From Thermoplasmata archaeon (GTDB taxonomy: Archaea > Thermoplasmatota > Thermoplasmata > Lutacidiplasmatales > UBA184): a DNA stretch of 51,956 nucleotides. Made by a program: the position numbers and the translations under genes. The DNA lies in NCBI GenBank assembly GCA_028864975.1, contig JAGWLG010000026.1, positions 1 through 51,956 of the forward strand, in the 5' to 3' direction. The notes under the pieces were generated by a model, which made no database searches, was not told the origin of the DNA, and was given only the letters and a program-made list of their open reading frames with translations. Positions 1 to 51,956 of this stretch are shown here, piece by piece. Positions within the stretch are counted from its first letter, which is position 1. Every line of letters starts with the position of its first letter.

Positions 1-190
1 GAGACGGCGCGGCGGCCGCCGCGAGAGAGCCGACGTGGGGAGGAGAAGGCCCGGGGGTGGGAGCGTTCGGGGGTTCGGGCGCTCGTCTTGGGCTCCGTCA
101 ACTGCATAGCATGTCCTCTGCTTGTCGTCAAGGACCGGCAAAACTGGCCTACGCGGTCCTTGCTAAACAAGAAAGGTATGGGCCGCTATT

Positions 191-1570
191 TCAATCCTCC
201 GAGGAGGGGACCTTCCAGACACCTGAGTCCGCAGGCGGGCGGCTCGGGACGCAGTCCGTGAGCGAGCCCGAGGTCGTCCGCGGACGATCTCGTTCCGCAC
301 GACCTGACGGATCGGAAGGACCTGAGGGTCGACCCGACGGGGTGTCAGCTCGACCCTCTGAAGAGACCGTCCACGTGAGCGGGAGCAAAGCGAGCGAGGG
401 GCGGGCCGCAACGGTGACCGCGAAGGCCGCGAGGAGAAAGTGCTGGAGCCCCCAGTGGAAGAGCAATGCCGCTCCCAGCGGCGCGTCCGGCGATTCGGCC
501 CAGGGAGAACCCGATCCGAGGTAGCCCAAGAGCTCGTTCACGAACCCTCCAAGGCCAAGGTGCACGAGGGCAGGCGGCACACCGATCCCCCACGTGATAC
601 CTGCGGCCAGCAGGAGGATGCGGGCGCCCCCGGTCCCCCACCTGCCAATCCACGCACGGAGGCTTCGGGCTCCGTCGAGGAAGAGCTCTTGAGGAAAGAG
701 CCCGGCCCCGATCGCGAGAAGGGCCAGGAGCTGATGCTCGAAGATCCAGTGGTACCACAGGGCTGAAGACGCCGTTAGGGGCGACGTGGTGGTCCACTCC
801 ACGAACATGGAAAGGGACCACGTGATGCCGGCGATGAGGAGCGCGATCCTCAACAGGGTGCCCAGGAGGAACCGCGCGTCCATGGGCGGGGGAGGCGCGT
901 ACCTTGACCCGGGCCGGGGCGTGAGCCCTCGCTCCTGCACCATGAGGCTGATCCAAACAACGACGAGCTCGAACAGGTCGACGTACCAGCTGTTGAGGAC
1001 AAGAGTGCTGAGGTTCGACCCGCTCGCGGCCGCGACGACGGCGAGGCCGGCGGTCCCGACGCAACCGGTGCAGCAGCAGGCGCCGAGCGTCGCGACGCCC
1101 GTGATCGCCGGGCTGACTCCCGCCGCGGTCGACGCCGCGGCCACATGGCGAGACGCGAACCGGCTCGAGAGGAGCGGGAGGAAGAGCAGCAGCGCGGCCG
1201 CGGCACCGATGCCCACGCCGATCGAGACCACGACCATCGTGATCGCCGGGAGATAGGGGAGGACGAGGATCCCTGAGGGCCACTGGACGATCAGGGCGGG
1301 GTAGTCCCAGGCCGGTCCGCTCGGCTGGTTGATCACCGCGAAGGTCCACGACGCCTGGGTCCCGCTACCGTAGAACTCGAGCATCTCCCCGACCAGCATC
1401 GAGACGATGGCGTAGACCCCGGCGATCGCGGCGGCGAGGACGCGGCCTCGGGGCGTTCGCAGAAGCGCGCGGGTGCGCCTCAGCGTCGCCAGGTCGATGA
1501 ACGAGCCGGCGTTGTGGACGAAGCTCACGTCAGGGCTCCCGGGGCTCCGTTGTGGCGGTGCCTCGTACAT
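191..1570 (-). CDS. Multi-pass membrane protein of unknown function with a CCCxxC cysteine cluster
   Basis: 459-aa ORF with about 9-10 hydrophobic segments and a GACCCTGC motif; divergent from the RHH gene; start uncertain. Confidence 0.75.
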   Translation of the reverse strand: MYEAPPQRSPGSPDVSFVHNAGSFIDLATLRRTRALLRTPRGRVLAAAIAGVYAIVSMLVGEMLEFYGSGTQASWTFAVINQPSGPAWDYPALIVQWPSGILVLPYLPAITMVVVSIGVGIGAAAALLLFLPLLSSRFASRHVAAASTAAGVSPAITGVATLGACCCTGCVGTAGLAVVAAASGSNLSTLVLNSWYVDLFELVVVWISLMVQERGLTPRPGSRYAPPPPMDARFLLGTLLRIALLIAGITWSLSMFVEWTTTSPLTASSALWYHWIFEHQLLALLAIGAGLFPQELFLDGARSLRAWIGRWGTGGARILLLAAGITWGIGVPPALVHLGLGGFVNELLGYLGSGSPWAESPDAPLGAALLFHWGLQHFLLAAFAVTVAARPSLALLPLTWTVSSEGRADTPSGRPSGPSDPSGRAERDRPRTTSGSLTDCVPSRPPADSGVWKVPSSED

Positions 1571-1733
1571 ACGGCTTGCTTTCGCGGAAGTTTCCCGCGC
1601 GGGTCGTCCTTCGCACGCGGAGGTCGCGAGTGGAACGAAAGCTTCACCCGGAGGGCGCGCGCGTCTCCCATCGGGATGGACGTCGGAGGGGCGCGCGAGG
1701 GCGTGTTATACGTGCGCTTTTTCAGCGCGGGAC

Positions 1734-1740
1734 TTAAATA
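1734..1740 (+). promoter_or_regulatory. Putative TATA box of the RHH/ftsZ-like unit
   Basis: TTAAATA in an AT-rich patch of a GC-rich genome, 75 bp upstream of ATG 1815. Confidence 0.5.
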
Positions 1741-1759
1741 GGACTTTCGCTCTAAACCG

Positions 1760-1802
1760 TGTCGGACGTGTTCGACAAACCCTCACTGGGTTTGTTCGAC
1801 AA
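1760..1802 (+). promoter_or_regulatory. Candidate operator: TGTTCGACAA direct repeat flanking an inverted repeat
   Basis: TGTTCGACAA at 1769-1778 and 1793-1802; ACAAACCC-N5-GGGTTTGT at 1775-1795; degenerate TGTCGGAC at 1760-1767. Confidence 0.5.
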
Positions 1803-1814
1803 CCGAGGAAAGCG

Positions 1815-2279
1815 ATGGAGGCGGCGAAGGAAGAGGAACGGGTCGGGGTACGGTGCTCCCGACGCGAGCTCCAATTCCTCGACTCTTTCGTGGTCAGCGG
1901 GGAGTTCCGGACGCGCTCGGAGCTGATCCGAGAGGCGCTCAAGGACTTCCTCGCCCGCCGCGCCCGCGAAGTACCCGAAGCCCCGGCGACCACCCAACCC
2001 CGGACCCACACGGCCCCCGTACAGGGGAACGCGGCGGGCTCCTTCCGACCGGAGGAGCTCGAGCTGCTGACCGAGTACGCGGAGCTCGTGCTGAACGGTG
2101 CCTCCGTAGGGGACGCCCTTGCCGCCATCGTGCGGCAGGGGATCCCGATGGAGAAGGTCCGGACGGTGGTCGCCGAGCAGCGGGCGCTCGTGCGCGACTC
2201 GGCCGAACGACGGACCAAGGTGGAGAACGCCGGGCGAACCTCGCAGGAGCTCGAGCGTCAGGGATACCTGGGTCCGTAG
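1815..2279 (+). CDS. Ribbon-helix-helix (CopG/CdrS-like) transcriptional regulator, probably tandem RHH
   Basis: ERVGVRCSRRELQFLDSFVVSGEFRTRSELIREALKDFL fits the RHH pattern; a second RHH-like segment is SFRPEELELLTEYAELVLNGASVGDALAAIVRQG. Start moved from 1473 to ATG 1815. Confidence 0.8.
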   Translation: MEAAKEEERVGVRCSRRELQFLDSFVVSGEFRTRSELIREALKDFLARRAREVPEAPATTQPRTHTAPVQGNAAGSFRPEELELLTEYAELVLNGASVGDALAAIVRQGIPMEKVRTVVAEQRALVRDSAERRTKVENAGRTSQELERQGYLGP

Positions 2280-2333
2280 CGAGGAGGAAGGAGGGGGCGA
2301 TGTCGAGCGCACGTCCGGAGTGGGGTGGCCCGA

Positions 2334-3278
2334 ATGAAGGAGTCCGAGGTCCAAGAGCGACAGATCGCCGGTAGCGTGCGCACGAGCCCGCCGGAGGCGG
2401 CATCCGCCGACTTCCGCCTAGGCCGTGAAGCACGGTTCCTCCTGGTCGCCGTGGGCGGGGGCGCGATCCGCGTCGTCCGCTCCGCGGCCCGCCAGGGGAT
2501 GCGTTATGTGGAGACCGTCGCCATCAACGGGGACGACCGGGTCGTCGAGGCGATCGACTTCCACCGCCGCGTGCGCGTCGCCCTCCCCCAGGACGGGTCG
2601 GTCGACGACGCCGGGCTCCCGCTTTGCCAACCTCTCCCGCATCTCCAGGGCGACCTGGACCGCATCTTCGAGGGTTCCACCTTCGTCACGATCGTCGCAA
2701 GCCTCGGCGGAGAAGCGGGGACAGAGGTCCTTCCCTCCGTCCTTGACGCGGCCGCGCGCCACGCGCCCTTCCTCTCGGTCTTCCTGATGAAGCCGTTCGC
2801 CTGCGAGGAGGAGCGCCGCCTTAGGGCCGAGCACGCTCTCGAGGCCGTGAAGGCCCAGGGGGAGTTCGCCCACCGCGTGACCGCGAGCAACGTGACGCTT
2901 CGGGTCCTCGACAACGAGTCCGCCTACCGGACCCAGGCGCGAAGGCCGTTCAACCAGCTCTGCCAGCTCTGGGGCGACGTGATCGCCTCGCACGTCCACG
3001 AGCGCTACGTCCTCCCCGCCGAGTCGGCGTTGGAAGAATACCAGCTCTCGCGCGAGGTGCTGGCGCCGATCAACCGCCCGCCCGAGGGCCCGGTCCCGCC
3101 GACGCCGCTCCCCCCGATCCCGGCCGGGCTCTCCCCCATGCCCGAGGCGCTCCCGGCCATCCCCGTGGTCGCGCGTCTCGAGCCCACCCACGAGATCTCG
3201 TCGGGCCCCGAGCTGGAGATCCACTTCGAGATCGGCGCCGACGCGCCCGCGTCCCCTCCGCGCCCTCATCTCGTGTGA
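2334..3278 (+). CDS. Divergent FtsZ/tubulin-like protein (N-terminal GTPase-like domain only, Pro-rich tail)
   Basis: ARFLLVAVGGGA..ETVAINGD and EGSTFVTIVASLGGEAGTEVLPSV..KPFACEEERRLRAE align by eye with FtsZ VIGVGGGG..FIAVNTD and GADMVFITAGMGGGTGTGAAPV..KPFxFEGxxRxxxA. ATG 2334 has an SD-like GGGGTG upstream; GTG 2325 is an alternative start. Confidence 0.75.
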   Translation: MKESEVQERQIAGSVRTSPPEAASADFRLGREARFLLVAVGGGAIRVVRSAARQGMRYVETVAINGDDRVVEAIDFHRRVRVALPQDGSVDDAGLPLCQPLPHLQGDLDRIFEGSTFVTIVASLGGEAGTEVLPSVLDAAARHAPFLSVFLMKPFACEEERRLRAEHALEAVKAQGEFAHRVTASNVTLRVLDNESAYRTQARRPFNQLCQLWGDVIASHVHERYVLPAESALEEYQLSREVLAPINRPPEGPVPPTPLPPIPAGLSPMPEALPAIPVVARLEPTHEISSGPELEIHFEIGADAPASPPRPHLV

Positions 3279-3372
3279 GACGAAGCGCGGCGGAAAGGCC
3301 GGAGGGAGGCTCGAAACGGGCGCGGCCGCTCTCTCCCCCCGGCTCCTCGTCGGTTGCGGCCATCGACCACGC

Positions 3373-3813
3373 TCACGGGCGGAGCATTCGGAGGAAGGAA
3401 GAGGCTGTCACCGGACGGATGCGCGGTCTTGCCGGGGCCAGTCCGTCGTCATGAGTGATGACGTGGGTCGCCCCATGGGTGATGCCGGTGGCCGCGACGA
3501 TGGCATCGGGAAGGGCGAGCCCGAACTCGGCCCGCAAACTCCCGGCAAGCTCCGCGGTCCTCCGGTCGACGTCCAGGACTCTGAGCCCGCGGGAGCCGTA
3601 GAGTCTTCGGAGGAGGCTGTCCCGGGCCAGCCCGTCGTTCGTCGCATCGTACCCTGCGCAGAGCTCGGCGACGGTCACGACCGAGGTGATCCCGTCGAAC
3701 TCCGCGGCGTCGACACGCCGCAGAACCTCCGATGAGGCCTCCAGGAACACCTCCTCGCGATTGAGGACGTTAAGGAAGATGTTCGTGTCGAGCACCGCGA
3801 CGATCCCACTCAC
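3373..3813 (-). CDS. vapC: PIN-domain toxin (VapC family)
   Basis: [28 protein letters not shown] and VITHD motifs; GTG start with GGAGG upstream. Confidence 0.9.
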
Positions 3814-4039
3814 GGCGGACCCTCCTTTGGAACTCGAGAGAGGACTCCTTCCAGGGTCGGGAGGACAGGAGGGCCTCGACGATGCCTCCCCTGGCCGCCT
3901 TTCTCCCAGTGAACTTGTCCCCTTCGACCTCGAAGACGACCTTGTCCCCCTCCTGGAGGTGCAGGGCCTCCCGGATCTCTTTCGGGAGCGTGATCTGGCC
4001 CTTGCTCGTCAGGGAGCCTACGGCGACCTCCGTCGACAT
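3770..4039 (-). CDS. vapB: AbrB/MazE/SpoVT-family antitoxin
   Basis: [31 protein letters not shown] signature; directly upstream of and overlapping vapC by 44 nt. Start moved to ATG 4039. Confidence 0.9.
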
Positions 4040-4068
4040 TTCCTTTCGAGTGAGTAAGGAATTCCGTG

Positions 4069-4077
4069 CATATAGTC
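4069..4077 (-). promoter_or_regulatory. Putative TATA-like element for vapBC
   Basis: The minus strand reads GAAAGGACTATATG about 30 bp upstream of ATG 4039. The same 9-mer (CATATAGTC) recurs at 4302-4310, about 30 bp before ATG 4338. Confidence 0.4.
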
Positions 4078-4337
4078 CTTTCACGCCTGGGGGGTCTCGA
4101 TCTCCCTCGCCGCATCTCGCCTGAAACGACTCATGGGCCTCGCACGGGGGCCCCCCTGGTCCCCCCAGCCTCTTCACCGCGCGGGGGGTGTTCTTCGCTG
4201 GACCGCGACCGTATGGTCGATGCCGTCGAATGGCAGCTCCCGCAGCGGAGCGGAGAGAGCCCTTCACCCCGTGAGCCCGCCCGGCGCCCCCGCATGAAAG
4301 TCATATAGTCATGTCAGGGTGGCGGACCGTCCGTCCG

Positions 4338-4508
4338 ATGAGCGCGAAGGGGAAGGTCCTGGCCGCCCTGGTCGGGATCGGAGTGCCCGCGGTTCTGCTC
4401 GGGGTCGCTATCGTCTTCTTCTCGTCGAACCCGCTCGCCGTGATCGCCACGATCACAGCGATGATCGGTGGTGGGACCTATCTTCTCTCCTACCAAGAAC
4501 ACGAGTGA
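4338..4508 (+). CDS. Small two-TM membrane protein
   Basis: 56 aa, two hydrophobic helices, GC3-rich codons; GAAAGTCATATAG lies about 30 bp upstream, supporting ATG 4338 over 4311. Confidence 0.7.
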   Translation: MSAKGKVLAALVGIGVPAVLLGVAIVFFSSNPLAVIATITAMIGGGTYLLSYQEHE

Positions 4509-4598
4509 ACGGCTCTTCTCCTCTCGTCATGCGCCTTCCGGCGCACCGTTTCAGCATCTCCCTGGAGGTTCAATAGGCGAGGGCCCTCCCGGACTTGT

Positions 4599-5474
4599 AT
4601 GACAAGTGAGAACCCCTCTCGCATGCTGAGCGTCCCCGGCGGTAAACTCGCCTACGAGGAAGCCGGCAAGGGCGTACCCATCGTCCTGTTGCACGAGGGG
4701 ATCGCCGATCGACGCATGTGGGACCGGGAGTTCGCACAGCTGGCCACCCACCACCGCGTCGTACGCTACGACCTTCGGGGCTTCGGGTCCTCGGGACCCT
4801 CGACCTCGGAGTTCTCCCACGTCGACGACCTCAAGGCGCTCCTTGACCATCTCTCCCTGCACCATCCCCTTCTGGTGGGTCCGAGCGTCGGGGGCCGCAT
4901 CTGCCTGGACTTCGTGATCGCCCACCCGGGCGTGGCGGGCGGGCTCCTTCTCATCGCCCCCGGGTTCTCGGGGATGGACTACCCGATGTTCCCACCGGGG
5001 GTCTTCGACAGGGACGAGACGGAGTCGAAAGCCGCGGCCGGCGCATGGTCCGCGGGGAATCTGGAGGAGGCCTTGGGGCACCTCCGGGTTCTTTGGGGCT
5101 CCGCCCTCACCGGAAAAGAGCTCGAACGATTCCAGCAGATGGTGAGGGAGAACGCCTCCGAGGTCCTGGGGGAGACCACAGGCCAGAAGGAACGGCCCCC
5201 GAAGGTCAAGGCGGCCTCACAGCTCTCGTCCATCCGTCTGCCGGTGCTCGTGCTCGTCGGGGACCACGACAACCCTGCGATGCCGCACGTGGCGAGGTAC
5301 CTCACCGAGCACGTCGAGGGGGCCCGTCTTCGCATCGTGCCCGGGGCCGATCATCTGCTGAACCTGACCGCGCCCGCCGCTTTCGATGCGGCGGTCGAGG
5401 AGATGGTCAAGGAGACCGCTCCCCGAGGGGCACGCGCGGGCCGATCGGCGGTCAAGCGTCGAGCCCCCACGTAA
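4599..5474 (+). CDS. Alpha/beta-fold hydrolase
   Basis: LLHEG, YDLRGFGSS, nucleophile elbow GPSVGG, LVGDHD and GADHLL motifs. Confidence 0.9.
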   Translation: MTSENPSRMLSVPGGKLAYEEAGKGVPIVLLHEGIADRRMWDREFAQLATHHRVVRYDLRGFGSSGPSTSEFSHVDDLKALLDHLSLHHPLLVGPSVGGRICLDFVIAHPGVAGGLLLIAPGFSGMDYPMFPPGVFDRDETESKAAAGAWSAGNLEEALGHLRVLWGSALTGKELERFQQMVRENASEVLGETTGQKERPPKVKAASQLSSIRLPVLVLVGDHDNPAMPHVARYLTEHVEGARLRIVPGADHLLNLTAPAAFDAAVEEMVKETAPRGARAGRSAVKRRAPT

Positions 5475-5507
5475 GACCCCAGGGGCGTGCCGGGGGACCC
5501 GCGGAGC

Positions 5508-5903
5508 TCAGCCTCCCCCCCAGTTGCGGACCGCCTCCGCCAGCGCCTGTTCGACCTTGGGATCGTGGCCCGATTCGTCGAGATAGATCGCCATGATGAT
5601 CCCCGCGGGGGAGCGCACCACCTCGGTCCTGCCCCCGCTGTCCTCGATCCTCATTCGGAAGGGGACCGCTCGGCGGATCCCCTCCAGCGCTTTCGTCGCG
5701 AACCCGAGCGCGGTCGCGTACATCGAGCTCAAGTTCTCGGCGTGGACCCCGGGAGGGACCGCGGCGTCGAGCAAGGTCCCATCCGGCCAGATGAGCAGGA
5801 CCGCGGGCACGCCCATCCGATAGCGAAGATGGGCGGCGGCGCCCTGTCCCGACGGGCCGGGGGGAGGGGACGAAGCCGGGGGCGGCGATGAGGCGTCAGC
5901 CAT
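5508..5903 (-). CDS. Roadblock/LC7 (MglB-like) domain protein
   Basis: GVPAVLLIWPDGTLLDA..AENLSSMYATALGFA pattern and size; overlaps the PAC2 stop by 8 nt. Confidence 0.65.
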   Translation of the reverse strand: MADASSPPPASSPPPGPSGQGAAAHLRYRMGVPAVLLIWPDGTLLDAAVPPGVHAENLSSMYATALGFATKALEGIRRAVPFRMRIEDSGGRTEVVRSPAGIIMAIYLDESGHDPKVEQALAEAVRNWGGG

Positions 5904-6756
5904 ACATGGAGGGCTCCGAACTGGGGCCTATCTCGGACCCGGCGTCGGGGGGCGTTGGCACCGTCTTGCCCATCTTCATCGCTTCCTTGAGCATCCGCTC
6001 CAAGACTTCCGCCTGCTCTAGCATCGGCTTGGGGTCGAGCGCAAGCCCCGGGACGACACGGTCCAAGATCTCGACGAGGCGGGCGGCCGCGTGGTAGTCC
6101 GGGTAGCCTGGCTGGACCGTCCGGACGAAGACCACGCTCAGGTCACGCTCGATGATCGAGGCCAGGTTCAGCAGCTCGGCGGTGAGCCCACCCACGATCC
6201 CCTCGACGAGGACCGGGACCTTTGCCTTGTCCAAGAGAGGCTCCGAGGCGGGAGTGGCCGCGATCCCCATCACATCCTCCTTCCCCCAGGTCTCGGGACC
6301 GCCGGGACCCACGCCGGGGGAGCCTTGCTCGGGCCCGTCCTGGGGTGCGCCGTCGGGCGCCCGGCCGAGCACTCCTTCCACCACGATGGTCGGGCCGAGC
6401 TCCTTCTTTCGGGCCCAGAGGATGAGCGCTTCGGCGAGGGGGAGCATGAGGGCGGAGGGGGCCGGGAACTCCGACACCGCGACGGCGAGGGTCTTGTTAC
6501 CATGGATGCGGACCGGGGGGTTGGGCCGCTTGTCGAAGATGACGGCCGCGGAGGGAAGGTAGCGGCAGCGGACCGTCGCGATGCGAGGAAGCTTCAGGTG
6601 CCGGATCGCGTGGTGCCCGACGATCGTGCTGGCCAGCCCCGCGCTCGGGAAGCAGACGAGCAGCGGTGTCCCGGGGCCAGGTCCATCCGCGGTCGGTTCG
6701 TCGACGATCACCGGCATCGTCGAAGAGGCTCCCAGGACCAGGTCGTGCGCGCTCAT
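5896..6756 (-). CDS. PAC2-family proteasome assembly chaperone-like protein
   Basis: CFPSAGLASTIVGHH, PNPPVRIH, VSEFP, GIVGGLTAELL and GYPDYHAAARLVE motifs. Start moved to ATG 6756. Confidence 0.85.
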   Translation of the reverse strand: MSAHDLVLGASSTMPVIVDEPTADGPGPGTPLLVCFPSAGLASTIVGHHAIRHLKLPRIATVRCRYLPSAAVIFDKRPNPPVRIHGNKTLAVAVSEFPAPSALMLPLAEALILWARKKELGPTIVVEGVLGRAPDGAPQDGPEQGSPGVGPGGPETWGKEDVMGIAATPASEPLLDKAKVPVLVEGIVGGLTAELLNLASIIERDLSVVFVRTVQPGYPDYHAAARLVEILDRVVPGLALDPKPMLEQAEVLERMLKEAMKMGKTVPTPPDAGSEIGPSSEPSMYG

Positions 6757-6879
6757 CCGTCCGGGGGAAGCCCTGCAGGGGGTCAACGTTTCCGTTCACA
6801 AGGTTCGAGCTCCGGGGGAGGCGCGACGGCGTTCGGTCCCGGGCCCAAGGGCTTTGTGGTCGCTCCGATGCTGGAGGCC

Positions 6880-7887
6880 GTGGGCGTCAAGCTGCGCGAC
6901 CTTGTGCATCCGGGCAAGCTCCACCTCTCCGAGCTCAAGGGGAGGCGGGTCGCGCTCGACGCCTACAACATGCTCTACCAGTTCTTGGCCACGATCCGTC
7001 AAGCGGATGGCCATCCCTTCACCGACGCTGAGGGTCGGGTCACGAGCCATCTGGTGGGGGTCCTCTATCGCACGGCCTCGATGCTCGAGCGGGGGGTCCT
7101 TCCGGTCTGGGTTTTCGATGGGAAGCCCTCCGACCTCAAGTCGTCGACCCTTCGCGCCCGCGCCATGGTGAAGGAGAAGGCGCAGCGGGCGTGGAACGAG
7201 GCGCTCGCGGCGGGGGACCTCGAGACGGCCCGGAAGAAAGCGGCCCAAACGAGCCGCCTTACCCGGGAAATGGTCGCTGATGCCCAGGCCGTCCTCTCGG
7301 CGATGGGCACCCCGTGGGTCCAAGCCCCGTCGGAAGGGGAGGCCCAGGCGGCCTTCATGGCCGAGAAGGGGGACGTGTGGGCCGCCGCCAGCGAGGACTA
7401 CGACACCTTGCTCTTTGGCGCGCCACGGCTCCTTCGGGGACTGGGTTCGGCCCGCAGCGCGAGCAGGGGTGACGATGCCGAGGTGGAGTTCTTGGAAGTG
7501 GGCAAGGTGACCCAGGAGCTGGGGATCTCTCGGGAGGAGCTCATCCTCATCGGGGTCCTCATTGGGACGGACTTCAACGAGGGGGTCCCCGGCATCGGGC
7601 CCAAGAAGGCGATGAAGCTGGTTGCCGAGCACCAGGGGTGGGAGGCCACGCTCCAGAAGGCGGGTGTCGACCCGACGGGGCTTGACCCCGTCCGCGACCT
7701 CTTCCTACATCCCGCCACGACCGAAGACTACCACCTGCAATGGAAGGCGCCCGACACGGCGAAAGTCCTGGAGCTGCTGGTGACCGGCCACGGCTTCGGT
7801 GCCGATCGGGTCCAGAAAGTGCTTGACCGGTTGCCGAAGAGCGCGCCCTCTTCGGGGGTCCAGACGTCGCTCGAGGCCTTCGGATAG
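6880..7887 (+). CDS. fen1: Flap endonuclease 1
   Basis: MGVKL start, DAYNMLYQFLATIR, VFDGKP, APSEGEAQAA, SEDYDTLLFGAP, GTDFNEGVPGIGPKKA and a C-terminal PIP box QTSLEAF. GTG 6880 chosen as start. Confidence 0.97.
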   Translation: MGVKLRDLVHPGKLHLSELKGRRVALDAYNMLYQFLATIRQADGHPFTDAEGRVTSHLVGVLYRTASMLERGVLPVWVFDGKPSDLKSSTLRARAMVKEKAQRAWNEALAAGDLETARKKAAQTSRLTREMVADAQAVLSAMGTPWVQAPSEGEAQAAFMAEKGDVWAAASEDYDTLLFGAPRLLRGLGSARSASRGDDAEVEFLEVGKVTQELGISREELILIGVLIGTDFNEGVPGIGPKKAMKLVAEHQGWEATLQKAGVDPTGLDPVRDLFLHPATTEDYHLQWKAPDTAKVLELLVTGHGFGADRVQKVLDRLPKSAPSSGVQTSLEAFG

Positions 7888-7895
7888 CTCACGGG

Positions 7896-8723
7896 TCAGA
7901 ATCGGACGATGCTCCCAGTACGGGTCGCTTGCCGCTCGAAGACCTGCCAGAGTCCCAGCGCCATTGCGTACGCGACGCCGCCTTCCAGTGCGGTCATGCC
8001 CCAGAGGAAGAGCACGGTAGACCCGGAGGCCCCCGCCAGGGCAGCGCGGAGAGAAGCGATCCCCCAGGTCAGGGGAAGGAGCTCGCCCGCCCACTGGAGC
8101 GGGACCGGGAGGTAGCTCAACGGGAAGTTCGCTCCCGCGAGAACGAACCCGATGAACAGGAAGATGTTCGCGATCTGGTTCGAGCTCCGCAGCCAGAGCG
8201 CGACACCCGCGAGCAGCAGCCCGAACCCGACCATCGCGACCACGGTGAGGACCAGGCTCACCGCGACGGGGAAGGTCGCCGAGATCGCGAACGGGGCGTG
8301 GAAGACGTCCACAGCATAGACCATCGAGACGGTGACCGTCGCGAGTGCGATCAGCAGAGGAACGACCCCCCTCCCGAGGTAGAGAGCGATCCGGTTCGCA
8401 GGGGAGACGAGGAGGTGCTCCATGGTCCCGGCGTTCTTCTCGCTATCCGTCGTACCGCAGATCGCAAAGACCGTGGCGTAGGTCATCGTGGCCACCGCGT
8501 TCCCAATGACCACGTAGGAGACGGGGGTCGTCGGGTTCTTCGCGAGCTCCGCCACGTAGGCAAAGAAGAGCATCTGGGTGAAGGAGAGGATGAAGACCTG
8601 TCCCACGATGAAATCGATCCGCATGAACGAAAGGCTGGTCCGGGGCGCGAAGAGCGCGTTCACCCAGAACGTTCTCCAGAACGAAGGACGAAGCGCGGGC
8701 CTGGCGAGAGGCTCAGTAGTCAT
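7896..8723 (-). CDS. ABC-2 type exporter permease
   Basis: Six TM segments with EKNAGTMEHLLVSP and LPLTWGIASLR; third gene of the ABC operon. Confidence 0.9.
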   Translation of the reverse strand: MTTEPLARPALRPSFWRTFWVNALFAPRTSLSFMRIDFIVGQVFILSFTQMLFFAYVAELAKNPTTPVSYVVIGNAVATMTYATVFAICGTTDSEKNAGTMEHLLVSPANRIALYLGRGVVPLLIALATVTVSMVYAVDVFHAPFAISATFPVAVSLVLTVVAMVGFGLLLAGVALWLRSSNQIANIFLFIGFVLAGANFPLSYLPVPLQWAGELLPLTWGIASLRAALAGASGSTVLFLWGMTALEGGVAYAMALGLWQVFERQATRTGSIVRF

Positions 8724-9522
8724 CCGCCGTCCCCCCTCCCTTGTCCGAGAGGTAGCGCACGACCCAGCGGTAGAGTCCCCAAGAAGCCACGACGTAGGCG
8801 AGCGAGAGCGCCAGGGTCCCAACAAGATCGCCCGCGACGCCCCAGGAGAGCCCCCCGTACGACGGGAAGGTCGCCGCCCGCAGGGCTTCCAGCGCCCAGG
8901 TCGCGGGGAAGGCCAGGGAGAAGGGGAGCGTCCAGAAGGGCAGGATCAGGATCGGGAACATGCAGCCGGTGATAACGTAGAAGGTGAACTCCCCGATGTT
9001 CTGGACGAACCCTGCGTAGCGGGAGAAGACGAAGAGGGCGGTGAACAGTAGCCCCACGGTGGAGAGGGCTAGCATCACCACGACGAAGAGCACGGCGAAG
9101 AGCGCCGGATCCTTGACCGGCAGCGGTCGACCGTAGGCGAGCGCTACGACGCCAAAGACCAGAGCGCCCCCGAGCAGACCCGAGATCGTGTTCCATACCA
9201 CGCGTCCGGCGACGACCCAAACGTACCCCACGGGAGCGCCCAGCGTGGGCTCGAGCGTCCCCAGGAACCGGTCCTGCGAGGTCGCCCAGCCGCTTCCGTA
9301 GAGCGTCTGGGCCCACATGCTCATCATCCCCCCTCCGAGGATCGAGAAGAGGACGAGCGTTGGGCTCGAGAAGCGGTAGATCTCGAAGGCCGTGAGCGCG
9401 AAGACGACCGGAGCAGCCGCGGAGCCGATGATCCACTGGGGGTCGGCCAGGAACTGCAGGACCGTGATCCTCAGGGACGCGAGAAAGACCCGGGGCCCCA
9501 CGACGGAGCGCACGACGGTCAA
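8713..9522 (-). CDS. ABC-2 type exporter permease
   Basis: DRFLGTLEPTLGAP and FPATWALEALR motifs; TTG start overlaps the ATPase stop. Confidence 0.88.
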   Translation of the reverse strand: MTVVRSVVGPRVFLASLRITVLQFLADPQWIIGSAAAPVVFALTAFEIYRFSSPTLVLFSILGGGMMSMWAQTLYGSGWATSQDRFLGTLEPTLGAPVGYVWVVAGRVVWNTISGLLGGALVFGVVALAYGRPLPVKDPALFAVLFVVVMLALSTVGLLFTALFVFSRYAGFVQNIGEFTFYVITGCMFPILILPFWTLPFSLAFPATWALEALRAATFPSYGGLSWGVAGDLVGTLALSLAYVVASWGLYRWVVRYLSDKGGGTADDY

Positions 9523-10499
9523 CTCGCCTCCTCCTCGACCAGGTCGAGGTAGACGTCCTCGAGCGTGGTACGCCTCTCCCGGATCTCGAGCTCCGCCCGA
9601 CTCCCCAGCGCTGACCGGACCTCCTCGAGCGCAAGGTCTCCCGTTGGGACCCGAAGCGTGAGGCGCTGCTTGGGTCCGAACTCCTCCGTAACGATCCGGG
9701 AGACCCCGGAGAGACGACGGAGCTTCTCCAGCTCGAGGTCCTCAAAACCGTACCCCTCGACCTCCAGGGTCCGGTCCCCCCCCACGAGGCGACGCAGTCC
9801 CGCCACAGTGTCTCGAGCGACGATCTTTCCCTTGGAAAGAACGGCGATGCGGTGGCAGAGCTCCTCGGCCTCGAACATGTAGTGGGAGGTGAGCAGGACC
9901 GTGACCCCGCCGGCCACTTGCTCACGGATGAGCTGGCGCATGTCCCGAGCGCTCTTCGGGTCGAGCCCGATCGTCGGCTCATCCAGAAAGAGGAGCTCCG
10001 GCTCGTGGAGGATCCCGCGTGCGAGATGCAGCTTCTGCTTCATCCCTCGGGAGAACTCTTCGACCCGTCGGTCCGCCGCTTCCGCAAGGCCCACCGTGTC
10101 CAGGACCGATCGGATCCTTTCCGCCTGACGTCCCGCGGGCACCCCGTAGAGGTCGGCGAAGTAGCGGAGGTTCTCTCGGGCGCTGATCCGGTTGTAGAGG
10201 CCTCGCTCTCCCCCCAGGACCAGGCCTATCCGGGGGCGAAGCCGTCGGGGTTCCTTCGCGACATCGACTCCCAGGACCTTCGCCGTACCCGAGGTCGGGA
10301 GTAGGAGTGTCGAGAGGATTTTCACGAGGGTGGTCTTCCCGGCCCCGTTGGGGCCTAGAAGTCCGAAAAGCTCCCCCGGGGCGACCTCGAGGTCCACCCC
10401 CTTGAGCGCTTCGGTCCGGACCTTCTCCTGAAAGAGGAAGCCCTTCCGCGACTGGTAGACGCGGCGGACCTGCTGGACCAGGATCGCCGGCTCGGACAT
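9519..10499 (-). CDS. ABC exporter ATP-binding subunit (DrrA-like)
   Basis: Walker A GPNGAGKTT, signature FSRGMKQ, Walker B LFLDEPT and SHYM. Start moved to ATG 10499. Confidence 0.95.
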   Translation of the reverse strand: MSEPAILVQQVRRVYQSRKGFLFQEKVRTEALKGVDLEVAPGELFGLLGPNGAGKTTLVKILSTLLLPTSGTAKVLGVDVAKEPRRLRPRIGLVLGGERGLYNRISARENLRYFADLYGVPAGRQAERIRSVLDTVGLAEAADRRVEEFSRGMKQKLHLARGILHEPELLFLDEPTIGLDPKSARDMRQLIREQVAGGVTVLLTSHYMFEAEELCHRIAVLSKGKIVARDTVAGLRRLVGGDRTLEVEGYGFEDLELEKLRRLSGVSRIVTEEFGPKQRLTLRVPTGDLALEEVRSALGSRAELEIRERRTTLEDVYLDLVEEEAS

Positions 10500-10696
10500 G
10501 GGAAGACCCCCCGCTTGGCGGGGGGTGGCCCTCCCGTCGGAACGTCGCCGCATAAACCCGCCGGGGATGCTGAAACCGGCCCTGCGGTCGGCAGGGGTGC
10601 TGAGGCTCCGCGAGCGGGGCCGTGAGGGCCTCCGAAAGCAGGATAATGGAGGGGGGCTCAACGACCCGCGCGAGCCCCTTGGGGGAGGAAGCGACG

Positions 10697-12214
10697 ATGA
10701 AGCTCTTCGAGTGCGTTCCCAATTTCTCCGACGGACAGCGCCCTGAGGTCATCCGAGCCATCGTGGCGGCCGCGGAATCGGTCGAGGGGATCGCGATCCT
10801 TGATCTGGAGTCCGATACAAGCCACAACCGTTCCGTCCTGACGTTCGTCGGAGAGGCCGGCCCCGTCGCCGAGGCGGCCTTCCACGCGAGCCGGGTCGCG
10901 GTGGAGAAGATCGACCTCAATCACCACAAGGGAGAGCATCCAAGGATGGGTGCGATGGACGTCGTTCCCTTCATCCCTCTGGGCGAGGCGACGATGGAGG
11001 ACGCGGTCGCCATCGCCCGTCGGTTCGGGGCTCGGGTGGCGAAGGAACTGCACGTCCCCGTCTTTTACTACGGGGGAGCCGCGACCCGACCGGAGCGCGC
11101 CGATCTGCCCAACGTCCGCGAGGGCCAGTTCGAGGGGATCCGCGAAGCCATCGCGACGGACCCGAAGAGGGCCCCCGACGAAGGGGAGCGCGCGGTACAT
11201 CCCACCGCCGGGGCGATGGCGGTGGGAGCGCGCCCGATCCTCGTCGCCTACAACGTCTATCTGACCACTCCGGATGTTGCCACCGCGAAGAAGATCGCAA
11301 AGGCGATCCGCGGGCGGGACGGCGGGCTCGCGGAGGTGCGGGCGCTGGGCTTCGAGATCAAGGAGAAGGACCGCACGCGGGCCCAGGTCTCGATGAACAT
11401 GACCGACGTGCGCCGAACGCCCCTCCACCGGGCTTTCGAGTTCATCCGCACCGAGGCGGACCGCTACGGGGTGGGGCTCGAGGAATCGGAGATCGTCGGG
11501 CTGGTGCCCGAGGACGCCTTGTTGGACGCCGCCGACCACTACCTGAAGCTGAACCGGTTCGACCGACACCTTGTTCTCGAGCGGAGGGTGCGGGAGAAGC
11601 TCGCGGCGAAGGGGCTCGGCTCCTCCTCCACCTCCTCGCTAGGTCCCCTGGCTTCGGGCAGCGTCGAAGGCTTCGCGAAGGCGCTCTCGACCCGCACCCC
11701 CACGCCCGGAGGAGGTAGCGCTTCCGCCGTGGCGGGGGCCATGGGATGTGGTCTTGCCGAGATGGTGCTCCGATACACGGCTCCTGCCGATGCCCTCGCG
11801 AGCGACTTGAAGGGCGTGGTGGGGGAGATCGCGACGTTGCGGGATGCGCTTCTGAGGGGGGTCGATGAGGACGCGCGCTCGTACGAGGCGGTTCGCACGG
11901 CCCGCTCGGCTAAGAAGGCGGCCCCCGAGGACCGGTCCAAGGTCCAGAGCTACTTGGACGCGCTCCATGCGTCGGCGGTCGTTCCGCTGGAGACGGCCGA
12001 GGCTTGCGCGAAGGCCGAGCAGCTCCTCTCGTCGGTCCGTTCCCGCGTCAAGCCGATCTTCCTCTCCGACGTCGTGACGGCGGAAGAGCTCCTGCACGCC
12101 GGGAAGGCCGGAGCGGTCGCCAACGCCGAGATCAACCTGGCGTCGCTTCGGGAAGCGGGTGCCCCCGCCGAGGACATCGCCCAGAGGCTTGCGAAGCTCG
12201 GGAAGTCGACATGA
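10697..12214 (+). CDS. ftcD: Bifunctional glutamate formiminotransferase / formiminotetrahydrofolate cyclodeaminase
   Basis: ECVPNFSDG, HNRSVLT, GEHPRMGAMDVVPFIPL, AQVSMNMTD and the cyclodeaminase motif PTPGGGSASA. Confidence 0.95.
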   Translation: MKLFECVPNFSDGQRPEVIRAIVAAAESVEGIAILDLESDTSHNRSVLTFVGEAGPVAEAAFHASRVAVEKIDLNHHKGEHPRMGAMDVVPFIPLGEATMEDAVAIARRFGARVAKELHVPVFYYGGAATRPERADLPNVREGQFEGIREAIATDPKRAPDEGERAVHPTAGAMAVGARPILVAYNVYLTTPDVATAKKIAKAIRGRDGGLAEVRALGFEIKEKDRTRAQVSMNMTDVRRTPLHRAFEFIRTEADRYGVGLEESEIVGLVPEDALLDAADHYLKLNRFDRHLVLERRVREKLAAKGLGSSSTSSLGPLASGSVEGFAKALSTRTPTPGGGSASAVAGAMGCGLAEMVLRYTAPADALASDLKGVVGEIATLRDALLRGVDEDARSYEAVRTARSAKKAAPEDRSKVQSYLDALHASAVVPLETAEACAKAEQLLSSVRSRVKPIFLSDVVTAEELLHAGKAGAVANAEINLASLREAGAPAEDIAQRLAKLGKST

Positions 12215-12975
12215 GGGCCGCCCCTCCCGGTGGCGCGGCATTCCCCCCGATGGAGCCAGGGACGGACCGCCCTTACATCTGGGTCAACTGCGCGACGAGC
12301 CTCGACGGTCGGCTCGCCTATGCCGGGGGAAAGCGAGCCCGTCTCTCTTCTCCGGAGGACATGGTGCGGGTCCAGGAGCTCCGCCTCCGTGTCGATGCGA
12401 TCCTGGTGGGCGTGGGGACGATCCTTGCCGACGACCCCTCCCTTCGGGTCCACCGGGAGTTGCTCGGAGAGGAGCCCGGCGCCACGCACGATGGCCCTCG
12501 GAGCGGCCCGCTCCGTGTCGTGCTGGACTCCCAGGGCCGCACGCCTGAGGGCGCCAAGGTCCTCGACGGCCAGCAGCCCACCGTGCTGCTCGTGTCCGAA
12601 CGTGCTCGACGGCACTTCCCCTTGTCCGTCACCACGGAGGCGTTCGGGAGGGACCGTGTGGCGCTCCGCCCCGCGCTTCGTTGGTTGAGGCAGAAGCGCG
12701 GGGTCCGCGCCCTCATGGTGGAGGGCGGATCGGAGGTCATCGCGTCGTTCCTTCGCGAGGGGCTCGTCGACCGCCTCACCATCTACTTCGCCCCCAGGGT
12801 CATCGGAGGGCGCATGGCGCCGCCGATGGTCTCGGGTACGGAGACGGAGGGGCCGGAGATGGAAGTCTCGTTGCGGTTCGTCTCGGCCGACCCCCTTGGC
12901 GAGGGTGTCCTCCTCACGTGGGAGCCCAGGGGGACGACAGGCCCCTCCGGCGGGAACTCGCCGCCGCCACGCTGA
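12211..12975 (+). CDS. RibD C-terminal-type (DHFR-fold) pyrimidine reductase
   Basis: RPYIWVNCATSLDG, DAILVGVGTILADDPSL, RVVLDS and LMVEGGSE motifs; ATGA overlap with the ftcD stop. Confidence 0.88.
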   Translation: MRAAPPGGAAFPPMEPGTDRPYIWVNCATSLDGRLAYAGGKRARLSSPEDMVRVQELRLRVDAILVGVGTILADDPSLRVHRELLGEEPGATHDGPRSGPLRVVLDSQGRTPEGAKVLDGQQPTVLLVSERARRHFPLSVTTEAFGRDRVALRPALRWLRQKRGVRALMVEGGSEVIASFLREGLVDRLTIYFAPRVIGGRMAPPMVSGTETEGPEMEVSLRFVSADPLGEGVLLTWEPRGTTGPSGGNSPPPR

Positions 12976-13024
12976 TCGAGCCGGCGCGAAGCAATGTTTA
13001 ACGCGCCCTCACGGTCAGGGGACC

Positions 13025-16000
13025 GTGGCCACCCCCGCGGCGCTCGGAGTGCCTCACGCGGCCGCAGGCTCCCTCCCGATCGGGCGGGAGCGAGAGATTC
13101 GGGCGATCGAGCAGGCGCTTCTCAGCAGCCGTGAGGGACACGGGGGGAGCCTCGTGCTCTCAGGCCCCGGAGGCATCGGGAAGACCTGCCTGCTTCAGTG
13201 GGCCGCCTCGCGAGCAAGGAGCGAGGGGTTCGCCGTCCGCTGGGGCTATGGTCTTCGCGAGACCTTGTCCCCCTTCTTCCCCTTTCAACAGCTCTTTCGT
13301 ACCTCCGGGTCCGAGCCCCGCGAGGGCTCTCCGCCCTCCGACCGGAGCTCCAGGCCCTCGCCGGCAGGAGCGGTGGAGGACGGGACCGTCCTCCTGTTCG
13401 AGGAGGAACGACCCGGTGCCTTCTACGAGACGCTCTCGCTCCTCGCGGCGGAACGACCCGCGCTCCTCGTCGGCCGCGAACGCGCCTCGAGCCTGCGCGA
13501 GCGCTACCCCGGTCTCCGTTCGCTCCAGGAGCACTTGTGGCTCTCTCGGGTCGAGGGCGAGGGGCGCATCCCCCCCAGTCCCCTAGAACTGTTGGCTGAG
13601 CGGCTGGAGCGTTCGCTCCGCGCTCGGTGGGGCTCGGTGGTGGCGCTCGAAGGCGTCGAGTACCTCACCAGCCAGAACGGCTTCGCGAACGTCCTGCGGC
13701 TGGTCCAGTTCCTTCGAGATGTCGCCGCTGAGACCACCGGCAGGCTCCTGCTTTCCATCCGACCCGGTGCGCTCACGCTCCGCGAGCTCAGTGCTCTCGA
13801 GACCGAAGGCGAGGTCCGCCGCGCAGGACACCGGGGAGCGACCCCGGGGGACGAAGGGGCGGGGACCGAGGGGGCTGCCCTCGGCTCCACCAGCGCCGAG
13901 ACCCTGCTACGTCTCCTGTCCCGCCTCGAGCGCTTCGCGTTGGAGGGACCCCAGTTGCTCATCCTGGACGACCTGCAGTGGGCAGACCCGCGGTCGGTGG
14001 TGGCGCTCGGCTTCCTCGCGCGCAACCTCCGCGCCCTTCCGGTCCTGCTCCTCTGCGCCCTTCGCGATGATGAGGAGCCTGTCGTCACCGAAGAAGGGAC
14101 CTCCCTCCCCGAGATGCTTACAGCCCTGGAACAGGAGGGGCTGCTGGAGCGGCTCGACCTGCGCGGGCTTGCCGAAGGCGATGCCGTGCGCCTGCTGGAG
14201 CGCACGCTCGGGGGCTCGCTGGAGAATCCCCGAGGGTCCGCGGCCGTGGAAGAGCTCTTGGAGCGGGCCCAGGGGAATCCCTACTTCTTGGCCGAATGCG
14301 CGAGACAGCTCGAGGAGGAACAGCTCGTGGTCCATGAGGGGGGACGGACAGAGCTCCGTCGCGCTCCCCAGGCCGCGGGAGGACCTATCGGGGCCGACGG
14401 CGCGAGAGGCATCCCTCCGAGCCTGCGACGACTCCTGCTGCGACGGCTCGAGGCGCTCCACCCCCGGGACCGGGAGTTGCTCGAGGTCGGGGCCATCGTC
14501 GGCAGCGAGTTCGACCTCACGCCGATCGTTCCGCTCCTGGGCCGGTCGGAGACGGACCTGCGGACGAGCGCTCGGGAGCTCTGCGACCGCCGTCGTCTGC
14601 TGGAGCGACGAAGGACGCCCGACGGGGAGGAACGATGGGCCTTCGTCCACCCGATGGCGTGGGAGGTGACCCTCCAAGAAAGCACCGCCGAGCGCCGCGC
14701 CCAGCTCGCGAAGGGACTTGCCTCGTGGTGGGTCCTCGCGCGTCCCGAGGAGGTCGACACCGTGGCCCGGCTCTTTCACGAAGCAGGCCATCCTTCCGAG
14801 TCCAGACCCTGGTTCCATCGGGCACTCGACCGCGCGCTCGAGGCCCGGGCGCCGGAGCTTTCCGCGACGTACATTCGCTGGCTGGGGGCCTGCCGCCGGG
14901 CCCGCGAAGCCTCCTGGCCCGAGGTGGGCCTCGTCGAGACCGAAGTGCAGGAGGAGGTCCAGGCCGCGCTCCGCCTCGACTTCCGCGGTGGCCCGCGTCT
15001 CGCCGACCAGCTGCTCGCGTCCCTCTCCGCCGAGGAGCTTCCTTCGGCCGCCCGTGTCGAGGTCCGCGCCGCGCGCTGCTGGACCATGCCGGACTTCGAC
15101 CGTGAGGGCGCGGGGGGCTGGATCGAGGCGACGAGGCGCGAGTTACCGCTCTGCCGCGCTGAACGTAGGGAGGTACTGGCCGCTAGGTTAGGCGCCGCGG
15201 AATCGGTCCTGCGGATCAAGCACGGGGACTGGGAAGGAGGACTCTCGTCCGCCCAGGACGTTCTGTCCCTCCCTGCTGGGGCGGAGGAGGATCGATGGCG
15301 GGCGAGCGGGGCGAGCTCTGCCGGGTGGTGCCTCGTCCAGCTCGGACGGTTCGCCGAGGCCCGCAAGGTCCTGGAAGCGGGGATGGACGTCGCCGAGGCG
15401 AGAGGCCTCGTCGACACCACCGCCTCGTTGTCGAACACCCACGCCTGGCTCGGCTTGCACGAGGGACATCTTCGGGAGGTCCTCGAGGACCTTGAGCGGT
15501 GCATCGTCGTCTCGGAGGCCACGGGGAACTTCCGAAGCGGGGTCGTCTACGAGGCGAACCTCGCGGGGGTCCTCTACGACGTGGGGGAGGTCGCTCGCGC
15601 CGAGGACCTCTACCGCAAGACGCTCGTGACAACGACCCGGTTCCAGTACACGAGCCAAGAGCTCGACTCGCGGGTAGGCCTCGCGGGGCTCCTGGTCTGC
15701 CAGCGGCGCTTCGACGAGGCCCGGAAGGAGGTGCAGCGGGCCGGCGAGCTCGAGCGAGAGGTCCACAGCGACGAGCACACGTTGGAGATCGACCTCCTGC
15801 GAGCCCAGGTTCTCGCCGGACAGGGAGACCTCACGGGCGCGACCGCGTTGGTCGAGGCGTTGGGAGCGAGCGGGGGTGCCCGCGACCCTACCCATCTCTC
15901 CGATCTCCACAGGGTTCGGGCGAACCTCCTGCACTTGGTCGGTCGCCGGAAGGAGGCGGGGGAGGAGCTCGACCGCGCGCTCGAGGCCGCCCGGAGCAGC

Positions 16001-16210
16001 GGGAACCGGGTCCAGGAGGCCTGGACGCTCCTCGGCATCGCGTGGCACCTGGACCGGGCCGGCGAACGGGGGCAGGGTCGAGTGCGCCAGGAAGAGGCCC
16101 GAGCGATCTACCACGAGCTCGGGTTCGAGTCGCCGCTCCCCGAGGAGGTCATGCTCGATGCCCCGGAGCCCGTCGTGCCGACCCCGCTCCCCCCGAGCGC
16201 TGCCCCCTGA
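13025..16210 (+). CDS. STAND/AAA_16-type ATPase with an inserted DUF835-like domain and C-terminal TPR-like repeats
   Basis: IGREREI, Walker A GPGGIGKT, Walker B LLILDDLQWAD, AQGNPYFLAE, helical repeats; DUF835-like WLSR..P..LE..LEGVEYLTSQNGF..LRD lies between the two Walker motifs. GTG 13025 start is tentative. Confidence 0.85.
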   Translation: MATPAALGVPHAAAGSLPIGREREIRAIEQALLSSREGHGGSLVLSGPGGIGKTCLLQWAASRARSEGFAVRWGYGLRETLSPFFPFQQLFRTSGSEPREGSPPSDRSSRPSPAGAVEDGTVLLFEEERPGAFYETLSLLAAERPALLVGRERASSLRERYPGLRSLQEHLWLSRVEGEGRIPPSPLELLAERLERSLRARWGSVVALEGVEYLTSQNGFANVLRLVQFLRDVAAETTGRLLLSIRPGALTLRELSALETEGEVRRAGHRGATPGDEGAGTEGAALGSTSAETLLRLLSRLERFALEGPQLLILDDLQWADPRSVVALGFLARNLRALPVLLLCALRDDEEPVVTEEGTSLPEMLTALEQEGLLERLDLRGLAEGDAVRLLERTLGGSLENPRGSAAVEELLERAQGNPYFLAECARQLEEEQLVVHEGGRTELRRAPQAAGGPIGADGARGIPPSLRRLLLRRLEALHPRDRELLEVGAIVGSEFDLTPIVPLLGRSETDLRTSARELCDRRRLLERRRTPDGEERWAFVHPMAWEVTLQESTAERRAQLAKGLASWWVLARPEEVDTVARLFHEAGHPSESRPWFHRALDRALEARAPELSATYIRWLGACRRAREASWPEVGLVETEVQEEVQAALRLDFRGGPRLADQLLASLSAEELPSAARVEVRAARCWTMPDFDREGAGGWIEATRRELPLCRAERREVLAARLGAAESVLRIKHGDWEGGLSSAQDVLSLPAGAEEDRWRASGASSAGWCLVQLGRFAEARKVLEAGMDVAEARGLVDTTASLSNTHAWLGLHEGHLREVLEDLERCIVVSEATGNFRSGVVYEANLAGVLYDVGEVARAEDLYRKTLVTTTRFQYTSQELDSRVGLAGLLVCQRRFDEARKEVQRAGELEREVHSDEHTLEIDLLRAQVLAGQGDLTGATALVEALGASGGARDPTHLSDLHRVRANLLHLVGRRKEAGEELDRALEAARSSGNRVQEAWTLLGIAWHLDRAGERGQGRVRQEEARAIYHELGFESPLPEEVMLDAPEPVVPTPLPPSAAP

Positions 16211-16273
16211 GGCTCGGGGGCGCCGTTTCGGAAAGGCATAAGCCTCCCCGCTGTCCGCCGGCCGGGGATAGGC

Positions 16274-17269
16274 ATGAAGCTCGGCTACTTCCTCCTGGAC
16301 GACGACCGGCACTTCGGCGCGCGGGTGCCCGACGGGTTCCTCGACCTGGACATCGCGTGCAGGGACTACTTTGCGACGAGACCGGTGAAGGGAGCGAACC
16401 CCTCGCGCTTCCGTAGCCTGACCTCCTTCCTCGAGGGCGGTGCAGACTCGGTCAAGCTCGCGAACACGATCCAGGACTACATCCAGTCCCGCAGGAAGGA
16501 GGGGTGGACCCCCCGGGCGGCGACGGGAGCCCGCTTCCTGTTCAAGGCGGAGGAGGGTGTGCGCTACCTGCCCCCGATCCTCCCTGGGGCGAAGATCTTC
16601 TGCATGGGGGTCAACTCCTACTCGCACGCGAAGGAGTCCGGGCGCGAGCCGCCGAAGCGCCCCTTCGCCTTCGCCCGCTTCACGAACACGCTCGTCGGCC
16701 ACGAGCAACCCCTGCTCTTCCAACCGGTTGGACAGAAGCCGGATGTCGAGCTCGAGCTTGGGGTCGTGATCGGGAAGACCGGTCGGAGGATCCCCAAGGA
16801 GCAGGCCCTGGACCATGTCGCCGGTTTCACGGTCGTGCACGACCTGGGCTACCGGGACCTCCAGTACCCCGAGCCGGGCGCCCACCCCGACTGGGTGATG
16901 GGCAAAGGGCTCGACATGTCCCTCGCGGTCGGTCCGATGATCGTCGCGCGCGATGAGGTTCCTGACGCGCAGGGGCTCAAGATGACCCTCACGGTCAACG
17001 GGGTCAAACGCCAGGAGGGGAGCACCGATGACTACGTGTTCAAGGTGCCCGAGGTGATCGCCCACCTCTCGCAAGGGATCACGCTCGAGGCGGGCGACCT
17101 CATCGCCATGGGGAGCCTCGGTGGCACCCCCGGGTTCGAGTTCGGGAAACCGGAGCGGATCCTCAAGGCGAGCGATGTCATCGAAGGGACCATCGACCGC
17201 GTAGGTACGCTCAAGAACGTCCTCGCCCCCGAGAAGGTCGCGGCCAAGCCCACCCCCGCGGCCGCCTGA
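16274..17269 (+). CDS. Fumarylacetoacetate hydrolase family protein
   Basis: KIFCMGVNSYSHAKE, DVELELGVVIG, WVMGKGLD, GPMIV and TLEAGDLIAMGS motifs. Confidence 0.92.
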   Translation: MKLGYFLLDDDRHFGARVPDGFLDLDIACRDYFATRPVKGANPSRFRSLTSFLEGGADSVKLANTIQDYIQSRRKEGWTPRAATGARFLFKAEEGVRYLPPILPGAKIFCMGVNSYSHAKESGREPPKRPFAFARFTNTLVGHEQPLLFQPVGQKPDVELELGVVIGKTGRRIPKEQALDHVAGFTVVHDLGYRDLQYPEPGAHPDWVMGKGLDMSLAVGPMIVARDEVPDAQGLKMTLTVNGVKRQEGSTDDYVFKVPEVIAHLSQGITLEAGDLIAMGSLGGTPGFEFGKPERILKASDVIEGTIDRVGTLKNVLAPEKVAAKPTPAAA

Positions 17270-17292
17270 CGCAACGAACGGCGGCGAGCCTC

Positions 17293-17913
17293 ATGTTCGA
17301 GAAGTTCGAAAGCTGGACGCTCGTCTCGCCGGGTCCGCCGGAGCTCTTCACGGCCTCGTGGAACTTCTGGTCGCAGCGCGGCTACCGGCTCATGTCCACA
17401 GGTCCGGCGAGCTTCCAGGGACGTTCGTTCTACTCGCGTCTCGGCCTCTACCGCGTCGTGGACGTGACCGTGGTTCCGGCGGGGACCGGCGCGATGGTGC
17501 AGTTCCGTTATCGCGCCGACGTGAGCGAGGCGGGGGCCGTAGGAGGGGTCGTGGCCGCCGTCATCCTCTTCCCGGTCGCGGTCGTCGGCGGCGCCATCAG
17601 CTGGCACCAGTACGAGACCGACTTCGAGAACGAGCGATGGGCCTTCTGGAACTACCTGACCGCACAGATGCATGTGGCTCCCGCCGCGAACACGGTCGCG
17701 CCGCTTCCCCCTCCTCCCGAGGCCACCCCGGTCGCCTCCGCACCGGCCGCAGCAGCTCCGGCCCCCGCGACCTCAGCCCCCGCGGCAACCCCCGCCGCGG
17801 CTCCTCTCCCATCGGGGGGGAGCCCCGCCCCCACCGGTAGTTGCCCCGCCTGCGGCAAGCCCCTCGCGGGGGAGGGGAAGTTCTGCCACTCCTGCGGGGC
17901 GAAGATCGGTTGA
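17293..17913 (+). CDS. Membrane protein with Ala/Pro linker and C-terminal zinc ribbon
   Basis: Hydrophobic GAVGGVVAAVILFPVAVVGG segment; terminal CPACG..KFCHSCG. Confidence 0.8.
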   Translation: MFEKFESWTLVSPGPPELFTASWNFWSQRGYRLMSTGPASFQGRSFYSRLGLYRVVDVTVVPAGTGAMVQFRYRADVSEAGAVGGVVAAVILFPVAVVGGAISWHQYETDFENERWAFWNYLTAQMHVAPAANTVAPLPPPPEATPVASAPAAAAPAPATSAPAATPAAAPLPSGGSPAPTGSCPACGKPLAGEGKFCHSCGAKIG

Positions 17914-17933
17914 GCGCGAACTGAGAGCGTCCG

Positions 17934-19277
17934 TCAGGACGCTGAGTCCACTGTCGCCTCCCCTCGTAGCACGAGGAAGAGCGCGTGGGGCCCTGGGAGC
18001 TCGAGCACCTCTCCCTCCTCACCGAGCACGTGGTCCTCACCCAAGGGATAGTCCACTGCGCCAACCAGCCTGACGCGAACCGGAGCGGCCCCGGGCACCA
18101 CGGGCAGAACGGCGTCCCGTAGAGGAGAGAAAGAGGCAAGCTCGTCGAGGCGGAGCGGCCGCACCCGAAAGCCGGTGCCTCCGTGCAGGGAGTCGGGGAG
18201 ACGGATCAACCGATGGATGTCGGTGGTGACCGGGGCGTCGGTCTCACCCTGGAAGAGCACTCTTCCCTCGGCCAACACGACCTCCACGAAGGGAATGGGG
18301 ACGCCCTTCGCCTCCCCCTTCTCCTTTCCCCCAACGTCCAACACGAGCTTCTCGCGGGCCTTCTTCGCCTTGCCCTCGGCGAAGAGGGAGCGTGCGACGA
18401 TGAACGCCTGGTCGCTCCGAAGGTGGGCGATGCCGTGGCGCTTCCCGCGCTCAAGGATGTCGTTCGTGACCTCGGCGACGCTCTTGCCCTCCCAGGAGTC
18501 CAAGAGGAGGAAGAATGCGCGCGTGAAGCGCCCTTCCCAGCCCGGAGCGTCCGGTGGGGGAAGCTTCGGGATGCCCTGGAGCGTGGTCGAGGGGGCCCTT
18601 GATCTGGACCGAGAGCCAGCGGGTTCGGCGGCGGCCCCCGAAGAGGGCGCCTTCGGCCCGCGTGAGGTGCCCTTCGGAAGGTGGACCTTCGCCTTCTCCA
18701 GGGGGAAGAGGTACTTGCTGAGGTCGACCCCACTGCCGCCGAGGTACTCGACCAGTTCCCGACGGGCCGCCGAGCTCAGCGAAAGGAAGGAGTCCTTGTG
18801 CACGTGGGCGTGGTATCCCCGTCCGCCCGAGAAGGCCAGGGTCAGGTCCTCTTCTCCGAGCCCGAAGTCCTTGAGGAGATAGTCCTCCACGAGGATCCGG
18901 AACTTCTTGCGGACGAGCTCGAGCTGGGCCGGATAGGAGAGCCCTCCCGCGTCCTGGAGATGGTCGGCGTCGAGGTCGAAGATGAGGTCGGCGCCTTCCC
19001 ACTTCTTCGAGATCATGATGGGATGGGCCGGGTCGCTGTAGTAGGCGCTCGAGTAGTAGGCATGCCTCGGCACCTCCCGGACGAACATTTCCCGGAAGGC
19101 CTCTGCCGAGGGGATCGCGAGGTGGCGCCGCATCCCTCCACCGGAGAACGGAGCGTAGGCGAACTCCCGCTCCGAGGCGCGCGAAGGTGGGGCGGGAGGG
19201 TGGAACTTGTAGTGTTCGAGGAAGAACTTCTGAGCGAACTCCAGCGAGGGCCCTTCCAGCGCGACGGTCTTACCCAA
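17934..19277 (-). CDS. priS: Archaeal DNA primase catalytic (small) subunit
   Basis: PRHAYYSSAYY, ADLIFDLDADHL, FSGGRGYH and DAPVTTDIHRLIRLPDSLHGGTG motifs; TTG start. Confidence 0.95.
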   Translation of the reverse strand: MGKTVALEGPSLEFAQKFFLEHYKFHPPAPPSRASEREFAYAPFSGGGMRRHLAIPSAEAFREMFVREVPRHAYYSSAYYSDPAHPIMISKKWEGADLIFDLDADHLQDAGGLSYPAQLELVRKKFRILVEDYLLKDFGLGEEDLTLAFSGGRGYHAHVHKDSFLSLSSAARRELVEYLGGSGVDLSKYLFPLEKAKVHLPKGTSRGPKAPSSGAAAEPAGSRSRSRAPSTTLQGIPKLPPPDAPGWEGRFTRAFFLLLDSWEGKSVAEVTNDILERGKRHGIAHLRSDQAFIVARSLFAEGKAKKAREKLVLDVGGKEKGEAKGVPIPFVEVVLAEGRVLFQGETDAPVTTDIHRLIRLPDSLHGGTGFRVRPLRLDELASFSPLRDAVLPVVPGAAPVRVRLVGAVDYPLGEDHVLGEEGEVLELPGPHALFLVLRGEATVDSAS

Positions 19278-19309
19278 GGATCCTCCGCGACCACTCCGAG
19301 GTGGAACGT

Positions 19310-19912
19310 TCAGACGCTCTCTGGGCGCCCTTGCTCTTCCTCTCGTTCGGGCCGTCGGGCGAAGGTGGGTTCCTCGGGTCCTGTGATCGAGCGGACCCGG
19401 GCCCGCTCGAGATAGGAGTAGACCGCCCCGTGCTCGCTACCGCGGAGCAGGAGCTTCACCCCGCGTTCTCCTCGCTCGAGCTGCTCCGCCGTTCCGATGA
19501 GCGCCACGGCCGCGCCGTAGACGGAAACGGAGCAGCCGGAGAGCTCCTCGACACGCTCCCGAGCGCGTCCCTGTTCCCCGATGAGGCGAGCTCGGAGACG
19601 ACGCATCGCGTCCTTCGTCCGCTTCCCCGAGATCTCCTTCATATCCAGGACCGAAAGGTAGCTCTCGCCCTGGAAGAGGCGGAAGGCGCGCTCGGGAGAG
19701 AACCCTCGGCCGATGGCCAGAACCACGTCGCGCGCCTTCATCGCGCCCCAGGGGTCCTCGGTGGGCGGCGAGGTGACCAGCACCGAGTTGTCGTCGCGGT
19801 CGATCTCGAGGTGGGCGCCGCTCTTCTGCTCGATGGCCTTCTTCACCGCCCCGCCGGTCCCGATCAGGACGGCGACCCGCTCTTCCGGGATGCGGACGAA
19901 GACCTCGGTCAT
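19310..19912 (-). CDS. KH-domain rRNA-processing protein (archaeal Dim2/Pno1-like)
   Basis: RVAVLIGTGG, AIGRGFSPERA and RARLIGEQG motifs; coupled to rio1. Confidence 0.92.
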   Translation of the reverse strand: MTEVFVRIPEERVAVLIGTGGAVKKAIEQKSGAHLEIDRDDNSVLVTSPPTEDPWGAMKARDVVLAIGRGFSPERAFRLFQGESYLSVLDMKEISGKRTKDAMRRLRARLIGEQGRARERVEELSGCSVSVYGAAVALIGTAEQLERGERGVKLLLRGSEHGAVYSYLERARVRSITGPEEPTFARRPEREEEQGRPESV

Positions 19913-20676
19913 GGCAGGAGGTCACCGCCCATCTCGGCGTAAAGGGTTTCGGGCGCGCACTCGACGCCCTGACGCGAGAAGTACCGCGCGAAGGTCGCCG
20001 CGTCCCTTCGGAGCATCTCCTTGGCCTGGGGGTGGTCCGCCCGGAGGACCTGACCCACGTCGATGAGGACCGCGTGGTCTCGGTGGTAGAGCACGTTGAA
20101 GGGGGAGAGGTCACCATGGACCAACTTCGCTTTCTCGACCATCGTTCTCGACGCCTGAGCGATCTCTCTCCTCAGGGTCTCCGGTTCTTCGATGACCGCC
20201 TTGACCAGCGGTGGCGAGGGGAGCCCTTCTACGCCCACGAACTCCATGAGCAGAAGGTTCCTGAACTGGGCCATCGGCTCAGGGACCGGCACCCCGGCGT
20301 CGTGGCACCGCCCAAGCGAGGTGAACTCGCGGTGCGCCCATGCGGCGACCATGCGAGGGAAGCTCCCACCGCCGACCTCCCGTCGGATCTCGGCGAGGGC
20401 CCAGGGGGGGAGGTTGCGAAAGATCGAATTGGAGATCCGATAGACCTTGAGGGCCCGGAACCCTTTGGGCCCGCTGACCCGGAAGACGTTCGCCTCCTTC
20501 CCCGTGGAGACCGAGAAGTCGACCTCGGAGAAATGTCCCGAGCTCACCATCCGGCTGACCGCTAGCAGGGTGGGTCGGTCGAAGACCTCGTCGAGGACGT
20601 CGCGGTGCCACCGCTCCTTCCTCCGGTCCTCGGTCCGCTCACGACGGGGGAAGACCACATCCTCGACTCTGGGCAC
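19909..20676 (-). CDS. rio1: RIO1-family serine kinase
   Basis: STGKEANVF, ALKVYR, EFTSL, LVHGDLSPFNVL and IDVGQ motifs. Confidence 0.93.
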   Translation of the reverse strand: MPRVEDVVFPRRERTEDRRKERWHRDVLDEVFDRPTLLAVSRMVSSGHFSEVDFSVSTGKEANVFRVSGPKGFRALKVYRISNSIFRNLPPWALAEIRREVGGGSFPRMVAAWAHREFTSLGRCHDAGVPVPEPMAQFRNLLLMEFVGVEGLPSPPLVKAVIEEPETLRREIAQASRTMVEKAKLVHGDLSPFNVLYHRDHAVLIDVGQVLRADHPQAKEMLRRDAATFARYFSRQGVECAPETLYAEMGGDLLP

Positions 20677-20770
20677 GGGCTCTCCAAGCCGTGGGGTATC
20701 TTACACCTGCACCTCCGCGAGCCGGCGCCAATCTGTTTAAGATGGAGGAGTCGCTGCTCCCCTCGCTGCC

Positions 20771-21280
20771 ATGGTAACGGACGTGGTCATCCTCGGCATC
20801 GGACTGATCCTGATCGGTGTCCTCCTCCTCATCATGGAGTTCATCCACCCCGGGACGTTCGTGGTCATTCCCGGAACGATCATCGTAGTGGCAGGCGTGC
20901 TGTTGCTCGCCTTCGGCTCCTTGGACATCCTGACGACGGTCGGGGGTCCCTTCATCGTCGCCGGGGTCCTGATCGGGGCCGGTATCCTCGCGATCCTCTT
21001 CTACAGCCGTCTCGCCCCCACGCACCCGCCCGTGGCAAGTACGTTCGACACGCTCCAGAACTACCCAGGCGAGGTGACCGTCGCGGTCGAACCCGGGACG
21101 ATGAAAGGGAAGATCCGGGTACGGGGGGAGATCTGGAGCGCCCGGTCCGACGTGGCGATACCCGTCGGCGCCGAGGTCAAGATCCTCGGGGGGCAAGGAG
21201 TCATCCTGCGCGTGGCCCCGGCCTCAGATGGGGCCTCGCCGCCGGTCAAGGACGCCCCGGACCCATCCTCATCGACGTAG
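20771..21280 (+). CDS. NfeD-family membrane protein (short form, OB-fold C terminus)
   Basis: Three TM segments (LLIMEFIHPG) followed by GKIRVRGEIWSARS; upstream of an SPFH gene. Confidence 0.88.
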   Translation: MVTDVVILGIGLILIGVLLLIMEFIHPGTFVVIPGTIIVVAGVLLLAFGSLDILTTVGGPFIVAGVLIGAGILAILFYSRLAPTHPPVASTFDTLQNYPGEVTVAVEPGTMKGKIRVRGEIWSARSDVAIPVGAEVKILGGQGVILRVAPASDGASPPVKDAPDPSSST

Positions 21281-21317
21281 AGATTCACAAGATGCATCAG
21301 GAGAAGGAGTGAACACC

Positions 21318-22826
21318 ATGGCGGGCAAACCTGGAACACCGACCTCGGCGATCTCGGCCCCCCCACCACCCCCCTCGTCCCCGCCGCGGAGCGCGGGACC
21401 CTCCGGCGGGAGCGTGATGGGATGGGACGCCAGCAAGACCGTGGGCGTCTACGCGGTCACGGGCCAGATCCTGATGATGCTCCTCGCGATGATGGTCCTC
21501 TTCATCGCGTTGGGGATCGGGCTCACCCTGATCCAGGGCGGGATCGTCTTCGCGATCCTGGCGTTCTTCGTGGCCCTGCTCGTCTTCGTCATCCTCCTGC
21601 ATGCGATCTACTCGATCCAGCCCTACGAGATCGCGCTGGTCACGGTCCTTGGTTCGTACAAGGGCTACCTGAACCCAGGGTTCAACGTCGTCAACCCGGT
21701 GGCCAAGGTCTTCCGCGTCGACCTGAGGACGCAGGTCCTGGAGGTGCCCCGCCAGGAGGTCATCACCAAGGACAACTCGCCCACGAACGTCGACGCCATC
21801 ATTTACATCAAGGTCGTGGACGGAGCGTCCGCGGTCTTCCGCGTCCAGGACTACCGGCTCGCGACGGTCGCCCTCGCCCAGACGACGCTGCGCAGCGTCA
21901 TCGGCGACATGGAGCTGGACGAGATCTTGTACAACCGTGAGACGATCAATGCCCGGCTTCGGGACATCCTCGACGAGGCCACCGACAAGTGGGGGGTCCG
22001 CGTCGAAGCGGTCGAGATCAAGGAGGTCGACCCCGTCGGGCCGGTCAAGGCCGCGATGGAGGAGCAGACGGCCGCCGAACGTCAGCGGCGCGCGGCCGTG
22101 CTTCGAGCGGACGGCGAGAAGCGCTCGGCCATCCTTGTCTCCGAGGGGTCGAAGCGCTCCCGGATCCTGCAGGCCGAAGGGGTGCGGCAGTCGAAGATCC
22201 TGGAGGCCGAGGGAACGCGGATGGCCACGATCCTCGAGGCCCAGGGAGAGGCCCAGCGCCTGCGGATCATGTCCATGGGCGCGGCAGCTCTCGACGCTAA
22301 GGCCCTGACCGTGCTCTCGCTCGACACCGCGACCAGCATGGCCGCCGGCCAGGCGACCAAGATCCTCTTCCCGTTCGAGTTCACCCGGCTGATGGAGGGG
22401 GCTTCCGAGTACCTGGGCGTGGGTCGGACGGTCCCCGAGCGGTCCCTCAACGACCTTTCCTCTCTCGAGAGGACCCTGGGGACCCCCGACGACGTGCTGG
22501 GGCCCATCCCCCGTCAGGAGGAGCTCGCCACCGAAGTGCAGGCGATCGAGGAGGAGCTCAAGGCGGAGAACGTGGACGATGAGGATGTCAACCCACCAGC
22601 TCCCCCCGCGCCGCGTGCAGGGTTCAGCGCCGCCCGTCCTCCCTCCCCGGCGCCCTCGCCCTCGCCCGCGCCCGCCGCCGCGCCCCCGGCTCCGGCCCCG
22701 AAGCCCGCTGCTCCGTCGGCCCCCCGTGCGGCACCGGCGGCTCCCCCCAAGCCGAAGCCCCCCGCGGCCAAGCCTGCCCCGCCTCAGGCGGACTCAGACT
22801 CGGTCAGCAGCTCGTCCTCGGATTGA
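21318..22826 (+). CDS. SPFH/stomatin-like (QmcA/HflC-like) membrane protein with a Pro/Ala-rich tail
   Basis: VDLRTQVLEVPRQEVITKDN, LAQTTLRSVIGDMELDE, KWGVRVEAVEIKE; SD-like AGGAGTGA before ATG 21318. Confidence 0.93.
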   Translation: MAGKPGTPTSAISAPPPPPSSPPRSAGPSGGSVMGWDASKTVGVYAVTGQILMMLLAMMVLFIALGIGLTLIQGGIVFAILAFFVALLVFVILLHAIYSIQPYEIALVTVLGSYKGYLNPGFNVVNPVAKVFRVDLRTQVLEVPRQEVITKDNSPTNVDAIIYIKVVDGASAVFRVQDYRLATVALAQTTLRSVIGDMELDEILYNRETINARLRDILDEATDKWGVRVEAVEIKEVDPVGPVKAAMEEQTAAERQRRAAVLRADGEKRSAILVSEGSKRSRILQAEGVRQSKILEAEGTRMATILEAQGEAQRLRIMSMGAAALDAKALTVLSLDTATSMAAGQATKILFPFEFTRLMEGASEYLGVGRTVPERSLNDLSSLERTLGTPDDVLGPIPRQEELATEVQAIEEELKAENVDDEDVNPPAPPAPRAGFSAARPPSPAPSPSPAPAAAPPAPAPKPAAPSAPRAAPAAPPKPKPPAAKPAPPQADSDSVSSSSSD

Positions 22827-22953
22827 GGTCCCTCCCCCCAGGGTCGCCGACCCCGCGGTGAGGCCCTCACAAAGCGTTCGTTCGTCTTCGGACGTCCGAT
22901 TTGCCGTCAATACCCTTTTAGGCTAGGCGTACGTTGGCGTGCCAATCCTCGGC

Positions 22954-25900
22954 ATGTATCGGCGGCGCAACCCCCTCCACGGCGTGGCCGTCCTCGTCGC
23001 GTGTGCGGCGATGCTCTTGGGAGCGGGGCAGGGGGTCGCGGGGGTACGAAGCTCGAATCTCGCTCCCGCGTTGGGGGTCCCACCCTCGGTCCTGAGCGGC
23101 GGTTCCGCTCTTTCCAGTGGGGGTGGTAGCTCCTCTCCCGGGGTTGTGAACCTCGCGAGTCAGCTCGGCCACCTGGTGGTCCCCGATGGCACGTGCAGTT
23201 CTGGGCGGGGCGGCACATGTCCTCACCTCCAGACGGCGATCAGCGTGGCTCCGAGCGTCATCTGCCAGGTCGGAACCACCTGCCCTGCGGGCGTCCCTCG
23301 TTGGACCAACGTGACGATCTGGGCGAACGCGACCGGGCACTCTCAGCTCGTCTACCCCCCGAAGGTCCAGGTCATCTTCGACATTGAGACAACCCTCTTC
23401 GACGGCGTCTACGATCCGACAGCGGGGGACGTCGGGCTCTCCTCGTGCAACGGACCGTGCAAGGAATCGAACGCCGTCCCCTTCTTCGTCGCGAACGCGG
23501 GGACGATCGCGAAGGACATCACGGGGGACTTCCCAGGGAGCAATGTCACCTTCGCCATGGTCGATTACTTCTCGACAAGCAACATCGCTCCCCCCTCCTG
23601 TACGACCGGGGGGTCGTACACGGGGGACCATGACGACGGCGACGGGTGTCAGTACCACGTCGACTTCAAGAACTTCGTCGACGCCACCAAGTTCGGTACC
23701 CTGGTGCCGCCCTATTTCGCCAACTACACCCTAGGGAACGGGGCCGCGAGCTGCACGACCGGGGCACAGCCTCCGGTGATGTACTGCGACAGCGACTTCT
23801 CCGACAACACACTGGACTCCTCCTCCATCACCTCGCTCTACGGAGCGCTCCAGGGGAGCGGGATCCAGGTCGACAAGAAGGCCGATGTGGTCATCGTCTG
23901 GATGGGGTCAACGGCACCCCGCGACCCGAGCTACACCGTGGACTACACGCCGTTCGACGCCGATGCGAACACGGGCACGTCGGCGACCTGCGAGCCCTCC
24001 TTCAACTACATCGTGAGCGGCCTGGTCTCGCCGAATTGCGAGGGCTGGGTCACCCCGACGACCGCGAACTACTCGATCGCGGACCTCGCGCTCAGCAAGA
24101 CCCCCAAGATCCTGATCAACACCGTCGTGCTGGATACCGGGACCACGCTTCAGACCGGTGGTGACTATGTGCAGCCCACGAGCGCGGCCGCGACCCAGGA
24201 CACCACGAACATCGTGAAGGCCGCCTGCGACCTCGCGACGGCGACGGGGGGTGCCTGGGCAGGGCCGGTCGGCTTCTCCTGCAACGGCGCGAGCGGCTAC
24301 CTCTCCGGCGGTTTCATCCCGGCGGGGTCCGAACAGAACCCTCCGACCGCGTGGAGTTCCAACCCCCTGTTGGGAACGGCCCTGACCAACGTGCGGTTCC
24401 CTCTGGGCTGGACGAACTCCACCGCGAACGGGGTCACCACCAACGACACCTTCCAGTTCATCCCGGAACCGGGATTCGCGATCCCCCGGGGCGCGAGCTA
24501 TACCCTGGCTTCGTGCTACCGCTCCCCTACGAACCCGGGGCTCCCTTGGCCCTGCCCGAGCAGCCCGAACGCGACGGGCCTCGCCAACGGGGGGGTCGGA
24601 TGGGCCTGGCCCCACAATGCGACGGAGGACGCGATGTACCTCAACGACAGCTGGGGCGTGACCTTCCCGGTGGAGGCGACCGCGGCGCTCAACAGTTCCT
24701 TCGTGGGGGTCCCGGTCCCCGTGGATGCCTGCCAGGCCCAGCTCTTCCCGTCCTGCACGGGTCCGGTCTCGGGAAGCATCTCCGCCGCGAACTACCTCCC
24801 GTACACGAACGCCCCTCCGCCGGTCTCCGCCTCCTTCCCCGCAGGGACCGTCACGGTCTACGACACGGGCCCGGTTGTGCGCATCTCCGCCGCCCCCTCG
24901 AGCGTCGACGTACGTCCGGTGGTACCCATGCCCGGGGTCTACTCCACGGTCCTCACCGCGTCCGTCCTCGGAGGCAGCGGCATCTACGGCTACGGCTGGT
25001 CCGGCCTTCCCCCCGGCTGCTATGCGGCCGACCTCGCTTCGGTGGTGTGCTCTCCGACCAGCACCGGGACCTACACGGTCTCGGTCGCGGTCACCGATTC
25101 ACACAACGTGACGGGGACCGCTTCGTTCACGCTCGTGGTGCATCCCGATCCGGTGGCCGTGCTCTCCGCCACCCCATGGGCCGGTCCCACGCCCCTCTTC
25201 ACTGTGGCCAACGCCACCATCACCCAGGGCCTCGCCCCCTACAAGGTCGACCTCTCCTGGGGCGACCGGTTCAACGACAGCACGTCGCTTCCCGCTCACC
25301 ATGCCTACCTCCTTGCCGGGACCTACCACCTGGCGCTCACGGTCACCGACGCGGTGGGAGGAGAGGCCTTCTCCTCGCTTTCCGTGGCCCCCGTGGTTCC
25401 TCTTTCCGTGGGGCTCAAGGTGTTGCCCAACTCGGAACCTTTCGAGCAGCGCAACGTGGCGTTCAACGCGACCATCTTGAACGGGTCCGGTCTCTTCCCC
25501 TACTTCTTCTCCTGGTCCGGGCTCCCCGGCGGCTGCATCGGGGGGAACCTCGCCCAGATCACCTGCGCTCCCACAGGGCCCTCTCCCTTCGCGGGTACGA
25601 CGGTCACCGTCTACGTGCAGGACTTCGCCGGCGAGAACGCCTCGGCCACCCAGGTCATCCATATCCGTGCCCTACCCATTGTCGTCCTCGTCCCCATCGT
25701 CGGATGGGTCCCCGAGGACAAGCTCGTCTCGGACCTGGTCACGGTCCTGGTCGGGTTCTTGGTCGGGCTCATCGCCTACTTCGTCCTCATCGCGGTCTAC
25801 CGCTACGCTCGCGAGCGTACCGGCAAGGACGAGGACGAGGGGCCGAGCGGGAGACCCCCGCCGGGGCCGTCCCCCGTCGCGGCCCTCGCCGCCCCAGCGC

Positions 25901-26133
25901 CCGCGGCGGTCGACGCGGGACCGCCCCCCGGGGCACCGTCCGTCGAGGAAGGTCCGCCCTCCGTTCCCGGAGAGCTGCCCCCGGCACCGCCGTTCGTCGT
26001 GCCCGAGGGCCCTCCCCTCCCTGGGTCGAAGGATGCGCCGCTCCCTTCGAGCGATGAGCCTGGCGGCGACCCGAACGCAGCTCCTACCGGGAGCGATGCT
26101 ATCCCGGACCCGTCCGCTCCCCCGTCGCCGTGA
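22954..26133 (+). CDS. Large cell-surface protein: signal peptide, VWA-like domain, PKD/Ig-like domains, TM anchor, Pro-rich tail
   Basis: VQVIFDIETT..VTFAMVDY..DVVIVWMGSTAPRDP resembles a VWA fold; YGWSGLPPGC and HHAYLLAGTYHLALTVTDAVG are PKD-like; C-terminal TM present. Confidence 0.8.
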   Translation: MYRRRNPLHGVAVLVACAAMLLGAGQGVAGVRSSNLAPALGVPPSVLSGGSALSSGGGSSSPGVVNLASQLGHLVVPDGTCSSGRGGTCPHLQTAISVAPSVICQVGTTCPAGVPRWTNVTIWANATGHSQLVYPPKVQVIFDIETTLFDGVYDPTAGDVGLSSCNGPCKESNAVPFFVANAGTIAKDITGDFPGSNVTFAMVDYFSTSNIAPPSCTTGGSYTGDHDDGDGCQYHVDFKNFVDATKFGTLVPPYFANYTLGNGAASCTTGAQPPVMYCDSDFSDNTLDSSSITSLYGALQGSGIQVDKKADVVIVWMGSTAPRDPSYTVDYTPFDADANTGTSATCEPSFNYIVSGLVSPNCEGWVTPTTANYSIADLALSKTPKILINTVVLDTGTTLQTGGDYVQPTSAAATQDTTNIVKAACDLATATGGAWAGPVGFSCNGASGYLSGGFIPAGSEQNPPTAWSSNPLLGTALTNVRFPLGWTNSTANGVTTNDTFQFIPEPGFAIPRGASYTLASCYRSPTNPGLPWPCPSSPNATGLANGGVGWAWPHNATEDAMYLNDSWGVTFPVEATAALNSSFVGVPVPVDACQAQLFPSCTGPVSGSISAANYLPYTNAPPPVSASFPAGTVTVYDTGPVVRISAAPSSVDVRPVVPMPGVYSTVLTASVLGGSGIYGYGWSGLPPGCYAADLASVVCSPTSTGTYTVSVAVTDSHNVTGTASFTLVVHPDPVAVLSATPWAGPTPLFTVANATITQGLAPYKVDLSWGDRFNDSTSLPAHHAYLLAGTYHLALTVTDAVGGEAFSSLSVAPVVPLSVGLKVLPNSEPFEQRNVAFNATILNGSGLFPYFFSWSGLPGGCIGGNLAQITCAPTGPSPFAGTTVTVYVQDFAGENASATQVIHIRALPIVVLVPIVGWVPEDKLVSDLVTVLVGFLVGLIAYFVLIAVYRYARERTGKDEDEGPSGRPPPGPSPVAALAAPAPAAVDAGPPPGAPSVEEGPPSVPGELPPAPPFVVPEGPPLPGSKDAPLPSSDEPGGDPNAAPTGSDAIPDPSAPPSP

Positions 26134-27157
26134 GACCGGGGGCCGAAGGAAGCTCGTCCCGGGAGGGACCCCGGCTCGAGCTTCGACCTTGGTGGGGGAG
26201 GCTGCCCTCTGGGAGAGAGGCGGCGGCGTAGACCGCTCGCAGCTCTTCGAACTTCCGAGTGAGCAGGGCGAACCGTCCGAGGCGGGTCTCGCTCCGGAAC
26301 GTCTCCGCCAGGCGACCCCCTTCACGAAGGCGACGGCAGTCCCGAAGTCCCTTGACCTGGAGATACGCGGCGATCACGGGGAAGGCGCAGAGTCCGAGGA
26401 GTCGGACCGCGCAAGGGGCCGGGGCGGTCGGGGGAAACGGCCCCGAGCGAGGTCCCATCTCCCATCGGTCGTAGAGCCGAGGAAGGAGCTCGCGCACCCA
26501 AGAAGTCGAGCGGAGCACGTCCCGGTAGTAGGATTCCCCCACGAGGGGTCGGGCCACCAGAAGCTCCCTCGCCTCGAGGAGGTCCGACGACCGGCTAAGG
26601 TACTTCCGCGCCGTGGACTCGTCCATCACTTGGTTGAAGCACCATACCGAGCGGTCCGCCCGAGGTCCCATGCGAAGCGAAAGGAAAGTGAAGAGCAAGA
26701 CCGGCCAGAGCGCTCCGTCGCGAGTGATGACGAAGAAGTCGAGGTCGGCCCCCTCCTCGGCGGCGCCATAGGCGACGGAGCCGGTGACGACGACCGTCCG
26801 GACCAGGGGAAGGACCGAGCGCAGCAGAGCGGGAAGCTCGTTCCGCGCCTCCTCCCAGCGCGTCGATGCCAGGGCGCGGCGTCGGTGCAGGTCGGGCGAC
26901 ACCTCCGTAGGGGCCGCCTGAAGCCAGGGGGTGAGCGGCCCGCTCTCAAGGAAGGTCCTGAGCTCGGGCACCGTCCGCAGCGGTCCAGGAGGCAGGAGCA
27001 ATAGGAGCTCCTCCAGGGGGATCCGCGTGCCGAAATGTCGTGCGATATGCAAGAGGAGGCTGAGCCTCACGGACTGGGCGTCGAGGCCGCGGGTCCGCCC
27101 GGAGGCCTCCCGATGCGGTGCCCTTCCCCCGGAGCGGCCGCTTTCGACATCGGCCAT
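26099..27157 (-). CDS. Pol-beta superfamily nucleotidyltransferase domain protein
   Basis: VVVTGSVAYG..ADLDFFVIT (GS + DxD motif). Start moved to ATG 27157. Confidence 0.75.
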   Translation of the reverse strand: MADVESGRSGGRAPHREASGRTRGLDAQSVRLSLLLHIARHFGTRIPLEELLLLLPPGPLRTVPELRTFLESGPLTPWLQAAPTEVSPDLHRRRALASTRWEEARNELPALLRSVLPLVRTVVVTGSVAYGAAEEGADLDFFVITRDGALWPVLLFTFLSLRMGPRADRSVWCFNQVMDESTARKYLSRSSDLLEARELLVARPLVGESYYRDVLRSTSWVRELLPRLYDRWEMGPRSGPFPPTAPAPCAVRLLGLCAFPVIAAYLQVKGLRDCRRLREGGRLAETFRSETRLGRFALLTRKFEELRAVYAAASLPEGSLPHQGRSSSRGPSRDELPSAPGLTATGERTGPG

Positions 27158-27261
27158 CGGCCAGGCTCGAAGGCCACGCGCCCCATATACCGGTGCGGCC
27201 ACGGAATGCCTTCCCCTCGAGTCTTCGAAGGTCAAGGCTGGAGCCCGCCTCCACCCTACGG

Positions 27262-27909
27262 TCAGGAGGTCGGCCGTTCGTCCCGTCCCTTAGGTTCCGG
27301 CCCGGAGGGCGGGTTCTTCGCCTTTCGTCGAAGAAGGAGGAAGATCGCCACGATCACGACCAACATGACCGGAACGCCCAGTTCGACGATCCACAGGTTG
27401 TTGGCCGCTGGTGCCGCAGGCGAGCCTCCCACCGTGACCGTTCCCTGCATGTTGGGGAAGTGGTAGCGGCAGATGAACTGGTAACTCCCCCACGTGGGGA
27501 ACGTCACGGTCACCGCGATCGATTGTGTCGCGTTCAGCGTCCGGTCGGCGAGAAGGTTCGGCCAAGCGAAGTAGCTCCCCGTGGCGTTGCTCGTGCTGGT
27601 ACCGGAGGGGGCTGACGTGTTGACCCTCGAGGAGAGGGTGAAGGTGTGGGCCGTGCTGCCCAGGTCCTGGACCACGAAGGTCACTGTACGGGTGGGAACG
27701 GTGATGGACGAGGGAACGAAGCTCAGTTGATCGGTCACGTTCAGGTGGACGGTGGTGGTCCCGGTCGCGTTTCGGACGAGGGTCCCTCCCGGGATCGGGA
27801 CGGTCGACATGGCCAGGGCCCCAGGAAAGGCGAGGAGGATCCCGGTGAGCATGCCGAGAACGAGAGCTCCTTTCCTTCGGCGAGCGGAGCGCGTGGGCTC
27901 GCGGACCAT
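27262..27909 (-). CDS. Membrane-anchored cupredoxin (type 1 blue copper protein)
   Basis: Signal peptide, SFVPSSITV, AHTF and C-x2-H-x3-M (CRYHFPNM) ligand set; C-terminal TM followed by RRKAK. Confidence 0.88.
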   Translation of the reverse strand: MVREPTRSARRRKGALVLGMLTGILLAFPGALAMSTVPIPGGTLVRNATGTTTVHLNVTDQLSFVPSSITVPTRTVTFVVQDLGSTAHTFTLSSRVNTSAPSGTSTSNATGSYFAWPNLLADRTLNATQSIAVTVTFPTWGSYQFICRYHFPNMQGTVTVGGSPAAPAANNLWIVELGVPVMLVVIVAIFLLLRRKAKNPPSGPEPKGRDERPTS

Positions 27910-28014
27910 CTGGAAGCAAAGGTATCCCCTGGTTATATTCCTCCTCGTGACCGAAAGGTAAGCAGCGCAGGGGCCGGACGCTCGCTGCGGCCGACGTCTC
28001 GAGCGGCTCGATAC

Positions 28015-28869
28015 CTAGGGGTAGGAAGCGGGCGACGTGCGTGGGCTTCGGCGCGCGACGATGAACCGGGAGGGGAAGCCTCCCATGCGCGAGAGGGCGT
28101 GCGAGAGCCCTACGAACATCCCGGTAGGCAGCTTCCGCAGGAACCGGTAGTCCTCGAGACCCGTAGGCCCCTCTTCTCGCAGGTCGAATCCCGAGGAGCC
28201 AAGCACCTCCCCGAATCGCGCTCGGGTAGGTGCCCAGGCGGGGTAGATGCTGGGATGGACCTCCGAGACCGGGGCCCTCGAGAACGTGCGAGGACGGACC
28301 TTCTCTCCAGGTCCCCTGGAGAGCGCCATCTTCAGGTCGTCAACGAGGCTCTGCAGCGTGGGTTTCGGCTCGTAGGAAAGGACGAGGAGCCCGTCGGGAA
28401 CCAGCACCCTCGCGATCTCGCGCAGGGCAGAGGCGGGGTCGCGCAGGAAGCCGTAGACTCGGACCATCGAAACGGTCGAGAAGGTGCGGTCGCCGAAGGG
28501 GAGGCGAAGCACGTCACCGGCGACCCTTGCCACCGGGTCCGAGATGCTGCGAGGAAGGGCGCGAAGGAAGCCTGGGGTCAGGTCGAGGACCACGACGCTC
28601 GGGCTCCCGGCGATCAGGACGGGCGTGAGGCGTCCTCCTCCCGGGCCGATCTCCAGCCATCGCCCCGACGGCGCTTGCCGAAGTGCTTGCCGGAGGACCT
28701 CGCGTTCGACCTGAGTGACCTTCTCTCGACCAGCCCACAGGCGCTCGAGATCGAGCGCCCCAAAGTCCCTGGATGTCCGCGGAGCCGCCTGGCCACGGGG
28801 GGGCTCAGGTCCCCGGCGGAGCCCCCGGGGGTGGGTGGGGCCTTCCTGGGTCTCCCTGGTCCTCCCCAT
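28015..28869 (-). CDS. Class I SAM-dependent methyltransferase
   Basis: WLEIGPGGGRL, VVLDLT, GDVLRLPFGDRTF and EIARVLVPDG motifs. Start moved from 29217 to ATG 28869 because the longer ORF overlaps the opposite gene. Confidence 0.85.
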   Translation of the reverse strand: MGRTRETQEGPTHPRGLRRGPEPPRGQAAPRTSRDFGALDLERLWAGREKVTQVEREVLRQALRQAPSGRWLEIGPGGGRLTPVLIAGSPSVVVLDLTPGFLRALPRSISDPVARVAGDVLRLPFGDRTFSTVSMVRVYGFLRDPASALREIARVLVPDGLLVLSYEPKPTLQSLVDDLKMALSRGPGEKVRPRTFSRAPVSEVHPSIYPAWAPTRARFGEVLGSSGFDLREEGPTGLEDYRFLRKLPTGMFVGLSHALSRMGGFPSRFIVARRSPRTSPASYP

Positions 28870-28968
28870 CCTTCCTGCGCTCTCGTTCCGCGAATCCCTC
28901 ACCAACGGGCTAGAGGACGGACACCGATAGTCGATATGCGCACCTGCGCTTGAGCCCTGGGGTCGGAG

Positions 28969-30168
28969 ATGGAGGTCCCTCAGCGGGTCGCTTTGGCGGT
29001 GCTCGCCTCGGCCCTCCTGGTCGGTGCCGGGGCCGGCCTGGGGTGGTTCATCTCCACGCGCAGCCCGCAAGGCGGGGCATGCGCCACGACGAGCGTGGGG
29101 CCCCTCACCGTGGAGAACGAGACTTCTGTGCTCGGGAGCTCGCTCGCCACGGGGTCGGTCCAGGCCTTTGGCGCGAACCGGACCTCGGTCATCTTCGGAG
29201 GGGTCTCCTACTACCATCGCAACGGAGAGCCTTTCGACAGCCTTCCCGCGGCGGAGGAGGTTTCCCCAGGCCCCTCCTCCATCGGGCCCTCCTCCGTCGA
29301 CCTGACCGCTCGTCTGTCACCCTACTTCTTCGAGGGAGGGATCTTCCCGGTCGTGTGGAACGGAGAGGAGTGGCTGATCGCCGGCCAGACTACCGTCGAC
29401 AACGAGTCCGAGGGGGCGGCCGTGCTGCTCCAAGGAGATGCCATCACGAACCTCACGGGCCTGGTCGGCCCCATCTTCGAGGGGTTCGGGATCTGGATCG
29501 CGGGATGGGACGGCAGCGGGTGGTTGCTGGGGGGGAACAGCTCGCACGGCGCCGCCCTTGCCTATCTCGCTAACGGCCGGGTGGTGAACTTGACCGGGAT
29601 CCTTCCGAACAACGTCCCCGGCGACTGGGTCCAGATGATCGCCTGGAACGGGACCGGTTGGCTGGTCGGGGGACGAGGTGTCTTCGGCGCGCTCTACCAG
29701 GGCCGCTATACGGACCTCCTTCCGGGCAGTCCCTTCGGTCCGGGGGGGGTCTACGCCTTCGACTGGGACGGCCACGAGTGGCTGGCGTCGGGATCCCCCA
29801 CCGCGGTGGTCCAGGTACAGGGCAGCTCCCTCCTTCCCGGCCCGGTTCTGCCCCCCGCTTTCCGTGGGTGGGTGAACACCCTGGTCCACGCGTCGGGGCT
29901 CTGGATCGCGGCCGGGGGCAGCTACGCGGCCGGGGGCGGCTATGCCCCTCAGCTCGAGCTACTTGGAGGAGTCCAGCCGGGCTCCAGCGTCGTTGACCTC
30001 TCGCGGTGCCTTCCGGGGGTCTTCTCGGGGGGCTGGGTCCAGTTCGGGGGCGCGGCCCCGGTCCTCTCCTCCCATAGCTACCTCCTCGTGGGGGAGGGGG
30101 GCGCCGTGCCGGGGTCCTTCTCCAGCCATGCGGCGGCCGCCCGGCTCGACCTGCCGGCGGCGGGGTGA
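28969..30168 (+). CDS. Exported protein with W-(N/D)-G-x2-W repeats (putative beta-propeller)
   Basis: N-terminal TM/signal; repeats WNGEEWLIAG, WDGSGWLLGG, WNGTGWLVGG and WDGHEWLASG. Confidence 0.75.
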   Translation: MEVPQRVALAVLASALLVGAGAGLGWFISTRSPQGGACATTSVGPLTVENETSVLGSSLATGSVQAFGANRTSVIFGGVSYYHRNGEPFDSLPAAEEVSPGPSSIGPSSVDLTARLSPYFFEGGIFPVVWNGEEWLIAGQTTVDNESEGAAVLLQGDAITNLTGLVGPIFEGFGIWIAGWDGSGWLLGGNSSHGAALAYLANGRVVNLTGILPNNVPGDWVQMIAWNGTGWLVGGRGVFGALYQGRYTDLLPGSPFGPGGVYAFDWDGHEWLASGSPTAVVQVQGSSLLPGPVLPPAFRGWVNTLVHASGLWIAAGGSYAAGGGYAPQLELLGGVQPGSSVVDLSRCLPGVFSGGWVQFGGAAPVLSSHSYLLVGEGGAVPGSFSSHAAAARLDLPAAG

Positions 30169-30252
30169 CCGAGGTTCGGTGCCCGCCCGCGAGCGACGAG
30201 GCTCAAGAGTCCTCGGCCCGTTCCAAGTGACGTCCGAGCGACACGGGACCCC

Positions 30253-30498
30253 ATGAAGCTCTACTCGGAACGGCTCTTCCTCAAGTGGCTGCTCTCCAAC
30301 CACGGGGTCTGCTTCGGCGTGGACATGAAGGAGCGTTCCTACCTCCTCCTCCTGAGCCGGCGAGGGCTCATCTTCCAGCGACGCCCCGTCGGCGACAAGG
30401 TCGTCGAGAACCTCGATTACGAGATCCCCGACATCGTTCGGGCCTTGCATCGAGAAGCCCAGGTCCGTGAGGAGAGGTCGATGGGGGTCGTCCCGTGA
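30253..30498 (+). CDS. Small hypothetical protein (81 aa)
   Basis: GC3-rich codons and a globular composition; stop overlaps the GTG start of the next gene (GTGA). Confidence 0.7.
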   Translation: MKLYSERLFLKWLLSNHGVCFGVDMKERSYLLLLSRRGLIFQRRPVGDKVVENLDYEIPDIVRALHREAQVREERSMGVVP

Positions 30499-31664
30499 GC
30501 GCGACGGCCCGGGAGACGCTCGAGCTCGTGCGCCCCCAGGGTCCGGTCCCTCTAGGGTTCGCGAGACGGGGAACTTCCGTCTTCTTGGTCGCCAGGGAGC
30601 GAAGCGCCAGATGGCCTGTCGAGCTGCTGCGAGCAGGCCGGGCCACCCTGCGTCTCGCGTCGGAGAACCTCGAGGGGCAGGTCCAGCTCGTGGTGGGCCG
30701 TTCCGAACAGGAAGACGTGTTGGAGCTCTTCCGCGACAAGTACGGGAGCGAGCGCTACCGGCGCTGGTACGAACATCCCGCGAGGGTGCTCGAGGTCCAG
30801 CTCGGGCCCCCGGCCGCCCCTGTTCCAGAGGAGCATCGCTACTACGGCTGGTTGCAGAGCGAGTTCGACAACGTGGCGGAGGACTACGACCGCCATATCA
30901 CCGGGAACCGGATGAACCGGCTGCTCCGCGACCGATCGCTGGGGCGCATGCGGACGCTCTTCCGCGGCGCGAGGTGTCTTCTCGAGATCGGTTGCGGCAG
31001 CGGGATGGAAACGCTCCCGCTCCTCCAGGAAGGGCATGAGATCACGGCCATCGACATCTCCGAGCAGATGCTGGAGGTGGTCCGTCGGAAGGCTCGCACC
31101 GCGGGGGTCGCAGAGCGACTCCGGACGGTCCGAGCGCCGGCACGCGACCTCCCGACCCTCGTGCCGTCGCTGGGGGAAGGAAGCTTCGACGGAGCCTACT
31201 CGACGTACGGGGCTCTCAACTGCGAACCCGACCTTCGCCCGCTCCCCTCGGCGTTCCACCGCTTGCTGCGGCCCGAGTCCCGCCTTTTCGCCGGGGTCTA
31301 CAACCGTTGGTGCCTCTTCGAGATCCTCGGGTACGGGATCACCGGGCAGTGGAGCCGTGCGCTCGGTCGACGACACCGTCCTGTGCCGGTGGGGACCTCT
31401 CGCTTCTGCGTCGATGTCTACGCTCTGACCCCTGCCGACCTGCGCCGCGACTTCGCTCCCTACTTCGAGATGGAGGCCCTCGAAGGGGTGCCGATCCTCC
31501 TCCCTCCCTCCGATCTCACCTCCTATGCGGAGCGCTTCACCTCCCATTTCGGCCTTCTGGATGCGTGGGACCGCCGAATGGGCGCGCACTGGCCGTTGGA
31601 CCACCTTGGCGACCACTTCCTGATGACCTTGCGCCGTCGAGCGGTGCGGGACGCGGGGACGTGA
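30495..31664 (+). CDS. SAM-dependent methyltransferase with an N-terminal split-barrel (PPOX/DDN-like) domain
   Basis: C-terminal LLEIGCGSG, AIDISEQML, FDGAYSTYGALNC; N-terminal VPLGFARRGTSVFLVA..RW..LFRDKYG resembles FMN/F420 split-barrel proteins (weaker call). Confidence 0.8.
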   Translation: MSATARETLELVRPQGPVPLGFARRGTSVFLVARERSARWPVELLRAGRATLRLASENLEGQVQLVVGRSEQEDVLELFRDKYGSERYRRWYEHPARVLEVQLGPPAAPVPEEHRYYGWLQSEFDNVAEDYDRHITGNRMNRLLRDRSLGRMRTLFRGARCLLEIGCGSGMETLPLLQEGHEITAIDISEQMLEVVRRKARTAGVAERLRTVRAPARDLPTLVPSLGEGSFDGAYSTYGALNCEPDLRPLPSAFHRLLRPESRLFAGVYNRWCLFEILGYGITGQWSRALGRRHRPVPVGTSRFCVDVYALTPADLRRDFAPYFEMEALEGVPILLPPSDLTSYAERFTSHFGLLDAWDRRMGAHWPLDHLGDHFLMTLRRRAVRDAGT

Positions 31665-31794
31665 GCTCCACGGCGGTCCCGAAGCGTCCGTCCGCGCGCC
31701 GGGCTCATTCAAATAGCCCTGTGATGGATGTACATCTGGTCGTGCGCTTGCCTACCGGACCGTCAGGTCCCTGCCGGAGGGACGGGATCTCGCG

Positions 31795-34128
31795 GTGGAG
31801 AGGCCCTGGGCTCTGGAGTTGAAGGTGGAGGAGCTTAGGTCCGCCCCGGCCGAGGAGGAGCGCCCTCCGATCGGAGCCTCTCCCGAGGAATCCAGCGCCA
31901 TCCCCCGTCCCGCGGACTGGCCCCTGGAAGGGCTCGACCTCGCCGTCCACGACCTGCCCCACGCCTCCTCGATCATCGAGTGGTGGTACTTCAACACCCA
32001 TCTTCGGACCGAGGACGGGCGCCCGTTCGGGGTCTTCGCCTCCTTCTTTCGATTGGTTCCCAAGGTCGACGAGCGCACGCAGCAGCCGATCCACGCCCAC
32101 GCCCTGACCTGGGCTGTGAGCGACCCGACCACGAAACGCTACCTTTCCGACGGGCGTGTCGAGTCCGCGTTCCGAGCGTGGGGCCTGGAGCGTCTGCGCA
32201 AGGGGGAGGGGACCCCCGACCCTAGGCTCCGTCGGTCGATGGAGGAGATCCTCCAGCGTGGCAACATCCCCCTTCCCGACCGGGCCTTTGGCGGGAAGGT
32301 CGAGGTCGCAAAGGACCGTCTCGCCCTGGACTTCTCAGGCTCGACGCTCTCGAAAGGGGAGGACGGATCGTACCACCTCCACCTCTTCGGGGAGAAGGCG
32401 ACCGGAGACCTCACCTTCCGCCCGAAGAAGCCCCCCATCCGCCACGGACGCGATGGCGTCTTCTATGGCCCGCTCGGGGACGACATGTTCTACTACTTCA
32501 TCCCACGGAACGAGGTCGAAGGAGAGGTCACGCTGGAGGGGAAGACCGTCAAGGTCTCGGGGGAGGGCTGGTACGACCACGAGTTCGGAGGGCACCGCTC
32601 CGACCCTCGGCGCTATCGCCCGGCGAAACGCGACACGGCTTGGAACTGGTTCTCCGTTCAGCTCACCGACGGCCGCGAAGTGACTGCGTTCATCTTGGAG
32701 GAGCTCTCGACGCGGCGGGTCCTCGACAGCATCGGGATCCTGGTCGAGAAGGACGGGTCCTCCACGCGGACCCCCGAGGTCTCCGAGGGGGTCACCCGCT
32801 GGTGGCAGAGCGTCCGGACCTTCGAGCGCTATCCTGCCGAGGGGTTCCTCAAGATCCCGAAGCTCGGGGTCGACCTGGAGCTATGGTCAACCTTCGAGGA
32901 CCAGGAGTTCGTGACCCTGATCTCCAAGCCGTCGTTCTGGGAGGGCCAGGCGACGGTCCGCGGTCGGATCGGCGACACCCCCGTCCAGGGGATGGCCTAC
33001 TTCGAGCACAGCGGGTATTCGACGACGGAGACCCTCCCGGACTTCTTCAACGCGGTGGGGAGGATCGTACGGCGCTCGGTCTTCGACCTCCTCCCCGAGC
33101 GGCCCACGCCCCAGCAGGCGCTCGAGCTCTTCGCGAGCCGGGAGCACCCGTGGATGCTGGACGGACTCGAACCGGACCGGCTCTCGCGCAACGTCTTCGA
33201 CCCGGTCCGCGAGATCTCGAAGCGGGGAGGAAAGGCCTGGCGCTCCTACGCGGCGCTGGCTTGCTGCGATGTCGTGGGGGGCGACTCCCGCCGGGCGACG
33301 CGGTGGTTGGGCCTGCTCGAGATCCTCCACACCGCTTCGCTCATCGTCGATGACGTGGAGGACCGCTCGGAGGTCCGACGGGGCGGGCCCGCGGCCCACG
33401 CCATGTTCGGCACGGCGCTCGCCATCAACTCCTCCAACGCGGCCTACTTCATGGGACAGGGGCTCGGGACCGACGACGAACGGCGGGAGTTCACGCCAGA
33501 AGAGAAACTTCGCGTCTACGACCTCTACTTCGAGGGGATGCGCGCCGCCCACGCGGGGCAGGCGCTCGACATCGCCGGCTGCGATGACCTCGTGGACGAG
33601 ACCGTCCGAAGCGGGGACTCTCGGAGGCTCGAGGCTCATATTCTCGGGGTCCACCGGTTGAAGACCGGGGCTCCGGTAGCGGGGCTCGCCCGCATGGGGG
33701 TCATCGCGGGGAAGGGAACGAAGCCGCAGGAGGACGGGCTCGGCCACTTCTTCGAGAGCTTGGGGATCGCCTTCCAGATCGTGGACGACGTGCTCAACCT
33801 GCGGGGCTTCGAGGGGAAGCTCAAGAATCTGGGCGAGGACCTCTCCGAAGGCAAGGCGACGCTCCCGGTCGCGAAGGCCTTGGGCCGGCTCGATGCGGAA
33901 TCCCGAACCTCCTTCGTCCAGCTACTGCGAGAGCACACGAAGGACCCACGGGTGCTCCGGGGGATGGTCGACACGCTCGAGAGGGTACATGCGCTCGACG
34001 ATTGCCTCACGCAGGCGCGCTCGCTCATCGAGGACAGCTGGGCCGCGGTCCAGCCGGTCCTCCCCGACAGCCTCCCCAAGATGATGCTGAGGGCTTTCGG
34101 CTGGTACGTGATCGAACGGCAGTACTAG
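31795..34128 (+). CDS. Fusion of a CrtC/AttH-like lipocalin double-barrel domain and a trans-isoprenyl diphosphate synthase
   Basis: N-terminal PH..EWWYFN, GWYDHEFG, WNWFSVQL, FWEG; C-terminal HTASLIVDDVEDRSEVRRG, KTG, FQIVDDVLN and GEDLSEGKATL, in one uninterrupted 777-aa ORF. Confidence 0.88.
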   Translation: MERPWALELKVEELRSAPAEEERPPIGASPEESSAIPRPADWPLEGLDLAVHDLPHASSIIEWWYFNTHLRTEDGRPFGVFASFFRLVPKVDERTQQPIHAHALTWAVSDPTTKRYLSDGRVESAFRAWGLERLRKGEGTPDPRLRRSMEEILQRGNIPLPDRAFGGKVEVAKDRLALDFSGSTLSKGEDGSYHLHLFGEKATGDLTFRPKKPPIRHGRDGVFYGPLGDDMFYYFIPRNEVEGEVTLEGKTVKVSGEGWYDHEFGGHRSDPRRYRPAKRDTAWNWFSVQLTDGREVTAFILEELSTRRVLDSIGILVEKDGSSTRTPEVSEGVTRWWQSVRTFERYPAEGFLKIPKLGVDLELWSTFEDQEFVTLISKPSFWEGQATVRGRIGDTPVQGMAYFEHSGYSTTETLPDFFNAVGRIVRRSVFDLLPERPTPQQALELFASREHPWMLDGLEPDRLSRNVFDPVREISKRGGKAWRSYAALACCDVVGGDSRRATRWLGLLEILHTASLIVDDVEDRSEVRRGGPAAHAMFGTALAINSSNAAYFMGQGLGTDDERREFTPEEKLRVYDLYFEGMRAAHAGQALDIAGCDDLVDETVRSGDSRRLEAHILGVHRLKTGAPVAGLARMGVIAGKGTKPQEDGLGHFFESLGIAFQIVDDVLNLRGFEGKLKNLGEDLSEGKATLPVAKALGRLDAESRTSFVQLLREHTKDPRVLRGMVDTLERVHALDDCLTQARSLIEDSWAAVQPVLPDSLPKMMLRAFGWYVIERQY

Positions 34129-34497
34129 GCGAGGGCTTGGGTACGCCGAGTTGCTTGCGAACCCAAGAGGTGGTCGACAAGGTGAACAGGCCAGATGCCG
34201 TGCGTGAAAGTTCAGGGTTCTGGCCCGGCCCATGGCGGCCGGAAACCGCCAGACCCTGTTCGAGCGACGCTCGGGGCAGGGATGGTAACTGTGTCAACAC
34301 GCTCAGGACGCCTGGCAGCCTCTGGCCGCCATAGCCGATGGGTGTCACCTTTTCAAGTCGAAGCGCAATGGGCACCCCCGGGTGGCGGCAGCGTGGCCGG
34401 TTCATCGTCGACGCCGGAGACCTCGATGGGCCTGTCCCTATCGGCGGGGACGCTCGGGCGGGGGGCGGCCGCGCGCTCGGAACGGGTACGGGTCCCG

Positions 34498-35700
34498 ATG
34501 ACCCTACTCCAGCTCGGTCAGTCCCTGTCCACGCGCTCGATGGAGGAGCTCGAGCAGACCTACCGCAAGCTGACCCCGCCCCGCCTGCGCTCTATCTTCT
34601 CCGCCCACCCTGAGGTCGCCGAGCTCTCTTGCCTGCGAAGCTGCCATCGGGTGGAGGTCTACGCCGTGATCCGTGATGGTTCGGCGGGAGAGAGGCTCCG
34701 CCGGTCCCTCCCAGGGCCGCTCGGACGCTGGGAGCTTCGAAAGGGGAGCGACGCGGCCCACCACCTGTTCCGGGTCGCCGCCGGGCTCGAATCCATGGCC
34801 GTGGGGGAGCACGAAGTGCGACACCAGGTGGCGGAGGCCGCCCGGACGACGTTGAGCCGGCATGGGAGACCCCTCCTCAGGTCCATGATGGATGCGTCCG
34901 TCCGCTCCGCGGGGACCAGCGCGACCCCCGGGGACAGGGATCCTCCCTCCATCGCGGCCCTGGTGGTCCGCAAGCTCCTCGATCGGGCGCCCCAGCCCTC
35001 GACGAGGGTGCTCGTGCTGGGAACCGGCACCGTGGGGCGCAAGGTGGCCGACCTGTTGCGGGGCAAGGCCCACGTGACGCTCGCCTACCATCGCCGGGCC
35101 CCGGATCCTGCGGTCCTCGAGCACTTGGGTTGCCTCGCCGTGCGCTTCGCCGACGTGCCAAAGGAGCTTCGCCACACCGAGGTGCTCATCGCGGCGGCGA
35201 AGGGCGGTGAATACGCCATCCGGACGAGCGATCTTCCTCGGGCGCCCCGCGGCCCGCTTCGGCTCATCTTCGACCTTGGCCTTCCCCGCAACGTCGACCC
35301 GAGCCTGGCCAACGACCCCCGTGTAGAGCTCTTCGACCTCGCGGGGCTGCGTTCCGAAGCCCCGACCCCTCCCGGTCCGACCCCAGCGGACCGGGCCGCT
35401 CGGGTGGCCTCGGACCTGGCCTTCCGCCTCTATTTGTCGGGGGCCTGGGAGCCCGTGCTCTCCGAACTCTGGAGGAAGGCCGAACGGATCCGCCAGGAGG
35501 AGCTTGAGGGGGCGCTGCTCCACGCCCCCGAGCTGAGCTCCCAGGAGCGCGAGGTCCTCTCCAAGCTCACCGAGCGTCTGGTCCGACGTCTTCTCTCGGG
35601 TCCGACGGCACGTCTGCGGACGCTCACCGAGGGCGACCTCAAGCCCGAGGTGGTCGCGGCGGTCCTGGCGCTCTTCGACGAAGCGGACGTAGCGCCGTGA
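34498..35700 (+). CDS. hemA: Glutamyl-tRNA reductase (divergent)
   Basis: SCHRVEVY (cf. TCNRxE), HHLFRVAAGLESMAVGE, LGTGTVG and DLGLPRNVDP motifs; first gene of the hem run. Start moved to ATG 34498. Confidence 0.88.
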   Translation: MTLLQLGQSLSTRSMEELEQTYRKLTPPRLRSIFSAHPEVAELSCLRSCHRVEVYAVIRDGSAGERLRRSLPGPLGRWELRKGSDAAHHLFRVAAGLESMAVGEHEVRHQVAEAARTTLSRHGRPLLRSMMDASVRSAGTSATPGDRDPPSIAALVVRKLLDRAPQPSTRVLVLGTGTVGRKVADLLRGKAHVTLAYHRRAPDPAVLEHLGCLAVRFADVPKELRHTEVLIAAAKGGEYAIRTSDLPRAPRGPLRLIFDLGLPRNVDPSLANDPRVELFDLAGLRSEAPTPPGPTPADRAARVASDLAFRLYLSGAWEPVLSELWRKAERIRQEELEGALLHAPELSSQEREVLSKLTERLVRRLLSGPTARLRTLTEGDLKPEVVAAVLALFDEADVAP

Positions 35701-36602
35701 CCCGAACGCTCCGGGTAGGGAGCCGTCAGAGCCCGCTCGCGCTCCGGCAGACCGAGCTCGTCCTCGCCCCCCTGCGTCGGCGGAACCTCGGGGTGACCTT
35801 CGAGGTCGTCCCGATCGTCACGGCCGGCGACCAGGGTCCGTCCCGCGGAGGGAGATGGGACTTCACGGACCGCCTCGACGCGTCGCTCGAGCGCGGCGAG
35901 ATCGACCTCGCGGTCCACAGCGCGAAGGACCTTCCCAGCCGACCCGAGCGGTCGGTCGAGATCGTCGCGGTCCCGCGCCGGTCGGACCCGCGCGACGCCC
36001 TCGTCGCGCGCCCCGGGTCCTCCCTCCAGAGACTGCCGTCCGGGGCGCGTCTGGGCTCCAGCAGCTGCCGACGGCGCGCCCAGCTCTTGCGGTCGCGCCC
36101 CGACCTTCGAGTGGTGGAGATCCATGGCAACGTTGGTACCCGTCTGGAGAAGCTCCGTACCTGGGACCTGGACGGGGTCGTGCTCGCGGTGGCCGGGCTC
36201 GAGCGGCTGGGTCTCGCCGACTGCATCTCTCAGCGACTTCCCCTCTCCAGCTTCCTGCCTCCGCCCGGGCAGGGCGCCCTCGCGGTCGAGGCCCGTCCGT
36301 CGGACCGAGAGCTCCACCGGCTGCTCTGCGCGATCGACCACGTGCCCTCGCGCCGCTGTGCCCAAGCCGAGCGCGCGTTCGCCGCCGAGCTCGGGGCGGA
36401 CTGCGACACGCCGTTGGGCGCGCTCGCGCGCGTGAAGGACGGGACCCTCACGCTACGAGGAGAGGTGATCGCCGCTGATGGACAGCGGACCGTCCGCGGT
36501 CTCCGCAAAGGCCGTCCCGAGCGGGCGGGGTCCGTGGGCCGTGCCCTCGCGCGGGAGCTGCTGGAGAAGGGCGCTGACGCCCTCCTTTCGGCGGGGGCCT
36601 GA
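35697..36602 (+). CDS. hemC: Hydroxymethylbilane synthase (porphobilinogen deaminase)
   Basis: GSRQSPLALRQ, IDLAVHSAKDLP, RSDPRDALV, GSSSCRRRAQL, PPPGQGAL and cofactor Cys in GADCDTP. Confidence 0.96.
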   Translation: MTRTLRVGSRQSPLALRQTELVLAPLRRRNLGVTFEVVPIVTAGDQGPSRGGRWDFTDRLDASLERGEIDLAVHSAKDLPSRPERSVEIVAVPRRSDPRDALVARPGSSLQRLPSGARLGSSSCRRRAQLLRSRPDLRVVEIHGNVGTRLEKLRTWDLDGVVLAVAGLERLGLADCISQRLPLSSFLPPPGQGALAVEARPSDRELHRLLCAIDHVPSRRCAQAERAFAAELGADCDTPLGALARVKDGTLTLRGEVIAADGQRTVRGLRKGRPERAGSVGRALARELLEKGADALLSAGA

Positions 36603-36607
36603 GGGCG

Positions 36608-37441
36608 ATGGGGACCTCCCGACGCCTCCCGATCGTCCTGCTCTCGGGACCGGATTCCTTGACCGACCTCGAGGGGCGACTCCGCTCCGTCGGGGCGTCC
36701 GTCCAACGGGTGGTGATGGTCCGACAGGTAGGAAGGCCCGATGCGGCGGCCCCTCCTGCCCCGAGACCGGGGAAGCGTCGCAACCTCCTGCTCGTGACGA
36801 GCTCGGCGGCGGTCGATCACTTCCTCGCCCGCTGGCCCACGGTCCTGGCGACGTGGGGCCACCGGGGCGAGATCTGGGCCGTGGGCCCCCGTACCGCGGG
36901 CCATCTGAGGGCCCTCGGCATTCGGTCCGTGAACATTCCACCTTCCCCGACCAGCGCCGCCATGCTCCGGTCGATGGGCAGCCTGAGCGGTAGCTACGTG
37001 CTTCACCCCCGGTCCGATGTGGCGGGGCCCGGGCTCGCACGGGAACTTCGACGCAGAGGGGCCCGGGTCACGGACCGGATCGTCTACACCACCCGGGCCC
37101 GAACGCCATCGGGATCCGAGCTCGTCCACATCCAAGGGGCCGCCTGGCTCTTGGCCTCGAGCCCCTCGGTGCTCTCCGCGTTGCGGCGGGGCGCGGGGGC
37201 GCGACGCTTCCGAGAGATCCGCGCGACCGCCCGTCTCCTCGTGCTGGGGCCCACGACCGCCTCGGCCGCCCGGCGGCTCGGGTTCCGACAGGTCCGGCTC
37301 GTCCCGTTGTCCTCGTCGAAAGCCTTACCAAGATTCCTTGCCGCCCCTCCCCCCGATGGTGCGTCGCGCAAGAAAGGGCGGGTCCCGCCCCGACGGACCC
37401 GGGGCCGCCCCCATCGCGCGCCCTCGACGATGGCGACGTAG
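36608..37441 (+). CDS. hemD: Uroporphyrinogen-III synthase
   Basis: VTSSAAV, WAVGPRTA, HPRSDVAGPGL, VYTT, LASSPS and VLGPTTA motifs; position in the hem operon. Confidence 0.82.
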   Translation: MGTSRRLPIVLLSGPDSLTDLEGRLRSVGASVQRVVMVRQVGRPDAAAPPAPRPGKRRNLLLVTSSAAVDHFLARWPTVLATWGHRGEIWAVGPRTAGHLRALGIRSVNIPPSPTSAAMLRSMGSLSGSYVLHPRSDVAGPGLARELRRRGARVTDRIVYTTRARTPSGSELVHIQGAAWLLASSPSVLSALRRGAGARRFREIRATARLLVLGPTTASAARRLGFRQVRLVPLSSSKALPRFLAAPPPDGASRKKGRVPPRRTRGRPHRAPSTMAT

Positions 37442-38381
37442 CTCAGCGCTGCGGGAGGTCATCGCAGAACAGGATACGGAGCTCCGTCGCCTGGTCTATC
37501 CCCTGTTCGTCAGCGCCGGAGGAGCCCTCCGGGGTCCCGAGGGCCTGCCCGCGCTCGCCCGCCGGAACGTGGAGGGGACGGTGCGCGAGGCCGAGGACGC
37601 CTTCCGTCGGGGGGTGCGCTCGGTGCTCCTCTTCGGGATCCCCGCGCGCAAGGACGCTCAGGGGACCTCCGCGTTCGACCCCAAAGGCCCGGTCCCTTCG
37701 GCGATCCGCGCGCTCAAGACCCGACTTCCGGACCTGGTCGTGATGGCCGATGTGTGCCTCTGCGAGTACACGAGCCATGGCCACTGTGGCGTGCTCTCCG
37801 ACGGCGCGGTCGACAACGACCGGACCCTGCCGCTGCTCGGCCAGGCCGCGGTGGCCTACGCGGGGGCGGGCGCCGACGTGGTCGCTCCCAGCTCCATGAT
37901 GGACCACCAGGTCGCGGCGCTGCGCCGCGCCCTGCACGACGCGGGGCAAGAGGACACCTTGGTCCTGGCCTACGCGGCCAAGTTCGCGTCCTCGCTCTAC
38001 GCGCCCTTCCGGGAGGCTGCCGGGTCCGCCCCCTCCTTCGGGGACCGTCGGAGCTACCAGATGGACCCCCGGAACTCCCGGGAGGCCCTCCGGGAGCTCC
38101 GCCTGGATGCGGAGGAGGGCGCTGACGCCCTCATGGTCAAGCCCGCCCTCCCGTGCCTCGACCTCCTCGCCAGGGCCCGGGAAGAGCACGACCTCCCGCT
38201 GGCCGCCTACCAGGTGAGCGGGGAGTACGCGATGATCAAGGCCACCGCGTCCCAAGGGTGGTGCGACGAGGGTGCGGCGGTCCACGAGTCCTTGACGGCC
38301 ATCCGCCGGGCCGGGGCCGACCTCATCGTGACCTACTTCGCGGGAGACCTTGCACGCAGGGTGGGCAGGGGGGTGCGATGA
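37356..38381 (+). CDS. hemB: Porphobilinogen synthase (Zn-type)
   Basis: RPRRWR, ADVCLCEYTSHGHCG, APSSMMD, YAAKFASSLYAPFR, LMVKPA and AYQVSGEYAMI motifs; overlaps hemD by 86 nt. Confidence 0.97.
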   Translation: MVRRARKGGSRPDGPGAAPIARPRRWRRSSALREVIAEQDTELRRLVYPLFVSAGGALRGPEGLPALARRNVEGTVREAEDAFRRGVRSVLLFGIPARKDAQGTSAFDPKGPVPSAIRALKTRLPDLVVMADVCLCEYTSHGHCGVLSDGAVDNDRTLPLLGQAAVAYAGAGADVVAPSSMMDHQVAALRRALHDAGQEDTLVLAYAAKFASSLYAPFREAAGSAPSFGDRRSYQMDPRNSREALRELRLDAEEGADALMVKPALPCLDLLARAREEHDLPLAAYQVSGEYAMIKATASQGWCDEGAAVHESLTAIRRAGADLIVTYFAGDLARRVGRGVR

Positions 38382-39118
38382 CCTCCGTGGATGCCGAGGG
38401 CGCGTCGCGGGCCGCCGCGGGGGAGACCGAGGTCCGGGACTTCGTCCGATACACGTTCCTTCGCATGGGCCCGGCCTGGAGGCAGCGGTCCCGGCAGGAG
38501 CGGCTCGCGGGCATCGACGAGCTGCAAGAGGTCTTGCAAGCGCCCCCGGCGGGTCTCATGCTACGCACCTTCTCCCTCGTGGGCACGAAGGCGGGCGTCG
38601 ACGCCATGCTCTGGACGGTGAGCCCTCGCCTCGAGTCCCTCCAAGAGCTCGAGGCGCGCATCGGTGGGACGCGCATGGGCGCGGTCCTCGACGTCCCGTT
38701 CGCCTACCTGGGCATGGGCCGTCGCTCGGAGTACCTGGGAGGCCACGACCACGGGGGCCAGGAGGGAGGACGGGTGTCGATGGGCACGAAGCCGTACCTC
38801 TTCGTGTATCCGTTCGTGAAGAAGCGCGCGTGGTACGGACTGCCGTTCAAGGAACGGCAGCGCATCATGGGCGAGCATTTCCGCATCGGACACCAGTTCC
38901 CGGAGGTGGAGATCCATACCGGATACTCCTTCGGCCTCGACGACCCCGAGTTCATCCTCTCCTTCGGGGCCGACGACCCGGCCACGTTCCTCGACCTCGT
39001 CCAGGCCCTTCGCCCCTCGGAAGCGAGCCGCTACACGGAGATCGAGACCCCGATCTTCACGTGCGTGGCCTGTCCGCCCCGGCGCATGCTCGAGCTTGGG
39101 AGCGGCATCGTGCCGTGA
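38378..39118 (+). CDS. hemQ: Coproheme decarboxylase / chlorite dismutase family protein
   Basis: VYPFVKKRAWY, IMGEHFRIG, YSFGLDDPEF and EASRYT motifs; ATGA-coupled to hemB. Confidence 0.9.
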   Translation: MTSVDAEGASRAAAGETEVRDFVRYTFLRMGPAWRQRSRQERLAGIDELQEVLQAPPAGLMLRTFSLVGTKAGVDAMLWTVSPRLESLQELEARIGGTRMGAVLDVPFAYLGMGRRSEYLGGHDHGGQEGGRVSMGTKPYLFVYPFVKKRAWYGLPFKERQRIMGEHFRIGHQFPEVEIHTGYSFGLDDPEFILSFGADDPATFLDLVQALRPSEASRYTEIETPIFTCVACPPRRMLELGSGIVP

Positions 39119-39122
39119 GACG

Positions 39123-40433
39123 ATGACGCCCGCCTCCCGCCCCCGGTCCGCTCGGGCGTTCCAACGTGCCCAGCGATCGCTCGTGGGAGGGGTGGATTCC
39201 CCCGTCCGTTCGTTCCGGGGCGTGGGCGGCTCCCCCCTCTTCTTCACGAGGGGGAAGGGCGCCTACCTCTGGGACCTGGATGGTCATCGCTACCTGGACA
39301 TGGTCGGCTCCTGGGGCGCGAACATCCTGGGGAACGCGCCTCCCCCCGTGGTCCGTGCGGTCCGCGAGGCGGCGCTTGAGGGCCTGACCTTCGGCGCCCC
39401 CTCCCCGCGCGAGCACGAGCTCGCCGAGAGGGTCCGCCGGGCGATCCCTTCCATGGAGCTCCTTCGCTTCGTGAGCTCGGGAACGGAGGCGGTGATGTCC
39501 GCCATCCGCGTGGCGCGAGGGTACACCGGGCGGGACAAGGTGGTCAAGTTCGCGGGAGGTTACCACGGTCACTCGGACGGCCTCCTCGTCCGTGCGGGCT
39601 CGGGAGCCGCCGCCGGTGGCCGAGCGGACTCGGCCGGGGTCCCCCAGAGCGTCGCGAGAGAGACCCTGGTCCTCCCCTACAACGACCCCGATGCGCTTCG
39701 GAGCGCCTTCGAGCGGTGGGGTGAGGAGATCGCCGCGGTCGTCGTCGAGCCCGTGGCCGGGAACATGGGGCTCGTCCTGCCCCGGTCGGGGTTCCTGGCA
39801 TCGATCCAACGTGCGTGTCGCGCCGCGGGGGCCCTCTGGATCGCCGACGAGGTGATCACGGGGTTCCGGTTGCGGAAGGGGGCGATCCATACGATCGACG
39901 GGCTCCGGGCGGACCTCGTGACGCTCGGGAAGGTGGTCGGCGGAGGCCTTCCCGTGGGGGCCTACGGAGGAAGGCAGGAGATCATGGAGCAAGTGTCTCC
40001 CCTCGGTCCCGTGTACCAGGCCGGGACGCTCTCCGGCAATCCGCTGACGATGGCGGCGGGCTCGGCCATGCTCGACGCGCTCGGACCTGAGGTGTACGGT
40101 CGGCTCGAGCAGCGCGGACGCGGGATCGAACGGGCGTTGCTGGGAGCCGCGGCTCGAGAAGGCGTGGAGGACCTCCACGTCGCCAGGGCGGGGTCCATGA
40201 TCGGCCTGCACTTCGGGCCCAGACCTCCCCATGACCTCCCTAGCGCCTTGGAGATCGACCGGAAGAGGTACGGCAAGTTCTTCTGGGGGGCCTTGGGCGC
40301 GGGAGCTTTCCTTCCCCCGGCCGTCCTGGAGACCACGTTCGTCTCGGCCGCCGTCTCGCTGAGGGATGTCGCGTTCGCGGAGCGCGCCTTCCAACGCGGG
40401 ATGCGGGCGGTCGTGGCGGGAAGGGCAGGGTGA
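39123..40433 (+). CDS. hemL: Glutamate-1-semialdehyde 2,1-aminomutase
   Basis: GGVDSPVR, FVSSGTEA, GGYHGHSD, DEVITGFR, TLGKVVGGGLP and YQAGTLSGNP motifs. Confidence 0.97.
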   Translation: MTPASRPRSARAFQRAQRSLVGGVDSPVRSFRGVGGSPLFFTRGKGAYLWDLDGHRYLDMVGSWGANILGNAPPPVVRAVREAALEGLTFGAPSPREHELAERVRRAIPSMELLRFVSSGTEAVMSAIRVARGYTGRDKVVKFAGGYHGHSDGLLVRAGSGAAAGGRADSAGVPQSVARETLVLPYNDPDALRSAFERWGEEIAAVVVEPVAGNMGLVLPRSGFLASIQRACRAAGALWIADEVITGFRLRKGAIHTIDGLRADLVTLGKVVGGGLPVGAYGGRQEIMEQVSPLGPVYQAGTLSGNPLTMAAGSAMLDALGPEVYGRLEQRGRGIERALLGAAAREGVEDLHVARAGSMIGLHFGPRPPHDLPSALEIDRKRYGKFFWGALGAGAFLPPAVLETTFVSAAVSLRDVAFAERAFQRGMRAVVAGRAG

Positions 40434-41509
40434 CGTCCCTCCTCGTCCGCGCTCTCTCAGGAGAGGCGGTCGAGCGTGTCCCCATCTGGCTCATGCGACA
40501 GGCCGGTCGACACCTCCCGGGCTACCGACGGATCCGGGAGTCCCACGACCTCCTCGACATCGTGCGCAGCCCGGATCTCGCGGTCGAGGCCACGCGGGAG
40601 CCGGTCGAGCGCTACGGGATGGACGCGGCCATCGTCTTCTCGGACCTCACGGTCCCTTTCTTCGGGCTCGGGGTACGGTTCTCGGTCGAACCCAGCATCG
40701 GACCTGTCGTGGAGAGGCCGGTCCGCACGAAGGAGGACGTGGAAGCCCTGCACCGTATCGAAGCGGCCCGGTACGCCCCCTTTGTGGGGACCACGATCCA
40801 GAAGTTCCGAGAGCAGCGGCCCGACACCCCTATCCTGGGGTTCGCCGGTGCGCCGTTCACCCTCGGAAGCTACCTGATCGAGGGCCGGCCCTCTCGGGAC
40901 CTGCTCGAAACGAAGCGGATGCTCCGGACCGACCCGAGCGCCTTCGCACTACTGCAACGAGAGCTTGCAGAGGCCGCGCTCGACCTCCTGAGCTTCCAGG
41001 TCCGGGCGGGCGCTCATGCGGTCCAGGTCTTCGACACGTGGGCGGGGATGCTGTCCCGCCAGGAGTTCGACCGGGCCGTCCTTCCTCACCTGAGGAACCT
41101 CTTCGAGGGACTGAACCAGCTTGGCGTCCCTACCGTCTACTTCAGTACCGGGGCCTCGCACCTGCTGCCCTGCATCCGAGAGCTCCGGAGCTCCGCGGTG
41201 GGGGTCGACTGGCGCCTGCCCCTGTCCGCGGTCCGCCGGGAACTGGGGGACGGCATCGCGCTGCAGGGGAATCTGGACCCGAGCGTGCTCCTCGCCCGTC
41301 CTGAAGAGGTCCTCCGCGGGGCCCGGGAGGTCCTGGACGAGATCCCCGGTGGACGGGGGCACGTGTTCAACCTCGGGCACGGGGTCCTTCCTCAAACCCC
41401 CCCTGAGAACGTGGAAGCCTTGGTGCGGTTCGTACGACGCTACTCCGAGGAGCGACGAGGTTCCACGGACCCGGAGGCCGTTCCAACTTCCCCGCACGTG
41501 CCAACGTGA
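40430..41509 (+). CDS. hemE: Uroporphyrinogen decarboxylase
   Basis: PIWLMRQAGR, DAAIVFSD, GFAGAPFTLGSY, QVFDTWAG, LQGNLDP and FNLGHG motifs. Confidence 0.96.
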   Translation: MTSLLVRALSGEAVERVPIWLMRQAGRHLPGYRRIRESHDLLDIVRSPDLAVEATREPVERYGMDAAIVFSDLTVPFFGLGVRFSVEPSIGPVVERPVRTKEDVEALHRIEAARYAPFVGTTIQKFREQRPDTPILGFAGAPFTLGSYLIEGRPSRDLLETKRMLRTDPSAFALLQRELAEAALDLLSFQVRAGAHAVQVFDTWAGMLSRQEFDRAVLPHLRNLFEGLNQLGVPTVYFSTGASHLLPCIRELRSSAVGVDWRLPLSAVRRELGDGIALQGNLDPSVLLARPEEVLRGAREVLDEIPGGRGHVFNLGHGVLPQTPPENVEALVRFVRRYSEERRGSTDPEAVPTSPHVPT

Positions 41510-42714
41510 GCAAGGGACCTGAGCCTTGGACCCCGAGCCGAACCCGTTCGGGGATGCCGTCATGCCCGCGTCGGATCGTGACACCCAAGGTGGCGTCCCT
41601 GAGCTCCTCTGACCGTCCCCATCTCGTCTTCTGGGAGACGACGCGCGCTTGCGGGCTCTCCTGTGTTCACTGTCGAGCGTCCGCGATGCCCTCCCCCCAG
41701 CCCGGCGAGCTATCTCCGTCGCAAGGGCTCGAGGTCATCGACGCGGTCGCGTCGTTCGGAGCTCCGGTCCCCGTCCTCGTCTTCACCGGGGGGGACCCTC
41801 TTCGGCGCCCCGACCTCTTCGAACTCCTCGCCCACGCCCGCGAAAGGTCGGTGCCCTTTGCGGTGGCGCCCGCGGTCACCGACCTCTTGGATGCCCGGGC
41901 GCTCGAGCGTCTGTCCACCTCGGGCGCCTCCTCCATCTCGCTCAGCCTGGATGGGGCGCTCTCCGCGACCCACGACGGGATCCGGGGGGCGGAGGGGAGC
42001 TTCGACCGCACCATGGGGGCGGTCCGAGAGCTCGCCGCTCGCGGGGCCCGCGTCCAGGTGAACTCCGTGGTGATGCCGAGGAACCTGACCGAGCTTCCCA
42101 AACTCTTCCAGCTCGTGCGCGGGTCGGGGGCCTCGGTCTGGGAGGTCTTCTTCCTCGTGCGGACCGGGCGAGGGGCCGTGGTCGAGGACCTTCCCCCGGA
42201 CACGTGGGAGGAGGCCGCCCACTTCCTCCTCGAGGCCTCCCGCTACGGGACCACGGTGCGGGCGATCGAGGCTCCGATCGTTCGCCGCTTGCTGCTCACC
42301 CGCGACCGGGACCCGGTCTCTTCCTCGCCCGAGAAGCGCGCTCTGGTCCGACAGCTCCACGAGCTGCTCGGTCCTCCTCCGGGCGAGGTCGCCCTCCGCC
42401 CTTCCGGGACCCTCGACGGGGACGGGACCTTGTTCGTCGCCCACGACGGCAGCCTCCAGCCAGGAGGGCTTCTTCCCCACTCGCTCGGGCGGCTCCCCGG
42501 CGACGATATGGTCAAGGTCTACCGCCACCACCCCCTGCTACGGGCCATCCGCGAACGGCGGCTCCATGGGCCGTGCGGATACTGTTCCTACCGCACGGTC
42601 TGCGGCGGCAGCCGCGCCCGAGCCTTTACCGCGACCGAGGACCCGTTGGGGACCGACCCCGCGTGCCTGTACGGCTCGACCGCCCTCCCTCCGCTCAGCT
42701 CATGGTCTGCATGA
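41506..42714 (+). CDS. Radical SAM protein of the NirJ/AhbC/AhbD-related group
   Basis: WETTRACGLSCVHCRA (CxxxCxxC), FTGGDPL, SLDGA; C-terminal CGYCSYRTVCGGS..DPAC; GTGA-coupled to hemE. Confidence 0.88.
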   Translation: MSKGPEPWTPSRTRSGMPSCPRRIVTPKVASLSSSDRPHLVFWETTRACGLSCVHCRASAMPSPQPGELSPSQGLEVIDAVASFGAPVPVLVFTGGDPLRRPDLFELLAHARERSVPFAVAPAVTDLLDARALERLSTSGASSISLSLDGALSATHDGIRGAEGSFDRTMGAVRELAARGARVQVNSVVMPRNLTELPKLFQLVRGSGASVWEVFFLVRTGRGAVVEDLPPDTWEEAAHFLLEASRYGTTVRAIEAPIVRRLLLTRDRDPVSSSPEKRALVRQLHELLGPPPGEVALRPSGTLDGDGTLFVAHDGSLQPGGLLPHSLGRLPGDDMVKVYRHHPLLRAIRERRLHGPCGYCSYRTVCGGSRARAFTATEDPLGTDPACLYGSTALPPLSSWSA

Positions 42715-43171
42715 GCGCGACGACCACCAGGATGGCCACCATCAGCGCGAGGTTCAGGTAGGAGATCGGACGACTTCGCTTGCGCACGGCCTGGAGGCCC
42801 TGAACGTCGCCCGCCTTGGCAAGGCGGGAGATCTTCCGCCCATAGTACAGACCGTGGGCGTAGATCCCTAGGACCAACACCCCCACCAAGGCGACCTTGA
42901 TCTCGAGGAGCTCTCGGGCGAGCGGGCTCGCGCCCGCAAGGTACCACGAGGCGTTGTAGAGGCCGGTCACCACCAGGAGCAGCAGGGTCGCGTTGCTCCA
43001 CTTGGCAAACCCCCGTGCGATCTTTCCCACGAGCACCGTGCGGGCGGCCTCGTCGGGGGCGAGCTGCCGGGAGAGCGGCATGACCACGAGCCAGAGGAAG
43101 AACGAGCCGCCGATGAACAGCACCGCGCTCAAGAGATGGACGAAGAGAATGACGGTGTCGAGCAGTTCCAC
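42695..43171 (-). CDS. Four-TM CopD/HemJ-like membrane protein
   Basis: VHLLSAVLFIGG in TM1, TG in TM2, EIKVALV..AH in TM3; starts 10 bp after the hemH stop on the same strand. Confidence 0.75.
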   Translation of the reverse strand: MELLDTVILFVHLLSAVLFIGGSFFLWLVVMPLSRQLAPDEAARTVLVGKIARGFAKWSNATLLLLVVTGLYNASWYLAGASPLARELLEIKVALVGVLVLGIYAHGLYYGRKISRLAKAGDVQGLQAVRKRSRPISYLNLALMVAILVVVALMQTMS

Positions 43172-43180
43172 GGTTCCTCC

Positions 43181-44122
43181 CTACCCGCCTCGGGATGCCA
43201 GGTGCGGTCGCACGGCTTCGCTCAAAGCTCGCACGAGCAGCGGGTCATCGTTCAGCGACGTGGTCCGTGCCAGGTGCACGCCTTCGCTCTGAGCGAGCTC
43301 CGTGAACTCGCGGTCCACATCGTAGAGGATCTCGAGGTTGTCCGAGATGAACCCGAACGGGACGACGAGGACGCCCTTCTCCTTCTGGGCCGCCAACGCC
43401 GAGATCGACTCTTCCACCGAGGGACCGAGCCAGGGATCGGGGGTGCGCCCTGCGCTCTGGAAGGCGAGCGAGCTGCGGAGCGGGGCTAGCCGGGCCTTCA
43501 CCAGCTCCATCGTCTCGCGAAGCTGGGTCTCGTACGGGTCGCCCTCCGAGCGCACCCGCGCGGGGAGACTGTGCGCGGTAAAGAGGACGTACGGGTCGGT
43601 CGTCCCCTCCCTTCGCATCCGTTCCAAGCCCTCCCGCACCCTGGCCGCGAACGCTTCCGAAAGGGCGGGCGACGTGTTCCAGCTCTCTACCCGCTCGATC
43701 GCGAGAGGGGAGGCGAGCGTCGCGTTCGCTCGCTCCAACGCCTCGAAGTACGCCCCAACGGTCATCCTCGACCGGTACGGGGTGAGGCAGACGCCGACCA
43801 GGTTACCGGTCCCTTCGCTCGACACCCTTTCCAAGGCCTCCCGCAGCGTAGGGCGCCAGTGCCGCATTCCCACGAAGACCCGGACCGAAGGTCCAGAGCG
43901 GGAGAGCGCCTGTTCGAGACCTCGCGCCTGGGCTTCCGAGATTTCCCGCAAGGGGGACCGCCCGCCGATCGCCCGGTAACGCTCTTGGAACTCCCGGACG
44001 AGCTCGGGGGAGGTGGGGCGACCCCCTCGGACCTCCCGAAGGTAGGGCTCCACCTCGTCCAGCGACGTCGGCCCTCCCAACGCCATCAAGAGGACGGCGG
44101 TGTCCGCTTTGGAGGTCGACAT
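43181..44122 (-). CDS. hemH: Ferrochelatase (probably coproporphyrin ferrochelatase CpfC)
   Basis: LMALGGP, RYRAIGGRSPL, GMRHWRP, FTAHSLP, FQSAG..WLGP and FISDNLEILYDVD motifs. Confidence 0.95.
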   Translation of the reverse strand: MSTSKADTAVLLMALGGPTSLDEVEPYLREVRGGRPTSPELVREFQERYRAIGGRSPLREISEAQARGLEQALSRSGPSVRVFVGMRHWRPTLREALERVSSEGTGNLVGVCLTPYRSRMTVGAYFEALERANATLASPLAIERVESWNTSPALSEAFAARVREGLERMRREGTTDPYVLFTAHSLPARVRSEGDPYETQLRETMELVKARLAPLRSSLAFQSAGRTPDPWLGPSVEESISALAAQKEKGVLVVPFGFISDNLEILYDVDREFTELAQSEGVHLARTTSLNDDPLLVRALSEAVRPHLASRGG

Positions 44123-44176
44123 TGGCAGAAGGGCCGAGGGCCCTCCGCTCTTGAGCTCGACGCGGAGGAAGCCCGT

Positions 44177-46786
44177 TCACCTTCGAGAATACGGGCCAGG
44201 TGCACGAGGGGGTCCTGGCGGGACGCCGTACCCCGTGCCCCCGTACGGATCCGGGGCCATCTGATCGGGCCAAGCAGGGGTGGCGGGCCCGGGCGCGTAG
44301 GCCTCTCCCCCGTAGGGCCCCTCCGGAGGAGGGCCTTGTCGGCCCCTCCTTCGATGGATGACCAAGGCGAAGAGAGCGAGGACCACGGCGATCGGGAGGA
44401 TCAAGAGGACGAGGACCGGGACCCCGTCGACGCTCGACGCCCAGAACGGCGTCGCCACGGCCGCACCCGTCGGCACCGGCTCGACCGTGATTGTGACGGC
44501 CGAGCTCGAGGCGACATCGCCCGCACTGTCGTAGGCCCAGGCCTTCACCTGCACACTCCCGGGGGCAGAGAAGCTGATGGTGATCTGGGCGTGCGTGTAA
44601 GGGGAAGAGTTCCCGCCCTGGCTCGAATCGAGCACGAAGTAGCTGTAGGGAGGGAGGCCCCCCGAGGGCGCGACGGTGAACATCACAGGCTCGCCCACGT
44701 AGGCGCTCGTGGTGTTCGAGGTCAGTCCCGCCGTCATCGGGGGAGGGGGACCCGAGCTGGTCGGCGTGTAGACGGTGACCACGGTCGCGGAGGGGGTGGA
44801 ACGCCCCAACTGGTCGGAGACCGAGACCGAGATCCCGTAGTGTCCGCCGTGGGGAAAGGGGAACGTGCACGAGTCGGAGGCGCTCGTGCTGACCGGGCAG
44901 GAGGAGATGGGCGTGCTGTTCTCGTACCAGGCGTAGGTGTAGCTCGTCCCTCCGGAGGCGGTGGCCGTGCCCACTTGGGAGCTCCCGGAGGGAGCGTAGT
45001 ACGAGGTCATCGTGAGATTCAGCGTGAGCGGTGTTGGAGTGAACCCGAGGACCTGGACGGTGATCGTGGGTCGGCTGCGTGCCGTGGCCCCTTGGGCGTC
45101 CGTCGCCCACAGGACGTAGGTGTAGTTGCCGGCATGGGCGTAGCTCAAGGTCCAGGGGTTCTGCGTGCTCGTCGTGTTCGTACCGTTCAACGACCAGAGG
45201 TATCGGACGGGAGGAACACCACCCGTCGCGCTCCCCGACAGGATGTCGCTCGCGCCAAGCCCCACGGTCGGGCTCGAGGCCGCCGCCGTGACCGTGAGCG
45301 GGTCGACGGACCACGCCGTGAGGGTGCCTGAGGCCCAGATCGTCAAAGCGGTCGTGAGCACGTTCGGAGGGCTGGCCGCGACCCCGCCGGTGACGTTCCA
45401 TCCGACGAAGACCTTGCCGGAGCAGAGGCTCAGCGCGGCCGTGTCCTTTCCCGCGGGGACCGTCAGGCTCGCCCCGGAAGGCTGCACCACACCATTGAAC
45501 GAGACCTGCCCACAGCTCGAACTCAACGTAAGGGTCAGCAGGCTCGGGCTGCGTCCGTTCTCGGTCCACGTGTCGCCCGTCGCACAGCCGGCCCCGCAGC
45601 TTCCGCCGAAGAGCAGAAGGTAACCGTCCCGCGAATCGTTCGTCATGGCCACGGAGGCCCTCGGAGCCGGAGCGACCGTCATCGTCGAGGTGACGTTGGT
45701 CCAGGTCCCCCCGTTGTAGGTCCACGTGGCGTTGCCGACGGGACAGCTTTGGCTCACCGGGGGCGTGCAGCCTCCGAACATGACGACCGAGTTCGCGTTG
45801 CCGTCCCAGGCGATCCCCGAGAGCGCGAGCTCCCCCGGATCCCCGGCCACCGAACCCGTCCGGTTGGTCCAACTCCCGCTCTGGAACCACCAGGTGTCGG
45901 CCATCTCTCGTCCGCTCAGCACCGTGCCGGAGAGCGTCTCCCAAAGTCCGCCGTAGAGGAGCACATACCCCGCGGCGGGGTCGTAGGCGATGTTGGAGCC
46001 CGCACGGGCGCTCGGGGGGGCCCCCACCGAGGAGGTGATGTCGTTCCACAGGCCCCCCGAGAAGGTCCACGTGTCCGAGTACATCGTGACGCTCCCGATC
46101 AGATTGATCACGGCCACGTTCTCGCCCCCGAACGCGAGGACGACGTGGTCGGTCGGGTCGAAGGTGGAGCTCATCGAGAATCGTCCGGAAGGGGGTGTGC
46201 CGGCACTGGACGTGATGTTGGTCCAGTGGCCTCCCGAGAACTCCCAGGTGTCCGCGTAGTCGTTGAGCCAGTACCCTCCGCCCGTTACCGCAAGCCCGCC
46301 GAAGAGCAGCACCACCCCGTCCCGGGCGTCGTAGGTCATGAGCGGCGAGGCCCGGGCCGGAGGAGGCGAGCCCGCGGTCGACGTGATGTTGGACCACGTC
46401 CCGCCGGCGAAGGTCCAGGTGTCGTCGTGGGAGCTCGTTCCGCCTCCGTTCTCCCCGCCGAAGAGCACCACGTACCCATCATGGGCGTCATAGGTCATCC
46501 CCGCGCCCGTTCGCGCCGAGGGTCCCGTGCCAACGGAGGAGGACACGTCCTGCCACGCGACAGGGGTGGAGGCGGAGGACATACCCCACGAGGGTGGGAG
46601 CTCCTCTCCAGGGGGAACGGTTTGCTCAAGCATACGGTGGACCGACTCCAGCGCGCGGGGTCCCGGGCGGTTCGGCGGGGTAGAGGGAGCCGCCGTGGTG
46701 TCCCACCAGGCGGCGGTCGAGCTAGCGACCAGGAGAAAGCCGAGGACGAGGGCGAGCCCTCGAGGGCCCACGAGCGACCGGACCAT
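44177..46786 (-). CDS. Cell-surface Kelch/galactose-oxidase-like propeller protein with PKD domains and TM anchor
   Basis: Repeated PSAR..MTYDA..VVLFGG..DTWTF units, PKD-like segments, C-terminal TM and Pro/Tyr-rich tail. ATG 46786 preferred because an AGTTAAT TATA-like element lies about 27 bp upstream. Confidence 0.85.
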   Translation of the reverse strand: MVRSLVGPRGLALVLGFLLVASSTAAWWDTTAAPSTPPNRPGPRALESVHRMLEQTVPPGEELPPSWGMSSASTPVAWQDVSSSVGTGPSARTGAGMTYDAHDGYVVLFGGENGGGTSSHDDTWTFAGGTWSNITSTAGSPPPARASPLMTYDARDGVVLLFGGLAVTGGGYWLNDYADTWEFSGGHWTNITSSAGTPPSGRFSMSSTFDPTDHVVLAFGGENVAVINLIGSVTMYSDTWTFSGGLWNDITSSVGAPPSARAGSNIAYDPAAGYVLLYGGLWETLSGTVLSGREMADTWWFQSGSWTNRTGSVAGDPGELALSGIAWDGNANSVVMFGGCTPPVSQSCPVGNATWTYNGGTWTNVTSTMTVAPAPRASVAMTNDSRDGYLLLFGGSCGAGCATGDTWTENGRSPSLLTLTLSSSCGQVSFNGVVQPSGASLTVPAGKDTAALSLCSGKVFVGWNVTGGVAASPPNVLTTALTIWASGTLTAWSVDPLTVTAAASSPTVGLGASDILSGSATGGVPPVRYLWSLNGTNTTSTQNPWTLSYAHAGNYTYVLWATDAQGATARSRPTITVQVLGFTPTPLTLNLTMTSYYAPSGSSQVGTATASGGTSYTYAWYENSTPISSCPVSTSASDSCTFPFPHGGHYGISVSVSDQLGRSTPSATVVTVYTPTSSGPPPPMTAGLTSNTTSAYVGEPVMFTVAPSGGLPPYSYFVLDSSQGGNSSPYTHAQITISFSAPGSVQVKAWAYDSAGDVASSSAVTITVEPVPTGAAVATPFWASSVDGVPVLVLLILPIAVVLALFALVIHRRRGRQGPPPEGPYGGEAYAPGPATPAWPDQMAPDPYGGTGYGVPPGPPRAPGPYSRR

Positions 46787-46874
46787 CCCGGGAGCATGAG
46801 CTCCGCCCCCGATTAACTTCATGGACAGACCCTCTCGGGGTGCAGGGGGGTCGGTCCGAGAGCCACGGAGCGGC

Positions 46875-49800
46875 TCATCCAGGCGGAGCCGGTTCCTCCG
46901 GGGGAGGCCCGGAGGGAACCTCTTCCGCCCCTGCCCATGCCGAGGGCGGTCCCACTTCGGGCGGTCCGCGGCGTTTGCGGAGCGCGACCGCCATCAGAAG
47001 GGCCGCGGCGGCCACCGCCGCGATCAGAAGGCCCCAGAGCAGCCAGGGGATCCCCAGCAGACCCGCGCTCGAGGGGTTCGACTTGGTGGAGGACGGAGGG
47101 GCGACCGTGATCGTGATGGTCGCATGACCGACCTTGGCCGCGGCATCGGTCACGTTCAGGAACACCGTGTAGGTCCCGGCCGTGTGGAAGACGAAGCTCG
47201 TGTTCTGCGTCGACGCCGCGCCTCCCCCTCCGAAGCTCCAGGACCAATGGTAGGGCGGGGTGCCTCCCGCCGCGCCCCCGACGAAGTTGACGGTCAGCGG
47301 AGCCGTCCCCGAGGTGGGAGAGGGGGAGATGGTCGCCGTGGGGTTCCCCGGTCCGCTCCCGCCGCCGCCCGAGACCACCACCGAGGGGAGGGTGTAGGTC
47401 TGCGTGTGGGAGGCGGCGTCCGTAACCCCCAGGGTCGGCGTGAAGGTCCCCGACGCCGTGTACGAGTAGGTGAACGAGGGGGTCGCTCCGCTCTGGGTCT
47501 GCGTCGCGCCGTTGCCGAAGTTCCATACGTCAGAGTACGGAGCCGTCCCCCCGCTCACGGTCCCTGTGAACGTGACGGAGAGCGGCGCATTTCCGGTCGA
47601 GGTGGACTCGGAGGCCGAGACGGACAGCGGGTTCGGGGCGCTGACCGTCACGGTAGCGTTCAGCGGCACAGGACGGTCGAAGCCGTGGGTGATCATCACC
47701 GAGACCTTCCAGGTCCCTGCGGTGGAGCCCGCGGTCAGCGTCGTGGTGTTCCCGGTGCCCGTCGTGGAGAGCGTCCCCAAGGAGGCGCTCGAAAGGGACC
47801 AGGTATAGCTGCAACCGGAGAGGGGACGGCCGAACTGGTCGATGCCCTGGGCCCAGAACTGTTGGGTGGCTTGGGCGGCGAGGGTGATCGTTGTCGGGGT
47901 CTCGGTGCCGGACTTGAGAGCGGGGGCAGCGCTCGTGATGGTGACCGCGGAGCAACCCATCTGGGTCGTGCCGCTCCAGGTCACGTTCACACAGACCACC
48001 TCCGTGCCCAGCGTCGTCCCGGCCGCGAAGGCGACGTCCGTGGTGCCGGAACTCGAGTTGAGGGTCCCGAGCGCCGCATTGCTCAGGGTCCACTGGAAGG
48101 TCGCCGACGGAGGGTAGACCTTCCCCCCGGCCGACGTCGCGGCGGACGCGTGGAGGTTCGCGGTCCCGCCAGCCTGGACGCTCGGCCCCTGCGGGCTCAC
48201 GGTCGCCGAGGCCAGGGTGATGGAGGAGACGATGCTCGCGGGAACGCAGGCCAGCAGGGTCCTCCCCGAGTAGGTCGCGTTCTCGCAGATGTTGCCGGTC
48301 CCGACACTGGTGGCCGCGTTCCAGGTGGTCGTTGATCCGGGACCGGGGGAAGTGAGGGAGCCCAGGGAAGCGGGGTTCAGGCTCCACGCGAAGGTCGTCC
48401 CGGAGATCGAGTTCCCGCCCTGGTCGAGCGCGGTTGCCGTGAGCACGACCGAGCGGCCAGGGGTGGTGGCCGCGGGGTTCGGGGAGATCGACGTGGTCGT
48501 GAGTACCGGGGTTCCCGTCCCGGTCGCGCAAGGAACACGGGGGTCGAGGCACCTCCAGACCGGCTCGAGCGGGTTCCCTTCAGCGAGCTGGTCGTCGACC
48601 TGCATCGGGAAGGTGACCTTCGTGAGCTGAGAGCTGAAGATCGAGGGGTTCACGTTCATCTCGACGCGCTCCATCACGGCCAGAACGTTCGACGTGTTGA
48701 ACGTCGGGTGGACGACGTTTCCGCACGTCCCGCTCGTGAGACCGCAGGAGGCAGGGTTCGGGTTCCCCGTCTTCATGACGTTCGGTGGAGCGACCAGGAC
48801 GAAGGGGAACCTACGGCCGTTGTTGACGTGGTCCGGACCGTTCTGTCCGTCCTGGGTGTCGTCCTCGGAGATCGCGACGACGGTGTTGTTGCGATAGGTG
48901 CTGGTGCCGTTGAAGATGTCCTCGAGGATGAGGTTCATGGACTGGTCGTTCCACTGGATGCAGACGTCGTAGGAGACGCCCCCCGGGCATTGCGGGCCGG
49001 GGTGGTCGTCCGGGAGCCGGATGTACGTATAGGTCGGGAGCCCGTAGTCGGCGACGTAGGAGACGAAGCCGTAGGCAAGGTCCTGGTCTGCGATGGGCTT
49101 GAGTGCGCTGCAGGCGTCCTGGCAGACGAAGAGCATGTCGGGGATGTTCGTCGCGGGGTTGGTCACGGGAGGGATGGGGTTCACGGCCCCAGAGGTCGTG
49201 TTCGTCCACCAACCCTGGCTGCCCGTGCAGGTCAAGTGCTCCACAGCGACACTGTCGTGGGGATAGGGCCCAGGGATGCCGGTGCTGCTTGCGACACTGC
49301 AGCCCGGGGAGTCGAGCTCCCAGATGATGTCCCCGTCGATGAGGTAGGGGAGCGGTCCCCCGCTCTGCTTCACGTTCGGCCCCGTGAACCGGTCGAAGAC
49401 GCTCCCGTCCGAAGGGTAGTCCTGGGATCCGTCAGGGTACCACCCACAGTACCCGCTCTTCGCGCTCGAGCCGTTGTAGACCCCCCACTCCGTCGAGGGG
49501 CCATTCCCTTGAACCGTGGTCGAACATCCGTTGATGCCTCCATTGGTGTTGGTGTCGGCCGCGAGCAGGAAGGAGTGGGCCTGGGCGGAGTACGGATCCA
49601 CGCTGGAGTACATGTTGTCGAAAACGCTCCCCGTCTGCGCCCACTGGTGCAGGAAGGGAACATCGGCGATGTGGTTCGTCTGGCTCGTGTAGTCCTGGTT
49701 GTCGTTGCAGCTCTCGTTGATCGTGGAGTGGCAGTCCCCGAGGTAGTCGTCGAAGACGTGGTTCTCGCGAACGATGTAGACGAAGTGGGTCAAGTTGCTC

Positions 49801-49976
49801 GGGAAGGGCGGCAACCCATTGGCGAGAGGGGTGGCATCGACCGGCGCAGCGCCAAAGCCAGGGGTCGTGGTCGCCCCGGCCGATCCGCTCGAGCTCGTGC
49901 CGTGTACGGGAGGGAGGACCGTTACCGCCGCGATCGTCAGGGCAAGAGCCGCCCAGGTCCGTTTCGTGAGCCGCAT
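46875..49976 (-). CDS. Cell-surface phosphoesterase (phospholipase C / acid phosphatase-like) with Ig/PKD stalk and TM anchor
   Basis: YIVRENHVFDDYLG, LPDDH, ISEDDTQDG..DHV motifs; Ig-like SISPNPA/VSPQGP repeats; PKD APLSVTF..WNFGNG; C-terminal TM followed by RKRR. Confidence 0.85.
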   Translation of the reverse strand: MRLTKRTWAALALTIAAVTVLPPVHGTSSSGSAGATTTPGFGAAPVDATPLANGLPPFPSNLTHFVYIVRENHVFDDYLGDCHSTINESCNDNQDYTSQTNHIADVPFLHQWAQTGSVFDNMYSSVDPYSAQAHSFLLAADTNTNGGINGCSTTVQGNGPSTEWGVYNGSSAKSGYCGWYPDGSQDYPSDGSVFDRFTGPNVKQSGGPLPYLIDGDIIWELDSPGCSVASSTGIPGPYPHDSVAVEHLTCTGSQGWWTNTTSGAVNPIPPVTNPATNIPDMLFVCQDACSALKPIADQDLAYGFVSYVADYGLPTYTYIRLPDDHPGPQCPGGVSYDVCIQWNDQSMNLILEDIFNGTSTYRNNTVVAISEDDTQDGQNGPDHVNNGRRFPFVLVAPPNVMKTGNPNPASCGLTSGTCGNVVHPTFNTSNVLAVMERVEMNVNPSIFSSQLTKVTFPMQVDDQLAEGNPLEPVWRCLDPRVPCATGTGTPVLTTTSISPNPAATTPGRSVVLTATALDQGGNSISGTTFAWSLNPASLGSLTSPGPGSTTTWNAATSVGTGNICENATYSGRTLLACVPASIVSSITLASATVSPQGPSVQAGGTANLHASAATSAGGKVYPPSATFQWTLSNAALGTLNSSSGTTDVAFAAGTTLGTEVVCVNVTWSGTTQMGCSAVTITSAAPALKSGTETPTTITLAAQATQQFWAQGIDQFGRPLSGCSYTWSLSSASLGTLSTTGTGNTTTLTAGSTAGTWKVSVMITHGFDRPVPLNATVTVSAPNPLSVSASESTSTGNAPLSVTFTGTVSGGTAPYSDVWNFGNGATQTQSGATPSFTYSYTASGTFTPTLGVTDAASHTQTYTLPSVVVSGGGGSGPGNPTATISPSPTSGTAPLTVNFVGGAAGGTPPYHWSWSFGGGGAASTQNTSFVFHTAGTYTVFLNVTDAAAKVGHATITITVAPPSSTKSNPSSAGLLGIPWLLWGLLIAAVAAAALLMAVALRKRRGPPEVGPPSAWAGAEEVPSGPPPEEPAPPG

Positions 49977-50018
49977 GTTCGGGCGAAGGAGACCTCGAGG
50001 GTCGACCTCCTAGGCATG

Positions 50019-50024
50019 TATATA
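50019..50024. promoter_or_regulatory. Palindromic TATATA box between divergent genes
   Basis: TATATA in the divergent intergenic region, 43 bp upstream of ATG 49976 on the minus strand. Confidence 0.4.
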
Positions 50025-50113
50025 GGCCTGGGGAAGGACGGGACGGACCGGGCGGTCGACGCCTCCCAAATACCTATACTGAGAGCGCGTTCCTCGCCGA
50101 GAAGGTGTCCAAG

Positions 50114-50923
50114 ATGGAATCCAAGACCGTCCCCCCGTCGCTCTCCGTTTCGCGCGAAGGGAGCGTCGCCGTCGTCGCCTTCGACCGACCCGAGCGGCTG
50201 AACGCCTTCGGCTCCGAAGAACTACGGACGCTCCGTCGGACCCTCGGCGAGCTCTCACAGGACACGAGGGTACGCGCCGTCGTGCTGACCGGGCGAGGAA
50301 AGGCGTTCTCGGCCGGCGGTGACGTGGCGTCGATGCAGGAGTGGCTCAGGAAGGGTGACCTCCCCACCGCGTTCCACGACCTGGTCGGAGAGCAGGAGCG
50401 CTGCATCCGAGAGATCATGGAAATGGCGAAGCCGGTCCTTGCGGCGATCCCCGGGGTCGCCGCGGGGGGTGGACTCTCCATGGCGCTCGCGTGCGACTGG
50501 CGCATCGCCGCGCCCGAGGCGACCCTGGTGACCGCCTTCCTCCAGCTCGGGGGCATCCCGGACGGGGGCCTCACCTATCTGCTTCCTCACTACCTCGGGA
50601 TAGGGGGTGCGCAGGAACTTCTGTTCGGTCCTGGGAAAGTGAAGGCCGAGCGCGCGCGGGAGCTAGGACTCCTTCACGAGATCGTCCCAACGGAGCGATT
50701 GATGGCGCGGGCGCTCGAGCGGGCGACAGAGCTCGCGAAATTGCCACTCTCCTCCTTCGGGTGGACGAAACGGCTGCTTGTGACCTCGTACGGGGGCACG
50801 CTCGAGACGCAGCTCGCGCTGGAGCGTCGCGGTATGGTCGAGGCGGCCCGTGGGAAGGAACTGCCAGAGGGGATCGCGGCCTTCCTCGAGAAGCGGCCAC
50901 CGAGGTTCGAAGCGATCGGTTGA
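50114..50923 (+). CDS. Enoyl-CoA hydratase/isomerase (crotonase; PaaG-like)
   Basis: RPERLNA, FSAGGDV, AAGGGLSMALACDWRIA and GGIPDGG motifs. Confidence 0.92.
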   Translation: MESKTVPPSLSVSREGSVAVVAFDRPERLNAFGSEELRTLRRTLGELSQDTRVRAVVLTGRGKAFSAGGDVASMQEWLRKGDLPTAFHDLVGEQERCIREIMEMAKPVLAAIPGVAAGGGLSMALACDWRIAAPEATLVTAFLQLGGIPDGGLTYLLPHYLGIGGAQELLFGPGKVKAERARELGLLHEIVPTERLMARALERATELAKLPLSSFGWTKRLLVTSYGGTLETQLALERRGMVEAARGKELPEGIAAFLEKRPPRFEAIG

Positions 50924-51009
50924 CCTCCCGGGACCTACCTGAGCGTGCCCTTGCGATTGTGGGGAGCGCACCGACGGCGATATCAAGCCCCGAGAGGGAT
51001 GACGTTGCG

Positions 51010-51956
51010 ATGCGCCGGACCTGGAGGAGACTCCTTCTCCCCTCGGCATCTCTCCTCGTCCTCGTGCTTTCGCTCTTCGCGACCACCGTTGCGGGTCCCT
51101 CCCCTGGTCCAGCGGTGACATCAAGAGCCGAGAACTTCCGCCCCGACCTCACCTCGCCCGGCACCACCTACGTTCCCGTTCAGCTGAGCTTCAATCCCTC
51201 GCCAGCCGACGGAGAGGTCTTTGTCTCGAACGGCTCCACGGTGCTGACGGAGACCGCGAACACCACGCTTCACCTGGCCGTCGGCAGCTATCCCATCTCG
51301 GCGCTAGCCGCGAAGGGGTTCGTCTTCAGTCTATGGGTGACGAACGGAGAGATCTCGGTTTCCGCTCCGAACGCCTCCTCCTCCACGCTGACGGTCACCT
51401 CGGGGGGCGGTAGCCTCCAAGTGCAGTTCGTCCTCGCGCCAGGGTCGAACGGATCTCTTTCCATCTGGATTTGGGTCGGCGTCGGCACCATCCTGGTCGC
51501 CATCGTGGTCGCCACCCTGATGTGGCGACGGACAAGGTCAGGTTCGTCCTCCCGAGAATCCTCGCCCGTCCAACCCCGCTCTGGCGGCACCGCTTCCCCC
51601 CGTCCATCCCTCGACCGATGGCCCAAGAGCTCCCTTTCCGTCTGGGAGCGGGTGCATGAGGAGGAGCTTTGGACCGCAGTGCGGTCCGGCCCGATCCCAG
51701 CCGCCTCGCTCCTCTGTTTCACGTGGGGCCGGGCGGACCGCGTCGCCACGAAGTACGGCCTCGGAGGAGCGAAGGTCGTCCGGCTTTCCCGTAGCGACTC
51801 CGCGGACGCATCCGATGATCGGGTCCGACCGAGCGACCTGGACCGATTGGCGGACCACATCGAGAAGCACCTTCTGCTCGGCGAAGGTCGAGGGGTGGTC
51901 CTTCCTGGCGTCGAAGGGCTGGTCGCGGCCTCGGGGATCAAGAACGTGAACCGGCT
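51010..51956 (+). CDS. Single-pass membrane protein: signal peptide, extracellular beta domain, TM, cytoplasmic DUF835-like domain (3' truncated)
   Basis: Hand-translated open frame from ATG 51010 to the window end: MRRTWRRLLLPSASLLVLVLSLFA signal; IWIWVGVGTILVAIVVATLMWRR TM; then VVRLSR..RVRPSDLDRLADHIEKHL..GVVLPGVEGLV. Missing from the ORF track because it has no stop in the window. Confidence 0.8.
   Translation, partial: MRRTWRRLLLPSASLLVLVLSLFATTVAGPSPGPAVTSRAENFRPDLTSPGTTYVPVQLSFNPSPADGEVFVSNGSTVLTETANTTLHLAVGSYPISALAAKGFVFSLWVTNGEISVSAPNASSSTLTVTSGGGSLQVQFVLAPGSNGSLSIWIWVGVGTILVAIVVATLMWRRTRSGSSSRESSPVQPRSGGTASPRPSLDRWPKSSLSVWERVHEEELWTAVRSGPIPAASLLCFTWGRADRVATKYGLGGAKVVRLSRSDSADASDDRVRPSDLDRLADHIEKHLLLGEGRGVVLPGVEGLVAASGIKNVNR

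What the first reader, a model, noticed from the sequence alone, without database searches (positions are those of the whole stretch)
1815..3278. cdrS-ftsZ2-like operon whose FtsZ is a truncated, apparently GTPase-dead pseudo-FtsZ
Seen: an RHH gene followed 54 bp later by a 314-aa protein aligning with the FtsZ N-terminal domain. T1 is VGGGA, the T3 GxGAG loop is unrecognisable, the tubulin signature GGGTGTG is GGEAGTE, no T7 NxDxxD is visible, and the C-terminal activation domain is replaced by a Pro-rich linker and a short ELEIHFEIG peptide. The frame is intact with normal codon usage. Known: haloarchaeal cdrS (RHH) is co-transcribed with ftsZ2; T4 binds GTP phosphates and T7 drives hydrolysis in filaments. 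Inference: an FtsZ2 descendant repurposed as a filament cap/inhibitor, scaffold or membrane-tether adaptor - an undescribed archaeal cytoskeletal regulator module.
Basis: partly seen in the sequence, partly recalled or inferred. Interest (0 to 1): 0.82.

Follow-up and report, generated by a model that had tools for sequence, protein, structure and literature searches.

The report
Half-FtsZ with decayed GTP pocket
A soil-type Thermoplasmata archaeon carries a conserved gene pair, a DNA-binding regulator followed by a cell-division protein FtsZ reduced to its GTP-binding half. In this genus the phosphate-binding loops have also decayed while the gene stays under selection, so it probably works without normal GTP binding.

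Summary
An RHH gene (1815-2279) lies 54 bp before a 314-aa gene (2334-3278) that folds as the FtsZ N-terminal domain plus helix H7. A Pro-rich linker and a short acidic C-terminal peptide follow. The T4 signature reads GGEAGTE, T3 is lost, and T7 and the C-terminal domain are absent.

- The truncation is not recent decay. It defines a sharply bounded family (21 clusters at 50% identity) found in nearly all sampled genomes of one Thermoplasmata family, always behind the same RHH gene. A 56-aa two-helix membrane protein gene usually follows; here it sits at 4338-4508, displaced by a vapBC-like pair.
- Most family members keep near-canonical T1, T3, T4 and T5 loops. Only the subclade holding this genus lost T3 and T4. 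Core dN/dS is 0.16-0.21, so it is not a pseudogene.
- Loss of GTP binding is inferred from sequence, not measured.
- The genome also has two FtsZ1-type genes and a separate RHH plus full-length FtsZ2-like locus. FtsZ2 ancestry is compatible (AU p 0.5, shared VLDN motif) but unproven.

The likely role is a non-polymerising FtsZ-end binder or tethered adaptor. This is inference.

The scan met this half-FtsZ module at least seven times on other DNA. I found no paper describing it.

The parts
1734..1740 (+). TATA-like box TTAAATA of the operon promoter
   Evidence: A TTTAAGTA or TTAAATA box lies about 28 nt before the conserved GTGTTCGACAA in all 18 aligned upstream regions. The sequence was read.
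1768..1802 (+). Conserved leader element. It holds GTGTTCGACAA (1768-1778), a second TTCGACAA (1795-1802) and the inverted repeat ACAAACCC/GGGTTTGT (1776-1783 / 1789-1796). It is a candidate RHH operator and/or leaderless start.
   Evidence: The element is conserved across the family. In relatives the GTG is the in-frame leaderless start (MFDK...). In this genus it is out of frame with the RHH ATG (14 nt instead of 12), yet it is identical in three genomes.
1815..2279 (+). RHH DNA-binding protein, 154 aa. It has RHH 1 (residues 9-52), a disordered linker, a second helix pair (79-108) and a long C-terminal helix (112-148).
   Evidence: Weak sequence hits: Pfam RHH_1 19 bits, VapB 21 bits, NCBIfam CdrS model 21.5 bits. 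AF2 model. Orthologue directly upstream of the half-FtsZ in 19 of 19 loci. dN/dS for RHH 1 is 0.04-0.20. An internal-repeat test by hhalign was not significant.
2334..3278 (+). Half-FtsZ gene (314 aa plus stop): FtsZ N-terminal nucleotide-binding domain and H7, no C-terminal domain
   Evidence: Identity and fold. Family. Core dN/dS 0.16-0.21.
2706..2726 (+). Degenerate tubulin signature (T4): G125 G126 E127 A128 G129 T130 E131
   Evidence: Aligned to GGGTGTG of M. tuberculosis FtsZ. The family consensus is GGG[ST]GTG, with G127 in 95% and G131 in 100% of the 82 more distant members.
3069..3203 (+). Pro-rich disordered linker (residues 246-290)
   Evidence: Low pLDDT and no secondary structure. 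dN/dS 0.44-0.68.
3210..3236 (+). Conserved C-terminal peptide ELEIHFEIG (family consensus E[AV]ELTFE[VI]; E295 and E299 nearly invariant)
   Evidence: It lacks the GID motif of archaeal FtsZ tails (PMC8178401).
3373..4039 (-). Inserted vapBC-like pair: PIN-domain gene (3373-3813) and AbrB/SpoVT-like gene (3770-4039). It separates the half-FtsZ from the tiny membrane-protein gene. It is context, not part of the module.
   Evidence: Pfam PIN 70 bits. The AbrB-like call rests on my reading of the sequence only; Pfam gave no hit on the frame I submitted. The pair is absent from the same gap in G003.
4338..4508 (+). Tiny two-helix membrane protein, 56 aa, the third gene of the module in relatives
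   Evidence: Single copy in 22 of 24 genomes of the family. It lies 45-110 nt downstream of the half-FtsZ in 13 of 19 loci, but 1.06 kb away here.

Best explanation
The window holds a member of a conserved Thermoplasmata module. The module has three genes: an RHH regulator, a half-FtsZ (FtsZ N-terminal domain plus H7, a disordered Pro-rich linker and a conserved acidic-hydrophobic tail peptide), and a tiny two-helix membrane protein.

The half-FtsZ keeps the nucleotide-bearing 'top' face of FtsZ. It lacks the T7 loop and the whole 'bottom' face. It therefore cannot extend a protofilament and cannot activate GTP hydrolysis in a neighbouring subunit.

The most likely role is a non-polymerising binder of FtsZ filament ends or subunits, acting as a cap or modulator. 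Its tail peptide would hold it to a membrane partner, possibly the tiny membrane protein. The RHH protein would control expression through the TTCGACAA repeats at the promoter.

In this genus and its nearest relatives the phosphate-contacting loops T3 and T4 have been replaced (G127E, G131E), while base/ribose-side residues and the fold are kept under purifying selection. The protein has probably become a nucleotide-independent pseudo-GTPase version of that regulator.

What is shown: the architecture, the conservation, the synteny, the motif loss and the selection. What is inferred: loss of GTP binding, FtsZ binding, tethering and RHH autoregulation.
For: - FtsZ N-domain homology and fold, with the C-terminal domain and T7 absent.
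- A sharply bounded family (21 clusters at E<1e-30, all 321 aa or shorter, then a drop to 120 bits).
- Strong matches (E<1e-20) in 22 of the 24 other sampled genomes of the same GTDB family.
- The RHH gene lies upstream in 19 of 19 loci. The tiny membrane gene is found in 22 of 24 genomes and is adjacent in most.
- The family consensus keeps T1, T3, T4, T5 and T6.
- In the window protein 19 of 85 family-conserved columns are changed, concentrated in T3 (77, 83, 95, 99, 103, 104, 106) and T4 (127, 131). N65, D67, P154, F155, E158, R161, R162, D193, N194 and E230 are kept.
- Core dN/dS is 0.16-0.21, against 0.06-0.11 for FtsZ1a, FtsZ1b and the FtsZ2-like gene in the same genome pair.
- The last Gly of T4 changed to Glu in other half-FtsZ lineages as well (L089 GGRTGTE, L095 GGGTGSE), so the family tolerates loss of the canonical pocket.
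- Two FtsZ1-type genes, an FtsZ2-like gene and SepF are present in the genome as possible partners.
- From my own knowledge, not tested here: FtsZ variants with an intact top face and a defective bottom face poison assembly at substoichiometric levels by capping.
Against: - No binding, localisation or expression data exist.
- The acidic substitutions in T4 could repel the acidic T7 loop of a partner FtsZ, so the top-face interaction may be lost rather than made constitutive.
- The tail peptide lacks the GID motif used by archaeal FtsZ to bind SepF. No partner is identified.
- One 99%-complete Thermoplasmata genome (G035) has a half-FtsZ plus RHH but no full-length FtsZ. The wider half-FtsZ group therefore does not always need a canonical FtsZ to act on.
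- In this genus the module looks loosened. The tiny gene is displaced by more than 1 kb, the RHH leaderless start is out of frame, the tail peptide is altered, and dN/dS is two to three times that of the FtsZ genes.
Confidence: 0.42

Rival explanations
1. The protein still binds a guanine nucleotide, or another nucleotide or ligand, through an atypical pocket. It then works like the rest of the half-FtsZ family, and the T3/T4 changes only retune affinity or lock one state.
For: T1 GGG, N65, D67, the T5 residues P154/F155/E158/R161/R162 and the T6 residues D193/N194 are all retained. G125, G126 and G129 of T4 are invariant. The core is under purifying selection.
Against: Side chains at two glycines of the tubulin signature (G127E, G131E), plus loss of T3, remove the backbone-amide cradle for the phosphates. 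This rests on established FtsZ/tubulin structural knowledge and was not tested here. The same columns are 95-100% Gly in the 82 more distant family members.
Confidence: 0.2
2. The half-FtsZ acts independently of FtsZ filaments. It could be a membrane-tethered scaffold or adaptor working with the tiny membrane protein, or a partner of the RHH protein in DNA-related positioning.
For: G035 carries a half-FtsZ plus RHH but no full-length FtsZ. The three genes are tightly and exclusively linked. The tail peptide differs from FtsZ tails.
Against: The module is chromosomal, single-copy and vertically conserved, not plasmid-like. A protein without a bottom face cannot form a cytomotive filament. All family f1 genomes searched also have three full-length FtsZ genes.
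Confidence: 0.23
3. In this genus the gene is a functionally relaxed relic on its way to loss. The motif decay is drift after the original GTP-dependent function became dispensable.
For: dN/dS over the whole gene is 0.24-0.31, against 0.06-0.11 for the FtsZ genes. The tail peptide dN/dS is about 0.75-1.0 on only 12 codons. Operon order is disrupted and the RHH start is remodelled. The gene and the tiny gene were not found in congeneric G001, which is 85% complete.
Against: The frame is intact with GC3 of 0.90. Core dN/dS is 0.16-0.21 at dS of 0.55-0.69 across three genomes that all keep GGEAGTE. The RHH partner is 85-88% identical between these genomes. E127 recurs in a second subclade, which suggests a tolerated or favoured state rather than random decay.
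Confidence: 0.15

Closest known systems
cdrS-ftsZ2 operon of Halobacteria and other Euryarchaeota (Darnell 2020, PMC7439475; Liao 2021, PMC8406309)
   Same: A small RHH gene lies directly upstream of, and co-oriented with, an FtsZ-family gene. The RHH gives weak hits to the NCBIfam CdrS model and to Haloferax CdrS (23 bits). The T6 motif VLDN is shared with FtsZ2 rather than FtsZ1. A clade of all RHH-linked FtsZ types including Haloferax FtsZ2 is not rejected (p-AU 0.51).
   Different: The FtsZ partner lacks T7, the C-terminal domain and the GID tail. The RHH is 154 aa with a second helix pair and a long C-terminal helix, against about 60 aa for CdrS. It scores 21.5 bits against a cut-off of 100. 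A tiny membrane-protein gene belongs to the module. The same genome has a separate RHH plus full-length FtsZ2-like locus.
Half-FtsZ / RHH / tiny-membrane-protein modules noted earlier by this scan in other Thermoplasmata (e1-720335, e1-1519591, e1-2800086, e1-1479835, e1-2802124, e1-2889163, e1-3052334)
   Same: Same architecture, same gene order and same taxonomic class. I re-derived the family, the synteny and the third gene independently here.
   Different: This genus has lost the T3 and T4 phosphate loops, changed the tail peptide, moved the tiny gene more than 1 kb away and put the RHH leaderless start out of frame.
Truncated FtsZ paralogues of Hyphomicrobiales (Agrobacterium FtsZ1 and FtsZ3; bioRxiv 10.1101/2025.09.29.679267, bioRxiv 10.1101/412759)
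   Same: These are extra FtsZ copies that lack parts of the canonical protein. They are proposed to tune division rather than drive it. Overexpressing FtsZ1 inhibits division.
   Different: They are bacterial and arose independently. The truncation mainly removes the linker and tail peptide (FtsZ1) or part of the GTPase domain (FtsZ3). There is no RHH partner and no membrane-protein partner.
FtsZL1 / Tubulin_2 family (Makarova and Koonin 2010, PMC2875224)
   Same: A tubulin-superfamily protein without the FtsZ_C or Tubulin_C domain, found in some archaea.
   Different: There is no Pfam Tubulin_2 (PF13809) match at E<=1. The operon context is different (vWA, GTPase and OmpA genes there). The present family nests within FtsZ, apart from the CetZ outgroup.
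Protein inhibitors that cap FtsZ filaments (B. subtilis MciZ, PDB 4U39) and engineered bottom-face FtsZ mutants
   Same: The proposed mode of action is to occupy one longitudinal interface so that the filament cannot grow.
   Different: MciZ is an unrelated 40-aa peptide. The mutants are laboratory constructs. The comparison is functional only and rests on my own knowledge, not on a test here.

Membership tests
FtsZ (TIGR00065; Pfam Tubulin + FtsZ_C) | N-terminal Rossmann-type GTPase domain of the tubulin/FtsZ fold | tested here: met
   PDB FtsZ at E 1.4e-6. The AF2 model gives only FtsZ among the listed top Foldseek hits, at E about 1e-11 with about 200 aligned columns. The Pfam score of 22 bits is below the gathering score of 33.
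FtsZ (TIGR00065; Pfam Tubulin + FtsZ_C) | Tubulin signature GGGTG[ST]G (T4) and the T3 loop that contact the phosphates | tested here: not met
   GGEAGTE stands opposite GGGTGTG. T3 is replaced.
FtsZ (TIGR00065; Pfam Tubulin + FtsZ_C) | T7 synergy loop NxDxxD | tested here: not met
   The aligned stretch is LPAESALEEYQL. AF2 continues H7 as a helix to residue 243.
FtsZ (TIGR00065; Pfam Tubulin + FtsZ_C) | C-terminal (FtsZ_C) globular domain | tested here: not met
   No PF12327 hit. Residues 246-314 are disordered. TIGR00065 scores 29.5 bits against a cut-off of 295.
FtsZ (TIGR00065; Pfam Tubulin + FtsZ_C) | Archaeal C-terminal GID peptide that binds SepF | tested here: not met
   The tail reads ELEIHFEIG. 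The FtsZ1 paralogues of the same genome end in GGIDQVS and ADIDHVR. The motif is taken from PMC8178401.
FtsZ (TIGR00065; Pfam Tubulin + FtsZ_C) | GTP binding, GTPase activity and polymerisation | not testable with these tools
   These need biochemistry.
cdrS-ftsZ2 operon | RHH gene directly upstream of an FtsZ-family gene on the same strand | tested here: met
   The gap is 54 nt. The arrangement is conserved in 19 of 19 relatives' loci.
cdrS-ftsZ2 operon | The RHH is an orthologue of CdrS | tested here: inconclusive
   NF058555 gives 21.5 bits against a cut-off of 100. Haloferax CdrS gives 23 bits. The protein has a different length and extra domains.
cdrS-ftsZ2 operon | The FtsZ gene belongs to the FtsZ2 clade | tested here: inconclusive
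   Its position in the tree is unresolved. A constrained FtsZ2 clade is not rejected (p-AU 0.51). The VLDN T6 motif is shared with FtsZ2. A separate RHH plus full-length FtsZ locus exists on C119.
FtsZL1 (Pfam Tubulin_2, PF13809) | Match to the Tubulin_2 profile | tested here: not met
   No hit at E<=1.
CetZ | Groups with the CetZ clade | tested here: not met
   The three Haloferax CetZ sequences form a clade apart (100 SH-aLRT). All half-FtsZ sequences lie on the FtsZ side.
Thermoplasmata half-FtsZ module (defined by this scan, not published) | About 300 aa: N-domain, H7, linker and tail peptide, with an RHH gene upstream and a tiny two-helix membrane-protein gene downstream | tested here: met
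   In the window the tiny gene is 1.06 kb downstream, behind an inserted vapBC-like pair.
TubZ/TubR or ParMRC-type partition cassette | A polymerising NTPase plus a centromere-binding adaptor on a mobile replicon | tested here: not met
   The context is chromosomal (FEN1, PAC2 nearby). The module is single-copy and vertically conserved. The protein has no bottom polymerisation face.

The most novel reading that the evidence does not exclude
Half-FtsZ proteins are a class-wide, undescribed family of archaeal cytoskeletal regulators, built as natural 'top-face-only' FtsZ subunits that cap or nucleate FtsZ filaments at the membrane. In this genus the family has evolved into a true pseudo-GTPase, in which Glu side chains in T4 replace the nucleotide phosphates and give a constitutive, nucleotide-free cap.
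Probability: 0.15. Interest if true: 0.85.

Novelty: new variant of a known kind. Interest (0 to 1): 0.66.

Why it matters
Archaeal FtsZ-based division has very few known regulators: SepF, CdrS, the PRC-barrel proteins and CdpA. A conserved, naturally occurring FtsZ that keeps only the nucleotide face would be a ready-made tool for studying filament polarity, capping and treadmilling in archaea.

The family also offers a natural comparison. Most members have intact GTP loops, while this subclade has decayed loops under selection. That contrast lets one test directly whether nucleotide binding is needed for the function. It also shows that Thermoplasmata carry four or more FtsZ-family genes with distinct architectures, which current FtsZ1/FtsZ2/CetZ schemes do not cover.

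Tried and rejected
1. **Recent truncation or assembly error.** Rejected. Orthologues of 294-333 aa exist in 19 relatives, no longer form appears among the profile hits, and the signature is identical in three genomes.
2. **FtsZL1 / Tubulin_2.** No profile match.
3. **CetZ.** Excluded by the tree.
4. **Telling FtsZ1 from FtsZ2 by PDB scores.** Uninformative: both canonical copies score about 360 bits to M. jannaschii FtsZ1. This was solved by fetching Haloferax FtsZ1, FtsZ2 and CetZ through a degenerate DNA pattern for the published FtsZ2 tail peptide.
6. **Internal repeat in the RHH protein.** The hhalign test was not significant (E 0.13). The AF2 model shows two helix pairs but no paired ribbons (pTM 0.41), so 'tandem RHH' stays an inference for this orthologue group.
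7. **vapBC homologues in the G003 gap.** None were found there, so the insertions differ between congeners.
8. **Bacterial promoter and terminator scan.** Nothing useful.
9. **Coordinates of the AF2 model.** They are not available to scripts, so I could not check where E127 and E131 point.
Full report
**What is there.**

The window is about 68% GC and archaeal. FEN1, a PAC2 proteasome chaperone and other housekeeping genes lie nearby. On the + strand an ORF at 1815-2279 encodes a 154-aa protein with weak ribbon-helix-helix hits: RHH_1 19 bits, VapB 21 bits and the NCBIfam CdrS model 21.5 bits. After 54 nt, an ATG at 2334 opens a 314-aa ORF that ends at 3278.

This second protein matches FtsZ only over its N-terminal domain:
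- Pfam Tubulin gives 22 bits, below the gathering score of 33.
- TIGR00065 gives 29.5 bits.
- M. tuberculosis FtsZ matches at E 1.4e-6 over residues 36-173.

That alignment places GGEAGTE opposite the tubulin signature GGGTGTG. An AlphaFold2 model built on 95 homologues has a mean pLDDT of 84.6. It shows a Rossmann-type domain (33-200), a long helix H7 (206-243) and then no structure. In Foldseek the top PDB hits are all FtsZ, with about 200 aligned columns. GC3 in frame is 0.90.

**It is a family, not an accident.**

A word-indexed search found 95 clusters (90% identity) of 272-326 aa. All named ones come from Thermoplasmata metagenome genomes, and one is named Candidatus Lutacidiplasmatales. 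A profile search of 1.8 billion representatives found only 21 clusters at E<1e-30. None is longer than 321 aa, and the next hits drop to 120 bits.

In whole genomes, strong matches (E<1e-20) occur in 22 of the 24 other sampled genomes of the same GTDB family. Other families of the order give only FtsZ-level hits. A homologue of the RHH protein lies directly upstream on the same strand in 19 of 19 loci with enough flank.

Following a lead from earlier notes of this scan, I looked for a third gene. A 54-65-aa protein with two hydrophobic helices and a conserved FSSNPL...YL.SY.EHE pattern lies 45-110 nt downstream in 13 of 19 loci. It is single-copy in 22 of 24 genomes of the family. In the window it sits at 4338-4508, 1.06 kb downstream. 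A PIN-domain gene and an AbrB-like gene on the opposite strand fill the gap. Congeneric genome G003 has a gap of similar length without those genes.

**What is special to this genus.**

The family consensus keeps near-canonical nucleotide loops:
- T1: AVGGGA
- T3: DTGGSPxVGG
- T4: SLGGG[ST]GTG
- T5: KPFxCEGERR
- T6: VLDNE

The whole family lacks T7 and the C-terminal domain. It ends in a Pro-rich linker and the peptide E[AV]ELTFE[VI].

The window's clade (P0003-P0006) has GGEAGTE and no T3. Its neighbours show intermediate states: GGG[SA]GTE in P0007-9, and GGETGAG with T1 GGAA in P0010-13. I counted 85 columns that are at least 85% conserved in the 82 more distant members. Nineteen of them differ in the window protein.
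- The non-conservative changes cluster in T3 and the start of H3 (77, 83, 95, 99, 103, 104, 106) and in T4 (127, 131).
- N65, D67, P154, F155, E158, R161, R162, D193, N194 and E230 are kept.

The phosphate side of the pocket has therefore been rebuilt while the base/ribose side and the fold remain. The last Gly of T4 also became Glu in two unrelated half-FtsZ lineages (L089 GGRTGTE, L095 GGGTGSE).

**Selection.**

I compared the three congeneric genomes by Nei-Gojobori.
- Half-FtsZ core (residues 30-245): dN/dS 0.16-0.21 at dS 0.55-0.69.
- Linker: 0.44-0.68.
- The 12-codon tail peptide: about 0.75-1.0, too short to interpret.
- For the pair window versus G002: FtsZ1a 0.06, FtsZ1b 0.08 and the FtsZ2-like gene 0.11.

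The gene is constrained, but less so than the division genes.

**Other FtsZ genes and ancestry.**

The genome (3.6 Mb, 89.6% complete) has three more tubulin-family genes:
- two canonical 380-aa FtsZ genes without an RHH upstream;
- a divergent 342-aa FtsZ on contig C119, preceded by a 136-aa tandem-RHH gene.

SepF is also present.

I fetched Haloferax cdrL-cdrS-ftsZ2, FtsZ1 and three CetZ genes as named references. I then built a tree of 89 N-domains.
- All canonical Thermoplasmata FtsZ, including both copies in this genome, join Haloferax FtsZ1 (99 SH-aLRT).
- The RHH-linked FtsZ of about 350 aa from other Thermoplasmata families joins Haloferax FtsZ2 (86).
- The C119 type and the half-FtsZ groups sit on long, unresolved branches inside FtsZ and outside CetZ.

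Across 41 genomes an RHH gene precedes every half-FtsZ and every FtsZ2-type gene examined, with four exceptions. Two were not testable (L012 and L040 have too little upstream flank) and two had no hit (L049 and L098). It never precedes an FtsZ1-type gene.

Half-FtsZ genes of 255-320 aa with their own RHH of 120-143 aa occur in most other families of the class and in metagenome contigs.

Two constrained-tree tests gave these results:
- Holding all half-FtsZ together fits slightly better than the free quick tree (p-AU 0.64).
- Holding all RHH-linked types together with Haloferax FtsZ2 is not rejected (p-AU 0.51).

The T6 motif VLDN is shared by FtsZ2 and the half-FtsZ groups, whereas FtsZ1 has PND or QND.

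I conclude that the window module is an old paralogue of the RHH-FtsZ2 cassette. This is plausible but not proven. The C119 locus is the better cdrS-ftsZ2 equivalent in this genome. The C119 FtsZ itself has lost the second T7 aspartate (NVDLAH) and has no C-terminal tail.

**Regulatory region.**

Eighteen aligned upstream regions share a TATA-like box. About 28 nt downstream lies GTGTTCGACAA (window 1734-1740 and 1768-1778). Several regions, including the window, have a second TTCGACAA (1795-1802). In the window an inverted repeat spans the two copies.

In most relatives the GTG is an in-frame leaderless start (MFDK...). In this genus 14 nt rather than 12 nt separate the element from the RHH ATG at 1815, so the two are out of frame. 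In G003 the GTG frame stops just before the ATG. Yet the element is identical in all three genomes. That argues for a DNA- or RNA-level role, for example as an RHH operator at the transcription start.

**The RHH protein.**

AlphaFold2 (pLDDT 78.7, pTM 0.41) gives one RHH unit (9-52), a disordered linker, a second helix pair (79-108) and a long helix (112-148). A profile test for an internal repeat was not significant. The RHH partners of the FtsZ2-type genes and of the other half-FtsZ groups are visibly tandem RHH proteins.

**Mechanism.**

In FtsZ and tubulin filaments the nucleotide face of one subunit meets the T7 loop and C-terminal domain of the next. This is established structural knowledge. 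A protein with only the nucleotide face cannot continue a filament or activate hydrolysis. It could still occupy the T7 face of a filament end or of a free subunit.

With a long disordered linker, a conserved tail peptide and a dedicated tiny membrane protein, the simplest model is a tethered end-binder or modulator of FtsZ. The RHH would set its expression. In this genus that activity would have become independent of nucleotide.

Several facts weigh against this model.
- The tail lacks the GID motif by which archaeal FtsZ binds SepF (PMC8178401).
- Acidic side chains in T4 might repel the acidic T7 loop.
- A 99%-complete genome, G035, has a half-FtsZ plus RHH but no full-length FtsZ.
- This genus shows signs of loosened constraint.

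I therefore give the cap/adaptor model about 0.4. The rivals are retained atypical nucleotide binding, an FtsZ-independent scaffold and a relic in decay.

**Literature and earlier notes.**

Full-text searches found the cdrS-ftsZ2 papers, the FtsZL1/Tubulin_2 paper, the FtsZ/tubulin evolution paper and work on truncated FtsZ paralogues in Hyphomicrobiales. None describes an archaeal FtsZ lacking the C-terminal domain.

The scan itself has reported the same module on other DNA at least seven times. My independent tests agree with those notes on architecture and synteny. They disagree with the idea that the half-FtsZ simply occupies the ftsZ2 slot, because this genome holds a separate RHH plus FtsZ2-like locus.

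Noticed in passing
window 3373-4039 (- strand): A vapBC-like pair (PIN-domain gene 3373-3813; AbrB/SpoVT-like gene 3770-4039, overlapping by 44 nt) sits between the half-FtsZ and the tiny membrane-protein gene. Congeneric G003 has a gap of similar size (about 1.2 kb) without these genes and without clear ORFs.
   Followed up: partly
window 1759-1926 (+), and L009: In this genus the conserved leaderless GTG start of the RHH gene (MFDK...) is out of frame with the RHH ATG at 1815. It opens a short upstream ORF instead: 55 codons here, and a shorter one in G003 ending in TAG just before the ATG.
   Followed up: partly
window 2283-2374 (+): A strong GGAGG-rich stretch (2283-2297) precedes an ATG at 2300. 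That ATG opens a 24-codon ORF which overlaps the half-FtsZ start in another frame. It may be a coupling element or chance.
   Followed up: no
own genome contig C119, L029:198-1683 (-): This is a second RHH plus FtsZ module: a 136-aa tandem RHH and a 342-aa full-length but divergent FtsZ. T7 reads NVDLAH (second Asp lost), T4 reads GGGTGSA, and there is no C-terminal tail. The same features hold across the whole GTDB family.
   Followed up: partly
L001, L002 and relatives: Both canonical FtsZ genes of the sampled Thermoplasmata group with Haloferax FtsZ1. This suggests a lineage-specific FtsZ1 duplication, with the RHH-linked gene as FtsZ2.
   Followed up: partly
L063:128-2427 (-), L067:1063-3341 (+): In a sister family of the order the operon is RHH, then an FtsZ2-type gene (349-352 aa), then a very divergent 281-288-aa FtsZ-like gene directly downstream.
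   Followed up: no
G035: L076/L122 and L123: This 99%-complete 1.4-Mb Thermoplasmata genome has no full-length FtsZ by TIGR00065 or PF00091. It has only a 255-aa half-FtsZ with intact GTP loops and an RHH upstream, plus one 38-bit hit.
   Followed up: partly
L089:1231-2034 (-), L095:1420-2265 (+): Half-FtsZ genes of two other families show independent decay of the T4 signature (GGRTGTE and GGGTGSE).
   Followed up: no
P0115, P0116, P0119, P0122: The profile search returned proteins of 731-840 aa, each matching the profile in two stretches. P0115 and P0116, whose sequences I read, hold two complete FtsZ units in tandem. Their origin is unknown.
   Followed up: no

Follow-up and report, generated by a model that had tools for sequence, protein, structure and literature searches.

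A STAND NTPase of a Thermoplasmata archaeon with a DUF835 (iKaiC) domain nested in its nucleotide-binding domain, and a candidate KaiC-like partner

Switches of the STAND/NLR class are usually described as an effector, a NOD module and a sensor in series, with the output carried at one end of the protein. At positions 13025-16210 (+) of the window, by which is meant the entire 51,956-nucleotide stretch of Thermoplasmata archaeon DNA that was analysed, a gene encodes a 1061-residue AAA_16/TPR STAND NTPase. An earlier note, made from the letters alone, had placed a DUF835 block between the Walker A and Walker B motifs of this protein, and the question raised by the locus is what a domain nested at such a position contributes to a molecular switch.

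The gene occupies a single open frame (12896/13025-16210, +), and GTG 13025 is its likely start, since it is also where the public gene call (P0002) and every relative start; TTG 12896 was rejected as a start, as it would create an overlap with the upstream RibD_C reductase gene, which ends at 12975, and relatives start at the GTG. A TATA-box-like TTTAA, read from the sequence at 12997-13001 (+), 24 nt 5' of the GTG, may be the promoter for a leaderless transcript. A frameshift or an artefact joining two genes was also considered and discarded, the same layout being present in the 14 intact paralogs of the genome and in about 57 representative clusters. The pairing of DUF835 with AAA_16 was matched in 21 of 21 family members and therefore reflects neither a chance match nor a frameshift artefact.

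The NTPase itself is intact. Pfam matches AAA_16 at about 60 bits (cut-off 32.6) in two stretches that flank the insert, all features described here lying on the forward strand. The N-terminal half of the nucleotide-binding domain (NBD; 13079..13300), drawn from the first AAA_16 stretch, the invariant residues and the structural model, comprises strand 1, Walker A (GPGGIGKT, 13163-13186), helix 1, strand 2 and an ISM-like helix marked by the conserved motif WGYxLxExxxPFFPFEQxF (13241-13297), with modelled strands at residues 41-47 and 70-75 and helices at 53-66 and 85-90. The C-terminal half (13892..14224), placed by invariant residues and the model, comprises helix H2 (residues 290-307), strand 3 (310-315), which carries Walker B (LLILDD, 13955-13972), strand 4 (340-347), at the end of which lies R347 (14063-14065), presumed to be sensor 1, and strand 5 (375-378). 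Across the 21 members G47, G50, G52, K53, T54, D315 and D316 are invariant, as are W319, D321 and R347, and both Walker motifs fit the GxxxxGK[ST] and hhhhDD patterns of STAND proteins. A helical domain and then a winged-helix domain follow (14225..14749), as the motif, the model and the match to PH0952 agree, the former bearing the GxP motif (GNP, 14273-14281) in which G417 and P419 are invariant and N418 nearly so. The arm and TPR-type sensor (14750..16129) complete the protein, with TPR_12, TPR_2 and TPR_MalT matches at the C-terminus and an all-helical solenoid of hairpins modelled from residue 576 to 1035; it is here, at 22% mean identity, that the family diverges most. The full-length model (pLDDT 82) contains a complete NBD from which the insert stands apart, folded on its own and flanked by disordered tethers, and its best PDB match is PH0952 (6mfv, Foldseek E 3e-10), followed by Avs3. 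No further domain that might act as a terminal effector was found by Pfam in this protein at E <= 1, nor any other effector domain in the 21 inserted members at E <= 0.001.

Much of what the earlier note had read from the sequence is thus borne out: the STAND ATPase at this locus, with AAA_16 and TPR matches and intact Walker motifs; Walker A at about 13163-13186; Walker B, which it had extended to about 13987; the TPR-like repeats at the C-terminus; and the lack of an HTH, kinase, nuclease or cyclase domain, which held down to E = 1. Of the checks that it had suggested, the domain-HMM comparison matched AAA_16, DUF835 and TPR families alike, and prediction of the monomer placed DUF835 apart from an intact NBD. 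The note had made its reading depend on the insert being DUF835, and Pfam (PF05763) matches residues 139-261, nt 13439-13807, between the Walker motifs, at 74 bits (cut-off 33.1, E 1.2e-20).

The insert as a whole, delimited by Pfam, the domain model and an alignment of DUF835 domains (A2), spans 147 residues (121-267 of 1061; 13385..13825) and enters after the ISM-like helix, past strand 2, and before the helix H2 that precedes Walker B. It is joined to the NBD by two tethers of about 20 residues each, the first (residues 93-116, 13301..13372) predicted to be disordered at pLDDT below 50 and 14-16% identical among paralogs, and the second (residues 268-288, 13826..13888) likewise predicted to be disordered and unconserved on comparison of model and paralogs. 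The DUF835 signature is kept (R151, WLS, P184 and GxEYLxSQNxF in alignment A2), and the domain model (pLDDT 93) has a KaiC/RecA-like alpha/beta core whose best structural match is FlaH (4yds; Z 14.5, rmsd 3.4, 150 of 157 residues aligned), with 4wia (Z 13.6), PH0284 (12.9), KaiC (12.6) and RecA also matched; Foldseek with the same model recovered RAD51 paralogs, PH0250 and FlaH. Strand 1 and helix 1 are connected by a loop of sequence EEERPG, in which GK[ST] is missing, and the P-loop is absent throughout alignment A2. Judged from its modelled fold, the insert is a P-loop-less KaiC/RecA domain, that is, an inactivated ATPase. Profile comparison of alignment A2 with an alignment of KaiC-like proteins (A3) by hhalign gave no signal (probability 0.7%), and the kinship of DUF835 with KaiC rests on fold and literature; a PDB sequence search with the DUF835 profile returned nothing significant, the single hint being FlaH at E 0.43. 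The domain has already been named inactivated KaiC, or 'iKaiC', and described as an output domain of archaeal response regulators, associated with REC (PMC5847659, 2018), and the earlier note's description of DUF835 as uncharacterised is accordingly out of date.

The 3.6-Mb genome carries 14 STAND paralogs with the insert and six without it, and in the latter the flanking motifs are present without the DUF835 block, which is therefore a true insertion. Identity among members is 44-46% in the insert and 43-54% in the NBD, falling to 22% in the TPR part and 13-20% in the tethers, and over about 57 clusters (50% identity) the insert is as well conserved as the NTPase, which indicates purifying selection upon it. 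In all 14 of the other DUF835 proteins of the genome the domain forms the C-terminal cytoplasmic end, whereas here it is internal. A count of the architecture across genomes, also suggested in the earlier note, found it in 7 of the 401 genomes of the class that were sampled, in only three genera of one Thermoplasmata family; a search of genome contigs returned, among the matches listed, mostly bacterial AAA_16 proteins and one Thermoplasmata MAG. The component parts were known beforehand, and the lineage is uncultured and narrow. A single origin of the insert was put to an AU test, which rejected monophyly of the inserted forms (p 0.021), the backbone of the tree being unresolved, and an uninserted paralog (C104:100664) is sister to an inserted one (P0021) with an SH-aLRT of 100, as the pairwise alignment also indicates. 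We read this as one gain followed by at least one loss in which the gene was retained; two gains are the alternative.

A candidate partner emerges from gene order. Four genomes of one sister genus (loci G005:C57, G010:C69, G015:C31 and G020:C63) each have a STAND-iKaiC gene that is followed on the same strand, after 31-73 nt, by a gene for a KaiC-like ATPase; a fifth locus in that genus (G024), at a contig end, fits the same layout, and in one genome of a second genus (G012) the two genes stand tail-to-tail. The KaiC-like ATPase is conserved and single-copy, with the P-loop GxxGTMKS, and its orthologs are 72-79% identical between genera; where two of the adjacent STANDs were compared directly they were 36% identical and their KaiC neighbours 79%. 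The adjacency involves one paralog per genome in two genera that are related and hence not independent, and neither the STAND gene at 13025-16210 nor any paralog in its genus adjoins a KaiC-like gene, which in this genus overlaps a gene for a HAD phosphatase. The present genome also has a DUF835 gene at a distance of 4.6 kb from its KaiC gene; this was dismissed as coincidence, with QueC, DUF92, M14 peptidase and DNA methylase genes, all housekeeping, between the two. Because a STAND-iKaiC gene adjoins its gene in the sister genera, the GxxGTMKS ATPase is put forward as a candidate partner; the gene pairing is new here. Among the papers that it covered, a literature search found none joining a STAND NTPase with KaiC, the report of Makarova et al. 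(2017, mBio), which PMC5847659 cites, being outside its coverage.

On balance we lean towards reading the protein as a cytoplasmic STAND switch of the MalT/PH0952 type in which the nested iKaiC domain is the output and acts by clustering onto a KaiC-like ATPase. Binding of a ligand at the fast-diverging TPR sensor would be the first step, and would lift the autoinhibition imposed at the tip of the NBD, permitting exchange of ADP for ATP and oligomerisation; in the oligomer the iKaiC domains would be exposed and clustered, and could then bind to, or assemble together with, a KaiC-like ATPase, for which the GxxGTMKS protein is the best candidate, and by which the signal would be passed on. The 14 paralogs of the genome would in this way connect different sensors to one hub. 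The insert probably takes the place of an output attached, as is usual, at one end of the protein, and may connect the switch with a small KaiC-like ATPase. That it serves as an output or adaptor, as the earlier note had proposed, finds indirect support because archaeal response regulators are known to use DUF835 as an output domain (PMC5847659), because it is conserved like the NTPase while the sensor diverges, because matches to a wHTH effector are confined to uninserted paralogs (a MarR-like match in three of the six, below the Pfam gathering score, and in no inserted member), and because paralogs in sister genera adjoin the KaiC-like gene. Counting against the reading are the lack of a KaiC-like neighbour in the genus of this gene, the relatedness of the two genera with the adjacency, the missing profile signal between DUF835 and the KaiC-like family, and the position of the insert at the ISM tip, which would suit regulation equally well.

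Indeed, a regulatory or input role is a live rival, if an unlikely one, because the insert occupies the ISM tip, flanked by the ISM-like helix and H2, and it is there that related STANDs are held shut by their sensor and arm (PMC6468293). In PH0952 and MalT this tip bears the autoinhibitory contacts of the NBD with the sensor and with the arm (PMC6468293), and the insert might provide a latch or docking site that lets a KaiC-like ATPase, or some other factor, control nucleotide exchange or oligomerisation, with scaffolding by the oligomer or the TPR surface as the output. Adjacency to the KaiC gene is silent on the direction of signalling, and on the relationship of C104:100664 to P0021 the insert has disappeared at least once from a gene that itself persisted. 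Against this, the inserted members have no other candidate output, DUF835 is elsewhere a terminal output-type module, and long, unconserved, disordered tethers favour a domain that is freely presented over one that is tightly latched.

A role in immunity or conflict, which the earlier note had raised as an alternative kind of switch, fares less well. Under it the TPR paralogs would bind invader proteins much as NLR or Avs sensors do, and clustered iKaiC domains would be toxic or abortive, for instance by poisoning KaiC/RadA-type ATPases; the 14 paralogs in a 3.6-Mb genome, their hypervariable sensor (22% identity) beside a conserved core, the second-best structural match to Avs3 and the patchy, lineage-specific distribution are all compatible with it. 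The surroundings speak otherwise: the neighbours of the STAND gene are housekeeping genes (RibD_C, FTCD, FAA hydrolase, PriS and RIO), no conserved neighbours and no defence island were found around the 20 paralogs of the genome, and PADLOC matched no system, giving only BrxD at 18.5 bits, at the level of the P-loop, and PDC-M16B at 13.7 bits. A toxic effector is not recognisable, the nearest relatives in sequence are AAA_16 regulators with fused LuxR, SARP or cyclase domains, and the adjoining partner is a conserved, housekeeping-like KaiC, so that an immune function appears improbable. That the insert is neutral or decaying, an accidental capture without a function of its own in a loop that tolerates both states and has lost it at least once, is scarcely credible for a domain as conserved as the NTPase across the roughly 57 clusters, with its signature residues kept and its fold confidently modelled.

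The STAND-iKaiC family shows that an output-type module can be housed inside the NBD, at the very tip that resting STANDs keep latched; if the nested domain is indeed an output, its exposure from an autoinhibited ISM tip would be a new way of coupling the opening of a STAND protein to its effector. The family also joins two poorly connected areas, the archaeal STAND ATPases and the proposed KaiC 'hub' networks. To our knowledge the KaiC-hub hypothesis has had almost no experimental handle so far, and the operon pairs of the sister genus offer a concrete, clonable pair of proteins with which it can be tested. A many-to-one design can tentatively be sketched, in which at least a dozen cytoplasmic STAND receptors, each with its own diversified TPR sensor, and the membrane receptors whose C-terminus is DUF835 converge through the same pseudo-KaiC module on one conserved KaiC-like ATPase with the atypical P-loop GxxGTMKS, itself paired with the HAD phosphatase in this genus; if true, it would amount to a KaiC-centred pathway with a logic comparable to that of two-component or NLR-inflammasome systems.

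Parallels with systems already described are instructive in placing this protein. Avs3 (PDB 8DGC) shares with it the STAND core and a TPR-like sensor, but Avs proteins bear N-terminal nuclease-type or other effectors and belong to a defence context, neither of which applies here. The bacterial AAA_16-TPR regulators, fused to LuxR, SARP/AfsR, adenylate-cyclase or Ser/Thr-kinase domains, come closest in sequence to the NTPase once the family itself is set aside (28-40% identity across the two halves of the NBD) and are, like the archaeal proteins, signalling STANDs with multiple paralogs, yet their effector is terminal, the insertion site holds a short native linker, and they form a starred clade separate from the archaeal family. 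The closest structural parallel, PH0952 of Pyrococcus horikoshii (PDB 6MFV) together with MalT, has the same order of NBD, helical domain, winged-helix domain, arm and TPR, the same Walker A, Walker B and GxP motifs, and AAA_16 (PMC6468293), although the relationship in sequence is distant; opening and multimerisation driven by ADP/ATP is presumed to be held in common, whereas the terminal DNA-binding effector of those proteins is missing here and a 147-residue KaiC-fold domain is nested instead. That domain belongs to the same Pfam family (74 bits) as the known iKaiC/DUF835 forms, with the same signature motifs and P-loop-less KaiC/RecA fold, and in both settings it is presumed to transmit toward KaiC-centred networks; in the known forms it stands at the C-terminus, behind REC, PAS or membrane sensors, whereas in the present protein it is internal, within the P-loop NTPase domain of a STAND switch.

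P0002, the gene under study, is a single gene of 1061 codons on the forward strand (13025-16210), and the GTG at 13025, already chosen in the earlier note, appears to be its right start: a longer frame from TTG 12896 overlaps the RibD_C reductase gene on its upstream side (end at 12975), all aligned relatives begin about 45 residues ahead of Walker A, and there is a TTTAA 24 nt ahead of the GTG. The same note's placement of the Walker motifs also holds, with GPGGIGKT at nt 13163-13186 and LLILDD at nt 13955-13972. Pfam matches DUF835 at residues 139-261 (74 bits, cut-off 33), AAA_16 in two separate stretches (about 60 bits, cut-off 32.6) and several TPR families, with no further Pfam domain down to E = 1. 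Searches with NCBIfam and PADLOC returned only weak matches, respectively a generic one to the STAND portion of TOMM kinase/cyclase and one to BrxD at the level of the P-loop. The closest named genome, among the matches listed, is a Thermoplasmata MAG, and family members carry no public names beyond 'DUF835 domain-containing protein' or 'TPR repeat protein', all from Thermoplasmatota. The neighbours of P0002 are archaeal housekeeping genes (FTCD, RibD_C, FAA hydrolase, PriS, KH protein, RIO kinase, PAC2). Elsewhere in the window, a 777-aa protein (31795-34128, +) fuses CrtC-type lipocalin domains (CrtC N-terminal domain and Lipocalin_9) to a polyprenyl synthetase, an unusual combination that adjoins the heme-biosynthesis genes for GluTR and ferrochelatase, and two proteins of about 1050 aa (22939-26133, +; 46875-49976, -), whose annotation consists solely of Pfam matches to PKD domains near the C-terminus, are likely surface proteins.

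Motif conservation, structure prediction and the existence of uninserted paralogs together establish that the DUF835 block is genuinely inserted in an NTPase that remains intact. The layout is common to 20 relatives at 36-46% identity, and in their alignment with P0002 the Walker A and Walker B motifs, W319, D321 and R347 are invariant, as are G417 and P419 of the GNP motif, with N418 nearly so; R347, at the end of strand 4, is the presumed sensor 1. The full AlphaFold2 model, built on the relatives' alignment (mean pLDDT 82), has a complete nucleotide-binding domain (NBD), running from strand 1 through helix 1, strand 2 and a short helix to the insert and then helix H2 and strands 3, 4 and 5, followed by the helical domain (HD), the winged-helix domain (WHD), an arm and a TPR solenoid. 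In this model residues 121-267, the insert, form a well-folded separate domain between disordered tethers (93-116 and 268-288). Compared as a whole with the PDB, the model comes closest to the STAND-TPR protein PH0952 (6mfv, E 3e-10), with Avs3 next. The window's genome (3.6 Mb in 124 contigs, 90% complete) encodes 14 inserted and 6 uninserted paralogs, the latter keeping both the WGYxLxExxxPFFPFEQxF flanking motif and the helix ahead of Walker B, with only a short linker where the block would be.

Modelled by itself from an alignment of stand-alone DUF835 proteins, the insert reaches pLDDT 93, and its best structural match is the KaiC-like ATPase FlaH/ArlH (4yds, Z 14.5, 150 of 157 residues aligned), ahead of FlaH (4wia, 13.6), RecA (3cmu, 13.4), PH0284 (2dr3, 12.9) and KaiC (8dba, 12.6); Foldseek independently retrieved RAD51 paralogs, PH0250 and FlaH. 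The insert has EEERPG at the expected P-loop position, and GK[ST] is absent there throughout the DUF835 alignment. Sequence comparison gave no significant link to KaiC: hhalign gives a probability of 0.7% between DUF835 and the KaiC-like family, and the best PDB match to the DUF835 profile is FlaH at E 0.43. The P-loop-less KaiC-like fold predicted here agrees with Galperin et al. (2018, PMC5847659), who regard DUF835 as an inactivated KaiC-like domain, name it 'iKaiC' and list it as the output module of response regulators with the layout REC-DUF835, from Methanomicrobia and Thermoplasmata.

With the insert as query, 1.84 billion representative sequences yielded 1195 DUF835 relatives. Among the best 150, about 57 (one of them N-terminally cut) measure roughly 870-1080 aa, have DUF835 at about residues 40-270 and so share the architecture of P0002; the remainder carry DUF835 at the C-terminus. 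At the level of whole genomes, the complete arrangement of Walker A, insert and Walker B was found only in genera g1, g3 and g5 of one GTDB family, and in 7 of the 401 genomes that sample the class. DUF835 itself is present in 40 of 41 related genomes. The 28 DUF835 matches in the window's genome divide equally into nested domains and C-terminal ones, the latter 14 behind membrane, extracellular or Zn-ribbon N-termini. Genus g8 has 24-37 matches per genome. The top DUF835 scores (E about 1e-37) belong to a protein of some 1350-1440 aa that recurs, conserved, in several Thermoplasmata families; it starts with a signal/TM segment and has DUF835 at its extreme C-terminus (G025, G027, G029, G031, G033, G040 and others; C124:32278-36567 in the window's genome). 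The window itself ends within an open frame of at least 488 aa (50491-51954, +) that probably encodes a further signalling protein with DUF835 at the C-terminus; its last part, cut by the window end, matches DUF835 weakly (E 2e-5), and Pfam at E 1e-4 gave no match to the partial protein.

When the insert columns are left out of the tree, archaeal paralogs with and without the insert form one clade (SH-aLRT 99) apart from the AAA_16 proteins of bacteria. P0021, an inserted paralog, has uninserted C104:100664 as its sister (SH-aLRT 100), with 47-48% identity either side of a clean gap, and monophyly of the inserted forms is rejected (AU test, p 0.021); the sequences therefore indicate that the insert was lost, or gained, more than once. 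Mean identities among members are 43-54% for the NBD, 44-46% for the insert, 13-20% for the tethers, 37-39% for HD/WHD, 30-31% for the arm and 22-23% for the TPRs, so that, judged by sequence, this is a family with a conserved NBD engine and insert and a diversified sensor.

The 20 paralogs in the window's genome have no conserved neighbour. Its GTDB family encodes a single-copy KaiC-like ATPase (72-97% identity within the family, 50-58% across the class) with an unusual P-loop, GxxGTMKS, in which Met replaces the Gly before Lys. In four genomes of g3 (G005, G010, G015, G020) an inserted STAND gene lies 31-73 nt upstream of this gene on the same strand; a fifth (G024) has the matching layout interrupted by a contig end, and in G012, of g5, the sole inserted gene is tail-to-tail with it, 39 nt apart. 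Compared directly, the STANDs of G010 and G020 are 36% identical and their KaiC neighbours 79%. In the window's genus no STAND gene is adjacent, and the ATPase gene (C119:31555-32283, -; locus L088 7053-7784) overlaps by 17 nt a gene for a HAD-family phosphatase (L088 6458-7069, -); in g1, g2 and g7 a similar-sized gene follows in the same manner, and KaiC-like ATPase and phosphatase may be a signalling pair. A second, weaker case, in the window's genome, is a 693-aa protein with a KaiC-like part and a C-terminal DUF7090 match (C65:6507-8588, +; L086 8-2089), 62 nt upstream of the inserted paralog C65:8626-12498 on the same strand. On another contig (locus L087), the gene for a 677-aa Zn-ribbon protein ending in DUF835 (C28:1683-3716) is followed after 540 nt, in the same orientation, by one for a 240-aa single-domain KaiC-like ATPase (C28:4256-4978) that is 37% identical to the GTMKS protein.

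Resting STANDs are closed and ADP-bound, and inducer binding relieves the autoinhibitory NBD-arm and NBD-sensor contacts, so that multimerisation becomes possible; in PH0952, with element order S2, ISM, ISMb, H2, S3, the TPR sensor caps the ISM/ISMb/H2 tip and the arm stacks on it (PMC6468293). Read from secondary-structure order rather than superposition, the iKaiC domain would sit at this tip, between an ISM-like helix and H2. Its location at a capped tip, together with release of autoinhibition in STANDs, leads us to propose opening plus exposure: sensor release would open the NOD (NBD, HD and WHD) and also free or cluster the tethered iKaiC domains, which would engage the KaiC-like ATPase, a member of a ring-forming family, so that many STAND sensors could converge on a single hub. 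Position at the tip allows equally well that the insert is a latch or input element and not an output, a reading we consider rather unlikely. An immune role, for which paralog expansion is the sole point in favour, is more doubtful still. None of 21 inserted members has another effector domain.

No description of an output-type domain nested inside an NBD, or of an operon joining such a STAND to a KaiC-like ATPase, was found in the searchable literature; the nested architecture is a well-supported, real feature. Its parts are known: a MalT/PH0952-type STAND, a TPR sensor and the DUF835/iKaiC output domain. Three of the six uninserted paralogs have a terminal MarR-like wHTH match (E about 1e-5, below the Pfam cut-off), N-terminal in C29:86589-89738 (-) and C-terminal in C97:38346-41528 (+) and C115:47702-50830 (+). 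If these matches are real, insert and wHTH are complementary in distribution, and it is by this weak wHTH that the three uninserted proteins resemble the PH0952-type transcription-factor STANDs.
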